Assembly: GCF_013122565.1 (NCBI RefSeq)
Contig: NZ_CP053258.1
Direction: 5' to 3' (one strand)
DNA from: Escherichia coli
GTDB lineage: Bacteria > Pseudomonadota > Gammaproteobacteria > Enterobacterales > Enterobacteriaceae
Length of the DNA stretch: 64,000 nt
Part shown: piece after piece, positions 1 through 64,000 of the stretch
How the letters are laid out: the number at the start of each line of letters is the position of its first letter
How positions within the stretch are numbered: position 1 is the first letter of the stretch
The notes under the pieces: generated by a model
Databases searched by the model: none
What the model was told of the DNA's origin: nothing
What the model saw: only the letters and a program-made list of their open reading frames with translations
Translations under genes and position numbers: made by a program

Positions 1-220
1 CGACCTGCCGCGTAATACCAAGTCAGGCTTGCGTCACGCCATCGAAGTGCTGGCCGATGTCGAAGAGATCAGCTTTAACTTCTTCCACAGCGAAGACGTG
101 GTTCGTCACCCGGTGGTGGCGCGTATCGTTAACGCTTATGAAGCCTGGGAAGAAGCAGAACAAAAACGTAAAGCGGCGCTGGCAGCAGAACGCAAGCGCG
201 AAGAACAGGAACAAAAATGA
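1..220 (+). CDS. ybeZ: PhoH-like ATPase YbeZ, C-terminal part (gene starts upstream of window)
   Basis: Open frame from window edge to TGA at 218-220; C-terminal sequence recognised; stop overlaps ybeY start (ATGA). Confidence 0.85.
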
Positions 221-684
221 GTCAGGTGATCCTCGATTTACAACTGGCATGTGAAGATAATTCCGGGTTACCGGAAGAGAGCCAGTTTCAGAAATGGCTG
301 AATGCGGTGATCCCGCAGTTTCAGGAAGAGTCGGAAGTGACGATTCGCGTGGTCGATACCGCCGAAAGCCACAGTCTGAATCTGACCTATCGCGGTAAGG
401 ATAAGCCGACCAACGTGCTCTCCTTCCCGTTTGAAGTGCCGCCTGGCATGGAGATGTCGCTACTGGGCGATCTGGTTATCTGCCGTCAGGTGGTTGAGAA
501 GGAAGCACAGGAGCAAGGCAAACCACTGGAGGCGCACTGGGCGCATATGGTGGTGCACGGCAGTCTGCATTTGTTAGGTTACGATCACATCGAAGATGAC
601 GAAGCAGAAGAAATGGAAGCCCTCGAAACAGAGATTATGCTTGCTCTGGGCTATGAGGATCCGTACATTGCCGAGAAAGAATAA
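217..684 (+). CDS. ybeY: Endoribonuclease YbeY (16S rRNA maturation), 155 aa
   Basis: ORF 217..684; zinc-binding [11 protein letters not shown] motif in translation. Confidence 0.95.
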
Positions 685-773
685 TTTGCCAGGCATTTGA
701 CTGGCAGACGTCCCCGCCGTTGGTGATTAACGACGGCGTTTTGATTAACTAACATGAGAACCCATACGACGCC

Positions 774-1652
774 ATGAGCGACGACAATTCACACAGTAGT
801 GACACGATAAGCAACAAGAAGGGATTTTTCTCCCTGTTACTCAGCCAACTTTTCCACGGTGAACCGAAAAACCGTGACGAACTGCTGGCGCTGATCCGTG
901 ATTCCGGGCAGAACGACCTTATCGACGAAGATACGCGCGATATGCTCGAAGGGGTGATGGACATCGCAGACCAACGCGTCCGCGACATCATGATCCCCCG
1001 CTCCCAGATGATTACCCTGAAACGCAACCAGACGCTGGACGAATGCCTTGATGTCATCATCGAGTCCGCCCACTCACGTTTCCCGGTGATTAGCGAAGAC
1101 AAAGATCACATTGAAGGGATTCTGATGGCGAAAGACTTGCTGCCGTTTATGCGCAGCGATGCTGAAGCCTTCAGCATGGACAAAGTGTTACGTCAGGCGG
1201 TTGTCGTTCCTGAAAGTAAGCGCGTAGACCGGATGCTGAAAGAGTTTCGCTCTCAGCGTTACCACATGGCGATCGTTATTGACGAATTCGGTGGGGTTTC
1301 CGGTCTGGTGACCATTGAAGACATCCTGGAACTGATTGTTGGTGAGATTGAAGACGAATATGACGAAGAAGATGATATCGACTTCCGTCAGCTGAGTCGT
1401 CATACCTGGACCGTGCGCGCACTGGCTTCCATTGAAGACTTCAACGAAGCGTTCGGCACCCACTTTAGCGATGAAGAAGTCGACACCATCGGTGGTCTGG
1501 TGATGCAGGCATTTGGGCATCTTCCGGCGCGTGGCGAAACCATCGACATCGACGGTTACCAGTTCAAAGTGGCGATGGCCGATAGTCGGCGTATTATTCA
1601 GGTTCATGTCAAAATCCCGGATGACTCACCCCAGCCGAAGCTGGATGAATAA
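774..1652 (+). CDS. corC: CorC/YbeX CBS-domain Mg/Co transport accessory protein, 292 aa
   Basis: ORF 774..1652; length and sequence match CorC family (CBS pair plus CorC_HlyC C-terminus). Confidence 0.9.
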
Positions 1653-1676
1653 AACCGAAACTGGATAGATAACTAC

Positions 1677-3215
1677 ATGGCTTTTGCCTCATTAATTGAA
1701 CGCCAGCGCATTCGCCTGCTGCTGGCGTTATTATTCGGTGCCTGCGGAACGCTGGCCTTCTCTCCTTACGATGTCTGGCCTGCGGCGATTATTTCGCTGA
1801 TGGGGCTTCAGGCGTTGACCTTTAACCGTCGTCCACTCCAGTCTGCCGCTATTGGCTTTTGCTGGGGATTTGGCCTCTTTGGCAGCGGTATTAACTGGGT
1901 CTATGTCAGCATCGCGACCTTTGGCGGAATGCCTGGCCCGGTTAACATCTTCCTGGTGGTGCTGCTGGCGGCGTATTTGTCGCTGTATACCGGACTGTTT
2001 GCTGGCGTGCTGTCGCGCCTGTGGCCGAAAACCACCTGGCTGCGCGTGGCGATTGCCGCCCCTGCTCTCTGGCAAGTGACCGAGTTTCTGCGCGGTTGGG
2101 TACTGACCGGCTTCCCGTGGTTACAGTTCGGCTATAGCCAGATTGATGGCCCGTTAAAAGGGCTGGCACCGATAATGGGCGTGGAAGCCATTAACTTCCT
2201 GCTGATGATGGTTAGTGGCCTGCTGGCACTGGCGTTGGTCAAACGCAACTGGCGTCCGCTGGTGGTGGCCGTCGTGCTGTTTGCCCTACCCTTCCCGCTG
2301 CGTTACATCCAATGGTTTACCCCGCAACCGGAGAAAACCATTCAGGTTTCGATGGTTCAGGGCGATATTCCGCAATCGCTGAAATGGGACGAAGGCCAGC
2401 TTCTTAATACGCTGAAGATTTACTACAACGCAACGGCACCGCTGATGGGCAAATCATCGTTGATTATCTGGCCGGAGTCGGCGATAACCGATCTGGAAAT
2501 TAATCAGCAACCGTTCCTCAAAGCACTGGACGGTGAGTTGCGCGAGAAAGGGAGCTCGCTGGTAACCGGGATTGTTGACGCGCGTCTCAATAAGCAGAAC
2601 CGCTACGATACCTACAACACCATCATCACGCTGGGTAAAGGTGCACCGTACAGCTACGAATCAGCCGATCGCTATAACAAAAACCATCTGGTGCCGTTTG
2701 GCGAGTTTGTCCCGCTCGAGTCGATTCTGCGTCCGTTAGCACCGTTCTTTGATCTGCCGATGTCGTCGTTCAGCCGTGGGCCATATATCCAGCCGCCGCT
2801 GTCGGCAAATGGTATTGAGCTTACTGCGGCTATTTGCTATGAGATCATTCTTGGCGAGCAAGTGCGTGATAACTTCCGCCCGGATACCGACTACCTGCTG
2901 ACTATCTCCAATGATGCATGGTTTGGTAAGTCTATTGGTCCATGGCAGCACTTCCAGATGGCGCGTATGCGTGCGTTGGAGCTGGCGCGCCCATTGCTGC
3001 GTAGTACCAACAACGGCATTACGGCGGTGATTGGCCCGCAGGGTGAGATTCAGGCGATGATCCCGCAGTTCACCCGCGAGGTGCTAACCACTAATGTGAC
3101 ACCGACCACCGGACTCACACCGTATGCACGTACCGGCAACTGGCCGCTGTGGGTGCTGACGGTGCTATTTGGTTTTGCCGCTGTGTTGATGAGTCTGCGT
3201 CAACGACGTAAATAA
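1677..3215 (+). CDS. lnt: Apolipoprotein N-acyltransferase, 512 aa
   Basis: ORF 1677..3215; N-terminal TM segments; C-terminal CN-hydrolase domain with E (WPESA), K ([10 protein letters not shown]), C (AAICYEI) triad. Confidence 0.95.
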
Positions 3216-3314
3216 TCCCTTCTTATCGTGCCGGAATACATCCCGTATTTCGGCACGCTCACCGGATGCGGCATCAGTGCATTATCCGGATAACAATATT
3301 CTCCTATCCAACTT

Positions 3315-3330
3315 TGGCACATCTATTGCT
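3315..3330 (+). promoter_or_regulatory. Candidate sigma-54 (-24/-12) promoter element TGGCAC-N5-TTGCT upstream of gltI
   Basis: Exact consensus-spaced GG/GC element read at 3315-3330, about 280 nt upstream of gltI ATG. Confidence 0.4.
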
Positions 3331-3611
3331 TTGTTATACAAGGCAAAGCTTGAACCAGCATCAGTACAACCCGGTTGCACCACAGCAATCCACCGGTAGC
3401 ACCAAAAGAGTGCATTTTAAGAATTTTGCTTCGGAATGGTGCGGCGCACCTCGCAAAAACAAACAATAAAACATCAATATCTTTACATTTAGCCAAACTA
3501 AATGTTACCTAACAGGCACAACACTGCACAATAAAGTTGCAGACGATAACAACACAAACACTCACAACGGGTATCCATGCGTTCTTAACGCAGAAGATAA
3601 AGGAGTTGGAT

Positions 3612-4520
3612 ATGCAATTACGTAAACCTGCCACAGCAATCCTGGCCCTGGCGCTTTCCGCAGGACTGGCACAGGCAGATGACGCCGCCCCGGTAGCGGG
3701 CAGTACGCTGGACAAAATCGCCAAAAACGGCGTGATTGTCGTCGGTCACCGTGAATCTTCAGTACCTTTCTCTTATTACGACAATCAGCAAAAAGTGGTG
3801 GGTTACTCGCAGGATTACTCCAACGCCATTGTTGAAGCAGTGAAAAAGAAACTCAACAAACCGGACTTGCAGGTAAAACTGATTCCGATTACCTCACAAA
3901 ACCGTATTCCGCTGCTGCAAAACGGCACTTTTGATTTTGAATGTGGTTCTACCACCAACAACGTCGAACGCCAAAAACAGGCGGCTTTCTCTGACACTAT
4001 TTTCGTGGTCGGTACGCGCCTGTTGACCAAAAAGGGTGGTGATATCAAAGATTTTGCCGATCTGAAAGGCAAAGCCGTAGTCGTTACTTCCGGCACTACC
4101 TCTGAAGTTTTGCTCAACAAACTGAATGAAGAGCAAAAAATGAATATGCGCATCATCAGCGCCAAAGATCACGGAGACTCTTTCCGTACCCTGGAAAGTG
4201 GTCGTGCTGTTGCCTTTATGATGGATGACGCTCTGCTGGCTGGTGAACGTGCGAAAGCGAAGAAACCAGACAACTGGGATATCGTCGGCAAGCCGCAGTC
4301 TCAGGAAGCCTACGGTTGTATGTTGCGTAAAGACGATCCGCAGTTCAAAAAGCTGATGGATGACACCATCGCGCAGGTGCAGACCTCCGGTGAAGCGGAA
4401 AAATGGTTTGATAAATGGTTCAAAAATCCAATTCCGCCGAAAAACCTGAACATGAATTTCGAACTGTCAGACGAAATGAAAGCACTGTTCAAAGAACCGA
4501 ATGACAAGGCACTGAACTAA
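3612..4520 (+). CDS. gltI: Glutamate/aspartate ABC transporter periplasmic binding protein, 302 aa
   Basis: Internal ATG at 3612 preceded by AGGAG (3601-3605); signal peptide MQLRKPATAILALALSAGLAQA; longer ORF from 3537 rejected. Confidence 0.9.
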   Translation: MQLRKPATAILALALSAGLAQADDAAPVAGSTLDKIAKNGVIVVGHRESSVPFSYYDNQQKVVGYSQDYSNAIVEAVKKKLNKPDLQVKLIPITSQNRIPLLQNGTFDFECGSTTNNVERQKQAAFSDTIFVVGTRLLTKKGGDIKDFADLKGKAVVVTSGTTSEVLLNKLNEEQKMNMRIISAKDHGDSFRTLESGRAVAFMMDDALLAGERAKAKKPDNWDIVGKPQSQEAYGCMLRKDDPQFKKLMDDTIAQVQTSGEAEKWFDKWFKNPIPPKNLNMNFELSDEMKALFKEPNDKALN

Positions 4521-4676
4521 TTACAAGAACCAGGGGCGGAAATTCCAGCCCTCTCAATTGTTACGTAGCACGGACAGACTATACGCCTGATGGTCGTTCC
4601 CCATCGGGCCTGAAAACCGCAATACGCTGGGTAACAATCTTCGAGGGTAGCAGTTAACGCTGCTACCCTCTTTTTT
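4514..4676 (+). ncRNA. sroC: SroC-like sRNA derived from gltI-gltJ spacer (3' end at intrinsic terminator)
   Basis: Position between gltI and gltJ matches known SroC locus; 3' end defined by hairpin plus T-tract; 5' end approximate. Confidence 0.5.
4643..4676 (+). terminator. Intrinsic terminator/attenuator between gltI and gltJ
   Basis: GAGGGTAGCAG-TTAAC-GCTGCTACCCTC perfect stem followed by TTTTTT, 14 nt before gltJ ATG. Confidence 0.7.
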
Positions 4677-4689
4677 CTGGAGTAGATTT

Positions 4690-5430
4690 ATGTCTATAGA
4701 CTGGAACTGGGGTATTTTTTTACAACAAGCCCCGTTCGGCAACACCACCTATCTTGGTTGGATCTGGAGTGGTTTTCAGGTGACGATCGCTTTGTCGATC
4801 TGCGCCTGGATTATCGCTTTCCTCGTCGGTTCATTTTTCGGCATTTTACGTACCGTTCCAAACCGTTTTCTCTCCGGTCTGGGTACGTTGTATGTCGAAC
4901 TGTTCCGCAACGTGCCGTTGATTGTGCAATTCTTTACCTGGTATCTGGTGATCCCGGAGCTGCTGCCGGAGAAAATCGGCATGTGGTTTAAGGCCGAGCT
5001 GGATCCCAATATTCAGTTTTTCCTTTCATCCATGCTCTGCCTTGGGCTGTTTACCGCCGCCCGTGTTTGCGAACAGGTACGCGCCGCTATTCAGTCGCTG
5101 CCGCGTGGGCAGAAGAATGCCGCGCTGGCGATGGGTCTGACGCTACCGCAGGCTTACCGCTACGTACTGCTGCCTAATGCTTATCGCGTTATCGTCCCGC
5201 CGATGACCTCAGAGATGATGAACCTGGTGAAAAACTCCGCCATCGCCTCGACCATCGGTCTGGTAGATATGGCAGCGCAGGCAGGTAAATTGCTCGACTA
5301 CTCGGCTCACGCTTGGGAGTCGTTTACCGCCATTACGCTGGCGTATGTATTGATTAACGCTTTTATCATGCTGGTGATGACGCTGGTTGAACGTAAAGTT
5401 CGCCTGCCCGGCAACATGGGGGGCAAATAA
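4690..5430 (+). CDS. gltJ: Glutamate/aspartate ABC transporter permease, 246 aa
   Basis: ORF 4690..5430; polytopic membrane protein; position after gltI. Confidence 0.9.
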
Positions 5431-6104
5431 TGTACGAGTTTGACTGGAGTTCCATTGTTCCTTCCCTGCCATATCTGCTCGACGGGCTGGTGATCACCCT
5501 GAAAATCACCGTCACGGCAGTCGTGATTGGTATTTTGTGGGGCACCATGCTGGCGGTGATGCGCTTGTCCAGCTTTGCGCCCGTAGCATGGTTTGCCAAA
5601 GCCTACGTTAACGTATTCCGCTCGATTCCTTTAGTTATGGTTTTGCTGTGGTTTTACCTGATCGTGCCGGGTTTTCTGCAAAACGTGCTGGGATTATCAC
5701 CAAAAAATGATATCCGTTTAATTTCGGCGATGGTGGCGTTTTCGATGTTTGAAGCGGCCTACTATTCAGAGATTATCCGTGCCGGTATTCAAAGTATTTC
5801 TCGTGGTCAATCGAGCGCCGCGCTGGCGTTGGGGATGACTCACTGGCAGTCGATGAAACTGATTATTCTGCCGCAGGCGTTCCGCGCGATGGTGCCGCTG
5901 CTGCTCACTCAGGGCATCGTACTGTTCCAGGATACCTCACTGGTGTATGTGTTATCTCTGGCCGATTTCTTCCGTACCGCCTCAACCATTGGTGAGCGTG
6001 ATGGTACGCAGGTTGAGATGATCCTGTTTGCCGGATTTGTTTATTTCGTTATTAGCCTTAGCGCGTCGTTGTTGGTCAGCTACTTGAAAAGAAGGACAGC
6101 ATAA
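5430..6104 (+). CDS. gltK: Glutamate/aspartate ABC transporter permease, 224 aa
   Basis: ORF 5430..6104; start overlaps gltJ stop; permease-like hydrophobic sequence. Confidence 0.9.
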
Positions 6105-6829
6105 TGATTACCCTGAAAAATGTTTCAAAATGGTATGGTCACTTTCAGGTGCTGACCGACTGCTCAACCGAAGTGAAAAAAGGCGAAGTGGTGGTGGTTT
6201 GTGGCCCGTCTGGTTCCGGCAAATCAACGCTGATTAAAACCGTCAACGGCCTCGAACCGGTGCAGCAAGGTGAAATCACCGTCGATGGTATCGTGGTTAA
6301 CGACAAGAAAACCGATCTGGCAAAGCTGCGTTCCCGCGTCGGGATGGTGTTCCAGCATTTTGAGTTGTTCCCCCATTTGTCGATTATTGAAAACCTGACT
6401 CTGGCGCAGGTTAAAGTGCTTAAACGCGATAAAGCACCCGCTCGTGAAAAAGCATTGAAATTGCTGGAGCGCGTGGGACTTTCCGCACATGCCAATAAAT
6501 TTCCGGCACAGCTTTCCGGCGGTCAGCAGCAGCGTGTGGCGATCGCTCGCGCATTATGTATGGATCCTATTGCCATGCTGTTCGACGAACCGACATCGGC
6601 GCTGGATCCGGAGATGATCAACGAAGTGCTGGACGTAATGGTCGAACTGGCGAATGAAGGAATGACCATGATGGTGGTGACCCACGAAATGGGCTTTGCC
6701 CGTAAAGTGGCGAATCGGGTGATCTTTATGGATGAGGGTAAAATTGTCGAAGACTCGCCGAAAGATGCGTTCTTCGATGATCCGAAATCGGACCGCGCAA
6801 AAGACTTCCTCGCGAAAATCCTGCATTAA
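6104..6829 (+). CDS. gltL: Glutamate/aspartate ABC transporter ATP-binding protein, 241 aa
   Basis: Walker [10 protein letters not shown] and ABC signature LSGGQQQR in translation; start overlaps gltK stop. Confidence 0.95.
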
Positions 6830-6835
6830 TCATTC

Positions 6836-6875
6836 TGGCGCGCATACCCAAGTGCGCGCCATCTCACGCTTTATC
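6836..6875 (+). terminator. Candidate terminator hairpin after gltL
   Basis: TGGCGCGCA / TGCGCGCCA 9-bp stem 7 nt after gltL stop, followed by moderately T-rich tract. Confidence 0.45.
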
Positions 6876-6946
6876 GTTTCGCTCCTCGTATCTGTTATAT
6901 CCTGGCGTTACCCTTGTCGCAAAGAAGCACACAACAAGGAGCAACA

Positions 6947-7882
6947 ATGGCACTGCCAATTCTGTTAGATTGCGACCCAGGTCATGACGATGCTATCGCA
7001 ATAGTTCTCGCCCTCGCCTCACCAGAGCTTGATGTCAAAGCAATTACGTCTTCCGCCGGAAACCAGACACCAGAAAAAACCTTACGCAATGTTCTGCGTA
7101 TGCTGACCTTGCTTAATCGCACCGATATTCCGGTAGCCGGCGGCGCGGTAAAACCGTTAATGCGTGAGTTGATTATCGCGGACAATGTGCACGGCGAAAG
7201 CGGTCTGGATGGCCCGGCATTACCGGAACCGACGTTTGCACCGCAAAACTGTACGGCGGTGGAGCTGATGGCGAAAACGCTACGTGAAAGTGCGGAACCT
7301 GTCACAATTGTGTCTACCGGACCGCAAACTAACGTTGCCTTGCTGCTCAATAGCCTCCCGGAACTGCATAGCAAAATTGCCCGTATCGTGATTATGGGCG
7401 GCGCAATGGGGCTTGGTAACTGGACGCCTGCGGCTGAATTTAATATTTACGTTGACCCGGAAGCGGCAGAAATTGTCTTCCAGTCAGGGATCCCGGTGGT
7501 GATGGCCGGTCTGGATGTTACTCACAAAGCACAAATCCACGTTGAAGACACCGAGCGTTTCCGCGCGATTGGCAACCCTGTTTCAACCATTGTTGCCGAA
7601 CTGCTGGATTTCTTCCTCGAATATCATAAAGACGAAAAATGGGGTTTTGTCGGCGCACCGCTGCATGACCCATGCACCATCGCCTGGTTGTTGAAACCGG
7701 AGTTGTTTACCACTGTTGAGCGCTGGGTTGGCGTGGAAACACAGGGGAAATATACCCAGGGTATGACGGTTGTTGATTATTATTATCTGACTGGCAATAA
7801 ACCGAATGCCACCGTAATGGTCGATGTTGATCGTCAGGGCTTTGTTGATTTACTGGCTGATCGTCTGAAATTTTACGCTTAA
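6947..7882 (+). CDS. rihA: Pyrimidine-specific ribonucleoside hydrolase, 311 aa
   Basis: ATG at 6947 with AAGGAG upstream; N-terminal DCDPGHDDA nucleoside-hydrolase aspartate motif. Confidence 0.9.
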
Positions 7883-7965
7883 CACACGTCATTGATTAAG
7901 ATCACCACGCGTTACCTGGGTGGTCTTAATCTGTTTATCTCTTTTTCTTTCAAGATATAAATGCA

Positions 7966-9636
7966 ATGGATAATGCAGAACTCGCCATTGGTATCGATCT
8001 CGGTACTACCAATAGTTTAATTGCCGTCTGGAAAGACGGTGCCGCGCAATTAATTCCAAATAAGTTCGGTGAATATTTAACACCATCCATAATTAGCATG
8101 GATGAAAATAATCATATTTTAGTCGGAAAACCGGCTGTATCACGGCGTACTTCGCATCCGGATAAAACGGCAGCGTTATTTAAACGTGCAATGGGCAGTA
8201 ATACCAACTGGCGGTTAGGCAGCGACACATTTAACGCGCCAGAACTGTCCTCTTTGGTATTACGCTCATTAAAAGAAGATGCCGAAGAATTTCTGCAACG
8301 TCCAATTAAAGATGTGGTGATCTCCGTTCCGGCTTATTTCAGCGATGAACAACGCAAGCATACCCGTTTAGCAGCGGAGTTAGCCGGGTTAAATGCGGTA
8401 CGCTTAATTAATGAACCCACAGCAGCTGCAATGGCGTATGGCCTGCATACCCAACAAAATACCCGTTCGCTGGTGTTTGATCTCGGTGGCGGCACGTTTG
8501 ACGTTACGGTGCTTGAGTACGCCACGCCGGTGATTGAAGTTCACGCCTCCGCTGGCGACAACTTTCTTGGTGGCGAAGATTTTACCCATATGCTGGTCGA
8601 TGACGTTTTAAAGCGCGCGGATGTCGCCAGGAACACGCTTAACGAGAGTGAACTGGCAGCCTTGTACGCCTGCGTAGAAGCGGCAAAATGTAGTAATCAA
8701 TCGCCAATGCACATTCGCTGGCAGTACCAGGATGAAACGCGGGAGTGCGAATTTTACGAGAACGAACTGGAAGATTTGTGGTTGCCGCTGCTCAATCGCT
8801 TGCGAGTGCCGATTGAACAGGCGTTGCGCGATGCGCGTCTGAAGCCGAGTCAAATCGACAGTCTGGTGCTGGTTGGCGGCGCGTCACAAATGCCGCTGGT
8901 GCAGCGAATCGCCGTGCGTCTGTTTGGCAAATTACCGTATCAAAGTTACGATCCGAGCACCATTGTCGCGCTGGGCGCAGCAATCCAGGCCGCCTGCCGC
9001 TTACGCAGTGAAGATATTGAAGAAGTGATCCTCACTGATATTTGCCCTTACTCGTTGGGTGTTGAAGTTAACCGTCAGGGCGTATCCGGCATTTTCTCGC
9101 CGATTATTGAACGAAACACCACAGTACCGGTGTCGCGTGTAGAAACGTACTCGACCATGCACCCGGAGCAGGATTCAATTACGGTTAACGTCTATCAGGG
9201 AGAAAACCACAAAGTTAAAAATAACATTCTGGTGGAATCCTTCGATGTGCCGTTGAAGAAAACCGGGGCTTATCAGTCGATTGATATTCGTTTTAGTTAT
9301 GATATCAACGGCTTGCTTGAAGTTGACGTACTTCTGGAAGACGGCAGCGTTAAGTCCAGAGTCATTAATCATAGCCCGGTAACATTGAGCGCGCAGCAGA
9401 TCGAAGAGAGTCGGACGCGGTTATCCGCATTGAAAATTTATCCGCGCGATATGCTCATCAATCGCACCTTTAAAGCCAAACTGGAAGAGTTGTGGGCGCG
9501 AGCGCTGGGTGACGAGCGAGAAGAGATTGGCCGGGTGATCACCGATTTTGATGCGGCGTTGCAGTCAAACGATATGGCCCGCGTCGATGAGGTCAGGCGG
9601 CGGGCGAGCGATTATTTAGCCATTGAGATCCCATAA
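7966..9636 (+). CDS. hscC: Hsp70-family chaperone HscC, 556 aa
   Basis: Hsp70 signatures IDLGTTNS and DLGGGTFD in translation; shorter than DnaK; AT-rich codon usage. Confidence 0.9.
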   Translation: MDNAELAIGIDLGTTNSLIAVWKDGAAQLIPNKFGEYLTPSIISMDENNHILVGKPAVSRRTSHPDKTAALFKRAMGSNTNWRLGSDTFNAPELSSLVLRSLKEDAEEFLQRPIKDVVISVPAYFSDEQRKHTRLAAELAGLNAVRLINEPTAAAMAYGLHTQQNTRSLVFDLGGGTFDVTVLEYATPVIEVHASAGDNFLGGEDFTHMLVDDVLKRADVARNTLNESELAALYACVEAAKCSNQSPMHIRWQYQDETRECEFYENELEDLWLPLLNRLRVPIEQALRDARLKPSQIDSLVLVGGASQMPLVQRIAVRLFGKLPYQSYDPSTIVALGAAIQAACRLRSEDIEEVILTDICPYSLGVEVNRQGVSGIFSPIIERNTTVPVSRVETYSTMHPEQDSITVNVYQGENHKVKNNILVESFDVPLKKTGAYQSIDIRFSYDINGLLEVDVLLEDGSVKSRVINHSPVTLSAQQIEESRTRLSALKIYPRDMLINRTFKAKLEELWARALGDEREEIGRVITDFDAALQSNDMARVDEVRRRASDYLAIEIP

Positions 9637-9644
9637 ACACGGCT

Positions 9645-9676
9645 GCCGGATGCGGCGTAAACGCTGCATCCGGCAT
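9645..9676. repeat. REP-like palindromic unit between convergent hscC and djlC
   Basis: GCCGGATGCGGCGTAAACGCTGCATCCGGC with GCCGGATGC/GCATCCGGC arms. Confidence 0.6.
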
Positions 9677-9694
9677 CGGCGCCAAAACACATCG

Positions 9695-11146
9695 TCAACT
9701 AAACAACATCGCGATTTTGCCGAGAGCATAACCTATCACCAGCACCGTTAAACTGATTTTGATAATGCCGGTAATGCTCTGTGGTTTTTCATCCTCATCA
9801 TTTTTTTCTTCATGGTTTTCAGGTGTTGGCTCATCGACATCTTCATCCTCCGGCTCGAGTTTCACTTTCGTCAACAGCATCCGGGTGATGATGGCCTCTA
9901 ATGGATGAGCATCTCCACCTTCCAGCCTTGTATTAAGACGGGCCAGCATCTCTTGTTTCGGAAACGCTTCAAGTACTACCTGTTCCGCTACCCGATACAA
10001 ATCCAGTAACGGTGAATCTTGCTCTGTCTCGCTACCGACTCTCGATTTCCACCACGCCCATGCTTTGCGCTTGAAAAATAACGATTCAATAAACGATTGA
10101 CCTAACGGCGATAATTTTCCGCTATGTAAAATTTCCGCCCATAACAGCCGCGTCCGGGCGCTCTCACCAGGAACATATTTCAACGGTTTACCTTGCACAT
10201 CAACCATGCTCTGCGCTTCGATAACCATCACTAACAGCGCGAAATAATCCGGGCAATGTTGTGCGCTCCACTGCAACAACAAATTATCGGCTTGTGTAGA
10301 TGGGTAACTCTCCCGGTATGCGCAGAGATCGGCAAGCAGGCTTTCCCCCTCGCCGCAGTACAAACGTTGTGCACACTGGTAATACCGGGCATCTTCGCTT
10401 TCTGGTTCTTCCATTTGCCACTGTTGGGCAACAGGAATGAGTTCCGCCATACCTGTTTGCACCGAGCTGTACCAGCGCAACAGTTTGCGATGTAACTTTG
10501 CATCATCAGGAATGAACCACGGACCTTCCATCGCCAAAAACGCAGTGACATAGTCAGGATGGTAACGGCAGCAACGTTCCAGCGCGAAGTAATACTCAAC
10601 AGTCTGGTTCTGCAACGCAACAGGATATTCCAGAAGGCTAAGGAAATCGAAACAATCACCAGCCTGAATGGCCTCAAGAAAAGCCTCCCTTTCTTCCTCA
10701 TCCATTCCTTCGCTGTCATTAAACGAATGCCAGTTCAAACGCTCTGCCAGCAAAGAAGCACAATTTAATGAAAGATATCGCGCTTCTATAGCGATTGCAC
10801 ACAGCGGCCAGCGTAATTGATCGACATCCTCCATGTTCCAGGTATTTAATTGCTGAATAAATTTCTGCCAGGCGGAGGGCTGAAAACGATCACTTTCTGA
10901 ATCCAGTAATGCCCTGAATGCACATAGTATTTCATGTTCAGCGGCAGCATCTTTTTCTTCATCATCTGCTTCCTCGACAGGATTTACCGCCAATCGCAAG
11001 GCCTCTTCATAGGCCTGGCGTAATGCTTTAAACCCCTGCGGATCGGTTTCGGGATGACACAACGGTAAGCGAGCAAGATAAGCCTGGCGGATAATGTCTA
11101 TTTGCGTCGTGCTTTCAATTTCGAGGATTTGCCAACATGTTTTCAT
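9695..11146 (-). CDS. djlC: J-domain co-chaperone DjlC (HscC partner), 483 aa, C-terminal membrane anchor
   Basis: N-terminal J-like domain (…[18 protein letters not shown]…); hydrophobic C-terminal tail; overlaps ybeU stop by 4 nt. Confidence 0.85.
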
Positions 11147-11850
11147 AGGTCGCTCACATCCTTAAGCGTTACCGGGCATTCAGGCTGGACAGTCAATGGC
11201 TGCCAGGGAAGCGTGGCATAGAAACGATCGCTTCCCGCTGCCAGCTCTTCGAACATCCGACTCCCGGCGCTATCGTATTTGTACAGGGTTAGCGCCTCGC
11301 GTAACGAAGCGTTGTCTTCGCATTGAGAAGATTGCCAGTAGAGACGCCCTAGTGAATAGGCAGAAAAATAGTGCATCCAGCTGTGATAGTAATGGTGTGC
11401 TCGGACGTAGACGCGCGATTGCAGCCATAAACTCTCGTCTTCCGTCAGCCACTTGTTGAGCACACCGACCCGTGACAGAAACCCCATTCGAACATAATCC
11501 CAGGCTTTGATTCCACCTTCTCCACAGCACATAGCGGTTTGGGCAACGAATTGGGTATAAATCAACCCTCTCTCCGAGCCACCAGCAATTAATGCTTTCC
11601 ACTCTTCAGGGGAAGAGCGATGCCATGTCAGATATAAGCCAGCTAAATCATTAGCATGACCATCATCAGTCATCTGATAAATAGTCTGAATTAAATCATC
11701 ACGATTATTTATTCCCCAGGATGATGAGAGATCGAATTCTTTTATCCCAGTATACATTTTCGGCGAGTCATGCGCGGGTTTGCAACCCTGATTAAGTATT
11801 TCCATTGGCGCAGAAAGCGCAAAAAGAAGATATTGTTCTTCCTTATTCAT
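11143..11850 (-). CDS. ybeU: DUF1266-family protein YbeU, 235 aa
   Basis: ORF 11143..11850; paralogous to ybeR in this window; translationally coupled to djlC. Confidence 0.85.
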
Positions 11851-11951
11851 TTGTTAATAATCCCTTAAGTGCATTAACTGACTACTTTTTTATTATTGAT
11901 GAGTATAAACTTGACGCTTTCAAAATAAAAAGAAAATCGAATCATTCACAG

Positions 11952-12506
11952 ATGAATAAAAAATTAATGTATATATTCGCAATATTTATAGTTGCAGCAA
12001 TTACCTGTATTAGCCAACCCAAGAAAACGACGTTGCGTGATAAAGCCATGGCGAATTATGCCTTTGATTATTTAAGCTCACCAGGCAGTCTTCCATTCAC
12101 CACGGCAGCCACGGAGCTTTCCGCGATTCATGGTCACTCAACGTCGCAATATCGCCTTGGCGAATTTTATCTTCATGGTAGCGACGGGAAACCACTGGAT
12201 TATACACAGGCGAGATACTGGTATGAGCAATCAGCAGAACAGGAAAATCCACGCGCGCAAAGTAAACTGGGGTGGATCTACCTCAAAGGTCTGGGGGTCA
12301 AACCCGACACCCGTAAAGCAATTCTCTGGTATAAGGAAGCAGCTGAACAAGGGTATGCTCATGCTCAATATACTTTAGGTTTGATCTACAGAAATGGCTC
12401 AGGTATTAATGTTAACCATTATGAATCTCAAAAATGGTTAAAACTGGCCGCCAAACAACATTACAAAAATGCGGAAAGATTACTTGCCGGGCTTCCCGCA
12501 CATTAA
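11952..12506 (+). CDS. ybeT: Sel1-repeat protein YbeT, 184 aa
   Basis: Internal ATG at 11952 (MNKKLMYIF..., signal/TM-like N-terminus); Sel1-type repeats; longer ORF from 11805 rejected. Confidence 0.75.
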
Positions 12507-12515
12507 CGTCGACGG

Positions 12516-13943
12516 TCACCCGAACAGATGGAGTATTTTCCCTATCAAACCAGCAAAGATAAAAATATAGAAAATAATTTTGATGACGCCCAGACAGCCC
12601 GGCCCACCATCATCAACGGGCATTGGTTGCGGTTGCGGCTCCGGTTCGACGGTTTGCTTCTCGGCAAAATTCGCCGACTGAATTAATAACCGTCGAATAA
12701 TTAATGCCTCCAGAGGACAACGATCTTCTGCATCAAGGCGGCTCACAATCGGCATTAATGATTCTTCTGTAGGTTGGCTGGCCTGCACTAATTGTTTGGC
12801 AACTAGATATAATGGCCATAAGGTATGTTCTGTATCACGCGTGAGTGAGATCCGCGGCTTACGTCCTTTGTGCAAAACCATCTCGACCAGTGAACGCCCC
12901 AGAGCAGAGAGTTTTTCATCGCTGAGTATTTCGTATAAATGAAAACGCGTACGGGCGCTGTCGCCGGGGACATAAAGTAGCGGTTTTCCCTGGTCGTTAA
13001 CCAGTTCACGAGCTTCAATCATCATCACCACTAACGGGTAATAATCGACCCGATGCTGACGACACCATTGCAACATTAAAGCATCCGCCTGGGTGGAGGG
13101 ATACTCGCGCCAGTAGTCACAAAGTTCTGCCAGCAGGCTTTCGCCTTCTCCACAATAGACGCGTTGCGCGTATTCATAATAACGCGCATCTTCATTATCA
13201 GGTTCAGCTTCCCGCCACGACCGGGCGTAATCCAGGAGTTCGGGGATATCCAGGCGACCTGCGCTATACCAGCGGAGTAAATTTCTGTGCAGTTTTGCAT
13301 CATCGGGGATAATCACTGCGCGATGTTGCGATAAATACAATGTCAGCCATTCTGGATGCGATGACCAAATCCGGGCGAACATTTGGTAAAAATCGATGGT
13401 GTCATTTTGCACGGCAACGGGCAGATGCAGAATGGTCTGGAAGTTAAAAACATTTCCCTTCGCAATGGCATATAAAAAGGATTCCAGTTCTTCTTCGTCT
13501 ATTTCCCCGGTGTTTTCCTCCTGCAACCACCGCAATCTTTCTGCTAATAACACCACACACTCGAAGGATAAATGGGCAGTGTTCATGGCGATTGTGCACA
13601 GCGACCAGCGTAATTCATCAATCTCTTCCATTGAGCAATAATTTAATTGCTGAATGAATCGCTGCCAGGCGGAAGGCAGAAAACGTTCGCTATCAGAAGC
13701 AAGTAAAGCACGAAAGGCGAGCAGAATTTCATGTTCTGCTACCTCATATTCTTCTGGTTGCCAAACAGATTTAGCAGGCGACTGCGCAATCCGTAGCGCC
13801 TCCTCATACGCCTGACGAAGTTGTTTAAAACCCTGCGGATCGGTTTCTGGATGAAAGGACGGTAACAGCGCCAGATAAGCGCGGCGGATAATATCGACGT
13901 CAGTCGTTTCCTCTATGTTGAGGATCTTCCAGCAATTTTTCAT
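12516..13943 (-). CDS. djlB: J-domain co-chaperone DjlB, 475 aa, C-terminal membrane anchor
   Basis: Paralog of djlC (N-terminal [39 protein letters not shown]); hydrophobic C-terminus. Confidence 0.85.
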
Positions 13944-14647
13944 AGGTCGCTCATATCCTTAAGCGTTTCAGGGCATGCAGAATAGTAAGCCAATGGTTGC
14001 CAGGACAAGGTAGGGTAATACGCATCATCACTGGCAAATAATTGATAAAACATATCATTGCCGGAATCGTCGTATTCTTTACGCGCTAAGAATTCACGTA
14101 ATAACTGAAGATTATCATCTTCGGGAGACTGCCAATATTGCCGACCAAAGGTATAACCGGCAAAGTATTGCTGCCAGTTACTATAATAACGTAGCGCCCG
14201 TAGATGAATGCGCGACTGGATCCATAGACTTTCTTCTTCGCTCAACCAGTTATTAAGTACGCCCATTCGGCTTAAAAAACCCATCCGGACATAATCCCAG
14301 GCTTTGATTCCCCCTTCGCCACAGCATTCGGCGGTGCTGGCGACAAATTGCGCATAAGCCTGACCTTGCTCATTTAGTTCAGCAAGATAGTCACGCCATT
14401 CACACGGAGAATAACGAAACCAGCGGTGATAAAACCCTGCCAACCGAGCGGCATGACCGTTATCGATCATTCGGTGAATTGTGCGCAGCAGGTCATCACG
14501 GTCATCAATTCCCCATGAGGAAGAAAGGTCAAAAAAGCATGTACCTAAATACATTTTGGGAGATGAATGCGAAGGTAAACAGCATTCATTGCGTATTTCC
14601 ATCGGAGTGGAAAGTGCAAACAATATTTTTTGCGACCCCATGTCCAT
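13940..14647 (-). CDS. ybeR: DUF1266-family protein YbeR, 235 aa
   Basis: ORF 13940..14647; paralog of ybeU; 4-nt overlap with djlB start. Confidence 0.85.
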
Positions 14648-14804
14648 ATAATTTATCCTTAAACATTCATTTAATGAATGTAAACTACATTTCGAGACTC
14701 AGTTATTTATACTTTTCTGACGCAACATAATACGCATAAAATAAGGCTTACGCAAAAATGGAACACATAAAAATATAATATGTTTTATCTACAACCATAA
14801 GGAA

Positions 14805-15788
14805 ATGATAATGATTTTTACGTCAAGTTGCTGCGATAATTTATCAATAGATGAGATTATCGAACGTGCTGAAAAAGGCGATTGCGAGGCTCAATATATT
14901 GTTGGGTTTTATTATAATCGCGATAGCGCAATTGACTCTCCGGACGACGAAAAGGCCTTTTACTGGCTGAAGCTGGCCGCTGAGCAAGGTCATTGTGAAG
15001 CACAATATTCCTTAGGGCAAAAGTATACCGAGGATAAAAGCCGTCATAAAGATAATGAGCAAGCCATCTTTTGGCTGAAAAAAGCTGCCCTACAAGGCCA
15101 TACTTTCGCTTCCAACGCCCTTGGCTGGATACTGGATCGTGGAGAAGACCCCAACTATAAAGAAGCGGTTGCCTGGTATCAGATAGCCGCGGAGAGCGGA
15201 ATGTCTTATGCGCAAAATAATCTTGGGTGGATGTACAGAAATGGCAACGGAGTCGCACAAGACTATACGCTGGCATTTTTCTGGTACAAACAAGCTGCAT
15301 TACAAGGCCATAGTGACGCGCAAAACAATCTGGCCGATCTTTATGAAGACGGAAAAGGCGTTGCTCAAAACGAGACACTCGCCGCATTCTGGTATTTGAA
15401 AAGCGCACAGCAGGGTAATCGGCATGCTCAGTTTCAAATTGCATGGGATTATAACGCTGGCGAAGGGGTGGACCAGGACTATAAGCAAGCGATGTACTGG
15501 TATCTGAAGGCTGCCGCTCAGGGGAGCGTCGGCGCTTACGTCAACATCGGTTATATGTATAAACACGGACAAGGCGTTGAGAAAGATTATCAGGCCGCCT
15601 TTGAATGGTTTACGAAAGCCGCTGAATGCAATGACGCCACAGCCTGGTATAACCTGGCCATTATGTATCACTACGGAGAAGGAAGACCTGTCGATCTCCG
15701 ACAGGCTCTCGACCTGTATCGTAAAGTTCAGTCATCCGGAACCAGAGATGTCAGTCAAGAAATTCGTGAGATTGAAGATTTACTGTAG
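14805..15788 (+). CDS. ybeQ: Sel1-repeat (TPR-like) protein YbeQ, about 325 aa
   Basis: Multiple Sel1 repeats (…A.WY.KAA.QG… pattern) in translation; start may be the ATG at 14811. Confidence 0.85.
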   Translation: MIMIFTSSCCDNLSIDEIIERAEKGDCEAQYIVGFYYNRDSAIDSPDDEKAFYWLKLAAEQGHCEAQYSLGQKYTEDKSRHKDNEQAIFWLKKAALQGHTFASNALGWILDRGEDPNYKEAVAWYQIAAESGMSYAQNNLGWMYRNGNGVAQDYTLAFFWYKQAALQGHSDAQNNLADLYEDGKGVAQNETLAAFWYLKSAQQGNRHAQFQIAWDYNAGEGVDQDYKQAMYWYLKAAAQGSVGAYVNIGYMYKHGQGVEKDYQAAFEWFTKAAECNDATAWYNLAIMYHYGEGRPVDLRQALDLYRKVQSSGTRDVSQEIREIEDLL

Positions 15789-15857
15789 AGATAAAAACAA
15801 GGGCCGGGGAATTTCATTCGGCCCATATTCTATTTATTACTCTGCGTAATCAGACTA

Positions 15858-16340
15858 TTACGGCTCAAACGGGCGTCTCTGGAACTGATCATGACCACAT
15901 TTCGGGCATAGCGTCAGCACTTCCGGTGTGTAGATCGGGAGATGGAAGTGACATTTCTCGCAGACCAGATTCCCCAGCCCTACCACTTCTCCGCTGTGAT
16001 AAACCCCATGATGATTGAGGTCCTGGAAAACTTCGCGCCATTCAAGCTGCGTTTTATCGGTGATGTCTGCCAGCTCCTGCCATAAGCTTTCTTTAATCAC
16101 CCGCATAAAGACGCTGTCAGATTCTTCTTTCAGGCTCTCTTCATAGCTCATGGCGAACTCTTCCAGGTCACGTCTGACAGCTCGCGTCAGCTCATCGACC
16201 TCGGTTCGCGTTAACTCCCCTGTTTTTATTACGCGCTCGCGCGCCTGTTCCACCAGTGCGTCGATATCACGTTCGCCATTGCGCAGACGTTCGCTCAGTG
16301 ACGCGACCAGTTCACGGTAATATTGAGCAACCTTGTTCAT
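15858..16340 (-). CDS. ybeL: Zinc-ribbon DUF1451 protein YbeL, 160 aa
   Basis: ORF 15858..16340; C-terminal CEKCHF…CPKCG zinc-ribbon. Confidence 0.85.
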   Translation of the reverse strand: MNKVAQYYRELVASLSERLRNGERDIDALVEQARERVIKTGELTRTEVDELTRAVRRDLEEFAMSYEESLKEESDSVFMRVIKESLWQELADITDKTQLEWREVFQDLNHHGVYHSGEVVGLGNLVCEKCHFHLPIYTPEVLTLCPKCGHDQFQRRPFEP

Positions 16341-16574
16341 CGTTTCATCTCCCGGGTCGTTAACTGACTATAATAATAGACGTTCTTTGTTCCTTGCTTT
16401 GCTAATACGCCCACAAACTCTGTAAATTAATGTATGAATAATCCGGGCATCATTTCAACGTCGAGTGCGCGAAAGGCTGTTTTGACGCGGACGTTTGGGC
16501 TATGCTATGCGGATCTGAAAAACCACCTCAACGCTACATTTGTAGCCGTATTGAAAACAGGACCACTGGCTGCC

Positions 16575-19157
16575 ATGCAAGAGCAATACCGCCCGGAAGA
16601 GATAGAATCCAAAGTACAGCTTCATTGGGATGAGAAGCGCACATTTGAAGTAACCGAAGACGAGAGCAAAGAGAAGTATTACTGCCTGTCTATGCTTCCC
16701 TATCCTTCTGGTCGACTACACATGGGCCACGTACGTAACTACACCATCGGTGACGTGATCGCCCGCTACCAGCGTATGCTGGGCAAAAACGTCCTGCAGC
16801 CGATCGGCTGGGACGCGTTTGGTCTGCCTGCGGAAGGCGCGGCGGTGAAAAACAACACTGCACCGGCACCGTGGACGTACGACAACATCGCGTATATGAA
16901 AAACCAGCTCAAAATGCTGGGCTTTGGTTATGACTGGAGCCGCGAGCTGGCAACCTGTACGCCGGAATACTACCGTTGGGAACAAAAATTCTTCACCGAG
17001 CTGTATAAAAAAGGCCTGGTATATAAAAAGACTTCTGCGGTCAACTGGTGCCCGAACGACCAGACCGTACTGGCGAACGAACAAGTTATCGACGGCTGCT
17101 GCTGGCGCTGCGATACCAAAGTTGAACGTAAAGAGATCCCGCAGTGGTTTATCAAAATCACCGCTTACGCTGACGAGCTACTCAACGATCTGGATAAACT
17201 GGATCACTGGCCAGACACCGTTAAAACCATGCAGCGTAACTGGATCGGTCGTTCCGAAGGCGTGGAAATCACCTTCAACGTTAACGACTATGACAACACG
17301 CTGACCGTTTACACTACCCGCCCGGACACCTTTATGGGTTGCACCTACCTGGCGGTAGCTGCGGGTCATCCGCTGGCGCAGAAAGCGGCGGAAAATAATC
17401 CTGAACTGGCGGCCTTTATTGACGAATGCCGTAACACCAAAGTTGCTGAAGCTGAAATGGCGACGATGGAGAAAAAAGGCGTCGATACTGGCTTTAAAGC
17501 TGTTCACCCATTAACGGGCGAAGAAATTCCCGTTTGGGCAGCAAACTTCGTATTGATGGAGTACGGCACGGGCGCAGTAATGGCGGTTCCGGGGCACGAC
17601 CAACGCGACTACGAGTTTGCCTCTAAATACGGCCTGAACATCAAACCGGTTATCCTGACGGCTGACGGCTCTGAGCCAGATCTTTCTCAGCAAGCCCTGA
17701 CTGAAAAAGGCGTGCTGTTCAACTCTGGCGAATTCAACGGTCTTGACCATGAAGCGGCCTTCAACGCCATCGCCGATAAACTGACTGCGATGGGCGTTGG
17801 CGAGCGTAAAGTGAACTACCGCCTGCGCGACTGGGGCGTTTCTCGTCAGCGTTACTGGGGCGCGCCAATTCCGATGGTAACGCTGGAAGACGGCACTGTG
17901 ATGCCGACCCCGGACGACCAGCTGCCTGTGATCCTGCCGGAAGATGTGGTGATGGACGGCATTACCAGCCCGATTAAAGCAGATCCTGAGTGGGCAAAAA
18001 CTACCGTTAACGGTATGCCAGCGCTGCGTGAAACCGACACTTTCGACACCTTTATGGAGTCCTCCTGGTACTATGCGCGCTACACTTGCCCGCAGTACAA
18101 AGAAGGTATGCTGGATTCCGAAGCGGCTAACTACTGGCTGCCGGTGGATATCTACATTGGTGGTATCGAACACGCCATTATGCACCTGCTCTACTTCCGC
18201 TTCTTCCACAAACTGATGCGTGATGCAGGCATGGTGAACTCTGACGAACCAGCGAAACAGTTGCTGTGTCAGGGTATGGTGCTGGCAGATGCCTTCTACT
18301 ATGTTGGCGAAAACGGCGAACGTAACTGGGTTTCCCCGGTTGATGCTATCGTTGAACGTGACGAGAAAGGCCGTATCGTGAAAGCGAAAGATGCGGCAGG
18401 CCATGAACTGGTTTATACCGGCATGAGCAAAATGTCCAAGTCGAAGAACAACGGTATCGACCCGCAGGTGATGGTTGAACGTTACGGCGCGGACACCGTT
18501 CGTCTGTTTATGATGTTTGCTTCTCCGGCTGATATGACTCTCGAATGGCAGGAATCCGGCGTAGAAGGGGCTAACCGCTTCCTGAAACGTGTCTGGAAAC
18601 TGGTGTACGAGCATACAGCAAAAGGAGATGTTGCGGCACTGAACGTTGATGCACTGACTGAAGATCAGAAAGCGCTGCGTCGTGATGTGCATAAAACTAT
18701 CGCTAAAGTGACCGATGATATCGGCCGTCGTCAGACCTTCAACACCGCAATTGCGGCGATTATGGAGCTGATGAACAAACTGGCGAAAGCACCGACCGAT
18801 GGCGAGCAGGATCGCGCTCTGATGCAGGAAGCTCTGCTGGCCGTTGTCCGTATGCTTAACCCGTTCACCCCGCACATCTGCTTCACGCTGTGGCAGGAAC
18901 TGAAAGGCGAAGGAGATATCGACAACGCGCCGTGGCCGGTTGCTGACGAAAAAGCGATGGTGGAAGACTCCACGCTGGTTGTGGTGCAGGTTAACGGTAA
19001 AGTCCGTGCCAAAATCACCGTTCCGGTGGACGCAACGGAAGAACAGGTTCGCGAACGTGCTGGCCAGGAACATCTGGTAGCAAAATATCTTGATGGCGTT
19101 ACCGTGCGTAAAGTGATTTACGTACCAGGTAAACTCCTCAATCTGGTCGTTGGCTAA
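16575..19157 (+). CDS. leuS: Leucyl-tRNA synthetase, 860 aa
   Basis: ATG at 16575; HMGH (HIGH) and KMSKS motifs in translation; upstream in-frame extension rejected. Confidence 0.97.
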
Positions 19158-19171
19158 GCGCGGGAGGAAGC

Positions 19172-19753
19172 GTGCGATATCTGGCAACATTGTTGTTATC
19201 TCTGGCGGTGTTAATCACCGCCGGGTGTGGCTGGCATCTGCGTGATACCACGCAGGTTCCTTCCACTATGAAGGTCATGATTCTGGACTCAGGCGATCCG
19301 AACGGGCCATTAAGCCGTGCGGTGCGTAACCAGTTACGTCTGAATGGTGTCGAGTTGCTTGATAAAGAAACCACGCGTAAGGACGTTCCATCCCTGCGTT
19401 TGGGTGCTGTATCAATCTCGCAGGATACCGCGTCGGTTTTCCGTAATGGTCAAACTGCGGAATATCAGATGGTGATGACTGTTAGCGCGTCGGTATTGAT
19501 TCCTGGACGAGATATCTACCCGATTAGCGCCAAAGTCTTCCGTTCGTTCTTCGATAACCCGCAAATGGCGTTAGCGAAAGATAACGAGCAGGAAATGATC
19601 ATTAAAGAGATGTACGACCGTGCTGCCGAACAGCTGATTCGTAAGCTACCAAGCATCCGTGCTGCGGATATTCGTTCCGACGAAGAACAGACGTCGACCA
19701 CAACGGATACTCCGGCAACGCCTGCACGCGTCTCCACCACGCTGGGTAACTGA
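19172..19753 (+). CDS. lptE: LPS assembly lipoprotein LptE, 193 aa
   Basis: GTG start at 19172; lipobox LITAGCG; 14 nt after leuS stop. Confidence 0.9.
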
Positions 19754-20784
19754 TGATTCGGTTGTACCCGGAACAACTCCGCGCGCAGCTCAATGAAGGG
19801 CTGCGCGCGGCGTATCTTTTACTTGGTAACGATCCTCTGTTATTGCAGGAAAGCCAGGACGCTATTCGTCAGGTAGCTGCGGCACAAGGATTCGAAGAAC
19901 ACCACACTTTTTCCATTGATCCCAATACTGACTGGAATGCGATCTTTTCGTTATGCCAGGCTATGAGTCTGTTTGCCAGTCGACAAACGCTATTGCTGTT
20001 GTTACCAGAAAACGGACCAAATGCGGCGATCAATGAACACCTCCTCACGCTCACCGGATTGCTGCATGACGACCTGCTGTTGATCGTCCGCGGTAATAAA
20101 TTAAGCAAAGCGCAAGAAAATGCCGCCTGGTTTACTGCTCTTGCGAATCGAAGCGTGCAGGTGACCTGTCAGACACCGGAGCAGGTTCAGCTTCCCCGCT
20201 GGGTTGCTGCGCGCGCAAAACAGCTCAACTTAGAACTGGATGACGCAGCAAATCAGGTGCTCTGCTACTGTTATGAAGGTAACCTGCTGGCGCTGGCCCA
20301 GGCACTGGAGCGTTTATCGCTGCTCTGGCCAGACGGCAAACTGACATTACCGCGCGTTGAACAGGCGGTGAATGATGCCGCGCATTTCACCCCTTTTCAT
20401 TGGGTTGATGCTTTGTTGATGGGAAAAAGTAAGCGCGCGTTGCATATTCTTCAGCAACTGCGTCTGGAAGGCAGCGAGCCGGTTATTTTGTTGCGCACAT
20501 TACAACGTGAACTGTTGTTACTGGTTAACCTGAAACGCCAGTCTGCCCATACGCCACTGCGTGCGTTGTTTGATAAGCATCGGGTATGGCAGAACCGCCG
20601 GGGCATGATGGGCGAGGCGTTAAATCGCTTAAGCCAGCCGCAGTTACGTCAGGCCGTGCAACTCCTGACACGAACGGAACTCACCCTCAAACAAGATTAC
20701 GGTCAGTCAGTGTGGGCAGAGCTGGAAGGGTTATCTCTTCTGTTGTGCCATAAACCCCTGGCGGACGTATTTATCGACGGTTGA
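19753..20784 (+). CDS. holA: DNA polymerase III delta subunit, 343 aa
   Basis: ORF 19753..20784; start overlaps lptE stop; recognised sequence. Confidence 0.9.
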
Positions 20785-20785
20785 T

Positions 20786-21427
20786 ATGAAATCTTTACAG
20801 GCTCTGTTTGGCGGCACCTTTGATCCGGTGCACTATGGTCATCTTAAACCCGTGGAAACGCTGGCGAATTTGATTGGTCTGACGCGGGTCACAATCATCC
20901 CTAATAATGTTCCTCCGCATCGTCCCCAGCCGGAAGCGAACAGCGTACAGCGTAAACACATGCTTGAACTGGCGATTGCCGACAAGCCATTATTTACTCT
21001 TGATGAACGCGAGCTAAAGCGCAATGCCCCCTCTTACACTGCGCAAACACTGAAAGAGTGGCGGCAGGAACAAGGGCCGGACGTGCCGCTGGCGTTTATT
21101 ATTGGTCAGGATTCATTGCTGACCTTTCCGACCTGGTACGAATACGAAACGATACTCGACAATGCACATTTGATTGTCTGTCGGCGTCCAGGCTACCCAC
21201 TTGAAATGGCGCAACCGCAATACCAACAATGGCTGGAAGATCATTTGACACATAACCCGGAAGATCTTCACCTTCAGCCTGCTGGTAAAATTTATCTGGC
21301 TGAAACGCCGTGGTTTAACATCTCGGCGACCATCATCCGCGAACGTTTGCAAAACGGTGAATCGTGTGAGGATTTATTGCCGGAACCGGTACTCACTTAC
21401 ATTAACCAACAAGGCTTGTATCGCTGA
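20786..21427 (+). CDS. nadD: Nicotinate-nucleotide adenylyltransferase, 213 aa
   Basis: [11 protein letters not shown] nucleotidyltransferase motif. Confidence 0.95.
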
Positions 21428-21450
21428 TACCTGTCGTTACGGAGGGCATC

Positions 21451-22062
21451 ATGCGACTGTGGTTAATTCGTCATGGCGAAACGCAAGCGAATGTCGATGG
21501 TCTGTACAGCGGTCATGCGCCCACTCCCCTGACCGCGCGCGGTATTGAGCAAGCGCAAAATCTGCATACACTGCTACATGATGTTTCCTTTGACCTGGTT
21601 TTATGCAGTGAACTGGAACGGGCACAGCATACCGCGCGACTGGTTCTCAGTGACCGCCAGCTCCCCGTGCAAATCATCCCTGAACTCAACGAAATGTTTT
21701 TTGGCGACTGGGAGATGCGACATCATCGCGACCTCATGCAAGAAGATGCCGAAAACTATAGCGCGTGGTGCAATGACTGGCAGCATGCTATCCCCACGAA
21801 CGGTGAAGGATTTCAGGCATTTTCGCAACGTGTGGAACGCTTTATCGCAAGGCTTAGTGAATATCAGCACTATCAGAATATTTTAATCGTCAGCCATCAG
21901 GGCGTACTGAGTCTGTTAATGGCTCGTTTAATTGGCATGCCTGCCGAGTCTATGTGGCATTTTCGCGTTGACCAGGGGTGTTGGAGCGCCATTGATATCA
22001 ACCAAAAATTCGCGACGCTACGCGTCCTCAATAGCCGTGCCATCGGGGTCGAGAATGCATGA
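21451..22062 (+). CDS. cobC: Alpha-ribazole phosphatase / histidine-phosphatase family protein, 203 aa
   Basis: RHGET catalytic motif (LIRHGETQAN) at N-terminus. Confidence 0.9.
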   Translation: MRLWLIRHGETQANVDGLYSGHAPTPLTARGIEQAQNLHTLLHDVSFDLVLCSELERAQHTARLVLSDRQLPVQIIPELNEMFFGDWEMRHHRDLMQEDAENYSAWCNDWQHAIPTNGEGFQAFSQRVERFIARLSEYQHYQNILIVSHQGVLSLLMARLIGMPAESMWHFRVDQGCWSAIDINQKFATLRVLNSRAIGVENA

Positions 22063-22098
22063 CTTTTCTGTTTTTTTACGGGTAAGCCGCAACGACCA

Positions 22099-22126
22099 TT
22101 GACAGCCCCGGGCAGGCTGATATTCT
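22099..22126 (+). promoter_or_regulatory. Candidate sigma-70 promoter (TTGACA-16-TATTCT) in cobC-rsfS spacer
   Basis: Consensus -35 hexamer at 22099-22104 and -10-like hexamer at 22121-22126. Confidence 0.35.
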
Positions 22127-22303
22127 CCGCAGCCAGACTTTTTCCGCCAGACACGACTTTGTAGAAATTGTTTTACAAAAATGGCGATGCAATCTGCGGC
22201 GCGGGGTGGGATGATAGCCCACTTTCGAAAGCCGATTCGGCGACAATTGTCCCGAAATCGCCTCTGGTTCAGGTATACTGACAGACCATTTTTATCTATT
22301 TGA

Positions 22304-22639
<336 letters not shown>

Positions 22640-22642
22640 TGC

Positions 22643-23110
22643 GTGAAGCTGCAACTTGTCGCCGTGGGAACGAAAATGCCGGACTGGGTACAAACCGGTT
22701 TTACCGAGTACCTGCGTCGTTTTCCGAAAGATATGCCCTTCGAGCTGATTGAAATTCCGGCCGGAAAACGCGGCAAGAATGCGGACATCAAGCGCATACT
22801 CGACAAAGAGGGTGAGCAGATGTTGGCGGCCGCAGGCAAAAACCGCATTGTCACCCTCGATATTCCAGGCAAGCCCTGGGATACGCCGCAGTTAGCCGCT
22901 GAGCTGGAACGCTGGAAGCTGGATGGTCGCGACGTCAGTCTACTGATTGGCGGGCCTGAAGGGTTGTCGCCTGCCTGTAAAGCGGCGGCTGAGCAGAGCT
23001 GGTCGCTGTCGGCGCTTACCCTCCCCCATCCGCTGGTTCGCGTGCTGGTCGCAGAGAGTCTGTACCGGGCGTGGAGCATCACCACCAACCATCCTTATCA
23101 CCGTGAGTGA
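22643..23110 (+). CDS. rlmH: 23S rRNA (pseudouridine1915-N3)-methyltransferase RlmH, 155 aa
   Basis: GTG start 3 nt after rsfS stop; SPOUT-family sequence. Confidence 0.9.
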
Positions 23111-23140
23111 TAAGGGAGCTTTGAGTAGAAAACGCAGCGG

Positions 23141-25042
23141 ATGAAACTACAGAACTCTTTTCGCGACTATACGGCAGAGTCCGCGCTGTTTGTGCGCCGG
23201 GCGCTGGTCGCCTTTTTGGGGATTTTGCTGCTGACCGGCGTGCTTATCGCCAACCTGTATAATCTGCAAATTGTTCGCTTTACCGATTACCAGACCCGCT
23301 CTAATGAAAACCGCATTAAGCTGGTGCCTATCGCGCCCAGCCGCGGCATTATCTATGACCGTAACGGTATCCCTCTGGCCCTCAACCGCACTATCTACCA
23401 GATAGAAATGATGCCGGAGAAAGTCGATAACGTGCAGCAAACGCTGGACGCTTTGCGCAGCGTGGTTGATCTGACCGATGACGATATTGCTGCATTCCGA
23501 AAAGAGCGCGCACGTTCACACCGTTTCACCTCTATTCCGGTGAAAACTAACCTGACCGAAGTACAAGTAGCTCGCTTTGCCGTCAATCAGTACCGTTTTC
23601 CGGGTGTTGAAGTTAAAGGCTATAAACGTCGTTACTATCCTTACGGTTCGGCGTTGACCCACGTCATCGGCTATGTGTCGAAAATCAACGATAAAGACGT
23701 CGAACGCCTGAATAATGACGGCAAACTGGCCAACTATGCGGCAACGCATGATATAGGTAAGCTCGGCATTGAGCGTTACTATGAAGATGTGCTGCACGGT
23801 CAGACTGGTTATGAAGAGGTTGAAGTTAACAACCGTGGGCGTGTTATCCGCCAGTTAAAAGAAGTCCCACCGCAAGCCGGACACGATATTTACCTGACGC
23901 TGGATCTCAAACTCCAGCAATATATTGAAACGCTGCTGGCGGGTAGCCGCGCAGCTGTGGTAGTCACCGATCCGCGTACAGGTGGGGTGCTGGCGCTGGT
24001 TTCCACGCCTAGTTATGACCCAAACCTATTTGTTGACGGTATCTCCAGCAAAGATTATTCCGCCTTGCTGAACGACCCGAATACACCGCTGGTGAACCGC
24101 GCCACACAGGGGGTTTATCCTCCTGCGTCTACAGTTAAACCCTATGTGGCGGTTTCGGCATTGAGCGCCGGGGTGATCACGCGCAATACGACGCTGTTTG
24201 ACCCAGGCTGGTGGCAACTGCCAGGTTCGGAAAAACGTTATCGTGACTGGAAAAAATGGGGCCACGGGCGTCTGAATGTCACAAGATCGCTGGAAGAATC
24301 TGCGGATACCTTCTTCTATCAGGTGGCCTACGATATGGGGATCGATCGCCTCTCCGAATGGATGGGTAAATTCGGTTATGGTCATTATACCGGTATCGAC
24401 CTGGCGGAAGAACGTTCCGGCAACATGCCTACCCGCGAATGGAAACAGAAACGCTTTAAAAAACCGTGGTATCAGGGTGACACCATTCCGGTTGGTATCG
24501 GTCAGGGTTACTGGACAGCGACCCCAATCCAGATGAGTAAGGCACTGATGATCCTGATTAATGACGGTATCGTGAAGGTTCCGCATTTGCTGATGAGCAC
24601 CGCCGAAGACGGCAAACAGGTGCCATGGGTACAGCCGCATGAACCGCCCGTCGGCGATATTCATTCCGGTTACTGGGAGCTGGCGAAAGACGGTATGTAC
24701 GGTGTTGCTAACCGCCCTAACGGTACGGCGCATAAATACTTTGCCAGCGCACCGTACAAAATTGCGGCGAAATCCGGTACCGCTCAGGTCTTCGGTCTGA
24801 AAGCGAACGAAACCTATAATGCGCACAAAATTGCCGAGCGTTTACGTGACCACAAACTGATGACCGCCTTTGCGCCATACAACAATCCGCAAGTGGCTGT
24901 CGCCATGATTCTGGAGAACGGTGGCGCGGGTCCGGCGGTTGGTACGCTGATGCGCCAGATCCTCGACCACATTATGCTGGGTGATAACAACACCGATCTG
25001 CCTGCGGAAAATCCAGCGGTTGCCGCAGCGGAGGACCATTAA
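23141..25042 (+). CDS. mrdA: Penicillin-binding protein 2 (elongasome transpeptidase), 633 aa
   Basis: STVK and KSGT active-site motifs; N-terminal TM anchor. Confidence 0.97.
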
Positions 25043-25044
25043 TC

Positions 25045-26157
25045 ATGACGGATAATCCGAATAAAAAAACATTCTGGGATAAAGTCCATCTCGATCCCAC
25101 AATGCTGCTGATCTTACTGGCATTGCTGGTTTACAGCGCCCTGGTTATCTGGAGCGCCAGCGGTCAGGATATTGGCATGATGGAGCGTAAAATCGGCCAA
25201 ATCGCGATGGGTCTGGTCATCATGGTGGTGATGGCGCAAATTCCTCCACGCGTTTATGAAGGCTGGGCCCCCTATCTCTATATCATCTGTATTATTTTGC
25301 TGGTGGCGGTAGATGCTTTCGGTGCCATCTCTAAAGGCGCTCAACGCTGGCTGGACCTCGGTATTGTTCGTTTTCAGCCGTCGGAAATTGCCAAAATAGC
25401 CGTACCACTGATGGTTGCGCGCTTTATCAACCGCGACGTTTGCCCGCCATCGTTGAAGAACACTGGCATCGCGCTGGTGCTGATATTTATGCCCACGCTG
25501 CTGGTGGCTGCACAGCCTGACCTGGGAACATCAATCCTCGTTGCGCTTTCCGGTCTGTTTGTACTGTTCCTCTCTGGCCTTAGCTGGCGTCTGATTGGCG
25601 TCGCAGTAGTGCTGGTAGCGGCGTTCATTCCGATTCTGTGGTTCTTCCTGATGCATGATTACCAGCGCCAGCGCGTAATGATGCTCCTGGACCCGGAATC
25701 AGACCCACTCGGCGCGGGCTATCACATTATTCAGTCTAAAATTGCTATTGGCTCCGGCGGATTACGCGGCAAAGGCTGGCTGCATGGCACTCAGTCACAG
25801 CTTGAATTTCTACCCGAACGCCATACCGACTTTATCTTCGCGGTACTGGCGGAAGAGCTGGGATTAGTGGGCATTTTGATTCTGCTCGCTCTCTACATTC
25901 TGCTGATCATGCGCGGGCTGTGGATAGCCGCCAGAGCGCAAACCACCTTTGGTCGCGTCATGGCTGGCGGCTTAATGCTGATATTATTCGTTTATGTCTT
26001 CGTAAATATTGGTATGGTAAGCGGTATTCTGCCGGTTGTAGGGGTTCCGCTCCCACTGGTCAGTTATGGAGGATCGGCGCTAATTGTGCTGATGGCTGGG
26101 TTCGGGATTGTAATGTCAATCCACACCCACAGGAAAATGTTGTCGAAAAGCGTGTAA
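25045..26157 (+). CDS. mrdB: SEDS-family peptidoglycan glycosyltransferase RodA, 370 aa
   Basis: Polytopic membrane protein immediately after mrdA. Confidence 0.95.
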
Positions 26158-26167
26158 GAGGTGCGCA

Positions 26168-27256
26168 ATGCGTAAGCAGTGGCTCGGGATCTGCATCGCG
26201 GCAGGAATGCTCGCGGCATGTACAAGCGATGATGGTCAGCAACAGACGGTAAGTGTACCGCAGCCTGCGGTATGTAACGGCCCCATAGTTGAAATTAGCG
26301 GGGCGGACCCGCGTTTCGAACCACTGAACGCGACGGCAAATCAGGATTACCAGCGCGACGGTAAAAGCTACAAAATCGTGCAGGATCCGTCTCGATTTAG
26401 CCAGGCGGGACTGGCGGCAATCTATGATGCCGAACCCGGCAGTAACCTGACGGCCTCTGGCGAAGCTTTCGATCCGACACAGCTGACGGCGGCCCATCCA
26501 ACGCTTCCGATCCCCAGCTACGCCAGAATCACTAACCTGGCTAACGGGCGAATGATCGTGGTGCGCATTAATGATCGCGGTCCTTACGGCAACGACCGCG
26601 TTATTTCGCTTTCTCGCGCAGCAGCTGACCGTCTTAACACATCAAACAACACCAAAGTTCGTATCGATCCGATTATTGTCGCCCAGGATGGTTCGCTTTC
26701 TGGTCCTGGTATGGCTTGTACCACAGTCGCCAAACAGACTTACGCCCTGCCTGCACCTCCCGATTTAAGCGGCGGCGCAGGAACAAGTTCAGTGTCTGGC
26801 CCGCAGGGTGACATTCTTCCGGTCAGTAATTCGACGCTAAAAAGCGAAGATCCGACCGGCGCGCCGGTAACCAGCAGCGGTTTCCTCGGCGCACCAACGA
26901 CCTTAGCGCCTGGTGTTCTGGAAGGCAGCGAACCACCGCCTGCTCCACAGCCCGTTGTTACAGCTCCGTCGACAACGCCTGCAACCTCGCCTGCAATGGT
27001 GACACCGCAAGCCGCCTCGCAAAGCGCCAGCGGCAACTTTATGGTGCAAGTCGGGGCCGTTAGCGATCAGGCTCGTGCGCAACAGTACCAACAGCAACTG
27101 GGACAGAAGTTCGGCGTCCCCGGTCGCGTAACTCAAAATGGCGCGGTCTGGCGGATCCAGCTTGGCCCATTCGCCAGCAAAGCCGAAGCCAGTACCTTGC
27201 AGCAACGTTTGCAAACCGAAGCCCAATTACAGTCATTTATTACCACCGCGCAGTAG
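26168..27256 (+). CDS. rlpA: Septal lytic transglycosylase-like lipoprotein RlpA, 362 aa
   Basis: Lipobox MLAACTS; Pro/Ala/Thr-rich linker; C-terminal SPOR-like domain. Confidence 0.9.
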   Translation: MRKQWLGICIAAGMLAACTSDDGQQQTVSVPQPAVCNGPIVEISGADPRFEPLNATANQDYQRDGKSYKIVQDPSRFSQAGLAAIYDAEPGSNLTASGEAFDPTQLTAAHPTLPIPSYARITNLANGRMIVVRINDRGPYGNDRVISLSRAAADRLNTSNNTKVRIDPIIVAQDGSLSGPGMACTTVAKQTYALPAPPDLSGGAGTSSVSGPQGDILPVSNSTLKSEDPTGAPVTSSGFLGAPTTLAPGVLEGSEPPPAPQPVVTAPSTTPATSPAMVTPQAASQSASGNFMVQVGAVSDQARAQQYQQQLGQKFGVPGRVTQNGAVWRIQLGPFASKAEASTLQQRLQTEAQLQSFITTAQ

Positions 27257-27395
27257 CGTAAAGCAGGCATCTGATGTGTCAATTTCTGTAAATGACGTTA
27301 ACAAAGTCACGCGGAAAGTCAGATGCCTGCCGGTAGTGCATTTGCTATAGTAGGGCACTTTTTTTAATTCCATCACGGATGTCGTAGTTCAGACC

Positions 27396-28607
27396 ATGAA
27401 TACCATTTTTTCCGCTCGTATCATGAAGCGCCTGGCGCTCACCACGGCTCTTTGCACAGCCTTTATCTCTGCTGCACATGCCGATGACCTGAATATCAAA
27501 ACTATGATCCCGGGTGTACCGCAGATCGACGCGGAGTCCTACATCCTGATTGACTATAACTCCGGCAAAGTGCTCGCCGAACAGAACGCAGATGTCCGCC
27601 GCGATCCTGCCAGCCTGACCAAAATGATGACCAGTTACGTTATCGGCCAGGCAATGAAAGCAGGTAAATTTAAAGAAACTGATTTAGTCACTATCGGCAA
27701 CGACGCATGGGCCACCGGTAACCCGGTGTTTAAAGGTTCTTCGCTGATGTTCCTCAAACCGGGCATGCAGGTTCCGGTTTCTCAGCTGATCCGCGGTATT
27801 AACCTGCAATCGGGTAACGATGCTTGTGTCGCCATGGCCGATTTTGCCGCTGGTAGCCAGGACGCTTTTGTTGGCTTGATGAACAGCTACGTTAACGCCC
27901 TGGGCCTGAAAAACACCCACTTCCAGACGGTACATGGTCTGGATGCTGATGGTCAGTACAGCTCCGCGCGCGATATGGCGCTGATCGGCCAGGCGTTGAT
28001 CCGTGACGTACCGAATGAATACTCGATCTATAAAGAAAAAGAATTTACGTTTAACGGTATTCGCCAGCTGAACCGTAACGGCCTGTTATGGGATAACAGC
28101 CTGAATGTCGACGGCATCAAAACCGGACACACTGACAAAGCAGGTTACAACCTTGTTGCTTCTGCGACTGAAGGCCAGATGCGCTTGATTTCTGCGGTGA
28201 TGGGCGGACGTACTTTTAAAGGCCGTGAAGCCGAAAGTAAAAAACTGTTAACCTGGGGCTTCCGTTTCTTCGAAACCGTTAACCCACTGAAAGTAGGTAA
28301 AGAGTTCGCCTCTGAACCGGTTTGGTTTGGTGATTCTGATCGCGCTTCGTTAGGGGTTGATAAAGACGTGTACCTGACCATTCCGCGTGGCCGCATGAAA
28401 GATCTGAAAGCCAGCTATGTGCTGAACAGCAGTGAATTGCATGCGCCGCTGCAAAAGAATCAGGTCGTCGGTACTATCAACTTCCAGCTTGATGGCAAAA
28501 CGATCGAACAACGCCCGCTGGTTGTACTGCAAGAAATCCCGGAAGGTAACTTCTTCGGCAAAATCATTGATTACATTAAATTAATGTTCCATCACTGGTT
28601 TGGTTAA
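27396..28607 (+). CDS. dacA: D-alanyl-D-alanine carboxypeptidase PBP5, 403 aa
   Basis: SLTK, SGN and KTG motifs; signal peptide. Confidence 0.97.
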
Positions 28608-28716
28608 AAATTGAACACTTGAAAGTGTAATTTCCGTCCCCATATACTAAGCATCAGTAAAAAACTCCCGCCTTCTGGCGGGAGTTGCTATTTAATTACG
28701 TTACGCCGGAGCTGAC

Positions 28717-28980
28717 ATGAAAACCAAACTTAACGAACTGCTTGAATTCCCTACTCCTTTTACTTACAAAGTTATGGGGCAGGCGTTACCTGAGCTGGTT
28801 GATCAGGTGGTTGAAGTGGTACAGCGCCATGCGCCAGGTGACTACACCCCAACGGTAAAACCAAGCAGCAAAGGCAACTACCACTCGGTATCTATCACTA
28901 TCAACGCCACTCATATCGAGCAGGTTGAAACACTGTATGAAGAACTGGGCAAAATCGATATTGTCCGCATGGTTCTGTAA
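28717..28980 (+). CDS. ybeD: UPF0250 protein YbeD, 87 aa
   Basis: ORF 28717..28980 upstream of lipB; recognised sequence. Confidence 0.9.
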
Positions 28981-29080
28981 CTCGCGTCTCCGTTACCCGG
29001 CTCCTGGTCGGGTAACTCCCCTCTCCTCGCTGTGATATACTTTTCCCCCACTTTTACTCATTCTCCACGGAGATGCCGTT

Positions 29081-29722
29081 TTGTATCAGGATAAAATTCT
29101 TGTCCGCCAGCTCGGTCTTCAGCCTTACGAGCCAATCTCCCAGGCTATGCATGAATTCACCGATACCCGCGATGATAGTACCCTTGATGAAATCTGGCTG
29201 GTCGAGCACTATCCTGTATTCACCCAAGGGCAGGCAGGAAAAGCGGAGCACATTTTAATGCCGGGTGATATTCCGGTGATCCAGAGCGATCGCGGTGGGC
29301 AGGTGACTTATCACGGGCCGGGACAACAGGTGATGTATGTGTTGCTTAACCTGAAACGCCGTAAACTCGGTGTGCGTGAACTGGTGACCTTGCTTGAGCA
29401 AACAGTGGTGAATACCCTGGCTGAACTGGGTATAGAAGCGCATCCTCGGGCTGACGCGCCTGGTGTCTATGTCGGGGAAAAGAAAATTTGCTCATTGGGT
29501 TTACGTATTCGACGCGGTTGTTCATTCCACGGTCTGGCATTAAACGTCAATATGGATCTTTCACCATTTTTACGTATTAATCCTTGTGGGTATGCCGGAA
29601 TGGAAATGGCTAAAATATCACAATGGCAACCCGAAGCGACGACTAATAATATTGCACCACGTTTACTGGAAAATATTTTAGCGCTACTAAACAATCCTGA
29701 CTTCGAATATATTACCGCTTAA
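29081..29722 (+). CDS. lipB: Octanoyltransferase LipB, 213 aa
   Basis: ORF 29081..29722 with TTG start; recognised sequence. Confidence 0.9.
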
Positions 29723-29981
29723 TTGCATACATCAATGGCCCAATTTACACTGGGTCATTACTCATAATACCTGCTAATGCTTTACATCTCCTTCGCGTTT
29801 GTATATTTTCTTTATCACTTGCAGAAATGCGGTGCTACGCCTTGCTCCGTAACTCACCCCATTGATTAACCTATTGAAATAGTTGATTATGGTGAGCAAA
29901 AGCGTTCCGTTCCAATTAGACATAAGATTATTGTAATTTTTTTAAATATTATTTTTCCATGAATAAAATTGGAGTAAGTGC

Positions 29982-30935
29982 GTGGATAGTAATAATCAAA
30001 TTGAACCCTGTTTAAGCAGAAAGTCGTCAGAAGGTAAACCACAAATATTTACAACCTTACGAAATATTGATCTTAACCTTCTGACTATTTTTGAAGCTGT
30101 ATATGTACATAAAGGGATCGTTAATGCAGCGAAAGTGCTTAATCTGACCCCCTCGGCAATCAGTCAGTCTATACAGAAACTGCGCGTTATATTCCCTGAC
30201 CCATTGTTTATTCGCAAAGGCCAGGGTGTTACTCCTACCGCATTTGCGATGCATCTACATGAGTATATCAGTCAGGGCCTTGAGTCCATTCTTGGCGCAC
30301 TGGATATCGAAGGAAGCTATGATAAGCAACGAACGATAACTATCGCGACCACCCCCTCGGTCGGAGCCCTGGTCCTTCCTGTCATCTATCGGGCGATTAA
30401 AACTCACTATCCGCAGCTTTTACTGCGCAACCCGCCCATCAGCGACGCGGAAAACCAACTCAGTCAGTTTCAAACTGATCTCATCATCGATAACATGTTT
30501 TGCACCAATCGAACGGTGCAACATCATGTTCTGTTCACCGACAATATGGTGTTAATTTGCCGCGAGGGAAATCCACTACTCTCTTTAGAAGATGACAGAG
30601 GGACTATCGACAACGCTGCGCATGTACTCCTGTTACCGGAAGGGCAAAATTTCAGCGGTCTACGGCAGAGAGTTCAAGAGATGTTTCCGGACCGGCAAAT
30701 CAGTTTCACCAGCTACAACATTTTGACAATCGCTGCACTGGTTGCCAACAGTGACATGTTAGCGATTATTCCCAGCCGTTTTTATAACCTGTTTCGCCGT
30801 TGCTGGCCGCTGGAAAAACTGCCTTTTCCGTCCTTAAATGAGGAGCAAATTGATTTCTCTATCCACTACAACAAATTCAGCCTGCGTGATCCCATCCTGC
30901 ACGGAGTAATAGATGTTATCCGTAATGCATTTTGA
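29982..30935 (+). CDS. ybeF: LysR-family transcriptional regulator YbeF, 317 aa
   Basis: GTG start at 29982; N-terminal HTH (…AAKVLNLTPSAISQSIQKLR…); AT-rich gene. Confidence 0.85.
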   Translation: MDSNNQIEPCLSRKSSEGKPQIFTTLRNIDLNLLTIFEAVYVHKGIVNAAKVLNLTPSAISQSIQKLRVIFPDPLFIRKGQGVTPTAFAMHLHEYISQGLESILGALDIEGSYDKQRTITIATTPSVGALVLPVIYRAIKTHYPQLLLRNPPISDAENQLSQFQTDLIIDNMFCTNRTVQHHVLFTDNMVLICREGNPLLSLEDDRGTIDNAAHVLLLPEGQNFSGLRQRVQEMFPDRQISFTSYNILTIAALVANSDMLAIIPSRFYNLFRRCWPLEKLPFPSLNEEQIDFSIHYNKFSLRDPILHGVIDVIRNAF

Positions 30936-31143
30936 AAAAGTATTGTTACAGCCAGATCACAGCGCAGAACGATAAAATGGCACAATCCAACAACAATTTT
31001 ACATTTTCGCGACCGCTTTGGCTGCTTTCAAGTCCGTTTCAATGATATACTGCCAGTCGTTAATTCAAAAATAGTTGATAATTACAACAATCTATTGAAT
31101 TGAAACGCTTTCCTTCGTAATTCGCAACTGGAACACGCACGCT

Positions 31144-32109
31144 ATGAGTAAACCCATTGTGATGGAACGCGGTGTAAAATACCGCGATGCCGATAAGATG
31201 GCCCTTATCCCGGTTAAAAACGTGGCAACAGAGCGCGAAGCCCTGCTGCGCAAGCCGGAATGGATGAAAATCAAGCTTCCAGCGGACTCTACACGTATCC
31301 AGGGCATCAAAGCCGCAATGCGCAAAAATGGCCTGCATTCTGTCTGCGAGGAAGCCTCCTGCCCTAACCTGGCGGAATGCTTCAACCACGGCACAGCAAC
31401 GTTTATGATCCTCGGCGCTATTTGTACCCGCCGTTGTCCGTTCTGTGACGTTGCCCATGGTCGCCCGGTAGCTCCTGATGCCAATGAACCAGTGAAACTG
31501 GCGCAGACCATTGCCGATATGGCGCTGCGTTATGTGGTTATCACCTCCGTTGACCGTGATGACCTGCGCGATGGCGGTGCCCAGCACTTTGCGGATTGCA
31601 TTACTGCCATTCGGGAAAAAAGCCCGCAAATCAAAATTGAAACTCTGGTGCCGGATTTCCGTGGTCGTATGGATCGTGCTCTGGATATTCTGACTGCAAC
31701 GCCACCAGATGTGTTCAACCATAACCTGGAAAACGTACCGCGTATTTACCGTCAGGTACGGCCTGGTGCAGATTACAACTGGTCGCTGAAGCTGCTGGAA
31801 CGCTTTAAAGAAGCACATCCGGAAATCCCGACCAAGTCTGGTCTGATGGTGGGACTGGGTGAAACCAATGAAGAAATTATTGAGGTAATGCGCGACCTGC
31901 GCCGCCATGGTGTGACGATGTTAACGCTGGGGCAATATTTGCAGCCAAGCCGCCATCACCTGCCGGTTCAACGTTACGTTAGCCCGGATGAGTTCGACGA
32001 AATGAAAGCCGAAGCGCTGGCGATGGGCTTTACCCATGCTGCATGCGGTCCGTTTGTCCGCTCTTCTTACCACGCCGATTTGCAGGCGAAAGGGATGGAA
32101 GTTAAGTAA
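31144..32109 (+). CDS. lipA: Lipoyl synthase (radical SAM), 321 aa
   Basis: CTRRCPFC radical-SAM cysteine motif plus second Cys cluster. Confidence 0.97.
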
Positions 32110-32140
32110 TCCTGTAATAATTACTTACATCTGTCTGATA

Positions 32141-32170
32141 AAAAACCCGCTTTTTGAAGCGGGTTTTTTG
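32141..32170. terminator. Bidirectional intrinsic terminator between convergent lipA and tatE
   Basis: AACCCGC-TTTTTGAA-GCGGGTT hairpin flanked by A-run and T-run. Confidence 0.7.
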
Positions 32171-32209
32171 TATCGAACAAGATATTGAGGGAGCGTCCTG
32201 CTCGCCACG

Positions 32210-32413
32210 TCACTCTTTATGAGAGAGCTTTTCAGCCTGAAGATCAACGTCTGCGCCTTTTTTCGCCGCAGCATCATCATCATTCATCGCCTTCTTGAAC
32301 CCTTTAATGGCCGCTCCAAGGTCTCCGCCCAGCGTACGTAACTTCTTAGTCCCAAACAGCAGAACGACCAGCGCCGCAACTACCAGCAGTTTGGTAATAC
32401 TAATCTCACCCAT
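32210..32413 (-). CDS. tatE: Twin-arginine translocase subunit TatE, 67 aa
   Basis: Start at internal ATG ([21 protein letters not shown]…); TatA/E family TM plus amphipathic helix. Confidence 0.9.
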
Positions 32414-32541
32414 AGATACCTTCTTGACATATAACCGGCAACAGAACACGCCTTAAAAACCAGAGAATATTAACGGTCATTCGACGCGCGCACACAATAG
32501 CAATCTGTAACAAGGTGAATCAAGCGCCGAGTAAAAAAACA

Positions 32542-33336
32542 TCATAATAATTGCGGCGGCGCAAAGCGACGGTTGTTTAAGACGGGCAGTTGCGCGCGCA
32601 CCTGACGCACACGTTCGGGCGTCACTTCCGCCATAATGAGTGCAGGCATTTCTGACGCTGCCGCAATGGTGACGCCAAAGGGATCTATAATCCGGCTTTG
32701 CCCGATATTTTTGTTCCCGCACTCCCCCGCCGCCACCATATAACAGGTGGTATCCAGCGCACGAGCGGCAAGCAACGTTGACCAGTGATGCTCTTTGAGC
32801 GGCCCGCGAACCCAGGCGGCAGGAAGTACCAGGATTTCAGCTCCCTGTAATGCCTGTGCCAGCGCCAGCTCTGGAAAGCGTAAGTCATAACAGGTCATCA
32901 GACCGACCTTCATCCCTTCCACCTCCAGTAATGGAGCTATTTCATTACCAGCATCAACATGGCGTGATTCCTGAATGGCAAATGCATCATAGAGATGAAG
33001 TTTGGCATAACGGGCAACGATGTTTCCTGCCTGTAGCGCCACCAGCATATTCCATGCGCGCCCCGGCGTTGAAGGAACATGAATCGTCAGAATTGTCGTC
33101 ATCATGTTACGTTTACTTTCTCGCCGTAAACGTCCGAGGAATTCGCCTTCCAGCAGCTGTGCTGATTTAACCGATAGATCTGCATCATGATCATCGCGCG
33201 CCAGCAATGCTTCCGGCAGGACAAACAGCGATACGTCGTTTTCCGCCGCCTGCGCCATCAACGAGGCACAAATCTCAGCGTTCTTTTCCCACACAGATGT
33301 AACAGCAAACTGTCCTGCAGCAACCAACATTGCCAC
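32542..33336 (-). CDS. ybeM: C-N hydrolase (nitrilase superfamily) amidase YbeM, 264 aa, reading frame intact
   Basis: Uninterrupted ORF; E (LPE), K (YAKLHLYD), C ([10 protein letters not shown]) catalytic-triad contexts present. Confidence 0.8.
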
Positions 33337-33422
33337 CTCCTGTCAGAGTCGTAAAATTCGCCAACGACGATTATTCGGCGTTACACTTATCACTCATACA
33401 AATCAAATAGCAGGATTTTGCA

Positions 33423-33806
33423 GTGTTACAACTTCTTTTAGCAGTTTTTATTGGCGGTGGTACGGGAAGCGTGGCGAGATGGCTGTTAAGTATGCGATTT
33501 AACCCGCTGCATCAGGCGATTCCGTTGGGGACGCTGGCTGCAAACCTGATTGGGGCATTCATCATAGGAATGGGATTCGCCTGGTTCAGCAGGATGACAA
33601 ACATTGATCCCGTGTGGAAAGTATTAATCACCACCGGATTTTGTGGCGGTCTAACAACCTTCTCAACATTTTCGGCAGAAGTGGTGTTTTTGTTACAAGA
33701 GGGTCGCTTTGGCTGGGCATTACTGAACGTTTTCGTCAACCTTCTGGGGTCTTTTGCCATGACCGCACTGGCATTCTGGCTGTTTTCGGCCTCAACCGCA
33801 CACTAA
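33423..33806 (+). CDS. crcB: Fluoride channel CrcB/FluC, 127 aa
   Basis: Small 4-TM protein; recognised sequence. Confidence 0.9.
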
Positions 33807-33811
33807 AGACC

Positions 33812-33840
33812 AAAAAAAACCCGCTGATTAAGCGGGTTTT
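33812..33840. terminator. Bidirectional intrinsic terminator between convergent crcB and cspE
   Basis: A8-CCCGCT-GATTA-AGCGGG-T4; reads as hairpin plus T-run on both strands. Confidence 0.7.
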
Positions 33841-33859
33841 GAATTCTTGCTGACGTATC

Positions 33860-34069
33860 TTACAGAGCGATTACGTTTGCAGCAGAAGGGCCTTTGGCAC
33901 CGTTAGTGATTTCGAACTCTACACGCTGACCTTCAGCAAGAGTTTTAAAACCATTAGTCTGGATTGCAGAGAAGTGTACGAACACGTCTTTGCTGCCGTC
34001 TTCCGGAGTAATGAAACCGAATCCTTTGGACTCATTAAACCACTTAACGTTACCTTTAATCTTAGACAT
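33860..34069 (-). CDS. cspE: Cold-shock-domain protein CspE, 69 aa
   Basis: Start at internal ATG ([20 protein letters not shown]…); RNP1 motif GFGFI. Confidence 0.95.
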
Positions 34070-34243
34070 CAAAATTACCTTTACATGAAAAATAGACACA
34101 AATGCTGTGTCGGTTACCAGTACACCAATTGTGGTACGCTTTGTCCAGTGCAACTTTACTAAAAAGTGATAAAAGTCGCGTTATTTTTGATGTTAATTAT
34201 TTTACTCATTGATTTTAAAGAGTTTACTAAAATTTCATTTGTC

Positions 34244-34804
34244 TCAAAACTGAAAGCGCATCCAGGCAAAGTACACATTGCCATTGTTGTAGGTACCCGG
34301 AATGTAGGTCATCTGAAAAGTCACTGGACCATAACCCACGGAGGCCAATGGCAGTAGAACCGGGAGAGGGATGTAATTCCAGTTATCGCGCGCCGTTACG
34401 CCGGCGGTGAATCCCAGACCTAAATGAAAATTTTCATCCGCCAGCGGTCGCCAGGTACTTTCCCATCCGTATCCGGCAATCGGTTCCCATTTGTTCCACG
34501 AGTCCTTAAATGCCATGGCATACAGGCCATGCCAGTTTCCTTTTTCATCCCAACGCGACTGACCAAAACCGCCACCCCACGGTCGCTCGTTATAGCGATC
34601 GGTTTTTTCTTTGTCGTAAGCGAAACGTGCATGCCAGGTGATGGCAGGAATATATAAATCATAATGTTCAGGCTGTTGCCAGGTTTGTGCAATATTTTCT
34701 CTAAACGTTGTCATCCACTCATCTGCGTTAGCAAAAACTTTACCAACGCTGATTAACTGAATAAAAACAAAGGAAAATATAGCGACATATTTACTCACGT
34801 TCAT
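34244..34804 (-). CDS. pagP: Lipid A palmitoyltransferase PagP, 186 aa
   Basis: Start at internal ATG ([14 protein letters not shown]…); signal peptide plus beta-barrel-like sequence. Confidence 0.9.
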
Positions 34805-35290
34805 TTGTGACCATAAAACATTTATCAAAAATCTACTACTAGCATAGCAAAGCTACAATTAACATAACCTTAATAGCTCCAACATAAAGAATAATCTGAA
34901 TAGCTGCTCTATTTATTTCCGCTTGTTTAAGTTAAATATTTCCGCGCATCGATTTAAAATGATACATCGTTTTCTGCGATGGGAATAGTCATAAAAGAAA
35001 AAGCAAGTTATTACTGATAACAAAATGCAATCAAGAAAAAAATGACTTATTTTTTAATAAGATACAAAAAATTATCTTAACAAAGAATATATTATATATC
35101 GTCAACCCACGCCCATTATAGATTATTTTTTGAGCACACAACCGCAGCTAACACCATTGCAATTAACAAATTTGCATCAATCTACCATCAATTTACACAC
35201 ATTATTATGTGATAATTGCCAACTGTTAAATATGCGTTTTGTTATCTATGTATAAAAACAGCAACTTCAATGTCTTAATGGCAGTTTTTC

Positions 35291-35304
35291 TTGATTTTAA
35301 TCAG
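35291..35304 (+). promoter_or_regulatory. FNR-like site TTGAT-N4-ATCAG upstream of dcuC
   Basis: One mismatch to TTGAT-N4-ATCAA; about 95 nt upstream of dcuC ATG. Confidence 0.45.
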
Positions 35305-35393
35305 CATTCACCGCCAATTTATTGGGCATATTTTTTCCTTAAGTTTTAGGAATTTTTTATTATTTACTTTGGGGCCTGGAGACAGGAAAAATT

Positions 35394-36779
35394 ATGCTGA
35401 CATTCATTGAACTCCTTATTGGGGTTGTGGTTATTGTGGGTGTAGCTCGCTACATCATTAAAGGGTATTCCGCCACTGGTGTGTTATTTGTCGGTGGCCT
35501 GTTATTGCTGATTATCAGTGCCATTATGGGGCACAAAGTGTTACCGTCCAGCCAGGCTTCAACAGGCTACAGCGCCACGGATATCGTTGAATACGTTAAA
35601 ATATTGCTAATGAGCCGCGGCGGCGACCTCGGCATGATGATTATGATGCTGTGTGGCTTTGCCGCTTACATGACCCATATCGGCGCGAATGATATGGTGG
35701 TCAAGCTGGCGTCAAAACCATTGCAGTATATTAACTCCCCTTACCTGCTGATGATTGCCGCCTATTTTGTTGCCTGTCTGATGTCTTTGGCCGTCTCTTC
35801 CGCAACCGGTCTGGGCGTTTTGCTGATGGCTACTCTGTTTCCGGTGATGGTAAACGTTGGTATCAGTCGTGGCGCAGCAGCTGCCATTTGTGCCTCCCCG
35901 GCGGCGATTATTCTCGCACCGACTTCAGGGGATGTGGTGCTGGCGGCACAGGCTTCCGAAATGTCGCTGATTGACTTCGCCTTCAAAACGACGCTGCCTA
36001 TCTCAATTGCTGCAATTATCGGCATGGCGATCGCCCACTTCTTCTGGCAACGTTATCTGGATAAAAAAGAGCACATTTCTCATGAAATGTTAGATGTCAG
36101 TGAAATCACCACCACTGCTCCTGCGTTTTATGCCATTTTGCCGTTCACGCCGATCATCGGTGTACTGATTTTTGACGGTAAATGGGGTCCGCAATTACAC
36201 ATCATCACTATTCTGGTGATTTGTATGCTGATTGCCTCCATTCTGGAGTTTCTCCGCAGCTTTAATACCCAGAAAGTTTTCTCTGGTCTGGAAGTGGCTT
36301 ATCGCGGGATGGCAGATGCGTTTGCTAACGTGGTGATGCTGCTGGTTGCCGCTGGGGTATTCGCTCAGGGGCTTAGCACCATCGGCTTTATTCAAAGTCT
36401 GATTTCTATCGCTACCTCGTTTGGTTCGGCGAGTATCATCCTGATGCTGGTATTGGTGATTCTGACAATGCTGGCGGCAGTCACGACCGGTTCAGGCAAT
36501 GCGCCGTTTTATGCGTTTGTTGAGATGATCCCGAAACTGGCGCACTCTTCCGGCATTAACCCGGCGTATTTGACTATCCCGATGCTGCAGGCGTCAAACC
36601 TGGGCCGTACCCTTTCGCCCGTTTCTGGCGTAGTCGTTGCGGTTGCCGGGATGGCGAAAATCTCACCATTTGAAGTCGTAAAACGCACCTCGGTGCCGGT
36701 GCTTGTTGGGCTGGTGATTGTTATCGTTGCTACAGAGCTGATGGTGCCAGGAACGGCAGCAGCGGTCACAGGCAAGTAA
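35394..36779 (+). CDS. dcuC: Anaerobic C4-dicarboxylate transporter DcuC, 461 aa
   Basis: Polytopic membrane protein; recognised sequence. Confidence 0.9.
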   Translation: MLTFIELLIGVVVIVGVARYIIKGYSATGVLFVGGLLLLIISAIMGHKVLPSSQASTGYSATDIVEYVKILLMSRGGDLGMMIMMLCGFAAYMTHIGANDMVVKLASKPLQYINSPYLLMIAAYFVACLMSLAVSSATGLGVLLMATLFPVMVNVGISRGAAAAICASPAAIILAPTSGDVVLAAQASEMSLIDFAFKTTLPISIAAIIGMAIAHFFWQRYLDKKEHISHEMLDVSEITTTAPAFYAILPFTPIIGVLIFDGKWGPQLHIITILVICMLIASILEFLRSFNTQKVFSGLEVAYRGMADAFANVVMLLVAAGVFAQGLSTIGFIQSLISIATSFGSASIILMLVLVILTMLAAVTTGSGNAPFYAFVEMIPKLAHSSGINPAYLTIPMLQASNLGRTLSPVSGVVVAVAGMAKISPFEVVKRTSVPVLVGLVIVIVATELMVPGTAAAVTGK

Positions 36780-36787
36780 ATAGTAAT

Positions 36788-36815
36788 GCCGGAGGCAAGT
36801 TTCCTCCGGCTTTAT
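36788..36815 (+). terminator. Hairpin after dcuC between convergent dcuC and dpiA
   Basis: GCCGGAGG-N7-CCTCCGGC stem then TTTAT. Confidence 0.45.
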
Positions 36816-36819
36816 CATG

Positions 36820-37500
36820 TCACCCACTGTGGTATATGCGTTGCGGTCTGCCAACTTTGCCGTGAACAATTTCAGCAATAATCAGATGGCGGCTGGCGCA
36901 ATATTCAAGATAACGCCTGGCAGTGGTGCGGCTGATGGTCAATGCCTGCGCCACCGTTTCTGCCGTATGTTGCACACCAGGCTCTTTGAACAATTTTCGC
37001 ACCGCGTTTAGCGTCAAGGGGTCAATGCCGGTCGGCAGTTCGTCTTTGGGTTCACCACGAGCATAGGCATTAAACATCTCATCAATTTGCTTCTGGCTGG
37101 CGCTATCAATACTTTCCAGCATATGTTTACGCTGGCGGAAACGGGTTAGCGTTTGCCCCAGCCGTTCATAGGCAATTGGCTTGATGAGATAATCAAATAC
37201 ACCACAACGTACGGCTTCAGACACCGTTTCCATATCGCTGGCTGCAGTGGTAAACACCACGTCGCCGGGATAATGCGCCTGCACCAGTTCATGCAGTAAA
37301 TTAATCCCTCTACCGTCAGGAAGATAGTTATCGAGCAAGATTAGCCCCGGCTTAAAACGCTCGATCATCATTCGGGCCTGCGCCAGGTTTCCCGCCAGTA
37401 ATATCTGACTGAATCCGGGAATGTGACGAATATATTCCGCATGCATCTCTGCCAGCGGCGTTTCGTCCTCAACGATCAATAGGGTTAATGGAGCTGTCAT
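36820..37500 (-). CDS. dpiA: Two-component response regulator DpiA (CitB), 226 aa
   Basis: Receiver domain (LIVEDE…, LLDNYLPDG) plus C-terminal HTH; overlaps dpiB 3' end. Confidence 0.9.
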   Translation of the reverse strand: MTAPLTLLIVEDETPLAEMHAEYIRHIPGFSQILLAGNLAQARMMIERFKPGLILLDNYLPDGRGINLLHELVQAHYPGDVVFTTAASDMETVSEAVRCGVFDYLIKPIAYERLGQTLTRFRQRKHMLESIDSASQKQIDEMFNAYARGEPKDELPTGIDPLTLNAVRKLFKEPGVQHTAETVAQALTISRTTARRYLEYCASRHLIIAEIVHGKVGRPQRIYHSG

Positions 37501-39127
37501 TAGGTTTCACTTTCGGAATATAGATTGAAAATAAGGTACCGCAGGGATCATTATCTTCGAGAGTGATAACACCACCGCAGCGCGTTACGTAGCTGGCAAT
37601 CAAGTACAACCCAATGCCATGTTCACCGGGCTCGTCAGCACGCGTACTGACCCCCTGCTCAAATATTTTGTCTCGTAGAGACTCTGGAACGCCGCAGCCC
37701 TGATCGGCGACTTCAATCACCACATCATCGCCTTCATCGCTGAGGAATAATTCAACGATCTTGTTTCCTTCATCGCTACGCAGGCTGGCTTCGAAGGCGT
37801 TATCAAGTAAATTGCCCACAATGGCGGCAAACTCGGTGCTATCCAGTCCTGGCGGCAGTTGCGAAAGCTGGCTACCGGGGACGATGATCATTTTTAGCCC
37901 CAGTTCCCGGGCGCGCTGCACTTTACCAAAAAGCAGCCCCGCCACCTGGCGATCGGCAAACGCCTCGCGCAGGCTGTCAATAAGCTGTTGCTGTGCCTGA
38001 GACTCCCCCTGCACCATCGCCAGCACGCGATCATACTCTTTCATCTGCAACAGACCATTGAGCGTCGACATCCAATTGAGATGCTCGTGTCGCAATGTAC
38101 GAAGGCTCTCGACGTATTGTTTTATTTGCGTCAGTTGCGCATTGAGGGTGGAAATTTCGTCTTTACTACGAAAGCTGATAATGGCCCCCAGCAAATCATC
38201 ACCTGAACGAATAGCTTCCCGATTGGCAATAACGCTCAGACCGTTAAAGTTAGCCACCACATCCTGACGTTTTTCATCAATCTGTTCGGTAAAGAAATCG
38301 GCGGGCCTGACCACTTCAGCAATGGGTTTACCCAACCATTGCCGTCCGGGGGAACTCAGCCCCAGCATCTTTCTTGCGTTACGATTGATGGCGGTAATGT
38401 AACCGTGCGGATCCACCGCAATCAGCCCTTCATAAACCGAACTAAATAGCGCCTCTTGCTGACGGACCACGCGTGCGATTTGCTTTGGCTCCATGCCCAT
38501 CATCTGCCGACGGATATGCGCGGCCAGGAACCACGACAGCAACATCAGAATCCCTAACAGCACGACAAACACACCTGCCATTGGTAATAAAAACTCAGCC
38601 CGCCAGCTATCGATTTTACTCACCAGGTAGCCAATCGACACCACGCCGATGACTTTTCCATCGTCATCAAAAATTGGCGTTTTGGCGCGCATCGCCATGC
38701 CCATTGACCCTTTCCCGGTAATGAAGTAGCTCTCCCCTTTCTCCAGCGCGCCCTGTTTGGTGAACTGCATAGGATGACCAATTTTCTCCGGATTAGGATG
38801 GTAAAGGCGGATCGAGTGCCGGTCGCCAATCACCACATAATCAAAATCGGTATCTCTTTGTAATTTGTTAGCGATGGTCGCCAGCCGTTTGTAGTCACGC
38901 GTTTTTACTGCGCTGATGATACTGTCATTAGAAGCAATAATTTTCGCCTGATTCATTGCCATGTCGCGTACATGAAGCGTTAAATAGTCCTCAAAACTGG
39001 CCGTAAAATATTGCGCCAGGGCTGCAATGACAAATATTGAGAACACCAGAATCAGCAAAAAGATACGCAGCGGAAATGCCAGTCTTTGGAAAAATGCAAA
39101 CTGTTTATTCTCGTTAAGCTGCAACAT
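37469..39127 (-). CDS. dpiB: Sensor histidine kinase DpiB (CitA), 552 aa
   Basis: Start at internal ATG 39127; two TM segments flanking periplasmic domain; H-box (RHEHLNWMSTL) and G-box (DQGCGVP). Confidence 0.9.
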   Translation of the reverse strand: MLQLNENKQFAFFQRLAFPLRIFLLILVFSIFVIAALAQYFTASFEDYLTLHVRDMAMNQAKIIASNDSIISAVKTRDYKRLATIANKLQRDTDFDYVVIGDRHSIRLYHPNPEKIGHPMQFTKQGALEKGESYFITGKGSMGMAMRAKTPIFDDDGKVIGVVSIGYLVSKIDSWRAEFLLPMAGVFVVLLGILMLLSWFLAAHIRRQMMGMEPKQIARVVRQQEALFSSVYEGLIAVDPHGYITAINRNARKMLGLSSPGRQWLGKPIAEVVRPADFFTEQIDEKRQDVVANFNGLSVIANREAIRSGDDLLGAIISFRSKDEISTLNAQLTQIKQYVESLRTLRHEHLNWMSTLNGLLQMKEYDRVLAMVQGESQAQQQLIDSLREAFADRQVAGLLFGKVQRARELGLKMIIVPGSQLSQLPPGLDSTEFAAIVGNLLDNAFEASLRSDEGNKIVELFLSDEGDDVVIEVADQGCGVPESLRDKIFEQGVSTRADEPGEHGIGLYLIASYVTRCGGVITLEDNDPCGTLFSIYIPKVKPNDSSINPIDR

Positions 39128-39507
39128 TGTTTTCCTTGCGGGTTGTCCCGAACCTCTTTGACGGATGTAATTAAAATGTTGAATCAAAATACATAGATAT
39201 TAATTATGATCGTGGCAAATTTTATTCATTAAATCAATTAAATCACTTAAACCTGCGGGTCATTTCGCAATTACATTAATTAAAAAACTTAAAACCATTA
39301 AATAAATAAAAAACCACTAACTCTATGTGAAATAAATCAAAATTTCACGCCGAAATACTCCTTAGGATGTATAGCGAAAGGAGAAAAAGATATACCTCGA
39401 TCGCCCTCCCTTTCTCCCAAGTGAAAATAAAAGGTTATCAGTTTGCAACATTGAACAACATTCGTTGCAAATCGATAACAATATGCACCTTCAGGATACT
39501 ATTTATT
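39128..39507. promoter_or_regulatory. Divergent dpiB / citC control region (AT-rich)
   Basis: 380-bp AT-rich spacer between divergent starts; contains palindrome at 39443-39470. Confidence 0.5.
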
Positions 39508-40566
39508 ATGTTCGGCAATGATATTTTCACCCGCGTAAAACGTTCAGAAAATAAAAAAATGGCGGAAATCGCCCAATTCCTGCATGAAAATGATTTGAGC
39601 GTTGACACCACAGTCGAAGTATTTATTACCGTAACCCGCGATGAAAAGCTTATCGCGTGCGGTGGAATTGCCGGAAATATTATTAAATGCGTTGCTATCA
39701 GTGAATCCGTTCGCGGTGAAGGACTGGCGCTAACATTAGCCACTGAATTGATAAACCTCGCCTATGAGCGGCACAGCACGCATCTGTTTATTTATACCAA
39801 AACCGAATACGAGGCGCTGTTCCGCCAGTGCGGTTTTTCCACGCTGACCAGCGTACCTGGCGTGATGGTGCTGATGGAAAACAGCGCCACGCGACTGAAA
39901 CGCTATGCCGAATCGCTGAAAAAATTTCGTCATCCAGGGAACAAGATTGGCTGCATTGTGATGAACGCCAATCCCTTTACGAATGGTCACCGTTATCTGA
40001 TTCAACAGGCTGCGGCACAGTGCGACTGGTTGCATCTGTTTTTAGTCAAAGAAGATTCTTCACGCTTCCCCTATGAAGACCGGCTGGATCTGGTGTTAAA
40101 AGGCACCGCCGATATTCCACGTCTGACTGTGCATCGCGGCTCCGAATACATCATCTCCCGCGCTACGTTCCCTTGCTACTTCATTAAAGAACAGAGCGTC
40201 ATTAACCATTGTTACACCGAAATTGATCTGAAGATTTTCCGTCAGTACCTCGCTCCCGCGCTGGGTGTAACTCACCGCTTTGTCGGTACTGAACCCTTTT
40301 GTCGCGTTACCGCCCAGTACAACCAGGATATGCGCTACTGGCTGGAAACGCCGACTATCTCCGCACCGCCCATCGAACTGGTTGAAATTGAGCGGCTGCG
40401 TTACCAGGAGATGCCGATATCCGCTTCCCGGGTACGTCAACTGCTGGCGAAAAACGATCTCACGGCTATCGCGCCGCTGGTCCCTGCAGTCACGCTGCAT
40501 TATTTGCAGAACCTGCTTGAGCACTCCCGCCAGGACGCGGCAGCTCGTCAAAAGACCCCCGCATGA
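39508..40566 (+). CDS. citC: [Citrate (pro-3S)-lyase] ligase CitC, 352 aa
   Basis: Start at internal ATG 39508; N-terminal GNAT-like plus nucleotidyltransferase-like region; first gene of cit operon. Confidence 0.85.
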   Translation: MFGNDIFTRVKRSENKKMAEIAQFLHENDLSVDTTVEVFITVTRDEKLIACGGIAGNIIKCVAISESVRGEGLALTLATELINLAYERHSTHLFIYTKTEYEALFRQCGFSTLTSVPGVMVLMENSATRLKRYAESLKKFRHPGNKIGCIVMNANPFTNGHRYLIQQAAAQCDWLHLFLVKEDSSRFPYEDRLDLVLKGTADIPRLTVHRGSEYIISRATFPCYFIKEQSVINHCYTEIDLKIFRQYLAPALGVTHRFVGTEPFCRVTAQYNQDMRYWLETPTISAPPIELVEIERLRYQEMPISASRVRQLLAKNDLTAIAPLVPAVTLHYLQNLLEHSRQDAAARQKTPA

Positions 40567-40580
40567 GAAACAGGTGAAAA

Positions 40581-40877
40581 ATGAAAATAAACCAGCCCGC
40601 CGTTGCAGGCACCCTTGAGTCTGGGGATGTGATGATACGCATCGCCCCACTCGATACGCAGGATATCGACCTGCAAATCAACAGCAGCGTTGAGAAACAG
40701 TTTGGCGATGCAATTCGCACCACCATTCTGGACGTTCTCGCCCGCTACAACGTGCGCGGCGTACAGCTGAATGTCGATGACAAAGGCGCACTGGACTGCA
40801 TTTTACGTGCACGACTGGAAGCCCTGCTGGCACGCGCCAGCGGTATCCCGGCTCTGCCATGGGAGGATTGCCAATGA
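40581..40877 (+). CDS. citD: Citrate lyase acyl carrier (gamma) subunit CitD, 98 aa
   Basis: ORF 40581..40877; recognised sequence. Confidence 0.9.
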
Positions 40878-41782
40878 TTTCCGCTTCGCTGCAACAACGT
40901 AAAACTCGCACCCGCCGCAGCATGTTGTTTGTGCCTGGTGCCAATGCCGCGATGGTCAGCAACTCCTTCATCTACCCGGCTGATGCCCTGATGTTTGACC
41001 TCGAAGACTCCGTGGCATTACGTGAAAAAGACACCGCCCGCCGCATGGTTTATCACGCGCTGCAACATCCGCTGTATCGCGATATTGAAACCATTGTGCG
41101 TGTCAACGCGCTGGATTCCGAATGGGGTGTTAACGACCTGGAAGCCGTCGTTCGCGGTGGTGCGGACGTTGTGCGTCTGCCGAAAACCGATACCGCTCAG
41201 GATGTTCTGGATATCGAAAAAGAGATCCTGCGTATCGAAAAAGCCTGTGGTCGTGAACCCGGCAGCACCGGCCTGCTGGCGGCGATTGAATCTCCGCTGG
41301 GCATTACCCGCGCAGTGGAAATCGCTCACGCTTCCGAGCGTTTGATCGGTATCGCCCTCGGTGCAGAAGACTATGTGCGCAACCTGCGTACAGAACGCTC
41401 CCCGGAAGGAACTGAACTGCTGTTCGCTCGCTGCTCCATTTTGCAGGCCGCGCGCTCTGCGGGTATTCAGGCGTTCGATACCGTCTATTCCGACGCTAAC
41501 AACGAAGCCGGATTCCTGCAAGAAGCCGCCCACATCAAACAGCTGGGATTTGACGGCAAATCGCTGATCAACCCGCGTCAGATTGATCTGCTGCACAACC
41601 TCTACGCACCAACCCAGAAAGAAGTGGATCACGCCCGCCGCGTCGTAGAAGCCGCTGAAGCCGCCGCTCGCGAAGGCCTCGGCGTGGTTTCCCTGAACGG
41701 CAAGATGGTGGACGGTCCGGTTATCGATCGCGCCCGTCTGGTGCTCTCCCGTGCAGAACTTTCCGGCATCCGCGAAGAATAA
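40874..41782 (+). CDS. citE: Citrate lyase beta subunit CitE, 302 aa
   Basis: ATG at 40874 overlapping citD stop (ATGA); HpcH/CitE aldolase-family sequence. Confidence 0.9.
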
Positions 41783-41792
41783 GGCAATCAAA

Positions 41793-43325
41793 ATGACGCA
41801 GAAAATTGAACAATCTCAACGACAAGAACGGGTAGCGGCCTGGAATCGTCGCGCTGAATGCGATCTTGCCGCTTTCCAGAACTCGCCAAAGCAAACCTAC
41901 CAGGCTGAAAAAGCGCGCGATCGCAAACTGTGCGCCAACCTGGAAGAAGCGATTCGTCGCTCTGGTTTACAGGACGGCATGACGGTTTCCTTCCATCACG
42001 CTTTCCGTGGCGGTGACCTGACCGTCAATATGGTGATGGACGTCATCGCAAAGATGGGCTTTAAAAACCTGACCCTGGCGTCCAGCTCCCTGAGTGATTG
42101 CCATGCGCCGCTGGTAGAACACATTCGCCAGGGCGTGGTTACCCGCATTTATACCTCCGGCCTGCGTGGTCCACTGGCGGAAGAGATCTCCCGTGGTCTG
42201 CTGGCAGAACCGGTGCAAATCCACTCTCACGGCGGACGTGTGCATCTGGTACAGAGCGGCGAATTGAATATCGACGTGGCTTTCCTCGGCGTCCCGTCCT
42301 GTGATGAATTCGGTAATGCCAACGGCTACACCGGTAAAGCCTGCTGCGGCTCCCTCGGTTATGCAATGGTTGATGCCGACAACGCAAAACAGGTCGTGAT
42401 GCTTACCGAAGAACTGCTGCCTTATCCGCATAATCCGGCAAGCATTGAGCAAGATCAGGTTGATTTGATCGTCAAAGTTGACCGCGTTGGCGATGCCGCG
42501 AAAATCGGCGCTGGCGCGACCCGTATGACCACTAACCCACGCGAACTGCTTATTGCCCGTAGCGCTGCGGATGTGATTGTCAACTCTGGCTACTTCAAAG
42601 AAGGTTTCTCCATGCAAACCGGTACCGGTGGCGCGTCGCTTGCGGTAACCCGTTTCCTGGAAGACAAAATGCGTAGCCGCGATATTCGCGCCGACTTCGC
42701 CCTCGGCGGTATTACCGCGACGATGGTTGATCTGCACGAAAAAGGTCTGATCCGCAAACTGCTGGATGTGCAGAGCTTTGACAGCCATGCTGCGCAATCG
42801 CTGGCCCGTAACCCCAATCACATCGAAATCAGCGCCAACCAGTACGCTAATTGGGGTTCGAAAGGCGCATCGGTTGATCGTCTCGACGTGGTGGTACTGA
42901 GCGCGCTGGAAATTGACACCCAGTTCAACGTTAACGTACTGACCGGCTCTGACGGCGTACTGCGCGGCGCTTCCGGTGGTCACTGCGATACCGCGATTGC
43001 CTCTGCGCTTTCCATCATCGTCGCGCCGCTGGTACGCGGTCGTATTCCGACTCTGGTGGATAACGTGCTGACCTGCATCACCCCGGGCTCCAGTGTCGAT
43101 ATTCTGGTCACAGACCACGGTATCGCAGTTAACCCGGCACGTCCGGAACTAGCAGAACGTCTGCAGGAAGCGGGCATTAAAGTGGTTTCCATTGAGTGGC
43201 TGCGCGAACGTGCGCGTCTGCTGACCGGTGAACCACAGCCGATTGAATTCACCGACCGCGTCGTTGCCGTTGTGCGTTACCGCGATGGCTCGGTGATCGA
43301 TGTTGTGCATCAGGTGAAGGAATAA
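41793..43325 (+). CDS. citF: Citrate lyase alpha subunit CitF, 510 aa
   Basis: ATG at 41793 with AAGG upstream; recognised sequence. Confidence 0.9.
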   Translation: MTQKIEQSQRQERVAAWNRRAECDLAAFQNSPKQTYQAEKARDRKLCANLEEAIRRSGLQDGMTVSFHHAFRGGDLTVNMVMDVIAKMGFKNLTLASSSLSDCHAPLVEHIRQGVVTRIYTSGLRGPLAEEISRGLLAEPVQIHSHGGRVHLVQSGELNIDVAFLGVPSCDEFGNANGYTGKACCGSLGYAMVDADNAKQVVMLTEELLPYPHNPASIEQDQVDLIVKVDRVGDAAKIGAGATRMTTNPRELLIARSAADVIVNSGYFKEGFSMQTGTGGASLAVTRFLEDKMRSRDIRADFALGGITATMVDLHEKGLIRKLLDVQSFDSHAAQSLARNPNHIEISANQYANWGSKGASVDRLDVVVLSALEIDTQFNVNVLTGSDGVLRGASGGHCDTAIASALSIIVAPLVRGRIPTLVDNVLTCITPGSSVDILVTDHGIAVNPARPELAERLQEAGIKVVSIEWLRERARLLTGEPQPIEFTDRVVAVVRYRDGSVIDVVHQVKE

Positions 43326-43328
43326 GCC

Positions 43329-44733
<1,405 letters not shown>

Positions 44734-44783
44734 TTATTTAAGCACTTGATAAATTTGGAAATATTAATTTTCGGAGAACCCGT

Positions 44784-46247
44784 ATGTCTTTAGCAAAAGA
44801 TAATATATGGAAACTATTGGCCCCACTGGTGGTGATGGGTGTCATGTTTCTTATCCCTGTCCCCGACGGTATGCCGCCGCAGGCATGGCATTACTTCGCT
44901 GTGTTTGTGGCAATGATTGTCGGCATGATCCTCGAGCCAATTCCGGCAACAGCGATCAGTTTTATTGCGGTTACTATTTGCGTTATTGGCAGTAATTACC
45001 TGCTCTTTGATGCCAAAGAATTAGCTGACCCAGCGTTTAATGCGCAAAAACAGGCACTGAAATGGGGTCTGGCTGGTTTTTCCAGCACCACGGTATGGCT
45101 GGTATTTGGCGCATTTATTTTTGCATTAGGGTATGAAGTTTCCGGGTTAGGTCGTCGCATTGCCCTTTTCCTGGTGAAATTCATGGGCAAACGCACGCTG
45201 ACGTTGGGTTATGCGATTGTCATTATCGACATTCTGCTGGCACCGTTTACACCGTCCAACACCGCGCGTACCGGGGGTACGGTTTTTCCGGTCATTAAAA
45301 ACCTGCCGCCGCTGTTTAAATCATTCCCGAACGATCCGTCCGCGCGTCGTATTGGCGGCTATTTAATGTGGATGATGGTCATTAGTACCAGTCTGAGTTC
45401 GTCTATGTTTGTCACCGGTGCGGCACCAAACGTGCTGGGTCTGGAGTTCGTCAGCAAAATTGCCGGTATCCAGATTAGCTGGTTGCAGTGGTTCCTCTGC
45501 TTCCTGCCGGTTGGGGTTATCTTGCTTATCATTGCGCCGTGGCTTTCCTACGTGCTGTACAAACCGGAAATCACACACAGTGAAGAAGTGGCAACCTGGG
45601 CGGGTGATGAACTAAAAACCATGGGGGCGCTGACACGCAGAGAGTGGACGCTGATTGGCCTTGTATTGCTCAGCTTAGGTTTGTGGGTATTTGGCAGTGA
45701 AGTCATTAATGCTACTGCGGTTGGTCTGCTGGCAGTTTCGCTAATGCTGGCCCTGCACGTTGTGCCGTGGAAAGACATTACCCGTTATAACAGCGCATGG
45801 AACACGCTGGTCAACCTGGCAACTCTGGTTGTGATGGCTAACGGCCTGACTCGTTCTGGTTTTATTGACTGGTTCGCCGGTACCATGAGTACGCACCTGG
45901 AAGGATTCTCACCAAACGCAACGGTGATTGTACTGGTTCTGGTGTTCTACTTTGCACACTACCTGTTTGCCAGCCTGTCTGCGCACACCGCAACCATGCT
46001 GCCGGTTATTCTGGCCGTCGGTAAAGGTATTCCGGGCGTACCAATGGAACAACTGTGTATCCTGCTGGTGCTGTCTATCGGTATCATGGGCTGTCTGACG
46101 CCGTATGCAACCGGTCCTGGGGTGATTATTTATGGCTGTGGCTATGTGAAATCAAAAGATTACTGGCGTCTTGGCGCAATCTTCGGGGTGATTTACATCT
46201 CTATGTTGCTGTTGGTTGGCTGGCCGATTCTCGCCATGTGGAACTAA
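44784..46247 (+). CDS. citT: Citrate/succinate antiporter CitT, 487 aa
   Basis: Polytopic membrane protein; follows citG. Confidence 0.9.
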   Translation: MSLAKDNIWKLLAPLVVMGVMFLIPVPDGMPPQAWHYFAVFVAMIVGMILEPIPATAISFIAVTICVIGSNYLLFDAKELADPAFNAQKQALKWGLAGFSSTTVWLVFGAFIFALGYEVSGLGRRIALFLVKFMGKRTLTLGYAIVIIDILLAPFTPSNTARTGGTVFPVIKNLPPLFKSFPNDPSARRIGGYLMWMMVISTSLSSSMFVTGAAPNVLGLEFVSKIAGIQISWLQWFLCFLPVGVILLIIAPWLSYVLYKPEITHSEEVATWAGDELKTMGALTRREWTLIGLVLLSLGLWVFGSEVINATAVGLLAVSLMLALHVVPWKDITRYNSAWNTLVNLATLVVMANGLTRSGFIDWFAGTMSTHLEGFSPNATVIVLVLVFYFAHYLFASLSAHTATMLPVILAVGKGIPGVPMEQLCILLVLSIGIMGCLTPYATGPGVIIYGCGYVKSKDYWRLGAIFGVIYISMLLLVGWPILAMWN

Positions 46248-46278
46248 TACGTTCGCCAAACGCTGAATAAATCATCAC

Positions 46279-46312
46279 GCCCGCCAGGTAAGCCCACCTG
46301 GCGGGCTTTTTT
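46279..46312 (+). terminator. Strong intrinsic terminator after citT
   Basis: GCCCGCCAGG-N8-CCTGGCGGGC perfect 10-bp stem followed by TTTTTT. Confidence 0.75.
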
Positions 46313-46360
46313 ATGATTTAATAGATAGTATTCAGTGTATGTATGAGTTCCACACCCATT

Positions 46361-47167
46361 ATGAAAGCATTCTGGCGTAACGCCGCGTTGCTCGCGGTTT
46401 CTCTGCTTCCCTTCTCTTCTGCCAACGCCGTGGCGTTGCAGGCAAAACAGTATGGCGATTTTGATCGCTATGTCCTTGCCCTCTCCTGGCAAACCGGATT
46501 TTGCCAGAGTCAACACGATCGAAATCGTAACGAACGAGATGAATGTCGCCTGCAAACCGAAACGACCAACAAAACTGATTTTCTGACCGTACATGGTCTG
46601 TGGCCAGGATTGCCTAAATCGGTTGCTGCCCGTGGTGTTGATGAACGCCGCTGGATGCGCTTCGGTTGCGCTACTCGCCCAATCCCAAATCTGCCAGAAG
46701 CGCGCGCCAGCCGGATGTGTTCATCGCCGGAAACCGGGTTATCACTGGAAACGGCAGCTAAACTAAGTGAAGTCATGCCAGGAGCTGGCGGACGTTCCTG
46801 CCTGGAACGCTACGAATATGCCAAACACGGTGCCTGCTTTGGTTTTGATCCGGACGCATACTTCGGTACGATGGTACGCCTGAATCAAGAAATTAAAGAG
46901 AGCGAAGCCGGAAAATTCCTTGCGGATAATTACGGTAAAACAGTGAGCCGCCGTGACTTTGACGCCGCCTTTGCCAAAAGCTGGGGAAAAGAGAACGTGA
47001 AAGCAGTTAAGCTAACGTGCCAGGGTAACCCTGCGTATTTGACTGAAATTCAGATCTCGATCAAAGCTGACGCCATCAACGCTCCGCTTTCTGCAAACTC
47101 ATTCTTGCCACAACCACACCCAGGCAACTGTGGCAAAACCTTTGTGATTGATAAAGTGGGTTATTAA
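46361..47167 (+). CDS. rna: Periplasmic RNase I (RNase T2 family), 268 aa
   Basis: Start at internal ATG 46361; signal peptide; CAS motifs (FTVHGLWPG, YAKHGACFG). Confidence 0.9.
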   Translation: MKAFWRNAALLAVSLLPFSSANAVALQAKQYGDFDRYVLALSWQTGFCQSQHDRNRNERDECRLQTETTNKTDFLTVHGLWPGLPKSVAARGVDERRWMRFGCATRPIPNLPEARASRMCSSPETGLSLETAAKLSEVMPGAGGRSCLERYEYAKHGACFGFDPDAYFGTMVRLNQEIKESEAGKFLADNYGKTVSRRDFDAAFAKSWGKENVKAVKLTCQGNPAYLTEIQISIKADAINAPLSANSFLPQPHPGNCGKTFVIDKVGY

Positions 47168-47396
47168 TCATCTGATTTACAAAACACGCTAATTCGTCTC
47201 CCATAAACCATGACGATTAAGATTTATACATAATGCGCTGCATTGAGGAATTCCCTGAATGTGACGCAAATCACTTCAAAGAGTGAGCAACAGTCAGTAT
47301 CATCATGTGAGTTAAACCCTCGCCGCCTGACGGTGAGGGTTTTCTTTTGGGTATGTTTATCTGCGACACTCGCAGTACCGACGACATGGAGTAAAA

Positions 47397-47807
47397 ATGT
47401 CCAGACCAACTATCATCATTAACGACCTGGATGCCGAACGCATCGATATTCTGCTGGAGCAACCCGCCTATGCTGGTTTGCCAATCGCCGACGCGTTAAA
47501 CGCAGAGTTGGATCGCGCCCAAATGTGTTCGCCAGAAGAGATGCCACACGACGTGGTGACAATGAACAGCCGGGTTAAATTCCGCAATCTTAGCGATGGC
47601 GAAGTGCGTGTGCGCACGCTGGTGTATCCGGCAAAAATGACCGATAGCAATACTCAGCTTTCCGTTATGGCTCCGGTAGGTGCCGCACTGCTGGGACTGC
47701 GCGTTGGCGATTCCATTCACTGGGAACTTCCGGGCGGCGTTGCAACCCACCTTGAAGTGCTGGAACTCGAATACCAGCCAGAAGCTGCTGGCGACTACCT
47801 GCTTTAA
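47397..47807 (+). CDS. rnk: Regulator of nucleoside diphosphate kinase Rnk (GreA/B-like), 136 aa
   Basis: ORF 47397..47807; recognised sequence. Confidence 0.9.
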
Positions 47808-47944
47808 TCCCATCTGCACAAGCGATAACTCGCTTTGCCCAGAGGATGCACTCGCATCCTCTTTACGCAAAATCAGCAATTTTTCCTGGTTCTCACTGTT
47901 CACTTTTGCTGCAAAATTATTCCGTTTCGTTTGTGGGAATAACC

Positions 47945-48034
47945 ATGGCAGAAGCATTTTACATCCTGATAGGATTCCTGATTATGGCGGCGATTATCGT
48001 CATGGCTGTCCTTTACCTCGAAAACCACTCCTGA
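47945..48034 (+). CDS. Candidate small membrane peptide ORF (29 aa, MAEAFYILIGFLIMAAIIVMAVLYLENHS)
   Basis: ATG at 47945 with GGGA 6 nt upstream; single hydrophobic helix; stop 3 nt from ybdR stop (tail-to-tail); unverified. Confidence 0.3.
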   Translation: MAEAFYILIGFLIMAAIIVMAVLYLENHS

Positions 48035-48037
48035 CGA

Positions 48038-49276
48038 TCATATTGTTCCCCCCGGCATCGCATTCACCAGACCTGAAACTGCCTTCTGCGCTGCCTCTGC
48101 GCTTTGTGCACCGGGTACCAGAATCACCTTACGGCACTCCTCTTCACGTTTTTCGAAAATCTCATATCCCCGGGCGGCCTCTTCAAACGGCATATAGTGG
48201 GTAACAATTTCTTCTGGTTTCAGTAATCCTTTCTCAATTAACGGTAATAATTCTCCCAGCCATGCGTGAACGTGGGTCTGTCCCATTTTAAACGTCAACC
48301 CTTTATCAAAGGCGTCGCCAAACAGGAAACCGTGAATAAATCCAGCGTAGACGCCCGGCACGCTAACAATGCCGCCACGCCTGACCGCCGCAATACACTG
48401 GCGCAACGCTTTACCGCTGCTGCCCTCCAGTTTCAGGTTAGTCAGCACCGTTTCCGTGGTGCTGCCTTTCGCTTCAAAACCGACGGCGTCTATTACTGCA
48501 TCCACGCCCCGGTGACCTGCCGTTTGTTCAATAATTGACTGTGCCGGATCGCTATCTTCATCAAAATTAATCGGGATCGCGCCGTAGCGGTCAGCGGCGA
48601 AACGCAAGCGGTAGGGATGATGATCAACAACAAAAATCTGTTCCGCACCGAGCAACCGTGCACAGGCGATTGTCAACAATCCCACAGGACCGGCACCATA
48701 GACTGCAACGCTTGAACCTTGTTGGATCTGCGCATTTTTTGCTGCCTGCCATGCCGTTGGCAGAATATCAGAAAGGAAAAGGGCTTTATCATCTGAAAGC
48801 AAAGGCGGTACTTTAAACGGCCCCACATTCCCTTTAGGGACGCGGACATATTCCGCCTGCCCGCCAGGAACGCCACCATACAGGTGACTATAACCAAACA
48901 ATGCCGCGGGAGCTGGTATCTGTTTTTTATTGAGCGCAGCGCCTTTACCCGCATTGGTATTTTCGCAGGCGGCATATTGCTGCAATCGACAGAAAAAACA
49001 GTCGCCACAAGCAATGACGAACGGAATTACCACCCGGTCGCCTTTTTGCAAATTTTTTACGTCCTTTCCGGTTTCAACGACTTCCCCCATAAATTCATGA
49101 CCAAAAATATCGCCATGTTTAACCTGGGGTATTTTGCCTCGATAAAGGTGGAGGTCAGAGCCACAGATCGCCGTTGCCGTAATACGCAGAATTATATCAT
49201 CTGCCTGTTCAATGCCCGGATCGGGAACATTTTCTACCTGAACGTGATGTGGGCCGTGATAAGTCAATGCTTTCAT
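48038..49276 (-). CDS. ybdR: Zn-dependent medium-chain dehydrogenase/reductase YbdR, 412 aa
   Basis: GHEFMGEV zinc motif and GAGPVG Rossmann motif. Confidence 0.9.
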
Positions 49277-49496
49277 GCAACCTCCAGAGACAGTTCAAAA
49301 AAGAGTCAGTCTTTAAGGGTAGCTATCACAGCGGGAAAACGGGCGGTACCGCAGGATTTGGGAGAATTCCTGGTGTTCAGTGAGAATATATTCATCACAG
49401 AAACAGTTCGTAAGGAAAAAGAACCAGACAAATATCAGGGATAAATATTATAATCATGGCGAATGATTTGTTCATGATTAACAGGGAGAAAGGGTT

Positions 49497-49925
49497 ATGT
49501 ATAAGACAATCATTATGCCAGTTGATGTATTTGAAATGGAATTGAGCGACAAAGCTGTTCGCCACGCTGAATTCCTCGCCCAGGATGACGGAGTTATTCA
49601 TCTACTTCACGTACTACCCGGGTCAGCCAGCCTGAGCCTGCACCGTTTTGCCGCTGATGTGCGTCGTTTTGAAGAGCATCTGCAACATGAAGCAGAAGAA
49701 CGTCTGCAAACGATGGTCAGCCACTTCACCATCGATCCTTCCCGCATTAAACAACATGTCCGTTTTGGTAGTGTGCGGGATGAAGTCAATGAGTTGGCAG
49801 AAGAACTGGGTGCTGATGTTGTTGTTATCGGTTCTCGCAACCCATCGATTTCGACCCATCTGTTAGGTTCTAACGCCTCGAGCGTGATCCGCCACGCCAA
49901 TCTGCCGGTGCTGGTTGTGCGTTAA
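49497..49925 (+). CDS. uspG: Universal stress protein UspG, 142 aa
   Basis: Usp-family C-terminal motif (GSRNPS…[18 protein letters not shown]). Confidence 0.9.
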
Positions 49926-49944
49926 TTGCCAGAATAAGTATCCC

Positions 49945-49980
49945 GCCCTGCCCGGAGTCATCCCGGCAGGGCTTTTTATT
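49945..49980 (+). terminator. Intrinsic terminator after uspG
   Basis: GCCCTGCCCGG…CCCGGCAGGGC stem (one mismatch) followed by TTTTTATT. Confidence 0.65.
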
Positions 49981-50045
49981 GCCATAAAAAAGCCGCCAGG
50001 TTTGACCCCGGCGGCTAAACAATTGCAGGTGAATCTTACTTCTTC

Positions 50046-51611
50046 TTATGCAGTTTTGGTGCGAATCAGGTAGTCAAAAGCACTCAGAGAGGCTTTGGCA
50101 CCTTCGCCAGTAGCGATGATGATCTGCTTGTACGGAACCGTCGTACAGTCACCCGCTGCGAACACGCCTTTGACGTTGGTTTCACATTTCGCATCAATGA
50201 TAATCTCACCCATGCGGTTACGCTCGACTGCGCCTTCCAGCCAGTTAGTGTTCGGCAGCAGACCAATCTGGACGAAAATACCGGCCAGTTCGATGTTGTG
50301 AATATCGCCGCTGACACGATCACGATATTCCAGACCAACGACTTTGCTGCCGTCGCCTTTCACTTCCGTAGTTTGCGCATTCAGAATGATGTCGACGTTT
50401 TTCAGGCTGCGCAGTTTGTCCTGCAGAACCTGGTCGGCTTTCATTTCTGGCGCAAATTCCAGCAGAGTAACGTGTTCAACGATACCCGCCAGGTCGATTG
50501 CCGCTTCCACGCCGGAGTTACCGCCGCCGATAACCGCTACGCGTTTGCCTTTAAACAGCGGGCCGTCGCAGTGCGGGCAGTAGGTCACGCCCTTGGTGCG
50601 ATACTGATCTTCGCCAGGAACGTTCATGTTGCGCCATTTTGCACCAGTCGCCACGATAATGCTGCGTGCTTTCAGTACCGCGCCAGAAGCTGTTTCAATC
50701 TGATGCAGGCCACCTTCAACCGCTGCCGGGATCAGTTTGCTGGCGCTCTGGCTGTCGATCACATCAACGTCGTATTCATCAACGTGAACTTTCAGCGCAC
50801 CTGCCAGTTTCTGGCCTTCGGTCTTCGGTACAGAAATGTAGTTTTCGATATCAACGGTATCGAGGATCTGACCACCAAAACGTTCGCCCATCAAACCAGT
50901 ACGGATACCTTTACGTGCGGAGTAAATTGCTGCCGCTGCACCCGCCGGGCCGGAACCGACGATTAATACGTCATAAGCATCACGCTTGTTCAGCTCTTCT
51001 GCCGCACGTTTTTCCGCGCCAGTATCAATTTTGGCGACGATTTCAGTCAACGTCATGCGGCCCTGACCAAACTCTTTCCCGTTTACGAACACTGCCGGAA
51101 CGCCCATCACGTTGCGATCGGTGATTTCGTTCTGGAAGGTGCCGCCGTCAATTGCAGTGTGCTTGATGCGCGGATTCAGTACGCTCATCAGGTTCAGCGC
51201 CTGCACCACGTCCGGGCAATTGTGGCAAGAGAGCGAGTAATAGGTTTCGAATTCAAAATCACCGTCAATATGGCGAATCTGCTCCAGCAGAGACTGCGCT
51301 TCTTTCGACGGATGACCACCGGTCCACAGCAGCGCCAGTACCAGCGAGGTGAACTCGTGGCCCAGCGGGGAGCCTGCAAAACGTGGCCCCTGGTTGGAAC
51401 CTGGGTTGGTGATCAGGAAAGACGGCTTACGCACCGGCAAGCTGTTATCTTCTTTAAAGGTGACTTTGTCTGACAGTTCTGCGATTTCAGCCAACAGTTC
51501 CTTGATTTCTGCCGATTTAGCGCTGTCATCCAGCGTGGCAATTAACTCAACAGGCTTGGTCAATTTCTCAAGGTAAGCCTTGAGTTGAGTTTTCATATTT
51601 GTGTCGAGCAT
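50046..51611 (-). CDS. ahpF: Alkyl hydroperoxide reductase flavoprotein subunit AhpF, 521 aa
   Basis: Start at internal ATG 51611 ([10 protein letters not shown]…); CHNC and CPHC redox centres. Confidence 0.95.
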
Positions 51612-51697
51612 GTTTATCTCCTGGGCTTTAAACATCATCATGCAAGCGGCCTCTGCGGCTACCTGGATGCAGCTTGCATCATGGTGCGGGGAAGAAA

Positions 51698-51719
51698 ATC
51701 GGGTGCCGCAGCACCCGAT
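51698..51719 (-). terminator. Hairpin (partial terminator/attenuator) between ahpC and ahpF
   Basis: ATCGGGTGC-CGCA-GCACCCGAT perfect 9-bp stem; minus-strand downstream tract TTTTCTTCCCC. Confidence 0.5.
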
Positions 51720-51781
51720 TAATTAGGTGAATTTCCGAAGTATTTCGCGCCGGAGTTGGTAGCGCGAAAGACGAAGGAAAT

Positions 51782-52345
51782 TTAGATTTTACCAACCAGG
51801 TCCAGAGACGGAGCCAGAGTTGCTTCACCTTCTTTCCATTTAGCCGGGCAAACTTCACCTGGGTGAGAAGCAACGTACTGGGCTGCTTTGATTTTGCGCA
51901 GCAGGTCAGACGCGTCACGGCCAATGCCTTCAGCGGTAACTTCGATAGCCTGGATGATACCCTGCGGGTCAACTACGAAGGTCGCACGGTCAGCCAGACC
52001 TTCTTCTTCACGCATGTTTTCGAAGTTACGGGTCAGGGCGCCAGTCGGGTCGCCGATCATCGCATATTTGATTTTAGCGATGGTTTCAGAGCTGCTGTGC
52101 CATGCTTTGTGGGTGAAGTGAGTATCAGTAGATACTGCGTATACGTCTACGCCCAGTTTCTGCAGTTCTTCGTAGTGGTCAGCAACGTCACCCAGTTCGG
52201 TCGGGCATACGAAAGTAAAGTCAGCCGGGTAGAAGAAGAAGACGCTCCAGCGGCCTTCGGTATCTTTTTCGGTGATTTCGATGAATTCGCCGTTTTTGAA
52301 TGCCTGGTTTTTAAAAGGTTTGATTTTGGTGTTAATCAAGGACAT
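51782..52345 (-). CDS. ahpC: Alkyl hydroperoxide reductase peroxiredoxin AhpC, 187 aa
   Basis: Peroxidatic Cys in FTFVCPTEL. Confidence 0.97.
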
Positions 52346-52718
52346 CTATACTTCCTCCGTGTTTTCGATGGGATGTAAGGTAACGAATTTTTTTCGATTC
52401 CGCTAATGTGTTTCCATTATCGAATCGATAAGTTTTACCTTACAACCTTCGTAAGACAACTTTGTGAACTTTGCACCGCCGGCGGCGATAAAAAGTAAAA
52501 TGGGCCCCCTTTCCAGGTGACCGTGTAATCTGAACTACCCTTTGGTATCTTCAGCGCCTGTTCAGCAGGCTGCGTTGTTGCCCTTACAAATGCAACAACG
52601 ATAAGGATTACAACACCCTCATAAACAAAGGGCAATCACCTGATCTAAGCTCTTACCTATGACAGTGATAGGTTATGCCTTTTGCCCCATTTTTGCACTG
52701 ACTGAAAAGGATAAATAA
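52346..52718. promoter_or_regulatory. Divergent ahpC / dsbG control region
   Basis: 373-bp spacer between divergent starts; both genes are OxyR-regulated in E. coli per literature; exact site not mapped here. Confidence 0.5.
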
Positions 52719-53465
52719 ATGCTAAAAAAGTCACTTTTAATGACAATGCTACCTGCCATTGCCTTCGCAGAGGAACTTCCTGCTCCAGTAAAAGCGATTG
52801 AAAAACAGGGCATTACAATCATCAAAACGTTCGATGCCCCCGGAGGAATGAAAGGTTATCTCGGAAAGTATCAGGATATGGGCGTCACCATCTACCTGAC
52901 TCCAGATGGTAAGCACGCTATCTCTGGTTACATGTACAACGAGAAAGGTGAAAACCTGAGTAACACACTTATCGAAAAAGAAATTTACGCACCAGCCGGA
53001 CGCGAAATGTGGCAACGGATGGAACAATCCCACTGGCTCCTCGACGGTAAAAAAGACGCGCCGGTCATTGTCTACGTCTTCGCCGATCCGTTCTGCCCAT
53101 ATTGTAAACAGTTCTGGCAGCAGGCGCGCCCGTGGGTAGATTCTGGCAAAGTGCAGTTGAGAACATTGTTGGTTGGGGTTATCAAACCAGAAAGTCCGGC
53201 GACAGCCGCGGCAATTCTTGCCTCCAAAGATCCCGCAAAAACCTGGCAAGAATATGAAGCCTCTGGTGGCAAGCTTAAGCTAAACGTGCCTGCAAACGTA
53301 AGTACAGAGCAAATGAAAGTGTTAAGCGATAACGAGCAACTCATGGACGATCTGGGGGCAAATGTCACACCCGCTATCTATTACATGAGTAAGGAAAATA
53401 CGTTGCAACAAGCCGTGGGGTTGCCCGATCAGAAAACGCTTAATATCATTATGGGAAATAAATAA
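52719..53465 (+). CDS. dsbG: Periplasmic disulfide isomerase DsbG, 248 aa
   Basis: Signal peptide; CPYC thioredoxin-fold active site. Confidence 0.95.
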
Positions 53466-53477
53466 AAGATAATTCAT

Positions 53478-53513
53478 GGATGGTTGAAATATACCCCTGC
53501 TTTTCAACCATCC
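53478..53513 (+). terminator. Stem-loop 12 nt after dsbG stop
   Basis: GGATGGTTGAAA / TTTCAACCATCC perfect 12-bp stem, 12-nt loop; weak T-tract. Confidence 0.45.
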
Positions 53514-53672
53514 TTAAAACGCATGAATTGCTCGCTCTGTGCCAGATGGCTGTGCTATTTTAGAAAAACTTAATCCTGAGTTAAGCAAAAAAACATAATC
53601 AATAAAAATATATACGCAAAAACATTGATTAAGTGAATACTTCATGGAAGAAAAATATAACCGGAGTACTGT

Positions 53673-54575
53673 ATGGCCAATCTCTACGACCTGAAAAAGT
53701 TCGACTTAAATCTTCTTGTCATCTTTGAGTGCATTTATAAACACTTAAGCATAAGCAAGGCTGCTGAGTCATTATATATCACTCCATCAGCAGTGAGTCA
53801 GTCGTTACAACGCTTACGTGCGCAATTTAATGACCCTTTATTCATTCGCTCAGGAAAAGGTATCACGCCAACTACGACAGGGTTAAATTTACACAATCAC
53901 CTTGAGAAAAACCTCAGAGGTCTTGAGCAAACAATCAATCTTGTTAATAAATCGGAAGTAAAGAAAAATTTTATTATCTACGGTCCTCAGCTCATCTCCT
54001 GTTCTCATAACCGCATGCTGATCCGCTGCCTACGGCAAGATACCTCGGTCGAGATTGAGTGCCATGACACACTTATTTCAGCCGAGAATGCTGAAGAACT
54101 GTTGGTTCATCGCAAAGCCGATCTGGTGATCACTCAAATGCCAGTGATCAGTCGTTCCGTCATTTGTATGCCATTGCATACGATTCGTAATACCCTAATT
54201 TGTAGTAATAAACATCCCCGGATTACAGATACCAGTACTTACGAACAAATTATGGAAGAAGAGTTCACCCAATTAATTTCCAAATCATCGGGGCTTGATG
54301 ACATTCAAATGGAAATAGACGAGAGGTTTATAAATCGTAAAATTGCCTTTCGTGGCTCCTCTTTATTGGCGATCATAAATAGCATTGCGATTACAGATTT
54401 GCTAGGAATAGTTCCCTTTGAACTTTATGAATCCCACCAAGAATCTCTTAATTTAAAGGAAATAAAACTAGAGCACCCCCTACCCTTGGTTAAGCTTTAC
54501 ATTTGTTACAACAAGACTTCTCTAAACAACCTGGCATTCTCACGATTCATTGACAGATTGAATGATAATTCTTGA
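53673..54575 (+). CDS. ybdO: LysR-family transcriptional regulator YbdO, 300 aa
   Basis: N-terminal HTH (ISKAAESLYITPSAVSQSLQRLR); AT-rich gene. Confidence 0.85.
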   Translation: MANLYDLKKFDLNLLVIFECIYKHLSISKAAESLYITPSAVSQSLQRLRAQFNDPLFIRSGKGITPTTTGLNLHNHLEKNLRGLEQTINLVNKSEVKKNFIIYGPQLISCSHNRMLIRCLRQDTSVEIECHDTLISAENAEELLVHRKADLVITQMPVISRSVICMPLHTIRNTLICSNKHPRITDTSTYEQIMEEEFTQLISKSSGLDDIQMEIDERFINRKIAFRGSSLLAIINSIAITDLLGIVPFELYESHQESLNLKEIKLEHPLPLVKLYICYNKTSLNNLAFSRFIDRLNDNS

Positions 54576-54720
54576 TATATAGATTCAGAGAGAGGCTACA
54601 TCCTTTCATTTCTATTCATTTCATCAATAAAAAATAAAATACTCTACCTTACAGGACTTACTTTATAATTAACGACCTTATCTCACTGATCACCCTGTAA
54701 CGTTCAGAGAGCGTATTTAG

Positions 54721-55941
54721 ATGTCTATTTATAAAATTCCTCTTCCACTCAATATTCTGGAAGCTGCACGAGAGCGTATTACCTGGACACTCAATACCCT
54801 ACCCCGCGTTTGTGTCTCATTTTCTGGCGGCAAAGACTCTGGTTTAATGCTGCATCTGACAGCCGACCTTGCCCGACAAATGGGCAAAAAAATCTGCGTT
54901 TTGTTTATCGACTGGGAAGCGCAGTTCTCATGCACTATCAACTATGTTCAGTCACTACGCGAGTTTTACGCCGATGTCATCGAAGAGTTTTACTGGGTTG
55001 CGCTCCCGCTTACGACGCAAAATTCCCTTTCACAATACCAACCCGAATGGCAGTGCTGGGAACCTGATGTCGAATGGGTGCGTCAGCCCCCGCAAGATGC
55101 GATAACCGATCCTGACTTTTTCTCCTTTTACCAGCCAGGCATGACCTTCGAACAATTTGTACGTGAGTTTGCCGAATGGTTTTCACAAAAACGTCCGGCG
55201 GCGATGATGATCGGCATCCGTGCGGATGAGTCCTACAATCGTTTTGTCGCCATCGCCAGTTTAAATAAACAACGTTTTGCCGACGATAAACCCTGGACTA
55301 CGGCCGCGCCAGGCGGTCATAGCTGGTACATATACCCCATCTACGACTGGAAAGTCGCCGATATCTGGACCTGGTATGCTAAAAACCAAAGCCTCTGTAA
55401 CCCACTGTATAATCTGATGTATCAGGCAGGTGTCCCTCTGCGTCATATGCGAATTTGCGAACCTTTTGGCCCGGAGCAACGGCAAGGATTATGGCTCTAT
55501 CACGTCATCGAACCGGATCGCTGGGCGGCCATGTGCGCACGAGTCAGCGGAGTAAAAAGTGGCGGCATTTACGCCGGACATGACAACCATTTTTATGGTC
55601 ATCGTAAAATCCTCAAGCCGGAACATTTAGACTGGCAGGAGTATGCATTATTGCTACTCAGCAGCATGCCGGTGAAAACAGCTGAACATTACCGTAATAA
55701 AATCGCCATTTATTTGCACTGGTATCAGAAAAAAGGCATCGAGGTTCCACAAACCCAACAAGGGGACATTGGCGCGAAAGATATCCCCTCCTGGCGGCGA
55801 ATATGCAAAGTTTTACTCAACAACGATTACTGGTGCCGGGCATTATCATTTAGCCCCACAAAAGCGAAGAATTATCAGCGTTATAACGAACGGATAAAAG
55901 GAAAACGTCAGGAATGGGGGATACTATGCAACAACGATTAA
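54721..55941 (+). CDS. ybdN: PP-loop / PAPS-reductase-like protein YbdN, 406 aa
   Basis: N-terminal PP-loop SFSGGKDS; ORF 54721..55941. Confidence 0.85.
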   Translation: MSIYKIPLPLNILEAARERITWTLNTLPRVCVSFSGGKDSGLMLHLTADLARQMGKKICVLFIDWEAQFSCTINYVQSLREFYADVIEEFYWVALPLTTQNSLSQYQPEWQCWEPDVEWVRQPPQDAITDPDFFSFYQPGMTFEQFVREFAEWFSQKRPAAMMIGIRADESYNRFVAIASLNKQRFADDKPWTTAAPGGHSWYIYPIYDWKVADIWTWYAKNQSLCNPLYNLMYQAGVPLRHMRICEPFGPEQRQGLWLYHVIEPDRWAAMCARVSGVKSGGIYAGHDNHFYGHRKILKPEHLDWQEYALLLLSSMPVKTAEHYRNKIAIYLHWYQKKGIEVPQTQQGDIGAKDIPSWRRICKVLLNNDYWCRALSFSPTKAKNYQRYNERIKGKRQEWGILCNND

Positions 55942-56543
55942 CGCAGGATTTAACGCAATTTCTCGCCAGCTTGCCGGAAGACGATCGCATCAAAGCGATT
56001 AATGAAATCCGCATGGCGATCCATCAGGTAAGTCCTTTTCGGGAAGAGCCGGTGGATTGTGTTTTGTGGGTCAAAAATGATCAGCTTGTGCCAAATGATT
56101 ACAACCCAAACAACGTGGCACCGCCCGAGAAAAAATTGCTGAAAAAATCCATTGAAACTGATGGTTTTACCCAACCCATTGTGGTGACCAACACGACAGC
56201 CAATTCACTTGAAATCGTTGATGGTTTTCACCGCCATGAAATCGGTAAAGGATCATCATCATTAAAACTACGCTTAAAAGGTTATTTACCGGTGACCTGC
56301 CTGGAGGGGACGCGTAATCAGCGCATCGCCGCGACTATTCGTCATAATCGCGCTCGTGGACGCCATCAAATCACCGCCATGTCGGAAATCGTCCGTGAAC
56401 TTAGCCTGTTGGGATGGGACGATAATAAAATTGGCAAAGAGCTGGGAATGGACAGCGACGAAGTGCTGCGCCTGAAGCAAATTAACGGCCTGCAAGAGTT
56501 GTTTGCCGACCGTCAATATTCCCGCGCCTGGACTGTCAAATAA
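55914..56543 (+). CDS. ybdM: ParB/sulfiredoxin-like domain protein YbdM, 209 aa
   Basis: DGFHR motif; 28-nt overlap with ybdN. Confidence 0.85.
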   Translation: MGDTMQQRLTQDLTQFLASLPEDDRIKAINEIRMAIHQVSPFREEPVDCVLWVKNDQLVPNDYNPNNVAPPEKKLLKKSIETDGFTQPIVVTNTTANSLEIVDGFHRHEIGKGSSSLKLRLKGYLPVTCLEGTRNQRIAATIRHNRARGRHQITAMSEIVRELSLLGWDDNKIGKELGMDSDEVLRLKQINGLQELFADRQYSRAWTVK

Positions 56544-57704
56544 CTACAGCTGGCGCAGGCGTTCAGCTGCTGCCAGCAACGTCGATTCCTTCTTGGCAAA
56601 ACAGAGACGAATCAGTTTATGTGGGAAGGGATCGGCGCAAAACACCGATAGCGGAATCGCCGCTACGCCGTGCTCCTGCGTCAGCCACTGGCAAAACTCA
56701 ACATCATCCAGGGTAGATACGGCGCTGTAATCCACCAGCAAAAAGTATGTGCCTTCGCACGGTAAAATCTCCAGCCGACTTTCATTTAAGGCGTTAACCA
56801 GAATATCGCGCTTCTGGCGATAAAAGTCCGGTAACGCAAGATAATGCTCAGGTTCTGCACGTAGCATATCGGCAAGCGCCAGCTGTGCCGGGGTATTTAC
56901 CGAAAAGGTCAGATACTGATGTACCTTGCGAATTTCGGCACTGATGGGCGCTGGCGCAACGCAATAACCCACTTTCCAGCCGGTCATATGATAGGTCTTG
57001 CCAAACGATGACACCGCCACCGCCCGCTCACGCAACTGCGGATGCGCCAGCACACTGGCATGGCCCTGTTGTGAAAAGTTGATGTGCTCGTAGACTTCAT
57101 CGCTAATGACAAAAATCTCGTGCCCGGCGATCGCCTGCCACAAAGCGGCGAAATCAGCCTGCTGCCAGACAGTTGCACTGGGGTTATGCGGAGTGTTGAG
57201 GATCACCAGTCGGGTGCGCTCGCTTAACAATGCGGCAAATTCCTGCCAGTCAACGCGAAAATGCGGTGGTTGCAGTGCCATACGCTTCACTATTCCCCCA
57301 GAAAGCGCGATGGCGGGGGCGTAACTGTCATAGCTGGGATCAAAACAAATCACTTCATCGCCATTGCGCACCAATGCGGTAATCGCCGCGTATAACGCCT
57401 CCGTCGCCCCTGCCGTTACGGTGATATCGCTGTCGGCATCCGGTTGATAGCCATACAGACGTTCCGTTTTCTGAGCAATCGCCTCGCGCAAGGCCTGCAC
57501 GCCGCTCATGGGCGCGTATTGGTTTGCCCCCTGGGCAACGTGGTACGCCAGTCGCTCTTGTAAATAGCGCGGACCATCAAAATCAGGAAAGCCTTGCGAA
57601 AGGTTAATCGCCTGGTGTTGCTGCGCCAGCGCGCTCATCTGGGTGAAAATAGTGGTGCCAAGTTGTGGAAGTTTGCTTTGTGGAATCAGAGGGTTATTTG
57701 TCAT
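56544..57704 (-). CDS. ybdL: PLP-dependent methionine aminotransferase YbdL, 386 aa
   Basis: Class I aminotransferase; PLP lysine in SFGKTYHMTGWKVGY. Confidence 0.9.
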   Translation of the reverse strand: MTNNPLIPQSKLPQLGTTIFTQMSALAQQHQAINLSQGFPDFDGPRYLQERLAYHVAQGANQYAPMSGVQALREAIAQKTERLYGYQPDADSDITVTAGATEALYAAITALVRNGDEVICFDPSYDSYAPAIALSGGIVKRMALQPPHFRVDWQEFAALLSERTRLVILNTPHNPSATVWQQADFAALWQAIAGHEIFVISDEVYEHINFSQQGHASVLAHPQLRERAVAVSSFGKTYHMTGWKVGYCVAPAPISAEIRKVHQYLTFSVNTPAQLALADMLRAEPEHYLALPDFYRQKRDILVNALNESRLEILPCEGTYFLLVDYSAVSTLDDVEFCQWLTQEHGVAAIPLSVFCADPFPHKLIRLCFAKKESTLLAAAERLRQL

Positions 57705-57812
57705 TTTTATTGTACCTGACGAAGTTGCGTGTTGAAGGCACTATAACACGATGCTAGTATTTGGCAATCAAGACGTTTAGATGTCTAAATAAAACAATAA
57801 GGACAACACAAC

Positions 57813-58901
57813 ATGCCTCACAATCCTATCCGCGTGGTCGTCGGCCCGGCTAACTACTTTTCACATCCAGGAAGTTTCAATCACCTGCACGATTTTTTCA
57901 CTGATGAACAGCTTTCTCGCGCGGTGTGGATCTACGGCGAACGCGCCATTGCTGCGGCGCAAACCAAACTTCCGCCAGCGTTTGAACTGCCAGGGGCAAA
58001 GCATATTTTGTTTCGCGGTCATTGCAGCGAAAGCGATGTACAACAACTGGCGGCTGAGTCCGGTGACGATCGCAGCGTGGTGATTGGCATCGGCGGCGGC
58101 GCACTGCTCGACACCGCGAAAGCCCTCGCCCGCCGTCTCGGTCTGCCGTTTGTTGCCGTTCCGACGATCGCCGCCACCTGCGCCGCCTGGACACCGCTCT
58201 CCGTCTGGTATAACGATGCCGGACAGGCGCTGCATTATGAGATTTTCGACGACGCCAATTTTATGGTGCTGGTGGAGCCAGAGATTATCCTCAATGCGCC
58301 GCAACGATATCTGCTGGCGGGGATCGGTGACACGCTGGCGAAATGGTATGAAGCGGTGGTGCTGGCCCCGCAACCAGAAACGTTGCCGCTAACCGTGCGG
58401 CTAGGGATCAATAATGCGCTGGCTATTCGCGACGTCTTGTTAAACAGTAGCGAACAGGCGCTTGCCGATCAGCAAAATCACCAGTTAACGCAATCATTTT
58501 GCGATGTGGTGGATGCCATTATTGCTGGTGGTGGGATGGTTGGTGGTCTGGGCGATCGTTTTACGCGTGTGGCGGCAGCTCATGCCGTGCATAACGGTCT
58601 GACCGTGCTGCCGCAAACCGAGAAGTTTCTCCACGGCACCAAAGTCGCCTACGGAATTCTGGTGCAAAGCGCCTTGCTGGGTCAGGATGATGTGCTGGCG
58701 CAATTAACTGGAGCGTATCAGCGTTTTCATCTGCCGACTACGCTGGCGGAGCTGGAAGTGGATATCAATAATCAGGCGGAGATCGACAAAGTGATTGCCC
58801 ACACCTTGCGCCCGGTGGAATCCATTCATTACCTGCCGGTCACGCTGACACCGGATACGTTGCGTGCAGCGTTCGAAAAAGTGGAATCGTTTAAAGCCTG
58901 A
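57813..58901 (+). CDS. ybdH: Iron-type (glycerol-dehydrogenase-like) hydroxycarboxylate dehydrogenase YbdH, 362 aa
   Basis: GGGALLDTAK NAD-binding motif; family III ADH-like. Confidence 0.9.
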   Translation: MPHNPIRVVVGPANYFSHPGSFNHLHDFFTDEQLSRAVWIYGERAIAAAQTKLPPAFELPGAKHILFRGHCSESDVQQLAAESGDDRSVVIGIGGGALLDTAKALARRLGLPFVAVPTIAATCAAWTPLSVWYNDAGQALHYEIFDDANFMVLVEPEIILNAPQRYLLAGIGDTLAKWYEAVVLAPQPETLPLTVRLGINNALAIRDVLLNSSEQALADQQNHQLTQSFCDVVDAIIAGGGMVGGLGDRFTRVAAAHAVHNGLTVLPQTEKFLHGTKVAYGILVQSALLGQDDVLAQLTGAYQRFHLPTTLAELEVDINNQAEIDKVIAHTLRPVESIHYLPVTLTPDTLRAAFEKVESFKA

Positions 58902-58910
58902 CGTACACAT

Positions 58911-59108
58911 TTAGCAGCAGCGCGCGCCGCCTTTTCCACCGTAGCGCGCGTCCTGCCGCTCACGGAAAAACTCCTCGTAGGTCATCGGCGTCTGATCGGG
59001 ATGGTTAACCCGCATATGTTCGACATAGTTGTCGTAATCAGGCATACCAATCATCAGTTTCGCCGCCTGACCTAAATATTTTCCGGCTTTTGCCAGTGAA
59101 TCAAACAT
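58911..59108 (-). CDS. ybdD: DUF466 small protein YbdD (CstA partner), 65 aa
   Basis: ORF 58911..59108 downstream of cstA on same strand. Confidence 0.85.
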
Positions 59109-59141
59109 TAATACCTCCGGTAATCAGGTTGCCAGGAGAGT

Positions 59142-59175
59142 GCCGGATGCGGCGTGAACGCCTTATCCGGCCTAC
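59142..59175. repeat. REP palindromic unit in cstA-ybdD spacer
   Basis: GCCGGATGCGGCGTGAACGCCTTATCCGGCCTAC, canonical REP-like sequence. Confidence 0.7.
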
Positions 59176-59201
59176 AAATGCTATCAACGTGCTCGGTCAG
59201 T

Positions 59202-59246
59202 CCCCTCGCCCCACCGGGGAGAGGGTTAGGGTGAGGGGAAACCCTC
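59202..59246. repeat. G/C-rich palindromic repeat adjacent to REP
   Basis: CCCCTCGCCCCACCGGGGAGAGGGTTAGGGTGAGGGGAAACCCTC with internal inverted symmetry. Confidence 0.5.
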
Positions 59247-59289
59247 GGCGCCATGCCAACATTCGCCAACATTCCCCCTCACTCTGACT

Positions 59290-61395
59290 TTAGTGCGCGC
59301 CTTTTGCCTGCGCCACGATCTCCTCGACATTTTCCGGCATCGGCTCATACGGCGTTTCTTTCGCCGTTGGCTTCGGATCTTTCAATGCCGCAAGTGCCGT
59401 CTTAATCGAGAACAGTGCCAGAACCACCACGACCACCATAAAGAAGATGGTTAACCCGGCATCCAGACGGTTGTTGAACACCAGTTGCGCCAGCTGTGAC
59501 TCAGTATACTGCGACGGAATATTGCCGCTGTCGATCATTGCCTGGAACTTGTTAGCAATCGCCAGGAAGCCGACTTTCGCATCCGGGCTAAACGCTTTCT
59601 GCCAGCCTGCGGTCAGGGTACAAATCAGCAGCCAGGCCGTTGGTACCAGCGCCACCCAGGCGTAACGTTGACGTTTCATTTTGAACAGCACTACGGCACA
59701 GAGCATCAGCGCCATCCCTGCCAGCATCTGGTTGGCAATACCAAACAGCGGCCACAGAGTGTTAATACCGCCCAGCGGATCGACCACGCCCTGATGGAGG
59801 AAGTAGCCCCACGCCAGTACGCACAGCGCCGTTGCCAGCAGGTTAGCAGGCAGTGAATCGGTCCGTTTCAGACCCGGAGACACCACGCCCAGCAGATCCT
59901 GCAACATAAAGCGCGCAGCACGCGTACCTGCATCCACCGCCGTCAGAATAAACAGTGCTTCAAACAAAATGGCGAAGTGATACCAGAACGCCACATCCAT
60001 CATGCCGCCCAGCGCGCCGTGCAGAATGTAGGCCATCCCCACCGCCAGCGTCGGCGCACCGCCCGCACGGGAAATGATCGACTGTTCACCCACTTCGCTG
60101 GCAATCTGGTTTAGCGTATCCGGGGTAATCGCAAAGCCCCAGCTACTCACCACCTGCGCGGCAGAAGCGACCACATCCGCCGTCCCTGCCGGAGCCAGCA
60201 CCGCCATCGGGCTGTTCATGGCGAAGTACACACCCGGATCGATGATACAGGCGGAAACCAGCGCCATAATCGCTACGAAGGATTCCATCAACATCCCGCC
60301 GTAGCCGATAAAGCACGCCTGCCCTTCGTTCGCCAGCATCTTCGGCGTGGTGCCGGAAGAGATCAGCGCATGGAAGCCAGACACCGCGCCACAGGCGATG
60401 GTGATAAACAGGAACGGGAACAGGTTACCGGTCCATACCGGGCCAGTGCCATCGACAAATTTGGTCAGCGCAGGCATGGTCAGCGTCGGGCGCATAATCA
60501 AAATGCCTACCGCCAGACCGACGATAGTCCCGATTTTCAGGAAGGTAGAAAGGTAGTCACGCGGAGCCAGCAGCAACCACACCGGCAGCACCGCCGCCAC
60601 AAAACCGTAACCCACCAGCATCCAGGTCAGCTGCACGCCGGTAAAGTCAAAGTACGGTGCCCAGGTCGGGCTTTCTGCCACCCAGCCGCCAGAGATAATG
60701 GCGAAAATCAGGAATACCAGACCGATGACCGACACTTCACCAATACGCCCCGGACGCAGATAGCGCAGGTAGATCCCCATAAACAGCGCCAGCGGAATGG
60801 TGAACGCAACGGTATACGTTCCCCACGGGCTATGAGTCAGGGCTTTCACCACGATCATCGCCAGTACTGCAAGGATAATGACCATGATCATAAAGCAGGC
60901 CACCAGCGCTATCACCCCGGCGGTTGGCCCCATCTCTTCTTTGACCAGCTCACCCAGCGATCGACCGTCACGGCGCGTAGAAACAAACAGCACCATGAAA
61001 TCCTGCACCGCACCGGCGAGAACCACCCCGGCGAGCAGCCAGATCATCCCTGGCAGGTAACCCATTTGCGCCGCCAGTACCGGCCCAACCAACGGACCTG
61101 CTCCGGCAATGGCCGCAAAATGGTGACCGAACAGCACTTTCTTGTCCGTCGGCACATAGTCCAGCCCGTCGTTATGCCGCACCGCTGGCGTCATACGCGT
61201 CGGGTCAACCGCCAGCACATTTTTGGCGATATACAGACCATAAAAACGGTAAGCGATCAGATAGATACAGACCGACGCCACCACAATCCACAGTGCGTTG
61301 ATCTGTTCCCCACGATTTAAAGCAATGTATCCCAGAGCAAATGCTCCCATTACAGAGAGCACTGTCCAGACGAGGTATTTCCCTGATTTGTTCAT
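59290..61395 (-). CDS. cstA: Carbon-starvation / pyruvate-peptide transporter CstA, 701 aa
   Basis: Large polytopic membrane protein; recognised sequence. Confidence 0.9.
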   Translation of the reverse strand: MNKSGKYLVWTVLSVMGAFALGYIALNRGEQINALWIVVASVCIYLIAYRFYGLYIAKNVLAVDPTRMTPAVRHNDGLDYVPTDKKVLFGHHFAAIAGAGPLVGPVLAAQMGYLPGMIWLLAGVVLAGAVQDFMVLFVSTRRDGRSLGELVKEEMGPTAGVIALVACFMIMVIILAVLAMIVVKALTHSPWGTYTVAFTIPLALFMGIYLRYLRPGRIGEVSVIGLVFLIFAIISGGWVAESPTWAPYFDFTGVQLTWMLVGYGFVAAVLPVWLLLAPRDYLSTFLKIGTIVGLAVGILIMRPTLTMPALTKFVDGTGPVWTGNLFPFLFITIACGAVSGFHALISSGTTPKMLANEGQACFIGYGGMLMESFVAIMALVSACIIDPGVYFAMNSPMAVLAPAGTADVVASAAQVVSSWGFAITPDTLNQIASEVGEQSIISRAGGAPTLAVGMAYILHGALGGMMDVAFWYHFAILFEALFILTAVDAGTRAARFMLQDLLGVVSPGLKRTDSLPANLLATALCVLAWGYFLHQGVVDPLGGINTLWPLFGIANQMLAGMALMLCAVVLFKMKRQRYAWVALVPTAWLLICTLTAGWQKAFSPDAKVGFLAIANKFQAMIDSGNIPSQYTESQLAQLVFNNRLDAGLTIFFMVVVVVLALFSIKTALAALKDPKPTAKETPYEPMPENVEEIVAQAKGAH

Positions 61396-61575
61396 AGTTG
61401 TTATCCGTGTGCGTGTCCATAGAGATGTTACATTTTGTTTCTATAACATCTTTGTACGATTTAACAACACGGCAACCATGTAAATCGGAGTTGAAACCAA
61501 TATTTAACTTAACAATGTTAACTCGATCACTCCGTTAACCGAGTTTTCCTGCAATCTCATTTAATTCTGTCGGGC

Positions 61576-62737
<1,162 letters not shown>

Positions 62738-62738
<1 letters not shown>

Positions 62739-63595
62739 TATTTCACCTCGCGGGAGAGTAGCTTCCACCAGGCGTCGATGGTCGGGTTTTTCGCCAGCAT
62801 GACAAAGTCGATATCGCCATGCACTTTGCGCCAGCGCGCCGCCAGCGCCATCATGCGCACCGAATCCAGACCGTAGTCGATCAGGTTGTCGTCATCGAAC
62901 GGTTCATCGGACTCGTCCAGCAACGGCAGGATAACCTCACGCAGCGCCGCTTTGCTGGCGGGGACAGGTGCTGGCAGTAATTCTTCAGTCATCACCACCC
63001 GGCCAGACCGTCCGGCCACATATTTCAGCGACATCAAATGCTCGTCACGGCTGAAATCGGCCAGCGCATCCGCCACCATAAACGGTTTAATATCGCGCAT
63101 AAATGCGTCGGTTGCGGTAGTCATACAGCCAATGTGGGCATATACCCCGGTAATAATCAGCTGGTTACGTCCACTCTCTTTGAGCATTTGCTCCAGCGGA
63201 GAACGATGAAACGCGCTGTAGCGCCACTTCACCAGCACCGTGTCGTCGGCATCTGGCGTCAGGCGATCCACCACCTTTTGCTGTTCCGGCGAACGGGTCA
63301 GGCCCGGCCCCCACATATCATTCAACAGCGCCCGATCTTCATCGCTCTGCTCTTTCGGCTGGGCGGTGTAATAAACCGGAATATTGTGCTGTTTGCAGTA
63401 GTCGCGCAGCGCAGCAATATTCGCGATCACCTGCTCCATCATCGGGCAGTTCTCGCCCCAGAAGCTGACAAAATAGTCCTGCATATCATGGATTAACAAC
63501 GCGGCACGTTGCGGTTCAAAGGCCCAGTCGACTTTATTCTTAGGGATATCGTGAGACTCCGGCAGTGCGTAAGCCTGTAATTTTGGAATAGCCAT
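62738..63595 (-). CDS. entB: Isochorismatase / aryl carrier protein EntB, 285 aa
   Basis: Isochorismatase N-domain plus C-terminal carrier domain with GLDSVR serine motif. Confidence 0.95.
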
Positions 63596-63608
63596 CGTGT
63601 TCTCTCCT

Positions 63609-64000
63609 TCAGGCTGATGCGCGTGACGCCAGCCACTGACGTAATTGTTTTTTATCGACTTTCCCGACCGCCGTCAGCGGAAGTGAATCCACACACTCCA
63701 CGCGATCCGGTAATTTAAATTCGGCAATACCCTGTTCACGCAGGAAACGACGCACCTGCACCGCGCGCAGCGGCTCTTTTACCACCAGATAAGCACAGCT
63801 TTTTTCGCCCATCAGCTCATCTTCCATACTGACCAGTGCGGCGTAGATCACCGCCGGATGGCGCAGCAGCAGGTTTTCGATCTCTTCGGCAGCGATCTTC
63901 TCACCGCCACGGTTGATCTGATCTTTCTCGCGCCCCTGCACGGTGATGTACCCCTCTGGATCAATAGAGATCAGATCGCCGGAACAGTAAAAACCGTTGG
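63609..64000 (-). CDS. entE: 2,3-dihydroxybenzoate-AMP ligase EntE, C-terminal part (gene continues beyond window)
   Basis: Open frame to window edge; adenylation-enzyme C-terminal sequence; stop at 63609. Confidence 0.9.

Follow-up and report, generated by a model that had tools for sequence, protein, structure and literature searches.

We conclude that the sequence TGGCAC-ATCTA-TTGCT (TGGCACATCTATTGCT), which lies on the + strand at positions 3315-3330 of the window (the whole 64,000-nucleotide stretch of Escherichia coli DNA that was analysed), is very probably the NtrC-activated, sigma-54-dependent promoter of the gltI-sroC-gltJKL operon, and the distal one of the operon's two promoters. 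The sigma-54/NtrC reading of the element is supported because published data independently back each of its parts: the sigma-54 promoter, its orientation and its link to the Ntr system. It is an already documented promoter, not a new one. Only the placement of the conserved NtrC dyads, which are found downstream of the promoter, may add something to the accessible literature. The element and the genes around it are the following.

1677-3215, + strand: lnt, apolipoprotein N-acyltransferase, the upstream gene (open reading frame; the homologous region of E. coli PT62 is annotated lnt)
3227-3257, + strand: inverted repeat after lnt with 13-nt arms and a 5-nt loop, without a T-tract, inside a REP-like stretch
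3315-3330, + strand: sigma-54 core promoter consisting of the -24 block TGGCAC, the 5-nt spacer ATCTA and the -12 block TTGCT (sequence, invariance, identity with a K-12 ChIP-seq motif)
3612-4520, + strand: gltI, glutamate/aspartate periplasmic binding protein (open reading frame and homology; ATG at 3612 rather than 3613)
4516-4678, + strand: SroC small RNA, the 3' end of the gltI transcript, at the gltI-gltJ junction (Rfam RF00369, 168 bits; annotated in MG1655)
4690-6829, + strand: gltJ, gltK and gltL, permeases and ATPase (open reading frames; annotation of the homologous region)

The names lnt and gltIJKL were adopted from an annotated E. coli chromosome (PT62), to which the region is 98% identical over 6.6 kb. 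Elsewhere the window matches E. coli genomes at 99.4-99.6% identity, so that it comes from an E. coli strain. In the alignment the inverted repeat that follows lnt is not conserved outside Escherichia. A weak, sub-threshold Rfam match of the naRNA4/REP type was obtained at 3230-3291 on the - strand.

The first-pass annotation had described a consensus-spaced sigma-54 element in the lnt-gltI spacer, oriented toward gltIJKL and followed by a long leader, and this observation is confirmed in every detail. The GG and GC doublets stand at the canonical sigma-54 spacing at 3315-3330, and neither strand of the 64-kb window contains another exact match to TGGCAC-N5-TTGCW. The open reading frame coordinates and strands bear out that the element is intergenic (a spacer of 396 bp separates the end of lnt at 3215 from the gltI ATG at 3612) and that it is on the strand of gltI. 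In dinucleotide-preserving shuffles of the window an exact match occurred with a mean of 0.04 and was present in 4 of 100 shuffles. When one mismatch was permitted, the window contained four sites against 3.2 expected, thus the one-mismatch count is at about the level of chance and only the exact site is remarkable.

Two of the imperfect matches deserve a separate mention. A one-mismatch sigma-54-like motif, TGGCGCGCCCATTGCT, is located within the lnt coding region (2983-2998), and many genera have similar sequences at the corresponding place, approximately -586 to -599 from gltI; this recurrence is probably due to coding constraint. Another one-mismatch motif, at 32846-32861 on the - strand, falls in a stretch annotated as the deaminated-glutathione amidase gene and is of chance frequency.

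The element is conserved throughout the family. A scan with the GltI protein, taking one genome per species, yielded 80 Enterobacteriaceae loci, 81 together with the window, and TGGCA[CT]-N5-TTGC[AT] was present on the gltI strand in all 81, between -287 and -365 from the gltI ATG. The -24 block is TGGCAC in 76 and the -12 block TTGCT in 77 of these loci, and the 5-nt spacer occurs in 29 versions. In an alignment of 22 genera (A1) the TGGCA and TTGCT columns were invariant, and no conservation was seen upstream of -24: the sequence from the lnt stop to the -24 block could not be aligned, and in some genera this region measures no more than about 50 bp. A working -24/-12 promoter would be expected to leave just such a footprint, in which the two blocks are fixed, the spacer is free and the sequence upstream is unconstrained. 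It is true that a 16-mer with five free positions can arise by chance, as it did in the 4 of 100 shuffles of the window, and the motif might then be a match without function. We give this explanation practically no weight, it is refuted by the family-wide conservation around a variable spacer and by the sigma-54 ChIP signal on the identical sequence.

This ChIP signal was obtained in E. coli K-12. In the sigma-54 ChIP-seq table of Bonocora 2015 (PMC4591121) the motif of peak OS04, TTGGCACATCTATTGCT, is a 17-mer identical to window positions 3314-3330; it is given with FAT 21 and a PSSM score of 11.7, the highest values among the table rows examined, and is flagged as a promoter predicted by EcoCyc. 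The same table names insH3 as the gene downstream of OS04, because in K-12 an IS5 element is inserted here. In Salmonella LT2 the ChIP-chip study of Samuels 2013 located TGGCACGTCTATTGCTTT upstream of gltI with a PSSM score of 22.1, and a microarray showed gltIJKL 1.8-fold up in the presence of a promiscuous activator (PMC3844500). The sigma-54 promoter set of RegulonDB also includes gltI, according to a 2011 paper that used the set. Binding of NtrC is documented by a 55-fold ChIP-seq peak assigned to gltIJKL (Brown 2014, PMC4066584) and by gSELEX peaks in the insH-lnt spacer, which were obtained with the RpoN holoenzyme, with NtrC alone and with both together (Shimada 2021, PMC8743547). As to expression, rpoN deletions of E. 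coli CFT073 and EDL933 lowered ybeJ (= gltI) at least 2-fold, and Switzer 2022 called it a known sigma-54-dependent promoter (PMC9017345). Miyakoshi 2022 assigned both a sigma-70 and a sigma-54 promoter to gltIJKL, and found that lack of nitrogen induced SroC, a processing product of the gltI mRNA, in Salmonella and in E. coli O157 and O111, the induction being only marginal in K-12, where IS5 lies between the promoter and gltI and the nitrogen induction is blunted (PMC9731577). Raised gltIJKL under nitrogen-fixing conditions has been published as well.

The earlier proposal that a sigma-54 promoter ties glutamate/aspartate uptake to nitrogen limitation is therefore upheld by published sigma-54 ChIP, by NtrC ChIP-seq and gSELEX, by the drop in rpoN deletions and by the induction of SroC. 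The remark that gltIJKL had been reported as Ntr-responsive was also right, as judged from the published NtrC peak, the nitrogen induction of SroC and the presence of gltI in the RegulonDB sigma-54 set.

Binding of the sigma-54 holoenzyme to the motif could in principle go together with little productive transcription, in which case sigma-70 would drive gltIJKL and the nitrogen response would arise elsewhere, for instance post-transcriptionally via GcvB and SroC. Many sigma-54 ChIP sites are described as transcriptionally silent in Bonocora 2015 (PMC4591121), the activation in Salmonella was only 1.8-fold (PMC3844500), Miyakoshi 2015 wrote of a 'single gltIJKL promoter' in Salmonella under the growth conditions used, and we found no mapped rpoN-dependent 5' end near 3341 in the accessible literature. 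This explanation is hard to reconcile with the at least 2-fold decrease of ybeJ in rpoN deletions of two E. coli pathotypes (PMC9017345), with the fact that the nitrogen induction of SroC is only marginal specifically where IS5 parts the upstream region from gltI (PMC9731577), and with the joint retention of the promoter and the NtrC dyads across the family, and we consider it improbable. The weak induction in Salmonella and the 'single gltIJKL promoter' of Miyakoshi 2015, together with the assignment of the enhancer, which is putative, are among the points that count against our preferred explanation, an NtrC-activated sigma-54 promoter.

The start of the sigma-54 transcript was predicted by adding 26 to the first position of the motif, which makes the C of the GC element -12. 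The predicted start and two further features of the leader are listed here.

3341-3342, + strand: predicted sigma-54 transcription start
3548-3568, + strand: C/A-rich stretch of the gltI 5' UTR, likely the GcvB target and a translation enhancer (sequence; CAACA...TCAC conserved; approximate coordinates)
3578-3592, + strand: small hairpin just 5' of the gltI Shine-Dalgarno sequence (RNAalifold: 6 pairs, of which 4 show one or more compensatory changes)

As a control, the same rule was applied to the glnAp2 promoter of E. coli, where its two best NtrC-like sites came to lie exactly at -140 and -108, which we take to be the positions given in the literature. From a start at about 3341 the leader would extend for about 271 nt to the ATG at 3612, in good agreement with the figure of about 270 nt estimated in the first-pass annotation. 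GcvB is known to act on a C/A-rich site in the gltI 5' UTR (PMC4474525). A structured leader RNA or attenuator was considered and rejected: a 285-nt leader did not fold better than its shuffled versions (z = -1.7), no terminator-like site was detected in 3150-3700, and no Rfam family was found in the leader, Rfam identifying only SroC at 4516-4678.

The search for NtrC sites used the consensus TGCACC-W4-TGGTGCA, taken from the literature, and led to the following candidates.

3376-3392: NtrC-like site 1, of which only the left half TGCACC (3376-3381) is conserved, centre at about +43 (GCAC invariant in the 22-genus alignment)
3398-3414: NtrC-like site 2, AGCACCAAAAGAGTGCA, a GCAC-N7-GTGC dyad, centre at about +65 (near-invariant arms and a variable centre in 22 genera)
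3427-3443: NtrC-like site 3, TGCTTCGGAATGGTGCG, centre at about +94 (TGC...GGTGCGG invariant in the 22-genus alignment)
3525-3541: TGCACAATAAAGTTGCA, ambiguous, readable as a short hairpin of the 5' UTR or as a fourth NtrC-like site (differs from the NtrC consensus at 2 positions; only partly conserved)

It had been suggested that NtrC-type enhancer half-sites should be sought upstream of the element. None was found there, and all candidate sites in the window and in the 81 loci are downstream. The dyad GCAC-N7-GTGC was absent upstream of the motif in the 81 loci within 450 bp before gltI, and in the window a scan reaching 314 bp upstream of the motif gave no NtrC site with four or fewer mismatches. 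On the downstream side, in contrast, GCNC-N7-GTGC is present in 81 of 81 loci. Measured from start to start, its distance from the motif is 83-85 bp in 68 loci and 96-119 bp in 12; in the one further locus an additional match at 63 bp precedes the one at 85 bp. Site 1 is 60-62 bp after the motif start in most of the 81 loci, and the pattern of site 3, TGC-N8-GGTGC, is present in 78. NtrC-type dyads are thus found within looping distance of the core promoter, on its downstream side.

In the 64-kb window GCAC-N7-GTGC occurs once, at 3398-3414, and three positions have three or fewer mismatches to the NtrC consensus, two of them inside the 396-bp lnt-gltI spacer. Sites 1 and 3 are weak matches in the window, with 6 and 5 mismatches of 17, respectively, counted by eye. 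The sequence at 3525-3541, if taken as a hairpin, would have a stem of three pairs without compensatory changes. Elsewhere in the window, an NtrC-like 17-mer with two mismatches lies at 27032-27048 in a 701-bp stretch annotated rlpA/dacA, and is of chance frequency. As a control, the same scan was applied to MG1655, where it returned -140 and -108 for glnAp2, -108, -121 and -134 for glnHp2, and only +65 and +192 for gltI. No conserved IHF site of the form WATCAA-N4-TTR was seen between the promoter and the dyads when the 22-genus alignment was inspected by eye.

The published NtrC data are of unequal use in placing these sites. The ChIP-seq bin at gltI corresponds approximately to window 3319-3399, its centre being 38 bp downstream of the motif (PMC4066584). 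At glnK, glnH and rutA, too, no more than about 20 bp separate the bin from the sigma-54 motif, so the 38-bp offset at gltI cannot locate the NtrC sites, and we rejected the bin as an enhancer locator, its resolution being too low. The gSELEX results show that NtrC alone binds somewhere in the 297-bp spacer remnant of K-12 (PMC8743547), and the only NtrC-like sequences in this remnant are the three sites. The most economical reading of the sequence is that the enhancer would lie inside the transcribed leader, from where NtrC would loop back to the closed complex. That the three conserved dyads at about +43, +65 and +94 form a natural downstream NtrC enhancer, and that such an enhancer has not been described at this locus, is a possibility that we put forward tentatively and would not yet count on; the literature that we searched contained nothing relevant on downstream NtrC enhancers.

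Between the dyads and gltI there is a further conserved block, which brings in the second promoter of the operon.

3482-3511, + strand: candidate sigma-70 promoter with a -35 box TTTACA (3482-3487), TG (3503-3504) and a weak -10 box (3506-3511), proposed on the basis of conservation

The block CTTTACA...CTAAATG.TA (3481-3511) is invariant or nearly so in the 22-genus alignment and looks like a proximal sigma-70 promoter with a TG-extended weak -10 box; a simple consensus scan did not call the candidate at 3482-3511. In the same alignment a conserved A-rich stretch precedes this block, and the Shine-Dalgarno sequence is the last conserved block. A possible second sigma-54 promoter, AGGCAC-AACAC-TGCA at 3514-3529, would set the dyads at canonical upstream distances. 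It was rejected, as the GC falls one base short of the required spacing and other genera do not retain the GG; moreover, the examined table rows of Bonocora 2015 show no sigma-54 peak beside gltI in K-12, and gltI is nowhere named in the main text (PMC4591121).

The proximity of the sigma-70 candidate leaves another role for the dyads to be considered. Instead of serving as a sigma-54 enhancer, they could let NtrC work on the sigma-70 promoter, which follows at a distance of about 40-100 bp, or form a roadblock, the true enhancer being elsewhere or activation occurring from solution. Enhancers are usually 80-150 bp upstream of the promoter (PMC4987338), a sigma-70 start near 3518 would put the dyads at about -83 to -134, and the resolution of the published ChIP is too coarse to place the NtrC sites. 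On the other hand, neither the 450 bp before gltI in the 81 loci nor the 314 bp upstream of the motif in the window contain an upstream dyad, the region upstream of -24 is unconserved and in some genera offers only about 50 bp, and motif and dyad keep a constant distance of 83-85 bp in 68 of the 81 loci. To our knowledge NtrC is not an activator of sigma-70 promoters, which also counts against an action of the dyads on the sigma-70 promoter. We regard this alternative as unlikely, and continue with the reading in which the dyads would serve the sigma-54 promoter.

The conserved sigma-70 block is also the place where K-12 departs from the window.

3509-3512: CTAA, IS5 target, occupied in K-12 MG1655 and intact in the window, inside the putative sigma-70 -10 box

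In MG1655 the element IS5D is 103 bp upstream of the gltI ATG, and the blast alignment of the window with MG1655 breaks at 3508/3512. The target is located downstream of the sigma-54 promoter and the dyads, between them and gltI. The intact CTAA identifies the window as a non-K-12 E. coli, which thus presents the intact, IS5-free arrangement that is absent from K-12.

Two alleles of the promoter region account for most complete E. coli genomes. The exact 33-mer around the motif of the window (TGGCACATCTATTGCT; allele A, TGGCACATCTA) is present in 2179 of 5426 complete genomes, and the exact 33-mer of a second allele, TGGCATGTAAGTTGCT (allele B, TGGCATGTAAG), in 3160 of the 5426, about 58%; at most 87 genomes carry the exact 33-mer of neither. 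Allele B is strongly diverged from lnt to about 3366, homology resuming at about 3367, just before NtrC site 1, and in the two allele-B genomes examined the spacer between lnt and gltI has gained a 1878-nt gene for a rhomboid-family protease, divergent from gltI. The strains compared here included E. coli Ec-RL2-1X and MCJCHV-1. In both alleles the -24 and -12 blocks are in register. In E. coli Ec-RL2-1X (L083:649-664) the element reads TTGCATGTAAGTTGCT, with TTGCAT for TGGCAT, i.e. the GG at -24 is changed to TG, which, to judge from the sequence, should cripple the sigma-54 promoter in this strain.

It is instructive to compare the element with systems that are already known. The sigma-54 promoter of gltI (ybeJ) in K-12 and LT2, known from RegulonDB/EcoCyc and ChIP, is the same element: TTGGCACATCTATTGCT is identical in the K-12 peak OS04 as given in the table, and the Salmonella LT2 site, TGGCACGTCTATTGCT, differs by one base from the 17-mer of the window and has the same position, orientation and NtrC association. 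Unlike K-12, whose data sets assign the site to insH3, the window has no IS5, and its promoter is therefore still joined to gltI.

The glnAp2 promoter of the E. coli glnALG operon resembles the gltI promoter in having a -24/-12 core, NtrC dyads clustered 60-120 bp away from it, a sigma-70 partner and induction by nitrogen limitation. The arrangement of the two is a mirror image, the dyads being upstream at glnA (-140 and -108) and downstream at gltI (about +43, +65 and +94), and the sigma-70 promoter being distal at glnA and proximal at gltI. The glnHp2 promoter of the glutamine ABC transporter operon glnHPQ belongs to the same regulon, is likewise controlled by NtrC and sigma-54, and appears in the same ChIP and rpoN-deletion data sets as gltI. 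Its NtrC sites are upstream (-108, -121 and -134), unlike those of gltI, and its leader is short, with a motif-to-gene distance of 44 bp in the table of Bonocora 2015 (PMC4591121), compared with about 271 nt at gltI.

The closest parallels to the arrangement that we propose come from other sources. Downstream enhancers of sigma-54 promoters are known from NtrC sites moved downstream of glnAp2 and from the ftr elements of Caulobacter flagellar genes. In these precedents an activator bound 3' of the start contacts the closed complex by DNA looping, as it may do at gltI by analogy; they are engineered, or involve another activator and organism, and in this respect they differ from gltI.

Taken together, the operon would be switched on as follows. 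Sigma-54 RNA polymerase, whose binding is documented by published ChIP, would occupy TGGCAC-N5-TTGCT as a closed complex. Upon nitrogen limitation phosphorylated NtrC would bind in the spacer, in line with the published ChIP-seq and gSELEX, and, as the sequence suggests, most probably to the dyads at +43, +65 and +94, from where it would loop back and, by ATP hydrolysis, drive the formation of the open complex. Transcription would start near 3341 and proceed through the NtrC sites and the conserved sigma-70-type promoter at 3482-3511, and the leader of about 271 nt would share its C/A-rich GcvB target with the shorter sigma-70 transcript. Scarce nitrogen would in this way result in more GltIJKL transporter and more SroC. 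In K-12, the IS5 at CTAA 3509-3512 splits both promoters from gltI and largely uncouples the operon from nitrogen control. It is possible that an NtrC oligomer bound in the transcribed region could hinder elongation.

The promoter, the sigma factor, the activator and the physiology, i.e. scavenging of glutamate and aspartate when nitrogen is scarce and feeding of SroC into the GcvB network, are already in the literature and in RegulonDB. If the downstream enhancer is real, sigma-54 polymerase would have to read past its own activator and across the sigma-70 promoter, and the downstream NtrC sites, if confirmed and indeed unpublished, would provide a clean natural example of an enhancer inside the transcribed region.

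Follow-up and report, generated by a model that had tools for sequence, protein, structure and literature searches.

The window, as we call the whole stretch of 64,000 nt analysed here, carries the genes of the gltIJKL operon, with gltI upstream of the permease and ATPase genes gltJ, gltK and gltL (Table 1). The original prediction had placed a strong intrinsic terminator in the spacer between gltI and gltJ, coinciding with the locus of the small RNA (sRNA) SroC. Its naming of the flanking genes agrees with the RefSeq annotation of near-identical E. coli DNA.

Comparison with E. coli K-12 showed 22 differences in gltI, 19 of them at third codon positions. Likewise, the differences in gltJ, gltK, gltL and rihA are overwhelmingly third-position changes, and few aa are altered in any of these genes. 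For positions 1-12000 of the window the best identity among 5,426 complete E. coli genomes was 97.9%, and the identity to K-12 was 97.6%. At the corresponding loci, E. albertii, E. whittamii and two further Escherichia species (91.7-95.5%) are more distant than E. coli. The window seems to derive from a lineage of the E. coli group without close representatives among complete genomes. The lnt-gltI spacer (3216-3611) is an uninterrupted 396 nt; K-12 MG1655 carries IS5D upstream of gltI (record 687851-689045), which the window lacks.

Table 1. Features of the gltI-gltJ region, in positions of the window
Feature	Position	Strand	Basis or description
GcvB R1-seed target, C/A-rich, in the gltI 5' UTR	3536-3569	+	intact; other half of the published feed-forward circuit
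gltI	3612-4520	+	RefSeq annotation of 97.6-99.8% identical E. coli DNA
SroC small RNA, 163 nt	4516-4678	+	Rfam RF00369; 162/163 nt identical to K-12 b4763
SL1, 5' stem-loop (GGGGCGGA...UCCAGCCCU)	4533-4552	+	MFE and centroid fold; Rfam consensus structure
Rare G-to-A variant, SroC position 41 (G41A)	4556	+	sole difference from K-12 in 221 nt
SL2, long irregular helix with both GcvB contact sites	4557-4638	+	MFE fold, RNAalifold
BS2 (GGACAGAC)	4572-4579	+	SroC 57-64; exact 8-nt complement of GcvB nt 156-163 (R3/SL4)
BS1 (UCGUUCC)	4594-4600	+	SroC 79-85; exact 7-nt complement of GcvB nt 13-19 (SL1)
Rho-independent terminator	4643-4676	+	12-bp stem, UAAC loop, U6 tract
gltJ Shine-Dalgarno sequence GGAG	4679-4682	+	7 nt before ATG, directly after the terminator
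gltJ	4690-5430	+	ORF, RefSeq; permease and ATPase genes (gltJKL, 4690-6829)
gltK	5430-6104	+	ORF, RefSeq
gltL	6104-6829	+	ORF, RefSeq

Identity of the spacer RNA

A scan of the window with Rfam models at their gathering thresholds revealed SroC (RF00369) in the spacer, with 168.4 bits against a gathering score of 45 (E = 2.6e-35) and a match to the complete model (1-163 of 163). The ncRNA sroC (b4763) of K-12 MG1655 lies at 686681-686843, overlaps gltI by 5 nt and ends 11 nt before gltJ. This is exactly the layout of the window, where the 5' end of SroC covers the last 5 nt of gltI (ACTAA) and gltJ starts at 4690. The assignment of the spacer to the SroC locus, made in the original prediction from position, is therefore borne out by the Rfam match and by the K-12 gene at the same relative coordinates, and the boundaries proposed there (4514-4676) deviate by no more than 2 nt at either end from those of Rfam and K-12. 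Using a 601-nt query around the spacer, we found the locus in 5,421 of the 5,426 complete E. coli genomes, in each case flanked by genes annotated gltI and gltJ.

Within SroC a single one of the 163 positions differs from K-12, compared with 7.6% at third codon positions of the neighbouring genes (P = 3.7e-5). This deficit of substitutions implies that the spacer is under purifying selection.

Rfam score, location, GcvB sites and covariation all place the RNA in the SroC family (RF00369), and the locus is the already known sroC (b4763; Vogel et al. 2003; Miyakoshi, Chao & Vogel 2015, PMC4474525) of an E. coli-group genome. The window shares with the described SroC the position in the gltI-gltJ spacer, the 5' end 5 nt inside gltI, the length of 163 nt, the fold into SL1, SL2 and terminator, both GcvB sites with their spacing, and a terminator just upstream of the gltJ Shine-Dalgarno sequence. 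The one substitution that distinguishes it from K-12 SroC, G41A, removes a G-C pair at the base of SL2.

The same window holds matches to two other Rfam families. The Enterobacteria rnk leader (RF01771) was detected in full length at 47243-47351 (+; 124.9 bits), including its own terminator-like hairpin. A match to the cspA thermoregulator (RF01766; 126.1 bits) lies at 33812-34170 (-), which, from its position on the K-12 map, probably belongs to the mRNA of a cspA paralogue, for example cspE.

The terminator and its conservation

The stem arms GAGGGTAGCAG (4643-4653) and CTGCTACCCTC (4660-4670) are perfectly complementary and form 11 Watson-Crick pairs. They enclose the loop TTAACG, whose outer bases T4654 and G4659 can make a twelfth pair (U·G), leaving a UAAC tetraloop. 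A run of six T (4671-4676) follows directly 3' of the stem and is itself followed by CT. Its last T lies 14 nt upstream of the A of the gltJ ATG, with 13 bases between them, so that the perfect 11-bp stem and the T6 tract 14 nt before gltJ had been read correctly from the sequence. This arrangement, a G+C-rich stem-loop with a U-tract next to it on the transcribed strand, is that of an intrinsic terminator. On the minus strand an A-run precedes the hairpin and no T-run follows it, and hence termination is possible in the plus direction only.

In a terminator scan of 3200-7200 the hairpin ranked top (12 pairs, 7 of them G-C). Its RNA fold reached -22.7 kcal/mol, compared with -6.2 ± 2.2 kcal/mol for dinucleotide shuffles (z = -7.5), and none of 200 shuffles equalled it. 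Among 91 candidates of hairpin plus T5 on both strands of the 64-kb window it is the third-strongest. Another very strong site lies at about 46267-46312 (+; -24.0 kcal/mol, T-run from 46307). Two more were found at about 49933-49995, with -22.0 (+) and -19.9 (-) kcal/mol and T-runs from 49973 and 49991; these two T-runs are on opposite strands and 18 nt apart.

To compare the locus across species we collected orthologues by an exact-pattern scan with one genome per species, which yielded 56 loci and an alignment of 55 distinct sequences. They represent about 12 genera (Citrobacter, Enterobacter, Escherichia, Kluyvera, Klebsiella, Raoultella, Kosakonia, Salmonella, Pluralibacter, Phytobacter, Huaxiibacter and Lelliottia). 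The collecting pattern fixes BS1 and most of BS2, so the conservation of these two sites in the orthologue set is circular and is not used as evidence. The terminator core GGGTAGC/GCTACCC with a tract of T6-T9 is kept in all 55 sequences retaining the region, 8-14 nt before the gltJ ATG. The GGAG motif is also kept in the aligned orthologues, as judged by eye, and is moved by 1-2 nt in the Klebsiella/Raoultella group. As the core is invariant, it shows no compensatory substitutions and gives no covariation signal. In Escherichia and Kluyvera, differing insertions lengthen the stem with pairing fully kept. The comparative support for the terminator consists of its conservation and these stem-lengthening insertions.

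The strength of the hairpin differs between genera. The Escherichia terminator has 12 bp (-21.6 kcal/mol, CUC+U6), whereas the stem of Salmonella, Citrobacter, Enterobacter, Klebsiella/Raoultella and Kosakonia measures 7 bp and encloses a loop of 3 nt (-10.4 kcal/mol, U8). The Escherichia hairpin thus has about double the stability of the form present in Salmonella and most of the other genera. Most experiments on SroC concern the Salmonella RNA with its 7-bp stem and U8 tract; the leakiness described there belongs to a far weaker hairpin and therefore need not transfer quantitatively to Escherichia. The doubled stability specific to Escherichia could result in a gltI:gltJKL ratio and a SroC output other than those of Salmonella.

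SroC fold, GcvB contact sites and the variant at 4556

The minimum free energy of the whole SroC is -62.7 kcal/mol (z = -5.7). The RNAalifold structure of the 55 distinct sequences contains 30 pairs, and 97.1% of its cells are paired. Compensatory double changes were found at 11 pairs and are concentrated in SL2. Covariation in SL2 was 0.273 compared with 0.119 in shuffles, none of 500 being as high, and slid controls were about 5-fold lower (at most 0.054). SL1 was missed by RNAalifold, since MAFFT aligned this stem-loop out of register; by eye, lineage-specific changes in the 55-sequence alignment keep a hairpin. The secondary structure of SroC is conserved, and its support by covariation is strong.

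The Rfam consensus also draws a helix between SroC positions 37-41 and 127-131, which overlaps the 5' arm of the terminator. In the ViennaRNA ensemble of the complete SroC this helix has a probability of 0.000 with either allele, and RNAalifold, unlike the Rfam consensus, pairs G41 with C124. The Rfam-like pairing was seen only in folds of truncated nascent RNA. We do not accept this helix as an established antiterminator. Two tiny ORFs in SroC (one of 10 codons from 4558 and one of 7 codons from 4590) were dismissed, since they lack a Shine-Dalgarno sequence and lie within helices.

An exact-complementarity search against K-12 gcvB identified both GcvB contact sites listed in Table 1. They are spaced by 14 nt, and BS1 forms the apical loop of SL2, unpaired in the predicted fold. 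In the published description SroC likewise contacts GcvB through two sites, each 7 or 8 nt long and separated by 14 nt, and footprints were obtained at GcvB G14 and G18 (BS1) and at G156 and an internal bulge of SroC (BS2) (PMC4474525). The leader of gltI is itself a known GcvB target (PMC4474525). RNAduplex of 3536-3569 with GcvB nt 63-92 gave -35.8 kcal/mol, against -18.2 ± 3.3 kcal/mol for shuffles, and 0.1% of the shuffles equalled it. When RNAduplex paired full-length GcvB with complete SroC or with the 150-nt gltI leader, the duplexes were unrealistically long and indistinguishable from shuffles; we replaced them by the exact-complementarity search and the duplex restricted to GcvB R1.

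The A allele at 4556 is rare. With a 55-nt query and all 28-mer seeds covering the variant it was detected in 3 of the 5,426 complete E. coli genomes (strains 14EC033, 100416 and CUWW06). The other 54 of the 55 aligned sequences, from about 12 genera, have a G paired with C at this position (alignment columns 54 and 141). G41A breaks G41-C124, the pair closing SL2, at a cost of 3.6 kcal/mol (-66.3 to -62.7 kcal/mol), and leaves the pair probabilities of the terminator unchanged at about 1.0. The position is outside the GcvB contact sites and belongs to a pair only a few bases from the 5' arm of the terminator. In nascent folds preceding the 3' arm of the terminator, CUC(G) pairs with (C)GAG, which later becomes the base of the terminator stem, and G41A weakens this competing pairing by 4 kcal/mol. 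Through this weakened competitor, the variant could alter the efficiency of termination, the yield of SroC or its stability. We give only a small probability to G41A being functional in this lineage. Conserved nucleotides of SroC that do not contact GcvB have been suggested to regulate termination in the gltI-gltJ spacer (PMC4474525), and an effect of G41A, if true, would bear on that suggestion.

Expression of the operon and origin of SroC

In Salmonella a leaky Rho-independent terminator gives rise to a monocistronic gltI mRNA besides the full-length gltIJKL transcript (PMC4474525; PMC9438474). SroC bears a monophosphate at its 5' end and lacks a transcription start site; its 3' end is attributed to the conserved Rho-independent terminator (PMC4474525). 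RNase E is needed in vivo and, together with Hfq, is sufficient in vitro to process a 5'-monophosphorylated precursor to the mature 5' end; the evidence for processing covers Salmonella and E. coli (PMC4474525). Pairing with SroC triggers decay of GcvB by RNase E, and the half-life of GcvB exceeds 15 min in the absence of SroC but is 1.7 min in its presence; the E. coli homologues of SroC and GcvB act alike (PMC4474525). In RIL-seq data of stationary-phase E. coli, GcvB-SroC chimeras make up to about 70% of the GcvB reads (PMC9299463). A review describes SroC as 163 nt long and lists MgrR and fliE/flhBAE as further targets (PMC9438474). An E. coli 3'-end mapping (Term-seq) paper (PMC7815308) names neither sroC nor gltI nor gltJ in its main text.

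By analogy with this work, the hairpin in the window is taken to be the 3' end of both SroC and a monocistronic gltI mRNA, with partial termination as described in Salmonella. Two further elements of the original prediction, attenuated read-through into gltJKL and a hairpin that defines the 3' end of an mRNA-derived sRNA, correspond to the published leaky terminator with its two transcripts and to the published 3' end of SroC; RNase E processing, as the source of the 5' end, was not specified in it. The description of the terminator as strong holds for the thermodynamics of the hairpin, but not for its function, which the literature describes as leaky. A scan of the plus strand within 3200-7200 revealed no promoter-like (sigma-70-like) site. 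Because gltJKL lies downstream of the terminator and has no promoter-like site of its own, the terminator must be leaky. ORFs, annotation and promoter scan together suggest that gltJKL would be expressed through terminator read-through only.

Transcription from a single gltI promoter would proceed through gltI up to the hairpin and U-tract, where part of the polymerases would stop at this leaky Rho-independent site and the remainder would enter gltJKL. The leaky stop would leave the binding protein in excess over the membrane components. RNase E, guided by Hfq and dependent on a 5' monophosphate, would degrade the terminated gltI mRNA from its 5' end, and the tightly folded SroC would remain as a stable product. 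Bound to Hfq, SroC would pair through BS2 and BS1 with two distant regions of GcvB and lead to decay of GcvB by RNase E. This in turn would relieve many GcvB-repressed mRNAs of amino-acid transport and metabolism, including the parental gltI with its site at 3536-3569. That the window holds an sroC locus with a leaky internal terminator, a processed SroC and GcvB sponging is in our judgement almost certain. Its sequence-based support comprises the hairpin, the Rfam match and K-12 identity, synteny, both pairing sites, conservation and covariation, while the steps of termination, RNase E/Hfq processing and decay are derived from the literature. None of our analyses yielded evidence contradicting this explanation.

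As an alternative, the hairpin may act mainly as a 3' stabiliser against 3'-5' exonucleases, as REP elements do in other ABC-transporter operons such as malE-malF, with the excess of gltI arising from processing of the full-length transcript. Binding-protein genes are often differentially expressed by means of stabilisers, a general mechanism considered in PMC4474525, and the hairpin is very stable. A pure stabiliser would, however, have no need of the T6-T9 tract that directly follows the stem in 55 of 55 sequences, and PMC4474525 sets gltI against the stabiliser mechanism and explains the short mRNA by leaky Rho-independent termination. We regard a mainly stabilising role as very unlikely. 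The two roles are nevertheless compatible, as the hairpin, once formed, also protects the 3' end of SroC. REP stabilisers and attenuating terminators of ABC-transporter operons likewise lead to more binding-protein mRNA than membrane-component mRNA; the gltI-gltJ element differs in that it is a true hairpin with a U-tract and the released fragment acts in trans.

Still less probable is that SroC is an independent sRNA gene, transcribed without processing from a promoter of its own in the end of gltI. The sRNAs DapZ and MicL are made in this way from 3' UTRs (PMC4474525), but our promoter scan is negative on the plus strand throughout 3200-7200, and the 5'-monophosphate end, the missing transcription start site and the dependence on RNase E in vivo and in vitro (PMC4474525) argue against it for SroC. 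A chance inverted repeat without function is refuted by the conservation of position and core in about 12 genera, together with the z-score against shuffles and the deficit of substitutions in the spacer.

SroC as a product of a leaky operon-internal terminator is the preferred explanation. The processed sRNAs SdhX, NarS, MalH and OppZ (PMC9438474), which stem from mRNA 3' ends or the interior of operons, are likewise released by RNase E, bind Hfq and carry the terminator of their parental mRNA. SroC differs from them in that its terminator is internal to the operon and its main target is an sRNA, which it sponges, rather than an mRNA.

The SroC terminator and the GcvB-sponge mechanism are already known (PMC4474525; PMC9438474), and the finding amounts to recognising once more a textbook terminator within an operon, one that also serves as the 3' end of a regulatory sponge RNA. 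Its value is that of a positive control, showing that a reading of raw sequence recovers such elements within 2 nt. Possible further value lies only in the natural variant G41A and in the genus-level difference in terminator strength, either of which could serve to test whether termination between gltI and gltJ is tuned or regulated.

Follow-up and report, generated by a model that had tools for sequence, protein, structure and literature searches.

The hscC locus of Escherichia coli: a chaperone gene cluster in which DUF1266 proteins are the candidate third component of a specialised Hsp70 system

Genes and proteins of the hscC locus

The locus consists of seven ORFs, hscC, djlC, ybeU, ybeT, djlB, ybeR and ybeQ, which an ORF scan placed at positions 7966-15788 of the window (the whole 64,000-nucleotide stretch of E. 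coli DNA analysed here) in the order given by the initial annotation. The block is bounded by rihA, which ends at 7882, and ybeL (15858-16340), and RefSeq names of E. coli genes match all seven ORFs at 96-98% DNA identity. The gene for the specialised Hsp70, hscC (7966-9636, plus strand, 556 aa; identified by ORF scan and RefSeq name), is convergent with djlC, and the spacer between them (64% GC) contains a REP-like, G+C-rich palindrome (9644-9675; an inverted repeat with 15-nt arms that are 93% complementary), which is likely to be a bidirectional terminator. Two similar units follow on the minus strand, each with a Sel1-repeat gene on the plus strand. In the first, djlC (9695-11146; a tail-anchored J-protein of 483 aa) is overlapped by ybeU (11143-11850; 235 aa, DUF1266), and a putative AT-rich divergent promoter region (11851-11951; 25% GC over 11851-11942) separates ybeU from ybeT (11952-12506; 184 aa, with an N-terminal hydrophobic segment and 3 Sel1 repeats). 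The annotated start of ybeT is at 11952, and a longer TTG ORF from 11805 is not the annotated form. In the second, djlB (12516-13943; 475 aa), a paralogue of djlC with an HPE J-domain and a C-terminal TM helix, is overlapped by ybeR (13940-14647; 235 aa), the DUF1266 paralogue of ybeU, and another putative AT-rich divergent promoter region (14648-14804; 26% GC) leads to ybeQ (14805-15788), which encodes a cytoplasmic protein of 327 aa with 8 Sel1 repeats. A terminator-like hairpin (15801-15824, plus strand) is common to the convergent ybeQ and ybeL genes. The djlC/djlB unit is a tandem duplication with a period of 2797 nt. The 4-nt overlaps that had been noted between DUF1266 and J-protein genes are real (11143-11146 and 13940-13943), both being ATGA stop/start overlaps, and both Sel1 genes do diverge from the DUF1266-Djl pairs as described.

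HscC has the nucleotide-binding and substrate-binding domains of an Hsp70 and is neither DnaK nor HscA, since it scores below the NCBIfam cut-offs for both (385 bits against 648 for DnaK; 380 bits against 709 for HscA); its identity to DnaK is ~28% (PMC8215388). The initial description of HscC as lid-truncated was overstated: residues 6-541 align to DnaK chains in a structure search, the alignment with E. coli DnaK extends to residue 585, and the shortness of the protein is accounted for by internal deletions, with a C-terminal tail of just ~10-15 residues (PMC8215388). The partnership of HscC with DjlC and DjlB is already published (Kluck et al. 2002; reviewed in PMC8215388), including specific stimulation of the HscC ATPase by DjlC (Kluck 2002, as reported in PMC8215388). 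Cd2+ and UV phenotypes are on record for the system in the literature, and HscC, DjlB and DjlC are under the proteomic detection limit in growing E. coli (PMC8215388).

DjlC and DjlB, which are 53% identical over 427 aligned residues, proved to be membrane-anchored J-proteins as had been proposed, in that each has an HPE J-motif and a single C-terminal hydrophobic helix. The motif is that of class C J-domain proteins, which have HPD or, as a tolerated variant (PMC13254874), HPE between helices II and III. The helix is that of a tail anchor: it is the one hydrophobic helix in the last ~30 residues of proteins without an N-terminal signal, and hydropathy places it at residues 457-475 of DjlC and 446-464 of DjlB. 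In an AF2 model of DjlC, the J-domain (1-55) is followed by a TPR-like helical domain (~70-430), and a disordered acidic linker leads from there to a TM helix (458-482); membrane insertion of DjlC has been demonstrated (Peschke 2018, as cited in PMC8215388).

YbeU is a DUF1266 protein by its Pfam match (PF06889, E=7.8e-45, model positions 2-175 of 175), as is YbeR by its 58% identity to YbeU, so that the assignment of two DUF1266 proteins to the locus stands. The predicted structure of YbeU is confident and all-alpha. An alignment of 28 diverse DUF1266 sequences has five invariant residues (R121, R127, W158, G168 and W172) and five near-invariant ones (W45, H65, W117, D118 and E139). DUF1266 is nearly absent from the literature searched. 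Both Sel1-repeat proteins match Pfam Sel1 (PF08238): YbeQ eight times, with no hydrophobic segment, and YbeT three times, with its hydrophobic segment at residues 2-20.

Composition, distribution and history of the locus

The locus had been described as an AT-rich island, a description that holds in part. The GC content of the seven-gene block is lower than that of the remainder of the window (46.9% vs 50.9%), and codon usage, compared via GC3, differs from that of the surrounding genes (mean GC3 0.456 for the 7 genes vs 0.562 for the 53 other window genes; Mann-Whitney p=6e-5). The difference is modest, being most marked in ybeT, which has the lowest GC of the locus, and it does not extend to hscC, which is indistinguishable from core genes in composition (GC 49.7%, GC3 0.526). 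In contrast, hallmarks of mobility were absent: we found no flanking repeats at the block borders in a repeat scan, no tRNA in positions 1-30000 of the window, and no transposase or integrase ORF inside the block by ORF scan. Moreover, the distribution at the insertion site is not restricted or incongruent, as the slot between gltL/rihA and ybeL is filled by the locus in four genera (Escherichia, Salmonella, Citrobacter and Klebsiella), and selection on each of the seven genes is purifying (dN/dS 0.02-0.15; hscC 0.02-0.03). The locus was not acquired recently. We also searched for the module on plasmids and phages. Most matches to plasmids in E. coli were to records of Mb scale that appear to be chromosomal sequence under a wrong label, and both phage matches were unannotated fragments of 1.5-2.6 kb; the only real plasmid occurrences were on Erwinia persicina plasmids.

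The locus is old and dispensable, and is frequently reduced or lost in E. coli. In a set of 5,426 complete E. coli genomes, the locus is complete in 3,658, hscC is present in 4,376 and the site is cleanly empty in 963; this variation in presence is at least partly loss through deletion or IS1. The copy number of the module also varies. The proximal and distal copies of the DUF1266 and Djl proteins group by position in Escherichia, Salmonella and Citrobacter, and the sequences indicate that the Djl-DUF1266 unit was doubled before these three genera split. Between genera, the Djl, DUF1266 and Sel1 proteins have 53-71% identity, compared to 91-96% for the products of flanking genes. With regard to expression, the locus is controlled by H-NS/SlyA (PMC5797941; PMC7582179), ybeT and ybeU-djlC being in the H-NS/SlyA regulons (PMC5797941), and it is silenced by H-NS in laboratory conditions.

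Conservation of the DUF1266, Djl and HscC trio

The initial annotation had proposed a self-contained chaperone module and named its co-occurrence across genomes as a check. For the DUF1266 and J-proteins this co-occurrence is strong and, with GC3 lowered as well, both of the refuting outcomes that the annotation had set out were contradicted. Counting from the DUF1266 side, with loci found by a YbeU-like DUF1266 probe (one peptide pattern), we observed a YbeU-like DUF1266 gene followed by a Djl-type J gene and then an HscC-type Hsp70 gene in 74 of 78 loci among the matches listed from other genomes; the remaining 4 were interrupted by contig ends. The genome scan used a narrow YbeU-like alignment, which biases these loci to gamma-proteobacteria. 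Their organisation is also conserved among the matches listed, with an ATGA overlap at 73 of the 78 DUF1266-Djl junctions and hscC convergent in 69 of 70 scored loci. The only families common to all 14 genus or species groups are DUF1266, Djl and the HscC-type Hsp70, and a Vibrionaceae locus has the same trio with a DUF1266 identity of just 29%.

The Sel1 genes, on the other hand, are neighbours of the trio in Escherichia, Salmonella and Citrobacter alone, and were not found in the Klebsiella, Pseudomonas, Erwinia, Vibrionaceae or Firmicutes loci. Thus, while HscC is conserved with its J-proteins and DUF1266 proteins as a self-contained module, the Sel1-repeat proteins lie outside it; they are a local addition in the Escherichia/Salmonella/Citrobacter lineage, and are probably extra adaptors.

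The trio also occurs beyond the gamma-proteobacteria. There are Hsp70(566 aa)-Djl-DUF1266 operons in Brevibacillus and Clostridium, the Brevibacillus Hsp70 having 47% identity to HscC, and an Hsp70-J-DUF1266 operon in the alpha-proteobacterium Novosphingobium. Two proteins combine the J-protein and DUF1266 in a single chain: P0258 is a J(HPE)-TPR-DUF1266 fusion, and a Bacillus FJAT-52991 protein is a J-DjlB_C_2nd-TPR-DUF1266 fusion whose gene adjoins that for a 567-aa Hsp70. Two loci count against the trio: in Caulobacter zeae the Hsp70-J pair lacks DUF1266, and in Paenibacillus ehimensis no Hsp70 gene lies within 8 kb of Djl-DUF1266. Furthermore, a TM segment is missing from the Djl proteins of Firmicutes, and membrane tethering is therefore not general to the trio. 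What was already known is the hscC-djlC/djlB locus itself, with E. coli annotations for all of its seven genes; what is new is that DUF1266 proteins emerge, from gene neighbourhood and fusion, as the conserved third partner of the HscC-Djl Hsp70 system.

A proposed three-component machine and its relation to known systems

We think it reasonably probable that this region, the Escherichia hscC locus, encodes a three-component specialised Hsp70 machine in two co-chaperone versions. With similar assurance, which stops well short of certainty, we propose that DUF1266 is an obligate third component, as either a subunit or a private client, of an ancient HscC-type Hsp70/HPE-J-TPR system of Proteobacteria and Firmicutes. 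HscC would be the ATPase of this machine, while DjlC or DjlB would provide an HPE-type J-domain and a TPR-like scaffold, tail-anchored to the inner membrane on its cytoplasmic side. YbeU or YbeR would be produced in a fixed ratio to its Djl partner via ATGA stop/start coupling, and may dock onto the Djl scaffold as its subunit for client recognition or regulation; together, Djl and DUF1266 might then pick a client at the membrane, and the J-domain would trigger ATP hydrolysis by HscC, such that HscC clamps the client. The gene order, coupling, cross-phylum co-occurrence and fusions were observed here, whereas a contact of DUF1266 with Djl, and what DUF1266 does there, are inferred. On the best reading, the machine would be membrane-tethered in proteobacteria, with DUF1266 serving the J-protein as a subunit. 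We also considered DUF1266 as a nucleotide-exchange factor and dropped this idea, both because there was no GrpE-, BAG- or armadillo-type match and because HscC, as a review argues, is without the contacts for GrpE and probably quick to release nucleotide (PMC8215388).

Gene linkage suits a client as well as it suits a subunit, and DUF1266 might instead be the dedicated cargo of the system, as IscU is in the isc operon (PMC8215388), with HscC and Djl acting to fold, activate or recycle YbeU and YbeR. If so, the conserved Trp/His/Asp/Arg/Glu cluster of these proteins would be a putative ligand-binding or catalytic site, and the conservation of DUF1266 across the 28 diverse sequences is indeed strong and site-like. 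Moreover, remoter DUF1266 domains sit in secreted, non-chaperone contexts and also stand alone, from which it follows that DUF1266 has a function of its own. We consider this arrangement unlikely, although by no means negligible.

We regard it as distinctly improbable that the module serves in conflict or defence, for example against phage or a membrane-attacking toxin, with a membrane-tethered Hsp70 system that would detect a protein of the invader or neutralise it. The patchiness of the locus in E. coli, its AT-rich and H-NS-silenced state, its variable copy number, and the far faster divergence of its Djl, DUF1266 and Sel1 proteins than of the flanks all fit such a role, but selection on these genes is purifying rather than diversifying, and the locus occupies a fixed chromosomal slot in four genera. 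Nor did a search of PADLOC-DB v2 give significant matches for HscC, DjlC, DjlB, YbeU or YbeR, the Sel1 proteins giving just marginal repeat-type PtuA matches; no PHROG families match Djl or DUF1266, an effector-type domain is absent, and no phage carries the module, which, mis-labelled chromosomal records aside, is on plasmids only in Erwinia persicina. A mainly regulatory role, in which HscC would bind sigma-70 and damp housekeeping transcription, with Djl and DUF1266 setting the balance of free and membrane-held HscC, seems similarly doubtful. Overexpressed HscC does co-purify with sigma-70 and inhibit sigma-70-dependent transcription (Arifuzzaman 2002, reviewed in PMC3861889), but this evidence rests on overexpression and implicates the ATPase domain, not the substrate site (PMC3861889), and such a role leaves both the conserved J-TPR-DUF1266 partners and the membrane anchor unexplained.

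E. coli has three Hsp70s, and HscC is the one that is understood least. If DUF1266 is an obligate third component, as either subunit or private client, this 'orphan' third Hsp70 would be a three-part machine whose specificity resides in DUF1266, and a constant cross-phylum partner that is sometimes fused to the J-protein would offer a concrete handle on the client and purpose of HscC, as well as a first functional context for a Pfam domain of unknown function. As DNA, the locus is ordinary and already annotated in E. coli, and what is gained is a more pointed hypothesis, not a new kind of system.

The HscC-DjlC/DjlB system of E. coli K-12 is the one described here, with the same genes, order and names, the same HPE J-domains and the same C-terminal tail anchors; in the literature searched it is treated as two-component, and YbeU/YbeR and YbeT/YbeQ are not discussed there. 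The HscA-HscB-IscU system also joins a private Hsp70 to its own class C J-protein, with the gene for a third protein adjacent, and there the J-protein presents the third protein, IscU, to the Hsp70. However, IscU and DUF1266 have no sequence relationship, the Djl proteins, unlike HscB, are membrane-anchored with a TPR-like scaffold, and HscC is under the HscA family cut-off. In the DnaK-DjlA system, an inner-membrane-tethered J-protein likewise brings an Hsp70 to the membrane. DjlA has an N-terminal anchor and a C-terminal J-domain. The Djl proteins differ in being tail-anchored, in having the HPE variant and in being specific for HscC, whereas the partner of DjlA is DnaK (PMC8215388). The Sel1-like adaptors ExoR, AlgK, MotX and MerG are, like YbeQ and YbeT, built from Pfam Sel1 repeats, but YbeQ and YbeT fall outside these equivalog families (30-101 bits vs cut-offs of 330-700) and, unlike them, have a link to a chaperone trio that is limited to three genera. 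The resemblance of the Djl proteins to DNAJC3/p58IPK and DNAJC7/TPR2 is architectural only and does not extend to detectable homology in sequence or to a DUF1266 partner. In both of these proteins the J-domain is C-terminal, so that the order of domains is reversed relative to Djl.

Layout and composition of the hscC block

The window is Escherichia chromosome: of the 5,426 complete genomes of E. coli, 5,424 match its segment 7500-16400 (8.9 kb), with identities of 96-98% among the listed records, and the RefSeq names at the matched stretch are hscC, djlC, ybeU, ybeT, djlB, ybeR and ybeQ, bordered by rihA and ybeL. An ORF scan recovered the coordinates of this seven-gene block (7966-15788) in the order given by the initial annotation, the sole change being an adjusted start of ybeT (11952; 184 aa). 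We likewise saw the 4-nt overlaps it described between DUF1266 and J-protein genes, at both ybeU/djlC and ybeR/djlB, and the divergence of the Sel1 genes ybeT and ybeQ from these pairs, each across an AT-rich spacer (25% and 26% GC). A REP-like palindrome (GCCGGATG...CATCCGGC; 9644-9675) lies where hscC and djlC converge, and a similar one occupies the whole 44-nt spacer between rihA and ybeL in genomes without the locus (L003:1884-1927).

YbeU matched DUF1266 (E=7.8e-45), while YbeQ carries eight Sel1 repeats and YbeT three, following a hydrophobic N-terminus. DjlC and DjlB each have an HPE motif and a single hydrophobic helix at the C-terminus; the Pfam DnaJ match of DjlC is weak, the motif being present nonetheless. 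The djl-DUF1266 unit is tandemly duplicated with a period of 2797 nt (DNA identity 71-76%; protein identity 53% for DjlC/DjlB and 58% for YbeU/YbeR). Since the DUF1266 and Djl copies cluster by position (proximal versus distal) across Escherichia, Salmonella and Citrobacter, the duplication is older than the split of these genera.

The block is AT-richer than the remaining window (46.9% compared to 50.9% GC), and mean GC3 is 0.456 in its seven genes against 0.562 in the 53 other ORFs (Mann-Whitney P = 6e-5). AT-richness is strongest in the two divergent spacers and extends to the djl, ybe and Sel1 genes, but hscC, which had been counted in the AT-rich block, falls within the core range (GC3 0.526). 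This composition fits published regulation by H-NS and SlyA: SlyA overexpression raises ybeT and ybeU-djlC, both listed in the H-NS regulon (PMC5797941), and a DUF1266 gene is de-repressed approximately 300-fold when hns is mutated in strain 042, at 25 C (PMC7582179). Further AT-rich genes in the window (53673-54575, 29982-30935 and 34244-34828) are ordinary annotated genes, with GC of 39% in citR, 45% in ybeF and 46% in pagP.

A conserved DUF1266-Djl-HscC trio

Searching 1.84 billion representatives with phmmer yielded 367 relatives of DUF1266 with E no greater than 0.001, and scanning a YbeU-like alignment over 100,044 species genomes gave at least 78 loci, mostly in Pseudomonas, with others in Erwinia, Rahnella, Pectobacterium, Brenneria, Marinobacter, Bowmanella, Klebsiella and Escherichia. 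Loci were ascertained via DUF1266 or Djl, not via HscC. In 74 of 78, a Djl homologue and then an HscC-type Hsp70 come after the DUF1266 gene, bearing out the proposed co-occurrence; the other four end at contig borders. An ATGA overlap was present at 73 of 78 DUF1266-Djl junctions examined, and, among 70 loci scored, 69 have HscC in convergent orientation. In all-against-all clustering of 14 genus or species groups, the trio families alone were common to all, with variable flanking genes, and a Vibrionaceae locus has the same trio although DUF1266 identity is just 29%. In contrast, the Sel1 genes, initially annotated as part of the module, turned up in Escherichia, Salmonella and Citrobacter alone; their products are best seen as putative lineage-specific adaptors.

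The first ~350 residues of the long Djl forms (887-930 aa) are shared with DjlC, and TM segments are predicted at the C-termini of these forms; in Pseudomonas fluorescens, the one long form scanned against Pfam, the C-terminal region corresponds to a DUF805 membrane domain. In some Djl homologues the HPE motif is altered, its His having been lost: FPPE in the Salmonella distal copy (L004:10705-12144), HPPE in Marinobacter (L064:10714-13506), and NPE in Caulobacter (L093:6001-7737) and Novosphingobium (L095:6001-7224). Such J-domains may lack the usual ATPase stimulation.

Beyond the enterobacterial locus, we inspected nine DUF1266- or Djl-family contexts one by one, eight of them outside gamma-proteobacteria. 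Hsp70, Djl and DUF1266 genes follow one another in Brevibacillus (566, 878 and 320 aa) and Clostridium sp. P21 (566, 858 and 224 aa), as do Hsp70 (573 aa), NPE-bearing J-protein and DUF1266 genes in Novosphingobium terrae; in Bacillus sp. FJAT-52991, an Hsp70 (567 aa) precedes a J-DjlB-TPR-DUF1266 fusion. Paenibacillus ehimensis has Djl then DUF1266, with no Hsp70 found nearby, and Caulobacter zeae has Hsp70 then J-protein only, DUF1266 being absent. Over 543 residues, HscC and the Brevibacillus Hsp70 share 47% identity, and all four Hsp70s scanned (Brevibacillus, Bacillus FJAT-52991, P. fluorescens and the Vibrionaceae locus) fell below the DnaK and HscA cut-offs. One DUF1266 representative (P0258) joins a J-domain with HPE (51% identity to its DjlC counterpart), TPR repeats and DUF1266 in a single chain; as a query it retrieved a large family in firmicutes, whose members combine J, PF27158 (DjlB_C_2nd) and TPR, with HPE in 89 of 124 proteins examined. 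We found no TM segments in firmicute Djl proteins; thus, membrane tethering is a proteobacterial feature. Remoter DUF1266 domains belong to proteins that are secreted or multidomain and have no chaperone genes nearby.

In Erwinia persicina, the YbeU-like gene is on plasmids of 130-165 kb (H39-H42), not the chromosome; these matches cover the DUF1266 gene alone and are the sole plasmid matches bar apparently mis-labelled E. coli chromosomal records. A contig end of 'Paenibacillus sp. USDA918EY' (NZ_WTWY01000015.1) bears a ybeU fragment with 98% identity to the gene of E. coli, probably through contamination or a mis-assembly in that record.

Inheritance and variation of the locus

We found no border direct repeats, tRNA or mobility genes flanking or within the block. 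The same slot holds two pairs, one Sel1 gene and an extra 412-aa ORF in Salmonella, two pairs and one Sel1 gene in Citrobacter, and one pair without Sel1 in Klebsiella spallanzanii. The Salmonella enterica ORF (L004:16153-17391, between hscC and rihA) has no Pfam match on record, no NCBIfam match and no counterpart in the Escherichia window.

Between genera, protein identity is 91-96% for the flanks, 81-82% for HscC, 63-71% for same-position DUF1266, and 53-60% for Djl and the YbeQ-like Sel1 protein. When the window was compared with three clades of Escherichia and a single E. coli strain, dN/dS was 0.02-0.06 for hscC, 0.09-0.15 for djlC/djlB, 0.02-0.09 for ybeU/ybeR and 0.05-0.13 for ybeT/ybeQ, compared to 0-0.07 for flanking genes. 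Thus, selection maintains the locus genes, although their proteins change faster.

Among 5,426 complete E. coli genomes, hscC is present in 4,376, djlB-ybeR in 3,712 and the whole block in 3,658, while 963 have a clean empty site (rihA-44 nt-ybeL). A 151-nt query across this junction matched 828 genomes at >=99% identity, and the best 60 records listed carry it without a mismatch, suggesting that the empty site is a single inherited allele. Other variants include an IS1-associated deletion and loss of the second unit, which leaves hscC-djlC-ybeU-ybeT. Window positions 7500-19157 diverge by 1.3-2% from every one of the 5,426 genomes (best identities 98.0% for the locus, 98.4% for hscC and 98.7% for leuS), and the window probably comes from a lineage unrepresented in complete E. 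coli assemblies.

A putative three-part chaperone machine

Genes and gene names are established, as is the partnership of HscC with Djl, and to that extent the finding is already known: DjlC stimulates the HscC ATPase, whereas DnaJ, CbpA and HscB do not, and reviews of 2021 and 2026 handle HscC-DjlB/C as a two-component pair. In the papers searched, just one of which mentions DUF1266, we found none linking this domain to the system; the link may already be visible in gene-neighbourhood databases. Our reading is of a machine with three parts, HscC, J-TPR protein and DUF1266, in which DUF1266 would be a detachable, sometimes fused, subunit borne by the J-TPR protein. This complex, membrane-bound in proteobacteria, would pick the client and fire HscC.

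We considered that DUF1266 might instead be the dedicated client of the machine, like IscU in the HscA/HscB system, or that HscC might act as a sigma-70 modulator (PMC3861889). The patchy, AT-rich and fast-evolving genes would also suit a defence or conflict system, but the chromosomal slot is fixed, selection is purifying and the locus holds no effector; moreover, HscC, Djl and DUF1266 matched no defence model, the only such matches being marginal ones to PtuA in the Sel1 proteins.

The C-termini of HscC-type proteins (loci L004-L091) bear a loosely conserved motif, acidic then hydrophobic (...LDELRL/RY/RF in Pseudomonas, ...DYLAIEIP in Escherichia). This motif recalls the EEVD tail of Hsp70, to which TPR co-chaperones bind, and might serve the TPR-like domain of Djl or the Sel1 proteins as a docking point.

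Follow-up and report, generated by a model that had tools for sequence, protein, structure and literature searches.

How do the transcripts of two genes end when the genes face each other across a gap of 58 bp? This question is raised by hscC and djlC, a convergent pair in the 64,000-nt stretch of Escherichia coli DNA analysed here, which is called the window throughout. The initial annotation of the window pointed to a palindrome resembling a REP (repetitive extragenic palindromic) element as the only spacer element between the two genes and proposed that its hairpin may serve as the transcript end for both. We examined the fold of this palindrome, its identity, the RNA ends published for its K-12 counterpart and its variation among Escherichia genomes.

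The palindrome between hscC and djlC

The features of the locus are listed here in window coordinates.

7966-9636, plus strand: hscC, 556 aa, Hsp70-family chaperone (open reading frame; RefSeq annotation of the orthologue)
9634-9636, plus strand: stop codon TAA of hscC, separated from the stem by a 7-nt spacer (9637-9643)
9644-9675, no strand assigned: the palindrome orthologous to REP57, a y-type REP that is solitary and tail-less, with a 14-bp stem and a 4-nt loop (inverted-repeat search, folds and identity to K-12)
9645-9653, no strand assigned: left core arm GCCGGATGC, the REP "head" arm (alignments)
9658-9661, no strand assigned: loop TAAA, the insertion site of IS1397 in E. coli GF131 and 06-00048
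9666-9674, no strand assigned: right core arm GCATCCGGC, where a canonical y REP has TTATCCGGC and then CTAC (compared with window 59142-59175 and with loci L005, L006 and L057)
9695-9697, minus strand: stop codon TGA of djlC, separated from the stem by a 19-nt spacer (9676-9694)
9695-11146, minus strand: djlC, 483 aa, J-domain co-chaperone of HscC (open reading frame; RefSeq annotation of the orthologue)

The gap spans 9637-9694 and the hairpin takes up 32 of its 58 bp, in agreement with the initial annotation, which had described the gap as mostly filled. The palindrome was given there as GCCGGATGC, 12 nt and GCATCCGGC at 9645-9676. Both core arms are present as described and so are the 12 nt between them (9654-9665), but the right-hand coordinate lies 2 nt too far and the 12-nt spacer itself pairs internally, which makes the palindrome larger than was claimed. 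The full palindrome is 32 nt long (9644-9675), with arms of 15 nt each at 9644-9658 and 9661-9675 that are 93% complementary. As RNA, the plus strand (hscC sense) forms 14 bp with one G-U pair and a UAAA loop, and the minus strand (djlC sense) forms the same stem with one A.C mismatch.

Folding the entire 58-nt gap gave -32.0 kcal/mol for the plus strand (z -5.4; 0 of 200 shuffles folded equally well) and -28.9 kcal/mol for the minus strand (z -3.0). The 32 nt alone gave -27.8 kcal/mol on the hscC strand and -23.8 kcal/mol on the djlC strand. Canonical REP folds reached -21.3 and -20.9 kcal/mol and, therefore, the E. coli hairpin is the more stable form. Hairpins with a stem of at least 11 bp and no more than one mismatch number only 16 in the whole 64-kb window. 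A chance palindrome was considered and was ruled out by the shuffle statistics and by this rarity.

The lack of a T-tract terminator, also claimed at the outset, was borne out. Our scan called a terminator when at least 5 T occurred in an 8-base window starting 0-2 bases after a stem, and it found no site near the hairpin, where the tails are UCGGCGCC on the plus strand (1 U in the 8 nt after the stem) and GCCGUGUU on the minus strand (3 U). The hairpin is unlikely to act as a canonical intrinsic terminator because it has no U-tract. A weak intrinsic terminator that serves djlC through the interrupted U-rich tail GCCGUGUUUAU could still be proposed, since the stem is strong and GC-rich and the minus strand has 3 U in its first 8 nt and 5 U in its first 11 nt. 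However, this tail was not called by the scan, the hscC side has 1 U in 8, and the djlC-side RNA end mapped in K-12 is located 2 nt after the stem, ahead of the U's. We consider intrinsic termination of djlC at this site to be very improbable.

Identity with REP57 and departures from the canonical y REP

The palindrome is a y-type REP and the orthologue of E. coli REP57. It matches the canonical y REP at 27 of 34 positions, and a perfect 34/34 copy, GCCGGATGCGGCGTGAACGCCTTATCCGGCCTAC, is found in the same window at 59142-59175. Across the left arm and the loop, a single loop base differs from the canonical sequence (GTAAAC instead of GTGAAC), and the other differences fall in the right arm and the foot. 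All 32 nt are identical in K-12 MG1655 at 681684-681715, where Table S16 of Harris et al. 2026 (bioRxiv 10.64898/2026.03.23.713779) lists the element under the name REP57. The REP-like palindrome of the initial annotation is, thus, a real and already named element. The NC_000913.3 annotation carries zero repeat_region features across 62 kb, which makes the lack of a REP feature there uninformative. In Rfam, the only notable matches were sub-threshold hits on both strands to naRNA4, a REP325-derived family (E 0.0014 and 0.0044).

The window and K-12 share the 32-nt hairpin, the flanking genes, their orientation and the 7-nt distance from the hscC stop codon. They differ in the spacer on the djlC side, where the window has CCAAAAC and K-12 has CAAAAAAC, resulting in a gap of 58 bp compared to 59 bp. 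The hscC gene of the window is 97.7% identical to that of K-12 and the surrounding DNA is about 97.7% identical as well.

The REP identity is also supported by IS1397, an insertion sequence whose specificity for REPs was shown in published experiments. In two strains, E. coli GF131 (L003, 4361-5800) and 06-00048 (NZ_CP015229.1), a copy of it occupies the hairpin loop and is accompanied by a 3-4-bp duplication. The junctions join GGCATAA to TGAACTG and CAGTTCA to ATAAACGC. The insertion at this site is present in 2 of 5426 complete E. coli genomes, and copies of IS1397 elsewhere have a matching REP left arm at their flank.

Other features of REPs are divided. The palindrome is extragenic, lies at gene 3' ends and belongs to a dispersed family with a second copy in the window. 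The GTAG/CTAC tetranucleotide at the foot of the stem is absent, with ATCG after the right arm and no GTAG before the left arm, and so is the 2-base mismatch that forms a bubble in the stem, as the plus strand is fully paired and the minus strand has the single A.C mismatch. Compared with the canonical y REP/BIME of TnpA_REP (Ton-Hoang et al. 2012), the window copy is alike in its left arm and loop, its extragenic position and its dispersed family, but it has ATCG in place of the GTAG/CTAC foot, and TGCATCC replaces CTTATCC, which leaves no mismatch. The foot tetranucleotide and the stem mismatch are both needed for binding and cleavage by TnpA_REP in vitro (Ton-Hoang et al. 2012). The window copy is also solitary, and solitary REPs are only 84 of 584 in K-12 (Ton-Hoang et al. 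2012).

REPs have been reported as binding sites for gyrase, IHF and Pol I, and a role at the level of DNA, through one of these proteins or in nucleoid organization, could be imagined for this copy. It is, however, a single REP and has no BIME linker, the part in which an IHF site would lie, and nothing specific to the window sequence supports such a role. A model REP caused no chromosome compaction or REP-REP contacts in the work of Harris et al. 2026. We regard a DNA-level role as extremely improbable.

The perfect y REP at 59142-59175 has a CTAC foot and sits in a convergent gap. After it, at about 59200-59240, there is a second palindromic repeat, CCCCTCGCCCCACCGGGGAGAGGGTTAGGGTGAGGGG, which resembles the BoxC repeat.

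RNA 3' ends at the hairpin

RNA ends have been published for the K-12 counterpart. There, the hairpin at 681684-681715 lies inside an overlap region, 681679-681717, that is entry 48 in a list of 306 bidirectional terminators that lie between convergent genes, with a length of 39 nt, the units hscC:rihA:djlC and the label REP57 (Table S16, Harris et al. 2026). The entry was detected in log phase only, and its flanks contain 0 A and 3 U. The list in Table S16 is taken as the SEnd-seq set of Ju, Li and Liu 2019, based on the table format and on the preprint by Wang et al. All expression data discussed here are from K-12, and the ends in the window strain are predictions made by transferring the K-12 coordinates through alignment:

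9680-9681, plus strand: 3' end predicted for the hscC-sense RNA, 5-6 nt beyond the stem (from K-12 681679)
9642, minus strand: 3' end predicted for the djlC-sense RNA, 2 nt beyond the stem (from K-12 681717)

The proposal that the hairpin is a shared transcript end is, therefore, supported by entry 48, in which the two RNAs end 2 nt and 5-6 nt after the stem. Mapping of 3' ends had been suggested as the check on this proposal, and the two published data sets give different answers: the list shows ends flanking the hairpin, whereas the Term-seq study of Adams et al. 2021, which covered three growth conditions, lists neither a 3' end nor a region of Rho termination in the K-12 gap. The silence of the Term-seq data can be explained by the very weak expression of hscC and djlC and by a strong 3' end and a Rho region upstream of hscC and at its start. 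The HscC and DjlC proteins are below detection in K-12, where the gene pair is very weakly expressed.

The gap between rihA and hscC contains a hairpin of its own, GATTAAGATCACC...GGTGGTCTTAATC followed by TGTTTATCTCTTTTT, at window 7894-7931 on the plus strand with a tail to about 7945. In K-12, the corresponding site at 683425 (minus strand), 32 nt upstream of the hscC start, gave a strong 3' end in Term-seq. This end was flagged as Rho-dependent, and a Rho region was also called at 683379, inside hscC (Adams et al. 2021). Transcription into hscC appears to be largely halted ahead of the gene.

Mapping of a 3' end does not by itself prove that polymerase terminates at the hairpin. We consider it likely that the degenerate REP57 orthologue sets the 3' ends of both genes as a two-way hairpin, without acting as a canonical intrinsic terminator, and that it possibly dampens HscC synthesis. 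The hairpin formed from either strand would set the steady-state 3' ends of both mRNAs a few nucleotides past the stem. Polymerase would most likely continue into the antisense of the opposing gene and stop there, and 3'-to-5' exonucleases would trim the RNA back to the hairpin, possibly with help from polymerase stalling positioned by the hairpin. A two-way exonuclease barrier is, thus, our preferred explanation, with hairpin-assisted stopping as a possible contribution. From the sequence, the fold, the REP identity and the K-12 3' ends, each established here or in published work, we infer the exonuclease-barrier step, the actual site of polymerase stopping and the effect on translation.

Ends of this kind are known from Rho-dependent transcripts, which end right after stable stem-loops without U-tracts following trimming by PNPase and RNase II, and annotated REPs account for 24% of such ends (Dar and Sorek 2018). 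The hscC/djlC hairpin is like these ends in having a stable U-less stem-loop at the 3' end and then C-rich, G-poor sequence; it differs from them in that no Rho region was called at the K-12 site in the data of Adams et al. 2021. On both strands, C is abundant and G scarce in the first 100-150 nt downstream, with C/G ratios of 1.59 and 1.9 against background 90th, 95th and 99th percentiles of 1.46, 1.63 and 2.00, a composition typical of any antisense-of-coding RNA. REP57 is found only in Table 16 of the supplement of Harris et al. and is, therefore, absent from the list of REPs in the Rho-binding screen there. Given the low expression of the locus, none of these observations is decisive for or against Rho. 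In the same study, terminal REPs were not generally associated with longer mRNA half-lives (Harris et al. 2026). The group that reported the SEnd-seq list describes its bidirectional terminators as Rho-independent (Wang et al. preprint), which counts against a model of Rho-dependent termination and trimming.

Another possible explanation is that the site is a bidirectional terminator that works through head-on collisions of RNA polymerases, where the nascent hairpin fixes the site and trailing polymerases dislodge the stalled complexes. The K-12 element is in the published list of convergent bidirectional terminators, and such sites are unlike intrinsic terminators, Rho-independent and in need of the stem-loop to position the collisions (Wang et al. 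preprint). REP57 resembles the overlapping bidirectional terminators in its convergent gap, its 14-bp stem and 4-nt loop, and the 39-nt transcript overlap of the K-12 orthologue. It has no A-tract or U-tract, unlike many entries, and was seen in log phase only. The efficiency of these terminators rises with polymerase traffic (Wang et al. preprint), however, and hscC and djlC rank among the genes with the lowest expression, so collisions should be rare; the restriction of entry 48 to log phase also speaks against this mechanism. We find it unlikely that collisions account for the ends at this site.

The exonuclease barrier that we prefer could be accompanied by an effect on translation. According to the RepRanger paper, Liang, Rudd and Deutscher 2015 reported that REPs less than 16 nt from a stop codon hinder translation. 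By that account, hscC, with a spacing of 7 nt, falls within this range and djlC, with 19 nt, falls outside it. The stem may hinder translation termination on hscC and cause a low output of HscC, and djlC would be exempt. Dampening of hscC translation by the hairpin is possible because the stem begins 7 nt after the stop codon. Any role of the hairpin would be quantitatively small and hard to observe, since both genes are very weakly expressed and there is a strong 3' end just upstream of hscC.

Variation of the locus in Escherichia

Searching the genome contigs for HscC returned four Escherichia loci only, one of which was truncated. The other loci were almost all distant homologues (28-53% identity), plus one near-identical fragment of 737 bp. 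Escherichia sp. E1V33 has the E. coli form with one tail-less REP. Escherichia whittamii (L006), Escherichia sp. MOD1-EC7003 (L005) and a divergent metagenome contig with 88% hscC identity (L057) have the canonical form, in which a y REP with CTAC and the mismatch lies 7 nt after the hscC stop codon and one to three inverted REPs come next. The number of REPs in the gap is two in E. whittamii and in L057 and four in MOD1-EC7003. In E. whittamii, the gap is 86 bp long and the second REP abuts the djlC stop codon. In MOD1-EC7003, it is 186 bp long (5172-5357) and a tandem repeat, (CATCCGG) x5-6, abuts the djlC stop. The 7-nt spacing between the hscC stop codon and the stem was also found in L004, L005, L006 and L057. 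All non-artefactual Escherichia sequences that were aligned retain the GCCGGATGC arm, with no changes other than single-base variants.

Two metagenome contigs were set aside. In L056, the loop is the junction between the hscC 3' end with its REP left arm and a different REP cluster, the one downstream of mdoH/opgH; the neighboring open reading frame is the 3' end of mdoH/opgH and the coverage is 1.16x, and a chimeric assembly is most likely. L046 (2.7x coverage) has a 21-nt deletion of the left arm that occurs in no complete E. coli genome and is either rare or artefactual.

The E. coli form of the hairpin is probably derived, since the most divergent lineage has the canonical form on what is an unrooted tree. 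It could have originated by a deletion that joined the left half of the first REP to the head arm of the distal REP, or by palindrome correction. The deletion is suggested by GCATCCGGCATC, which is common to the E. coli hairpin and the distal REP of MOD1-EC7003.

Within E. coli, the hairpin is essentially fixed. The locus is present in 4370 genomes, and in 4292 of these the match extends over at least 80% of an 81-nt K-12 query that spans the gap. The variants seen in the hairpin are single transitions (G9645A, G9657A, C9662T and C9671T). No two of them make up a compensatory pair (0 pairs changed on both sides). The data thus do not demonstrate selection on RNA pairing, and covariation is silent either way.

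These data also bear on whether the hairpin has any selected function. It could be a neutral relic of REP/BIME turnover, with the RNA ends as a by-product of a stable hairpin. The gap is a REP hotspot whose content differs among lineages (1, 2 or 4 REPs), no covariation was seen, and the stem is about as polymorphic as the flanking spacer. Insertion of an IS into the loop is tolerated. A REP is also found in about 30% of E. coli convergent gaps anyway (207 of 704; Harris et al. 2026), and the same authors place about 60% of REPs between convergent genes and 78 REPs within the listed terminators. Against a relic stand the retention of the hairpin in essentially all E. coli genomes with the locus, the 7-nt spacing from the hscC stop codon that was kept across about 12% hscC nucleotide divergence, and the greater stability of the E. 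coli form compared to the canonical REP (-27.8 compared to -21.3 kcal/mol). A neutral origin of the ends is doubtful in our view, but it deserves serious consideration.

A stronger claim would be that the E. coli form is a "perfected" derivative of an ancestral y REP/BIME, kept as a domesticated two-way 3'-end element and as a brake on hscC translation. The change by central deletion or palindrome correction would have removed both transposase determinants and raised the stability by about 6 kcal/mol. We think this quite unlikely. Several other REP-labelled bidirectional terminators in Table S16 for K-12, such as REP99 and REP81, are also short, fully paired palindromes. By this comparison, convergent gaps may harbor a recurring type of "perfected" REP derivative.

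The literature already contains this element under its name and class, together with the role proposed for it, and it is an ordinary catalogued repeat. Its significance beyond annotation is small, as a role of REPs in convergent gaps as two-way transcript ends or stabilizers has already been put forward in print and the site itself is listed. What distinguishes this copy is that it is a REP without both of the features required by the transposase, yet it is fixed across E. coli. The related Escherichia species provide natural variants with 1, 2 and 4 REPs at the same spot, which could be used to test the number and perfection of REPs against 3'-end formation and HscC output.

The gene pair itself varies within the species. 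About 1050 of the 5426 complete E. coli genomes gave no megablast match to the hscC/djlC 3' region. The annotation of E. coli O157:H7 F8092B (L062) marks djlC as a pseudogene that contains an internal stop.

Follow-up and report, generated by a model that had tools for sequence, protein, structure and literature searches.

The data as a whole are best explained by two tandem copies of a DUF1266/J-protein operon, which likely make up the co-chaperone module of the neighbouring Hsp70, HscC. Both copies lie in a stretch of 64,000 nucleotides of Escherichia coli DNA, here termed the window, at what is the previously annotated E. coli hscC locus, with the gene order rihA-hscC-djlC-ybeU-ybeT-djlB-ybeR-ybeQ-ybeL-leuS (Table 1). 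Less is understood of HscC than of the other two E. coli Hsp70s. The paralogy of DjlB and DjlC, described in review as about 50% identical (PMC8215388; PMC13254874), and their link to HscC are already published, and the finding as first written therefore adds little. What looks new is the constant coupling of the DUF1266 gene to the J-protein gene, which holds for all cassettes examined across a broad set of Gammaproteobacteria, and an independent duplication of the pair in a distant genome.

Table 1. Features of the hscC locus, with positions in the window. The coordinates of djlC, ybeU, ybeT, djlB, ybeR and ybeQ given in the earlier note were right.
Feature	Position	Strand	Description
hscC	7966..9636	+	Specialised Hsp70, partner of both J-proteins; convergent with djlC; 99% identity to RefSeq HscC of a K-12-like strain
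hscC/djlC convergent spacer, 58 bp	9637..9694	.	G+C-rich palindrome GCCGGATGCGGCG...CGCTGCATCCGGC, read from the sequence
djlC (ybeV)	9695..11146	-	483-aa J-protein with HPE motif and C-terminal tail anchor; hscC-proximal copy; 97% identity to RefSeq DjlC
ybeU	11143..11850	-	235-aa DUF1266 protein, upstream of djlC; stop overlaps djlC start (ATGA, 11143-11146)
ybeU/ybeT divergent spacer	11851..11951	.	AT-rich, GC 0.27
ybeT	11952..12506	+	184-aa Sel1-repeat protein with hydrophobic N-terminus; between the two pairs; start and name per RefSeq
djlB (ybeS)	12516..13943	-	475-aa djlC paralogue with HPE motif and tail anchor; distal copy; 97% identity to RefSeq DjlB
ybeR	13940..14647	-	235-aa ybeU paralogue; stop overlaps djlB start (ATGA, 13940-13943); DUF1266 protein in RefSeq
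ybeR/ybeQ divergent spacer	14648..14810	.	AT-rich, GC 0.26
ybeQ	14811..15788	+	325-aa Sel1-repeat protein without signal sequence; adjoins the distal pair; start and name per RefSeq

HscC matched the NCBIfam DnaK/HscA models with scores under the model cut-offs. The palindrome separating hscC from djlC looks like a REP element or a bidirectional terminator. No RNA family was matched by Rfam over positions 7000-17000, and a promoter and terminator scan based on the sigma-70 consensus returned 4 promoter-like sites, against 11 in shuffles, with none in either divergent spacer. Over-expression of SlyA has been reported to induce both ybeT and ybeU-djlC, which also appear in the list of H-NS regulon genes (PMC5797941). 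A role for the locus in anti-phage defence was also considered and dropped, as PADLOC returned no significant match to a defence system for any of 8 locus proteins, with the Sel1 proteins yielding marginal, repeat-type matches to PtuA (E 1e-4 to 2e-3).

Alignment of the two pairs provides good support for a tandem duplication of the DUF1266 and J-protein genes, and bears out the earlier description of ybeU-djlC and ybeR-djlB as paralogous pairs. DjlC and DjlB are collinear, with 228 of 427 residues identical (53%, E 2e-156), while YbeU and YbeR, both of 235 residues, can be aligned over their full length with zero gaps and 137 identities (58%, E 4e-103). Paralogy thus extends over both genes in full. 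Both pairs are encoded on the minus strand in the same orientation, separated by 665 bp with ybeT inside the gap, and the ybeU/djlC and ybeR/djlB junctions both read CTATGAAAA, with an ATGA stop/start overlap. The N-terminal ~50 residues of the two J-proteins had been described as nearly identical, which was an overstatement (39/50, 78%). The 4-nt overlap was correctly noted as common to both pairs but does not bear on their duplication: it was detected in 40 of 41 surveyed pairs, from Pseudomonas to E. coli, the exception being a 1-nt overlap in Brenneria, and its spread over the entire family means that it is no mark of duplication at the hscC locus. Two more distant loci, L043 and L048 (proximal pair), deviate from it.

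Single-unit versions of the module, which the earlier note proposed to look for in related genomes, do exist, and they always comprise a DUF1266 gene and a J-protein gene without Sel1. We identified about 30 loci in which a single pair is convergent with an Hsp70 gene and lacks a Sel1 neighbour, in addition to further distant genomes. Pseudomonas, Erwinia, Rahnella, Brenneria, Kluyvera and Klebsiella spallanzanii all present one pair convergent with hscC and no nearby Sel1 gene, and the J-protein gene is convergent with the Hsp70 gene in all related loci where the contig permits this to be seen. The single-copy cassette of Pseudomonas, Erwinia, Rahnella and Brenneria resembles the E. coli locus in gene order, ATGA overlap and convergent Hsp70 gene, with 37-42% identity to YbeU for its DUF1266 proteins and about 27-33% identity to DjlC/DjlB for the J-domain and the next ~310-360 residues. 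It differs in having one pair where E. coli has two, in lacking a Sel1 neighbour and in encoding a J-protein of ~890 aa that ends in a C-terminal DUF805 multi-pass membrane domain, whereas the E. coli Djl proteins have a single tail anchor. The ancestral cassette was probably a DUF1266 gene followed by a gene for a ~890-aa, DUF805-ending J-protein, convergent with hscC and present in single copy across the Gammaproteobacteria. Shortening of the J-protein to ~480 aa with one tail anchor, and duplication of the pair in place, would have followed in an ancestor shared by Escherichia, Salmonella, Citrobacter and Kluyvera.

The relationships among pairs were analysed with neighbour-joining trees with bootstrap for DUF1266, Djl and concatenated sequences. 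In all three, the enterobacterial pairs form a single clade with 100% bootstrap, indicating that the two units are mutually closest relative to those of other lineages. Bootstrap support is likewise 100% for the proximal clade, to which the single Kluyvera pair belongs, and for the grouping of the Escherichia and Citrobacter distal pairs. The Djl tree places the distal pair of Salmonella and the pair of K. spallanzanii outside the remaining enterobacterial pairs, so that the distal copies do not form a clear single clade, and the trees support no firm order for the deepest branches or within the distal copies. Judged from the sequences, the duplication is old, since synonymous sites are saturated between paralogues (third-position identity 0.38-0.42) and orthologues of each copy occur in Escherichia, Salmonella and Citrobacter. 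The paralogue dN values (0.44 and 0.34) are near those of E. coli-Salmonella orthologues (0.28-0.48). All the djl/ybe genes of the locus are evidently under purifying selection, with dN/dS values of 0.06-0.18 against 0.02-0.03 for hscC and rihA, and they evolve 3-8 times faster than hscC. Djl positions invariant in one clade only number 94 for the proximal and 37 for the distal clade. In the proposed history, the proximal ybeU-djlC pair would have stayed conservative, while the distal ybeR-djlB pair would evolve faster and be lost more often. Positions fixed differently between the two clades were explored as a signature of split specificity, an approach dropped on finding only 0 (DUF1266) and 3 (Djl) of them; with so few clade-separating positions, divergence in specificity is invisible in sequence.

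The earlier note had proposed a three-gene duplicated unit that included the divergent Sel1 gene beside each pair. Both DUF1266 genes do face a Sel1 gene across an AT-rich spacer, but the duplicated unit is probably of two genes, not three, and the two neighbouring Sel1 genes are probably outside it. YbeT and YbeQ present only a repeat-level match (33-39% identity across no more than 150 residues, with several possible registers, E 6e-21), and YbeT is as close to unrelated Sel1 proteins (bit scores 54-79) as to YbeQ orthologues (69-77). The two proteins also differ in length (184 and 325 aa), repeat number and N-terminus, which is hydrophobic in YbeT and not in YbeQ. Their assignment to Sel1 comes from PF08238, recorded on YbeT clusters and orthologues, and from the naming of YbeQ as a Sel1 family protein in RefSeq, with NCBIfam matches that are partial and under cut-off. 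Homologues of YbeT at 71% identity or above were found in Escherichia only. The Salmonella and Citrobacter loci, which came from an exact-protein look-up after being missed by the genome scan, have both pairs and lack ybeT, without any remnant in the 12 bp (Salmonella) or 73 bp (Citrobacter) between djlB and ybeU, whereas YbeQ orthologues (50-60% identity) lie beside the distal pair in both genera, as in Escherichia. All single-pair loci, those of the enterobacteria Kluyvera and K. spallanzanii among them, are free of Sel1 genes within ~10 kb, and the ybeU-ybeT and ybeR-ybeQ spacers are no more alike than shuffled controls (local score 17; mean of the shuffles 18.4), although with saturated synonymous sites no likeness was to be expected in any case. 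Duplication of a unit consisting of a Sel1 gene and a divergent DUF1266-J-protein pair, followed by loss of ybeT in the Salmonella/Citrobacter lineage and divergence of YbeT and YbeQ to repeat-level likeness, is therefore very unlikely, even though both proteins are of the Sel1 family, every Escherichia species examined has a divergent Sel1 gene facing each pair across an AT-rich spacer and, if Salmonella and Citrobacter are sisters, one loss of ybeT equals one gain in Escherichia in parsimony. With a duplicated unit of two genes, the Sel1 genes would have arrived separately: ybeQ beside the distal pair of Escherichia, Salmonella and Citrobacter, and ybeT as an Escherichia-only insertion that would have divided an operon of four genes into two and given rise to another AT-rich spacer controlled by H-NS/SlyA.

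The arrangement of the pairs could also reflect horizontal acquisition of one of them from another enterobacterium, landing beside the resident pair. The below-average G+C content of the hscC-ybeQ segment (0.43-0.50, against 0.505 for the window), its control by H-NS and SlyA (PMC5797941), its variable presence in E. coli and the fact that the only pair of K. spallanzanii clusters, against taxonomy, with the distal pair of Salmonella (90-99%) are consistent with such an event. However, the enterobacterial pairs not only group together in every tree but have in common a derived, short and tail-anchored architecture, and in three genera the two lie next to each other with matching orientation and chromosomal location, as predicted by in-place duplication. 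We hence regard horizontal acquisition of one pair as highly unlikely; a donor inside the same clade would be indistinguishable from duplication on present data. The fate of the distal pair within E. coli invites a different objection to the two-set reading. Of 5426 complete E. coli genomes, 4268 have an intact proximal pair and 3712 an intact distal pair. The hscC locus is dispensable in this species, hscC being missing from about 19% of complete genomes and the distal pair alone being lost in about 10%. Together with the existence of recurrent deletions and of a frameshifted djlB/djlC hybrid, the lower conservation of the distal clade and the description of a Cd2+ phenotype for the double deletion (PMC8215388), the counts of intact pairs could depict ybeR-djlB, with ybeQ, as a redundant copy drifting to loss, and not as a second specialised co-chaperone set. 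This appears rather unlikely, given the clear purifying selection on djlB and ybeR between Escherichia species (dN/dS 0.06-0.15), the retention of an intact distal pair by Escherichia, Salmonella and Citrobacter from a time that precedes their split, and the independent duplication of the module in another genome.

Both J-proteins have the features of class C J-domain proteins of the DjlB/DjlC type. An HPE motif, treated as a functional variant of the J-domain motif (PMC13254874), is located at residues 31-33 of both DjlC and DjlB and is kept as HPE in 41 of 41 homologues surveyed, while the Pfam DnaJ match of DjlC is weak on its own (E 0.038). Hydropathy peaks at residues 457-483 of DjlC and 446-475 of DjlB mark the tail anchors, and membrane insertion has been shown experimentally for DjlC only (PMC8215388). 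Orthologues of DjlC carry PF27158 (DjlB_C_2nd); no NCBIfam model matched DjlC, DjlB, YbeU or YbeR, and a PDB sequence search returned no match for YbeU or DjlC. The HscC ATPase is stimulated by DjlC and, it is assumed, by DjlB as well (PMC8215388), in agreement with the earlier proposal of two co-chaperone sets for one Hsp70. The J-domain would recruit HscC to the inner membrane face and then trigger its ATPase. Distinct specificity of the two sets is plausible as a hypothesis, and the Cd2+ sensitivity reported for the djlB djlC double deletion (PMC8215388) is compatible with overlapping DjlB and DjlC function. We infer that DjlB acts on HscC, and the two pairs may differ in their clients.

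The locus is the same, with the same gene order, as that of the K-12 system of HscC (Hsc62), DjlC (YbeV) and DjlB (YbeS) described by Kluck et al. (2002), as summarised in PMC8215388, with proteins 97-99% identical to those of a K-12-like strain; HPE in place of HPD and C-terminal tail anchors are found in both, and the genes themselves are no different. In the literature searched, published accounts of the HscC system include neither ybeU and ybeR nor ybeT and ybeQ as parts, and describe no duplication of a two-gene module. The DnaK (DnaJ, CbpA, DjlA) and HscA (HscB) systems likewise involve Hsp70s served by J-proteins, several in the case of DnaK, with the J-domain providing ATPase stimulation and the rest of the J-protein location or client choice (PMC8215388). 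Unlike in those systems, the two J-proteins of the hscC locus are paralogues encoded beside the Hsp70 gene, both membrane-anchored and both with HPE, and a translationally coupled DUF1266 gene precedes each J-protein gene. The HscC cassette has no nucleotide exchange factor gene.

The DUF1266 domain (PF06889) was identified at residues 41-216 of YbeU (E 7.8e-45) and, in precomputed tables, in YbeR orthologues. The AlphaFold2 model of YbeU is all-helical (pLDDT 90.7), and a model of YbeU fused through a linker to DjlC, based on 19 paired sequences, reached a pTM of 0.76 over 705 residues, which is a global score only. A Foldseek search with the fused model yielded no PDB match with E below 0.08, and Foldseek against AFDB50 returned just other unannotated DUF1266 proteins and misassembled or contaminant entries. 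Domain fusions of distant DUF1266 proteins (Cu_amine_oxidN1, LRR_5, SLH, TPR) were considered as a source of functional leads and set aside, as they belong to extracellular contexts in Firmicutes and provide no lead for the cytoplasmic YbeU type. Each DUF1266 protein would be made in step with its own J-protein through the ATGA overlap, and the global model score and the gene coupling suggest that it could bind the helical, non-J part of that protein. We tentatively propose, at somewhat less than even chance, that YbeU-type DUF1266 proteins are obligate partners of the membrane-anchored HscC J-proteins through coupled translation and binding to their helical body, so that HscC systems would have three components, and that the pair is copied as a unit when a further adaptor for the same Hsp70 is needed, which would have happened first in the ancestor of the enterobacterial pairs and, independently, in a distant genome. 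The coupling names a likely third component of the HscC system, unmentioned in the literature searched, and the two natural pairs of E. coli offer a ready test of whether partner choice resides in the DUF1266-Djl pairing. In the distant genome, the module is also duplicated in tandem beside an Hsp70 gene; its two pairs cluster together with 86, 98 and 100% support in the three trees, and the J-domain has been lost from one copy.

The open reading frames of the window and their matches in complete E. coli genomes establish the gene order rihA-hscC-djlC-ybeU-ybeT-djlB-ybeR-ybeQ-ybeL-leuS, and the encoded proteins share 97-99% identity with their counterparts in a K-12-like strain. The hscC-proximal pair (ybeU-djlC) and the distal pair (ybeR-djlB), each comprising a DUF1266 gene and a J-protein gene, occupy exactly the span assigned to them in the earlier note. 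Their paralogy was borne out by a collinear alignment of DjlC and DjlB (228/427 residues identical, E 2e-156) and by 58% identity between YbeU and YbeR across all 235 residues with zero gaps (E 4e-103). The first 50 residues of DjlC and DjlB, described in the note as nearly identical, are conserved (39/50 identical) but fall short of that description. As also claimed, the pairs share a 4-nt stop/start overlap, with the coding-strand sequence ...GAGCGACCTATGAAAA... at both junctions and four bases common to the DUF1266 stop (TGA) and the J-protein start (ATG), and each DUF1266 gene is faced by a divergent Sel1-repeat gene (ybeT or ybeQ) across spacers of 101 and 163 bp (G+C 0.27 and 0.26). Between hscC and djlC, which are convergent, lies a G+C-rich palindrome (GCCGGATGCGGCG...CGCTGCATCCGGC) that resembles a REP element or a bidirectional terminator. 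The observation is correct, but its subject is a set of already annotated paralogues of the best-studied bacterium; the new content is modest, and lies in the constant DUF1266/J-protein coupling across the family and in the duplication of the pair more than once.

Positions of the features discussed, in the window or in loci fetched from other genomes, and complete E. coli genomes with the feature intact (at least 80% covered)
Feature	Sequence	Position	Genomes intact
djlC stop to ybeR start	window	9695-14647	
djlC	window	9695-11146	
djlB	window	12516-13943	
Palindrome between hscC and djlC	window	9637-9694	
Segment deleted in common variant	window	12644-15450	
Segment compared among E. coli genomes	window	7900-15900	
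hscC			4376/5426
ybeU-djlC			4268/5426
ybeR-djlB			3712/5426
Whole two-pair locus			3662/5426
Collapsed pair, strain GF4	L002 (NZ_CP172217.1)	4297-6451	
Third djl-like gene, Escherichia sp. MOD1-EC7003	L004	3648-5003	
ybeU-like contig end, labelled Paenibacillus sp. USDA918EY	L008	10001-10388	
Example of ~890-aa J-protein	L029	10693-13389	
Independent tandem pairs	L048 (GCA_019703835.1, AP023055.1)	2409-11215	

The assignment of YbeU to DUF1266 is clear (PF06889, E 7.8e-45). DjlC and DjlB have divergent J-domains (Pfam DnaJ E 0.038) in which HPD is replaced by HPE, a variant that the literature regards as the sole tolerated one and as typical of these two proteins (PMC13254874, PMC10410713). 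DjlB and DjlC have been described as tail-anchored J-proteins specific to HscC and sharing about 50% identity, with DjlC stimulating the HscC ATPase and deletion of hscC or of both djl genes causing Cd2+ sensitivity (PMC8215388); the single hydrophobic segment that we detect at the C-terminal end of both proteins is, for DjlC, consistent with this published topology. Expression of ybeT and ybeU-djlC has been reported to be SlyA-induced and H-NS-regulated (PMC5797941). Searches of full texts brought up a single paper mentioning DUF1266, and no discussion of ybeU, ybeR, ybeT or ybeQ as parts of a chaperone system. A YbeU-(GGGGS)6-DjlC(1-440) fusion of 705 residues, modelled with 19 paired sequences, yielded a pLDDT of 81.6 and a pTM of 0.76. 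Two bodies placed independently of each other would be expected to score lower, so this pTM is suggestive, at most, of a defined YbeU-DjlC contact. Outside its J-domain DjlC is helical-repeat-like, and a structure search with the fused model found no specific structural relative of this part.

We scanned one genome per species with DUF1266 motifs as seeds and mapped the window proteins onto the 33 loci obtained; Salmonella, two Citrobacter genomes, E. fergusonii, E. albertii and one Kluyvera metagenome-assembled genome were retrieved in addition by exact-protein look-up. A single DUF1266 gene followed by a J-protein gene and a convergent hscC was identified in Pseudomonas (~20 species), Erwinia, Rahnella, Brenneria and Klebsiella spallanzanii. 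Of 41 pairs surveyed, all except that of Brenneria, which has a 1-nt overlap, have a J-protein reading frame that opens three bases upstream of the last base of the DUF1266 stop codon; the ATGA pattern is also not followed by a distant locus (L043) and by the proximal pair of L048. Being near-universal in the surveyed pairs, the overlap is a mark of the family and not of the enterobacterial duplication, and it points to putatively coupled translation of the DUF1266 protein and the J-protein. J-proteins from outside the Enterobacteriaceae span ~890 aa, their alignment with DjlC being limited to the first 310-360 residues, and in the Pseudomonas, Erwinia and Rahnella loci, among others, they terminate in a multi-pass DUF805 membrane domain that bears a conserved NR[YF]G motif, while the enterobacterial proteins (~480 aa) have one tail anchor. 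Membrane attachment has been kept, and its means switched at about the time of the duplication.

The full arrangement, including ybeT, was present in every Escherichia species examined. In Salmonella and Citrobacter, ybeQ is divergent from ybeR-djlB, which is followed by ybeU-djlC (after 12 bp in Salmonella and 73 bp in Citrobacter) and the convergent hscC; ybeT was not found in these loci. Kluyvera, whose contig terminates within hscC, and K. spallanzanii each carry a single pair, at the ybeL-leuS site as well, with no Sel1 gene.

These distributions bear on the proposal of the earlier note that a three-gene unit, comprising the Sel1, DUF1266 and J-protein genes, had been duplicated. Duplication of the two-gene module stands, but the inclusion of a Sel1 gene as third member is not supported. 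No Sel1 gene was detected by phmmer within the ~10 kb fetched on each side of the single-pair loci, and YbeT homologues above 71% identity are confined to Escherichia, lower matches being generic Sel1 proteins. YbeT (184 aa, with a hydrophobic N-terminus) and YbeQ (325 aa, without one) show only a repeat-level Sel1 match, of 33-39% identity in stretches no longer than 150 residues that align in several shifted registers, and YbeT scores alike against YbeQ orthologues (69-77 bits) and unrelated Sel1 proteins (54-79 bits). The two divergent spacers show no similarity either, a comparison to which saturated dS leaves little power. Nevertheless, if Salmonella and Citrobacter are sisters, one loss of ybeT in them is as parsimonious as one gain in Escherichia, and because of this tie duplication of all three genes, though unlikely, retains a small share of the probability.

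Synonymous divergence between the djlC/djlB and ybeU/ybeR paralogues is saturated, with third-position identity of 0.38-0.42, and paralogue dN (0.44 for djl, 0.34 for DUF1266) is near that of E. coli-Salmonella orthologues (0.28-0.48). The two-gene duplication is hence old, and these estimates would place it at about the Escherichia-Salmonella split or earlier. Neighbour-joining trees were computed from DUF1266, from the J-protein and from the two concatenated, and in each the enterobacterial pairs fall into a single clade (100% bootstrap). The hscC-proximal pairs also form a clade (82-100%), which takes in the single Kluyvera pair, and the distal pairs of Escherichia and Citrobacter cluster together (90-100%). 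In the tree of Djl and in that of the concatenated proteins, the Salmonella distal pair clusters with the one pair of K. spallanzanii (90-99%), and a single clade of all distal pairs received 66-68% in the DUF1266 tree and no support in the Djl tree. The simplest reading is one duplication before these enterobacterial genera split, after which Kluyvera lost the distal pair and K. spallanzanii the proximal one. Within djlC and djlB, third-position identity reaches 0.47-0.67 in codons 1-45 and 76-120, against about 0.2-0.4 elsewhere, which could stem from old gene conversion or mRNA constraint.

A DUF1266 profile search returned 2477 cluster representatives. Many long members, apparently of Firmicutes origin, are fused to Cu_amine_oxidN1, LRR_5 or SLH domains, a context different from that of YbeU. 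Three more YbeU-like stand-alone members in distant genomes lie in cassettes of a DUF1266 gene, a long J-protein gene and a convergent Hsp70 gene. One of these three, the L048 locus, contains two tandem DUF1266-Djl pairs adjoining a convergent Hsp70 gene, which cluster together (86, 98 and 100%, neighbour-joining) and apart from the enterobacterial copies, indicating an independent duplication; its distal 873-aa 'J-protein' starts past the J-domain, which is therefore missing.

In comparisons of the window with E. albertii or E. whittamii, dN/dS was 0.06-0.14 for djlC, ybeU, ybeT, djlB, ybeR and ybeQ, and 0.02-0.03 for hscC and rihA; the djl and ybe genes are maintained, under weaker constraint than hscC and rihA. 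Identity to Salmonella is likewise much lower for YbeU (63%), YbeR (64%), DjlC (56%), DjlB (47%) and YbeQ (50%) than for HscC (83%) and RihA (92%). Djl positions invariant in one clade alone number 94 in the proximal and 37 in the distal clade, the proximal copy being conservative and the distal one freer. Positions fixed differently between the clades amount to 0 in DUF1266 and 3 in Djl, and no clear specificity signature is visible between them; the distinct specificity that the earlier note ascribed to two co-chaperone sets is a hypothesis.

Among 5426 complete E. coli genomes, the entire segment is missing in ~19%, as exemplified by a genome with rihA 44 bp from ybeL (absence, strain DCE7, L045). 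A common variant (strain AVS0051, L003) has lost ybeR entirely, together with the greater part of djlB and the 5' portion of ybeQ, and in one genome (2017.01.04CC, L046) an IS1 element replaces hscC through ybeR, leaving ybeQ alone. In strain GF4 the two pairs have collapsed through unequal recombination, with the crossover at nucleotides ~96-110 of the gene for the J-protein, where HPE is encoded. The product consists of ybeR and a djlB-5'/djlC-3' hybrid, in which a 1-nt deletion at the junction breaks the frame; ybeQ of this strain has an internal stop. For the compared segment and its sub-segments the best identity was just 97.6-98.4%, so the window lineage is not closely represented in this collection; dS to the K-12-like strain is ~0.09, alike in rihA, hscC and djlC.

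Escherichia sp. MOD1-EC7003 carries, between ybeL and ybeQ, a third, more divergent djl-like gene with no DUF1266 gene upstream. The J-domain it encodes shares 46-47% identity with the DjlB and DjlC J-domains, and the remainder 22-25%; the gene also encodes the HPE motif and a hydrophobic tail, and is interrupted by an in-frame stop past codon 93. The ybeL-ybeQ interval of E. albertii (L040) holds a gene for a 320-aa protein with a signal-like N-terminus, on a contig where leuS does not adjoin ybeL. In Salmonella (L037), leuS and ybeL are separated by four additional genes (SAF, GD_AH, KdgT and a sigma-54 activator), and hscC and rihA by one gene of 412 aa. Lastly, the Paenibacillus-labelled contig closes with 388 bases that match E. 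coli ybeU at 96% identity, indicating contamination or a chimeric assembly, and the same is pointed to by the 95% identity to YbeU of an entry in the AlphaFold database that bears the label Trichuris trichiura 'DnaJ-like subfamily C member 13'.

What the first reader, a model, noticed from the sequence alone, without database searches (positions are those of the whole stretch)
9695..13943. Both J-proteins carry HPE in place of the canonical HPD tripeptide and end in a hydrophobic tail anchor
In the translated N-termini the loop reads [13 protein letters not shown] (DjlC) and [13 protein letters not shown] (DjlB), so the position normally occupied by the Asp of the HPD motif is Glu in both paralogs. 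Both proteins end in a single hydrophobic stretch of about 20 residues (…[23 protein letters not shown] and …[23 protein letters not shown]), consistent with tail anchoring. A conserved non-canonical motif in both copies suggests a specialised Hsp70 interface.
Basis: seen in the sequence. Interest (0 to 1): 0.5.

Follow-up and report, generated by a model that had tools for sequence, protein, structure and literature searches.

The report
Known HPE, tail-anchored HscC co-chaperones DjlB/DjlC
These are the Escherichia genes djlC and djlB, membrane-anchored helper proteins of the minor Hsp70 chaperone HscC; their unusual His-Pro-Glu motif and C-terminal membrane anchor are really there, but both have already been published.

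Summary
djlC (9695-11146, minus strand, 483 aa) and djlB (12516-13943, minus strand, 475 aa) both read H31-P32-E33. Each has one hydrophobic segment, at the extreme C-terminus. A profile alignment places E33 on Asp35 of the DnaJ HPD motif (hhalign probability 95.7%). An AlphaFold model of the N-terminus retrieves solved J-domains. The only literal HPD, at DjlC residue 196, lies outside the J-domain.

HPE is a family hallmark rather than a quirk of these two copies. All 113 close homologues with an intact N-terminus carry HPE. Among 98 distant cluster representatives, 86 carry HPE and none carries HPD, although Asp is one nucleotide away.

The partner Hsp70, HscC, lies next door. It keeps the residues that bind Asp35 in DnaK (R167, Q378, L391, P419) but changes the surrounding J-binding surface.

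Neither part is new. The HPE triad of DjlB/DjlC is described in PMC10410713 and PMC13254874. DjlC is an experimentally established tail-anchored inner-membrane protein (PMC6794478). DjlC-specific stimulation of HscC is reviewed in PMC8215388. Verdict: real, correctly interpreted, already known, low interest.

One less-explored side observation: HscC, the HPE J-protein and a DUF1266 protein form a gene module conserved across distant bacteria.

The parts
9695..11146 (-). djlC (ybeV) CDS, 483 aa: co-chaperone DjlC
   Evidence: ORF. RefSeq annotation of the syntenic E. coli locus reads 'co-chaperone DjlC'. It is 95% identical to cluster P0001, named co-chaperone DjlC.
10985..11146 (-). DjlC J-domain, residues 1-54 (helices 4-8, 16-29, 36-54)
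   Evidence: Pfam PF00226 match to residues 4-47, weak (E=0.038). hhalign to the DnaJ J-domain gives probability 95.7%. AF2 models. Foldseek top hits are solved J-domains; 5nro_B aligns at rmsd 2.0 A over 56 columns.
11048..11056 (-). DjlC H31-P32-E33 codons (CAT CCC GAA)
   Evidence: aligned to DnaJ H33-P34-D35.
9866..10972 (-). DjlC all-alpha middle domain, residues 59-427 (Pfam PF27158 DjlB_C_2nd in homologues)
   Evidence: AF2 full-length model with pLDDT mostly above 85. PF27158 is precomputed on homologues. Only weak TPR-like fold matches were found in the PDB.
9782..9856 (-). DjlC acidic disordered linker, residues 431-455
   Evidence: pLDDT below 50; sequence [25 protein letters not shown].
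9698..9775 (-). DjlC C-terminal transmembrane tail anchor, residues 458-483
   Evidence: Contains the only Kyte-Doolittle windows of at least 1.6. AF2 predicts helix 458-482. Experimentally a tail anchor according to PMC6794478.
12516..13943 (-). djlB (ybeS) CDS, 475 aa: paralogous J-protein, 50% identical to DjlC overall and 64% in the first 70 residues
   Evidence: Pfam PF00226 E=0.00069.
13845..13853 (-). DjlB H31-P32-E33 codons (CAT CCA GAA)
12519..12599 (-). DjlB C-terminal hydrophobic tail, residues about 449-475
   Evidence: Kyte-Doolittle maximum 2.37 at residues 449-468, and no other hydrophobic window.
7966..9636 (+). hscC (ybeW), 556 aa: the short Hsp70 that these J-proteins serve; convergent with djlC
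   Evidence: Its interface residues are mapped against DnaK.
11143..11850 (-). ybeU, DUF1266 protein; its stop codon overlaps the djlC start (ATGA)
   Evidence: The DUF1266 and J-protein gene pair recurs in L002, L003 and L006.
13940..14647 (-). ybeR, DUF1266 paralogue; its stop codon overlaps the djlB start (ATGA)
11952..12506 (+). ybeT, Sel1/TPR-repeat protein divergent from ybeU-djlC
14811..15788 (+). ybeQ, Sel1/TPR-repeat protein divergent from ybeR-djlB

Best explanation
The region holds djlC and djlB, two paralogous class C J-domain proteins that act as the dedicated co-chaperones of the neighbouring short Hsp70, HscC. Each protein has four parts: an N-terminal J-domain (about residues 1-54), an all-alpha middle domain (PF27158), an acidic disordered linker, and a single C-terminal transmembrane helix. 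The helix inserts post-translationally, which leaves the rest of the protein on the cytoplasmic face of the inner membrane. The J-domain docks on ATP-bound HscC over the interdomain linker. The HPE loop does the job of HPD: His31 contacts the linker backbone (the equivalent of DnaK L391, HscC L356), Pro32 packs on HscC P388, and the Glu33 carboxylate hydrogen-bonds R146 and Q341, the equivalents of DnaK R167 and Q378. This triggers ATP hydrolysis and traps the client at the membrane. Glu rather than Asp is a selected hallmark of this whole J-protein clade. It has co-evolved with HscC-specific remodelling of the surrounding interface. Status of each step: the sequence features, their conservation, the alignment and the gene linkage are shown here. 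DjlC-specific stimulation of HscC and DjlC tail anchoring are shown in the literature. The atomic contacts of Glu33 and any role of Glu in partner discrimination are inferred.
For: Identity of the locus. HPE at residues 31-33 and a single terminal hydrophobic segment. J-domain assignment: Pfam hits; hhalign probability 95.7% with E33 opposite D35, where the DnaJ sequence was first verified against 5NRO_B; AF2 model plus Foldseek hits to J-domains. Conservation: 113 of 113 close homologues have HPE. Among 98 representatives of 50%-identity clusters there are 86 HPE and no HPD. Both GAA and GAG codons are used, and Asp codons are one step away. HscC keeps R167, Q378, L391, P419 and E206. It deletes the loop at DnaK 208-211 and changes G379-G380 to AA, L392 to T, D477 to S/T and D481 to N, consistently in four HscCs that are 44-60% identical to one another. 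On the J side, DnaJ K26 and R27 are replaced by Leu and Ala, while R22, K48 and K51 are kept as R20, K40 and R43. HPE-type J-protein genes abut HscC-type Hsp70 genes in L002, L003 and L005, as does the related RPD variant in L006. Architecture: AF2 full-length model, mean pLDDT 84.4. Literature: HPE in DjlB/DjlC (PMC10410713; PMC13254874); only DjlC stimulates HscC, and both proteins are tail-anchored (PMC8215388); DjlC is a bona fide tail-anchored membrane protein (PMC6794478).
Against: The Pfam J-domain scores are weak (E=0.038 for DjlC), and phmmer found no PDB J-domain with the DjlC N-terminus as query. The J-domain call therefore depends on profile and structure evidence. Because the direct partners of Asp35 are unchanged in HscC, the sequence gives no obvious reason why Glu would be required. 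No complex model could be computed. Tail anchoring of DjlB itself has not been shown experimentally in any paper I could read. The primary papers (Kluck 2002, Peschke 2018) are not held in the library and were read only through citing papers.
Confidence: 0.9

Rival explanations
1. HPE is a functionally neutral, conservative variant of HPD that was fixed once in the ancestor of this clade. On this view Asp would work equally well and the Glu carries no partner-specificity information.
For: R167, Q378, L391 and P419, the DnaK residues that contact HPD, are all identical in four distant HscCs. Glu and Asp are chemically similar. A 2026 review calls HPE the only replacement that seems tolerated (PMC13254874).
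Against: No HPD was found among 113 close homologues or 98 distant representatives, even though Asp is a single third-position change from GAA or GAG and synonymous GAA/GAG turnover has occurred. That pattern fits purifying selection on Glu. The loop after HPE is 6 residues shorter than in DnaJ and carries an invariant DPxGF. HscC changes D481, which partners R167 in DnaK, to Asn. The local geometry is therefore plausibly different.
Confidence: 0.25
2. The HPE domains are degenerate, inactive J-like domains (so-called type IV J-proteins) that no longer drive an Hsp70 ATPase. DjlB and DjlC would then work independently of HscC.
For: Weak Pfam scores. Most substitutions in HPD abolish function (PMC8215388).
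Against: DjlC stimulates the HscC ATPase (Kluck 2002, as reported in PMC8215388). Deleting hscC and deleting djlB plus djlC give the same Cd2+ sensitivity. The motif is strictly conserved and the genes are linked to HscC-type Hsp70 genes across phyla.
Confidence: 0.03
3. The C-terminal hydrophobic stretch is not a membrane anchor. It would instead be a buried helix, an oligomerisation element or a degradation signal.
For: The uncharged core between the two conserved lysines is only about 13 residues, and hydrophobicity is moderate in DjlC (Kyte-Doolittle 1.99).
Against: [quoted passage not shown] The terminal hydrophobic helix follows a disordered acidic linker, so it is not packed on the globular part. 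It is conserved in position in all full-length homologues although its sequence drifts. In the 900-aa relatives it is replaced by a polytopic DUF805 membrane domain.
Confidence: 0.03

Closest known systems
E. coli K-12 DjlC (YbeV) and DjlB (YbeS), co-chaperones of HscC
   Same: Same genes in the same synteny: rihA-hscC-djlC-ybeU-ybeT-djlB-ybeR-ybeQ-ybeL-leuS. Same lengths (483 and 475 aa), the same HPE triad and the same tail anchor.
   Different: Only allelic divergence. The 8-kb locus is at most 97.9% identical to any complete E. coli genome in the collection. DjlC is 95% identical to the main Escherichia cluster representative.
DnaJ J-domain bound to DnaK (PDB 5NRO)
   Same: Same helix II, loop, helix III hairpin. 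His and Pro of the motif are identical. The DnaJ basic residues R22, K48 and K51 are retained as R20, K40 and R43. The DnaK contact residues R167, Q378, L391 and P419 are retained in HscC.
   Different: Asp35 is Glu. The loop and helix III start are 6 residues shorter, with an invariant DPxGF. DnaJ K26 and R27 are lost. On the HscC side the acidic loop at DnaK 208-211 is deleted and D477 and D481 are neutralised. There is no G/F region, zinc finger or C-terminal client-binding domains; instead there is an all-alpha PF27158 domain and a TMD.
DjlA, the other membrane-anchored E. coli J-protein
   Same: A class C J-protein tethered to the inner membrane by one TM helix, with the J-domain in the cytoplasm (established knowledge; listed among E. 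coli class C JDPs in PMC8215388).
   Different: DjlA has an N-terminal TM helix, a C-terminal J-domain with canonical HPD, and works with DnaK. DjlB and DjlC have the opposite order, carry HPE, and work with HscC.
HscB-HscA, the dedicated J-protein and Hsp70 pair for Fe-S cluster assembly
   Same: A specialised Hsp70 with its own exclusive class C J-protein encoded nearby, and no nucleotide exchange factor needed (PMC8215388).
   Different: HscB keeps HPD, is soluble and delivers IscU. The clients of DjlB/DjlC-HscC are unknown.

Membership tests
J-domain proteins (Pfam PF00226) | Sequence match to the J-domain profile | tested here: met
   PF00226 E=0.00069 for DjlB and E=0.038 for DjlC, residues 4-47. 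The family profile against the DnaJ J-domain gives hhalign probability 95.7% and E=9.6e-9. The single-sequence match for DjlC is marginal on its own.
J-domain proteins (Pfam PF00226) | Helix II, loop, helix III hairpin fold | tested here: met
   The AF2 model has helices 16-26 and 36-54 with pLDDT 82-89. Foldseek PDB hits are almost all J-domains; 5nro_B aligns at rmsd 2.0 A over 56 columns, probability 0.95, although E-values are weak for so small a domain.
J-domain proteins (Pfam PF00226) | Canonical His-Pro-Asp tripeptide in the loop | tested here: not met
   HPE occupies the aligned position in both proteins. The literature treats HPE as the one tolerated variant and counts these proteins as J-domain proteins (PMC13254874; PMC10410713).
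J-domain proteins (Pfam PF00226) | Stimulates the ATPase of a partner Hsp70 | not testable with these tools
   Reported for DjlC with HscC by Kluck 2002, as cited in PMC8215388. Not reported for DjlB.
DjlB/DjlC family (Pfam PF27158, DjlB_C_2nd) | Second, all-alpha domain following the J-domain | tested here: met
   Homologues 41-95% identical over the full length carry precomputed PF27158. The domain is modelled with high confidence for residues 59-427. The local Pfam-A copy lacks this newer family, so the window proteins were not scored against it directly.
DjlB/DjlC family (Pfam PF27158, DjlB_C_2nd) | Genomic linkage to an HscC-type short Hsp70 | tested here: met
   hscC lies 59 bp from the djlC stop in the window. 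The same linkage holds in L002, L003, L005 and L006.
Tail-anchored membrane proteins | A single TMD within roughly the last 30 residues, no other hydrophobic segment and no signal peptide | tested here: met
   Kyte-Doolittle windows of at least 1.6 occur only at residues 457-465 (DjlC) and 446-457 (DjlB); each protein ends 0-1 residue after the helix.
Tail-anchored membrane proteins | The TMD is necessary and sufficient for post-translational membrane insertion | not testable with these tools
   Shown for E. coli DjlC (Peschke 2018, as described in PMC6794478). Assumed for DjlB (PMC8215388).

The most novel reading that the evidence does not exclude
Glu in place of Asp may be an obligatory recognition code. 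It would insulate an ancient HscC system, found in more than one phylum, from the DnaK/DnaJ network. That system may have more parts than the literature describes: the HscC-type Hsp70, the HPE J-protein, a translationally coupled DUF1266 protein, and TPR/Sel1 repeats. The repeats are fused to the J-protein in Firmicute-like genomes and encoded as separate genes (ybeT, ybeQ) in Escherichia. Distant members in which the His is replaced (NPE, KPE, PPE, RPD) would then be either a further re-coded interface or decayed J-domains.
Probability: 0.3. Interest if true: 0.5.

Novelty: already known. Interest (0 to 1): 0.12.

Why it matters
It would matter little as a discovery. The HPE triad of DjlB/DjlC, their pairing with HscC and the tail anchor of DjlC are all published. 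The remaining value is as a defined test case. This is the only natural HPD variant known to remain active, and this analysis shows it is under purifying selection across a wide clade while the Hsp70 residues that bind the Asp stay unchanged. That makes an E-to-D swap experiment a clean probe of how J-domain and Hsp70 pairs achieve orthogonality. The conserved DUF1266 partner gives a lead to the still unknown clients of HscC.

Tried and rejected
1. A phmmer search of the first 100 residues of DjlC against all PDB sequences found nothing, even at E up to 10. Single-sequence search is too weak here, so I switched to a profile comparison and a fold comparison.

2. I tested whether the literal HPD at DjlC 196-198 could be the true motif, and rejected it. 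It lies in the middle domain, 140 residues beyond the J-domain; DjlB has HPE there; and the aligned motif is at residues 31-33.

3. I looked for a compensating change in HscC at the residues that bind Asp35 in DnaK. There is none: R167 and Q378 are conserved. A simple swap of partner residues is therefore rejected, and only peripheral interface changes were found.

4. NCBIfam has no model that matches DjlB, DjlC, YbeU or YbeR.

5. A PDB fold search with the full-length model gave only weak TPR-like solenoid matches (E at least 0.076, TM at most 0.26). It does not identify the middle domain.

6. The primary papers Kluck 2002 and Peschke 2018 are not in the held library. A search for 'HPE motif' together with 'Hsp70' returned nothing.

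7. The residue-level geometry of Glu33 against R146 could not be examined, because no complex prediction tool is available.
Full report
WHAT IS THERE

Window 6.9-19 kb is the Escherichia locus rihA-hscC-djlC-ybeU-ybeT-djlB-ybeR-ybeQ-ybeL-leuS. The ORF list and a megablast of 7900-15900 against complete E. coli genomes establish this. That search matched 4,938 of 5,426 genomes; the best identity was 97.9%, and the match was annotated hscC / co-chaperone DjlC / djlB J-domain protein / DUF1266 / Sel1. The finding's coordinates run from the stop of djlC (9695-11146, minus strand, 483 aa) to the start of djlB (12516-13943, minus strand, 475 aa).

CHECK OF THE OBSERVATION

- HPE is at residues 31-33 in both proteins. 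The codons are CAT CCC GAA at 11048-11056 and CAT CCA GAA at 13845-13853.
- The two proteins are 50% identical overall and 64% identical in the first 70 residues. These are the same figures given in the Mayer review.
- Kyte-Doolittle 19-residue windows of at least 1.6 occur only at the extreme C-terminus of each protein.
- A full-length AlphaFold model (mean pLDDT 84.4) shows a J-domain (residues 1-54), an all-alpha domain (59-427), a disordered acidic linker (431-455, pLDDT below 50) and a terminal helix (458-482).

IS E33 REALLY AT THE HPD POSITION?

- Pfam PF00226 matches residues 4-47 of both proteins, but weakly: E=0.00069 for DjlB and 0.038 for DjlC. A plain phmmer search against PDB sequences found nothing.
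- I aligned 21 diverse family N-termini (A1) and compared that profile with the E. coli DnaJ J-domain. I had first verified the DnaJ sequence residue by residue against 5NRO chain B.
- hhalign gives probability 95.7% and E=9.6e-9. H31-P32-E33 falls on H33-P34-D35, followed by a 6-residue deletion relative to DnaJ.
- An AlphaFold model of the N-terminus (pLDDT 82-89 over residues 1-50) retrieves almost only solved J-domains from the PDB. These include the DnaK-bound DnaJ J-domain 5nro_B, at rmsd 2.0 A over 56 columns.
- DjlC does contain a literal HPD at residues 196-198. It sits in the middle domain, and DjlB has HPE there.

IS IT MORE THAN CHANCE?

The two copies are paralogues, so their agreement alone says little. 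Conservation across the family is the real test.

- Of 120 close homologues from Escherichia, Salmonella, Citrobacter, Enterobacter and Pseudocitrobacter (down to 41% identity), all 113 with an intact N-terminus have HPE at residue 31. Every full-length one ends in a hydrophobic stretch.
- An exhaustive HMMER search of 1.84 billion cluster representatives gave 1,533 hits.
- Among the best 150 of those, 98 carry the signature xPx-x-[D/N/A]-P-x-G-[F/Y]. The tripeptide counts are 86 HPE, 8 NPE, 2 RPD, 1 PPE, 1 KPE and no HPD.
- Both GAA and GAG encode the Glu in different loci, and Asp is one third-position change away.
- Glu is therefore maintained by selection across a clade that reaches about 25-30% identity and Firmicute-like genomes.

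THE Hsp70 SIDE

In the DnaK-DnaJ complex, H33 bonds the backbone of L391, P34 packs on P419, and D35 bonds R167 and Q378. The basic residues R22, K26, R27, K48 and K51 face E206, D211, E217 and D477 (PMC8215388). I verified my DnaK sequence against PDB entries. I then aligned it with the window's HscC and with three HscC-type proteins from distant loci that are 44-60% identical to one another.

| DnaK feature | State in all four HscCs |
|---|---|
| R167, Q378, L391, P419, E206 | kept |
| E217 | kept (Asp in L006) |
| Loop 208-211 | deleted |
| G379-G380 | A-A |
| Segment before the interdomain linker | two residues inserted |
| L392 | T |
| D477 | S or T |
| D481 (clamps R167/I168 in DnaK) | N |

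On the J side, R22, K48 and K51 persist as the invariant or near-invariant R20, K40 and R43, while K26 and R27 become Leu and Ala. The interface is therefore remodelled at its periphery, and the immediate partners of the acidic residue are unchanged. This fits a specialised interface. It does not show that Glu itself is the discriminator.

GENOMIC ASSOCIATION

| Locus | J-protein | HscC-type Hsp70 | DUF1266 gene |
|---|---|---|---|
| L002 | 899 aa, 30% identical, HPE, C-terminal DUF805 membrane domain | 559 aa, convergent | overlapping, upstream |
| L003 (Salmonella-like) | three paralogues | present | beside two of the three paralogues |
| L005 (Firmicute-like context) | 1,071 aa, HPE, fused TPRs | 566 aa, immediately upstream | not found |
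| L006/L007 | 454 aa, RPD variant | overlapping, upstream | overlapping, downstream |

WHAT IS ALREADY KNOWN

- Malinverni et al. 2023 report an HPE triad in about 1% of 280,000 J-domain proteins and name DjlB and DjlC (PMC10410713).
- The Mayer 2021 review reports several points (PMC8215388). Only DjlC stimulates HscC; DnaJ, CbpA and HscB do not. Both proteins are tail-anchored. The hscC and djlB/djlC deletions share Cd2+ sensitivity.
- Peschke et al. established DjlC as a bona fide tail-anchored protein. Its TMD is necessary and sufficient for insertion, which involves SRP, FtsY, YidC and DnaK (described in PMC6794478).
- Pfam now has a family named DjlB_C_2nd, PF27158.
- The two primary papers are not in the held library.

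MECHANISM

The best-supported reading, at confidence about 0.9, is the published one. DjlB and DjlC are inner-membrane tail-anchored class C J-proteins. They recruit and activate HscC at the cytoplasmic face of the membrane, and Glu33 plays the role of Asp35.

- Shown here: the motif, its alignment, its conservation and selection, the domain architecture, the gene linkage, and the HscC interface differences.
- Shown in the literature: ATPase stimulation by DjlC, and membrane insertion of DjlC.
- Inferred: the Glu33-R146/Q341 contacts, DjlB function and topology, and any role of Glu in keeping the system orthogonal to DnaK. The rival that Glu is a neutral variant gets about 0.25.

VERDICT

Interest is low (0.12).

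The side observations deserve more attention than the finding itself. They are the HscC / HPE J-protein / DUF1266 module conserved across distant bacteria, with TPRs either fused or encoded separately, and the NPE, RPD, KPE and PPE variants. DUF1266 appears in only one paper of the searchable library, and in an unrelated context.

Noticed in passing
window 7966-15788; loci L002 5979-11118, L003 8001-17377, L005 5276-10216, L006 5304-9069: A gene module recurs from Escherichia to Firmicute-like genomes: an HscC-type short Hsp70, a J-protein with a PF27158 domain, and a DUF1266 protein, often with overlapping start and stop codons. TPR repeats are fused to the J-protein in the Firmicute-like relatives. 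In the window, the Sel1/TPR proteins YbeT and YbeQ are separate genes beside each DUF1266/J pair. This hints at a multi-part system. DUF1266 appears in only one unrelated paper of the searchable library.
   Followed up: partly
proteins P0237, P0248, P0254, P0257, P0264 (NPE); P0213, P0239 (RPD); P0240 (KPE); P0229 (PPE); locus L004 331-3924, L006 7001-8365: Distant relatives with the same J-domain signature (xPx-x-DPxGF) replace the otherwise essential His: 8 have NPE, 2 RPD, 1 KPE and 1 PPE. The RPD protein in L006 still sits between an HscC-type Hsp70 gene and a DUF1266 gene. Whether these domains are active is unknown.
   Followed up: partly
window 11143-11146 and 13940-13943 (minus strand): The stop codons of ybeU and ybeR overlap the start codons of djlC and djlB as ATGA. 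This suggests translational coupling of each DUF1266/J-protein pair. The whole cassette (DUF1266, J-protein and a divergent Sel1 gene) is duplicated in tandem.
   Followed up: partly
window 9640-9690: The 58-bp gap between the convergent hscC and djlC stop codons holds a GC-rich palindrome, gccggatgcggcgtaaacgctgcatccggc. It looks like a REP element or a bidirectional terminator.
   Followed up: no
window 7900-15900: The locus is at most 97.9% identical to any of 5,426 complete E. coli genomes. 488 genomes have no match, and only 3,662 cover at least 80% of it. The hscC-djl region is therefore variable or partly deleted in many strains, and the window may come from a divergent Escherichia lineage. 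DjlC is 95% identical to the main cluster representative and 92% identical to the E. marmotae one.
   Followed up: no
window 10553-10561 (DjlC residues 196-198): A literal HPD tripeptide occurs in the middle domain of DjlC, where DjlB has HPE at the same aligned position. It is unrelated to the J-domain loop but could mislead motif scans.
   Followed up: yes
locus L002 6677-9376 (P0138) and about 30 similar proteins of 880-930 aa: A subfamily of roughly 900-aa relatives keeps the HPE J-domain and the PF27158 domain. In place of the single tail-anchor helix it has a long extension ending in a polytopic DUF805 membrane domain. Membrane attachment is conserved, but the way it is achieved is not.
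   Followed up: partly
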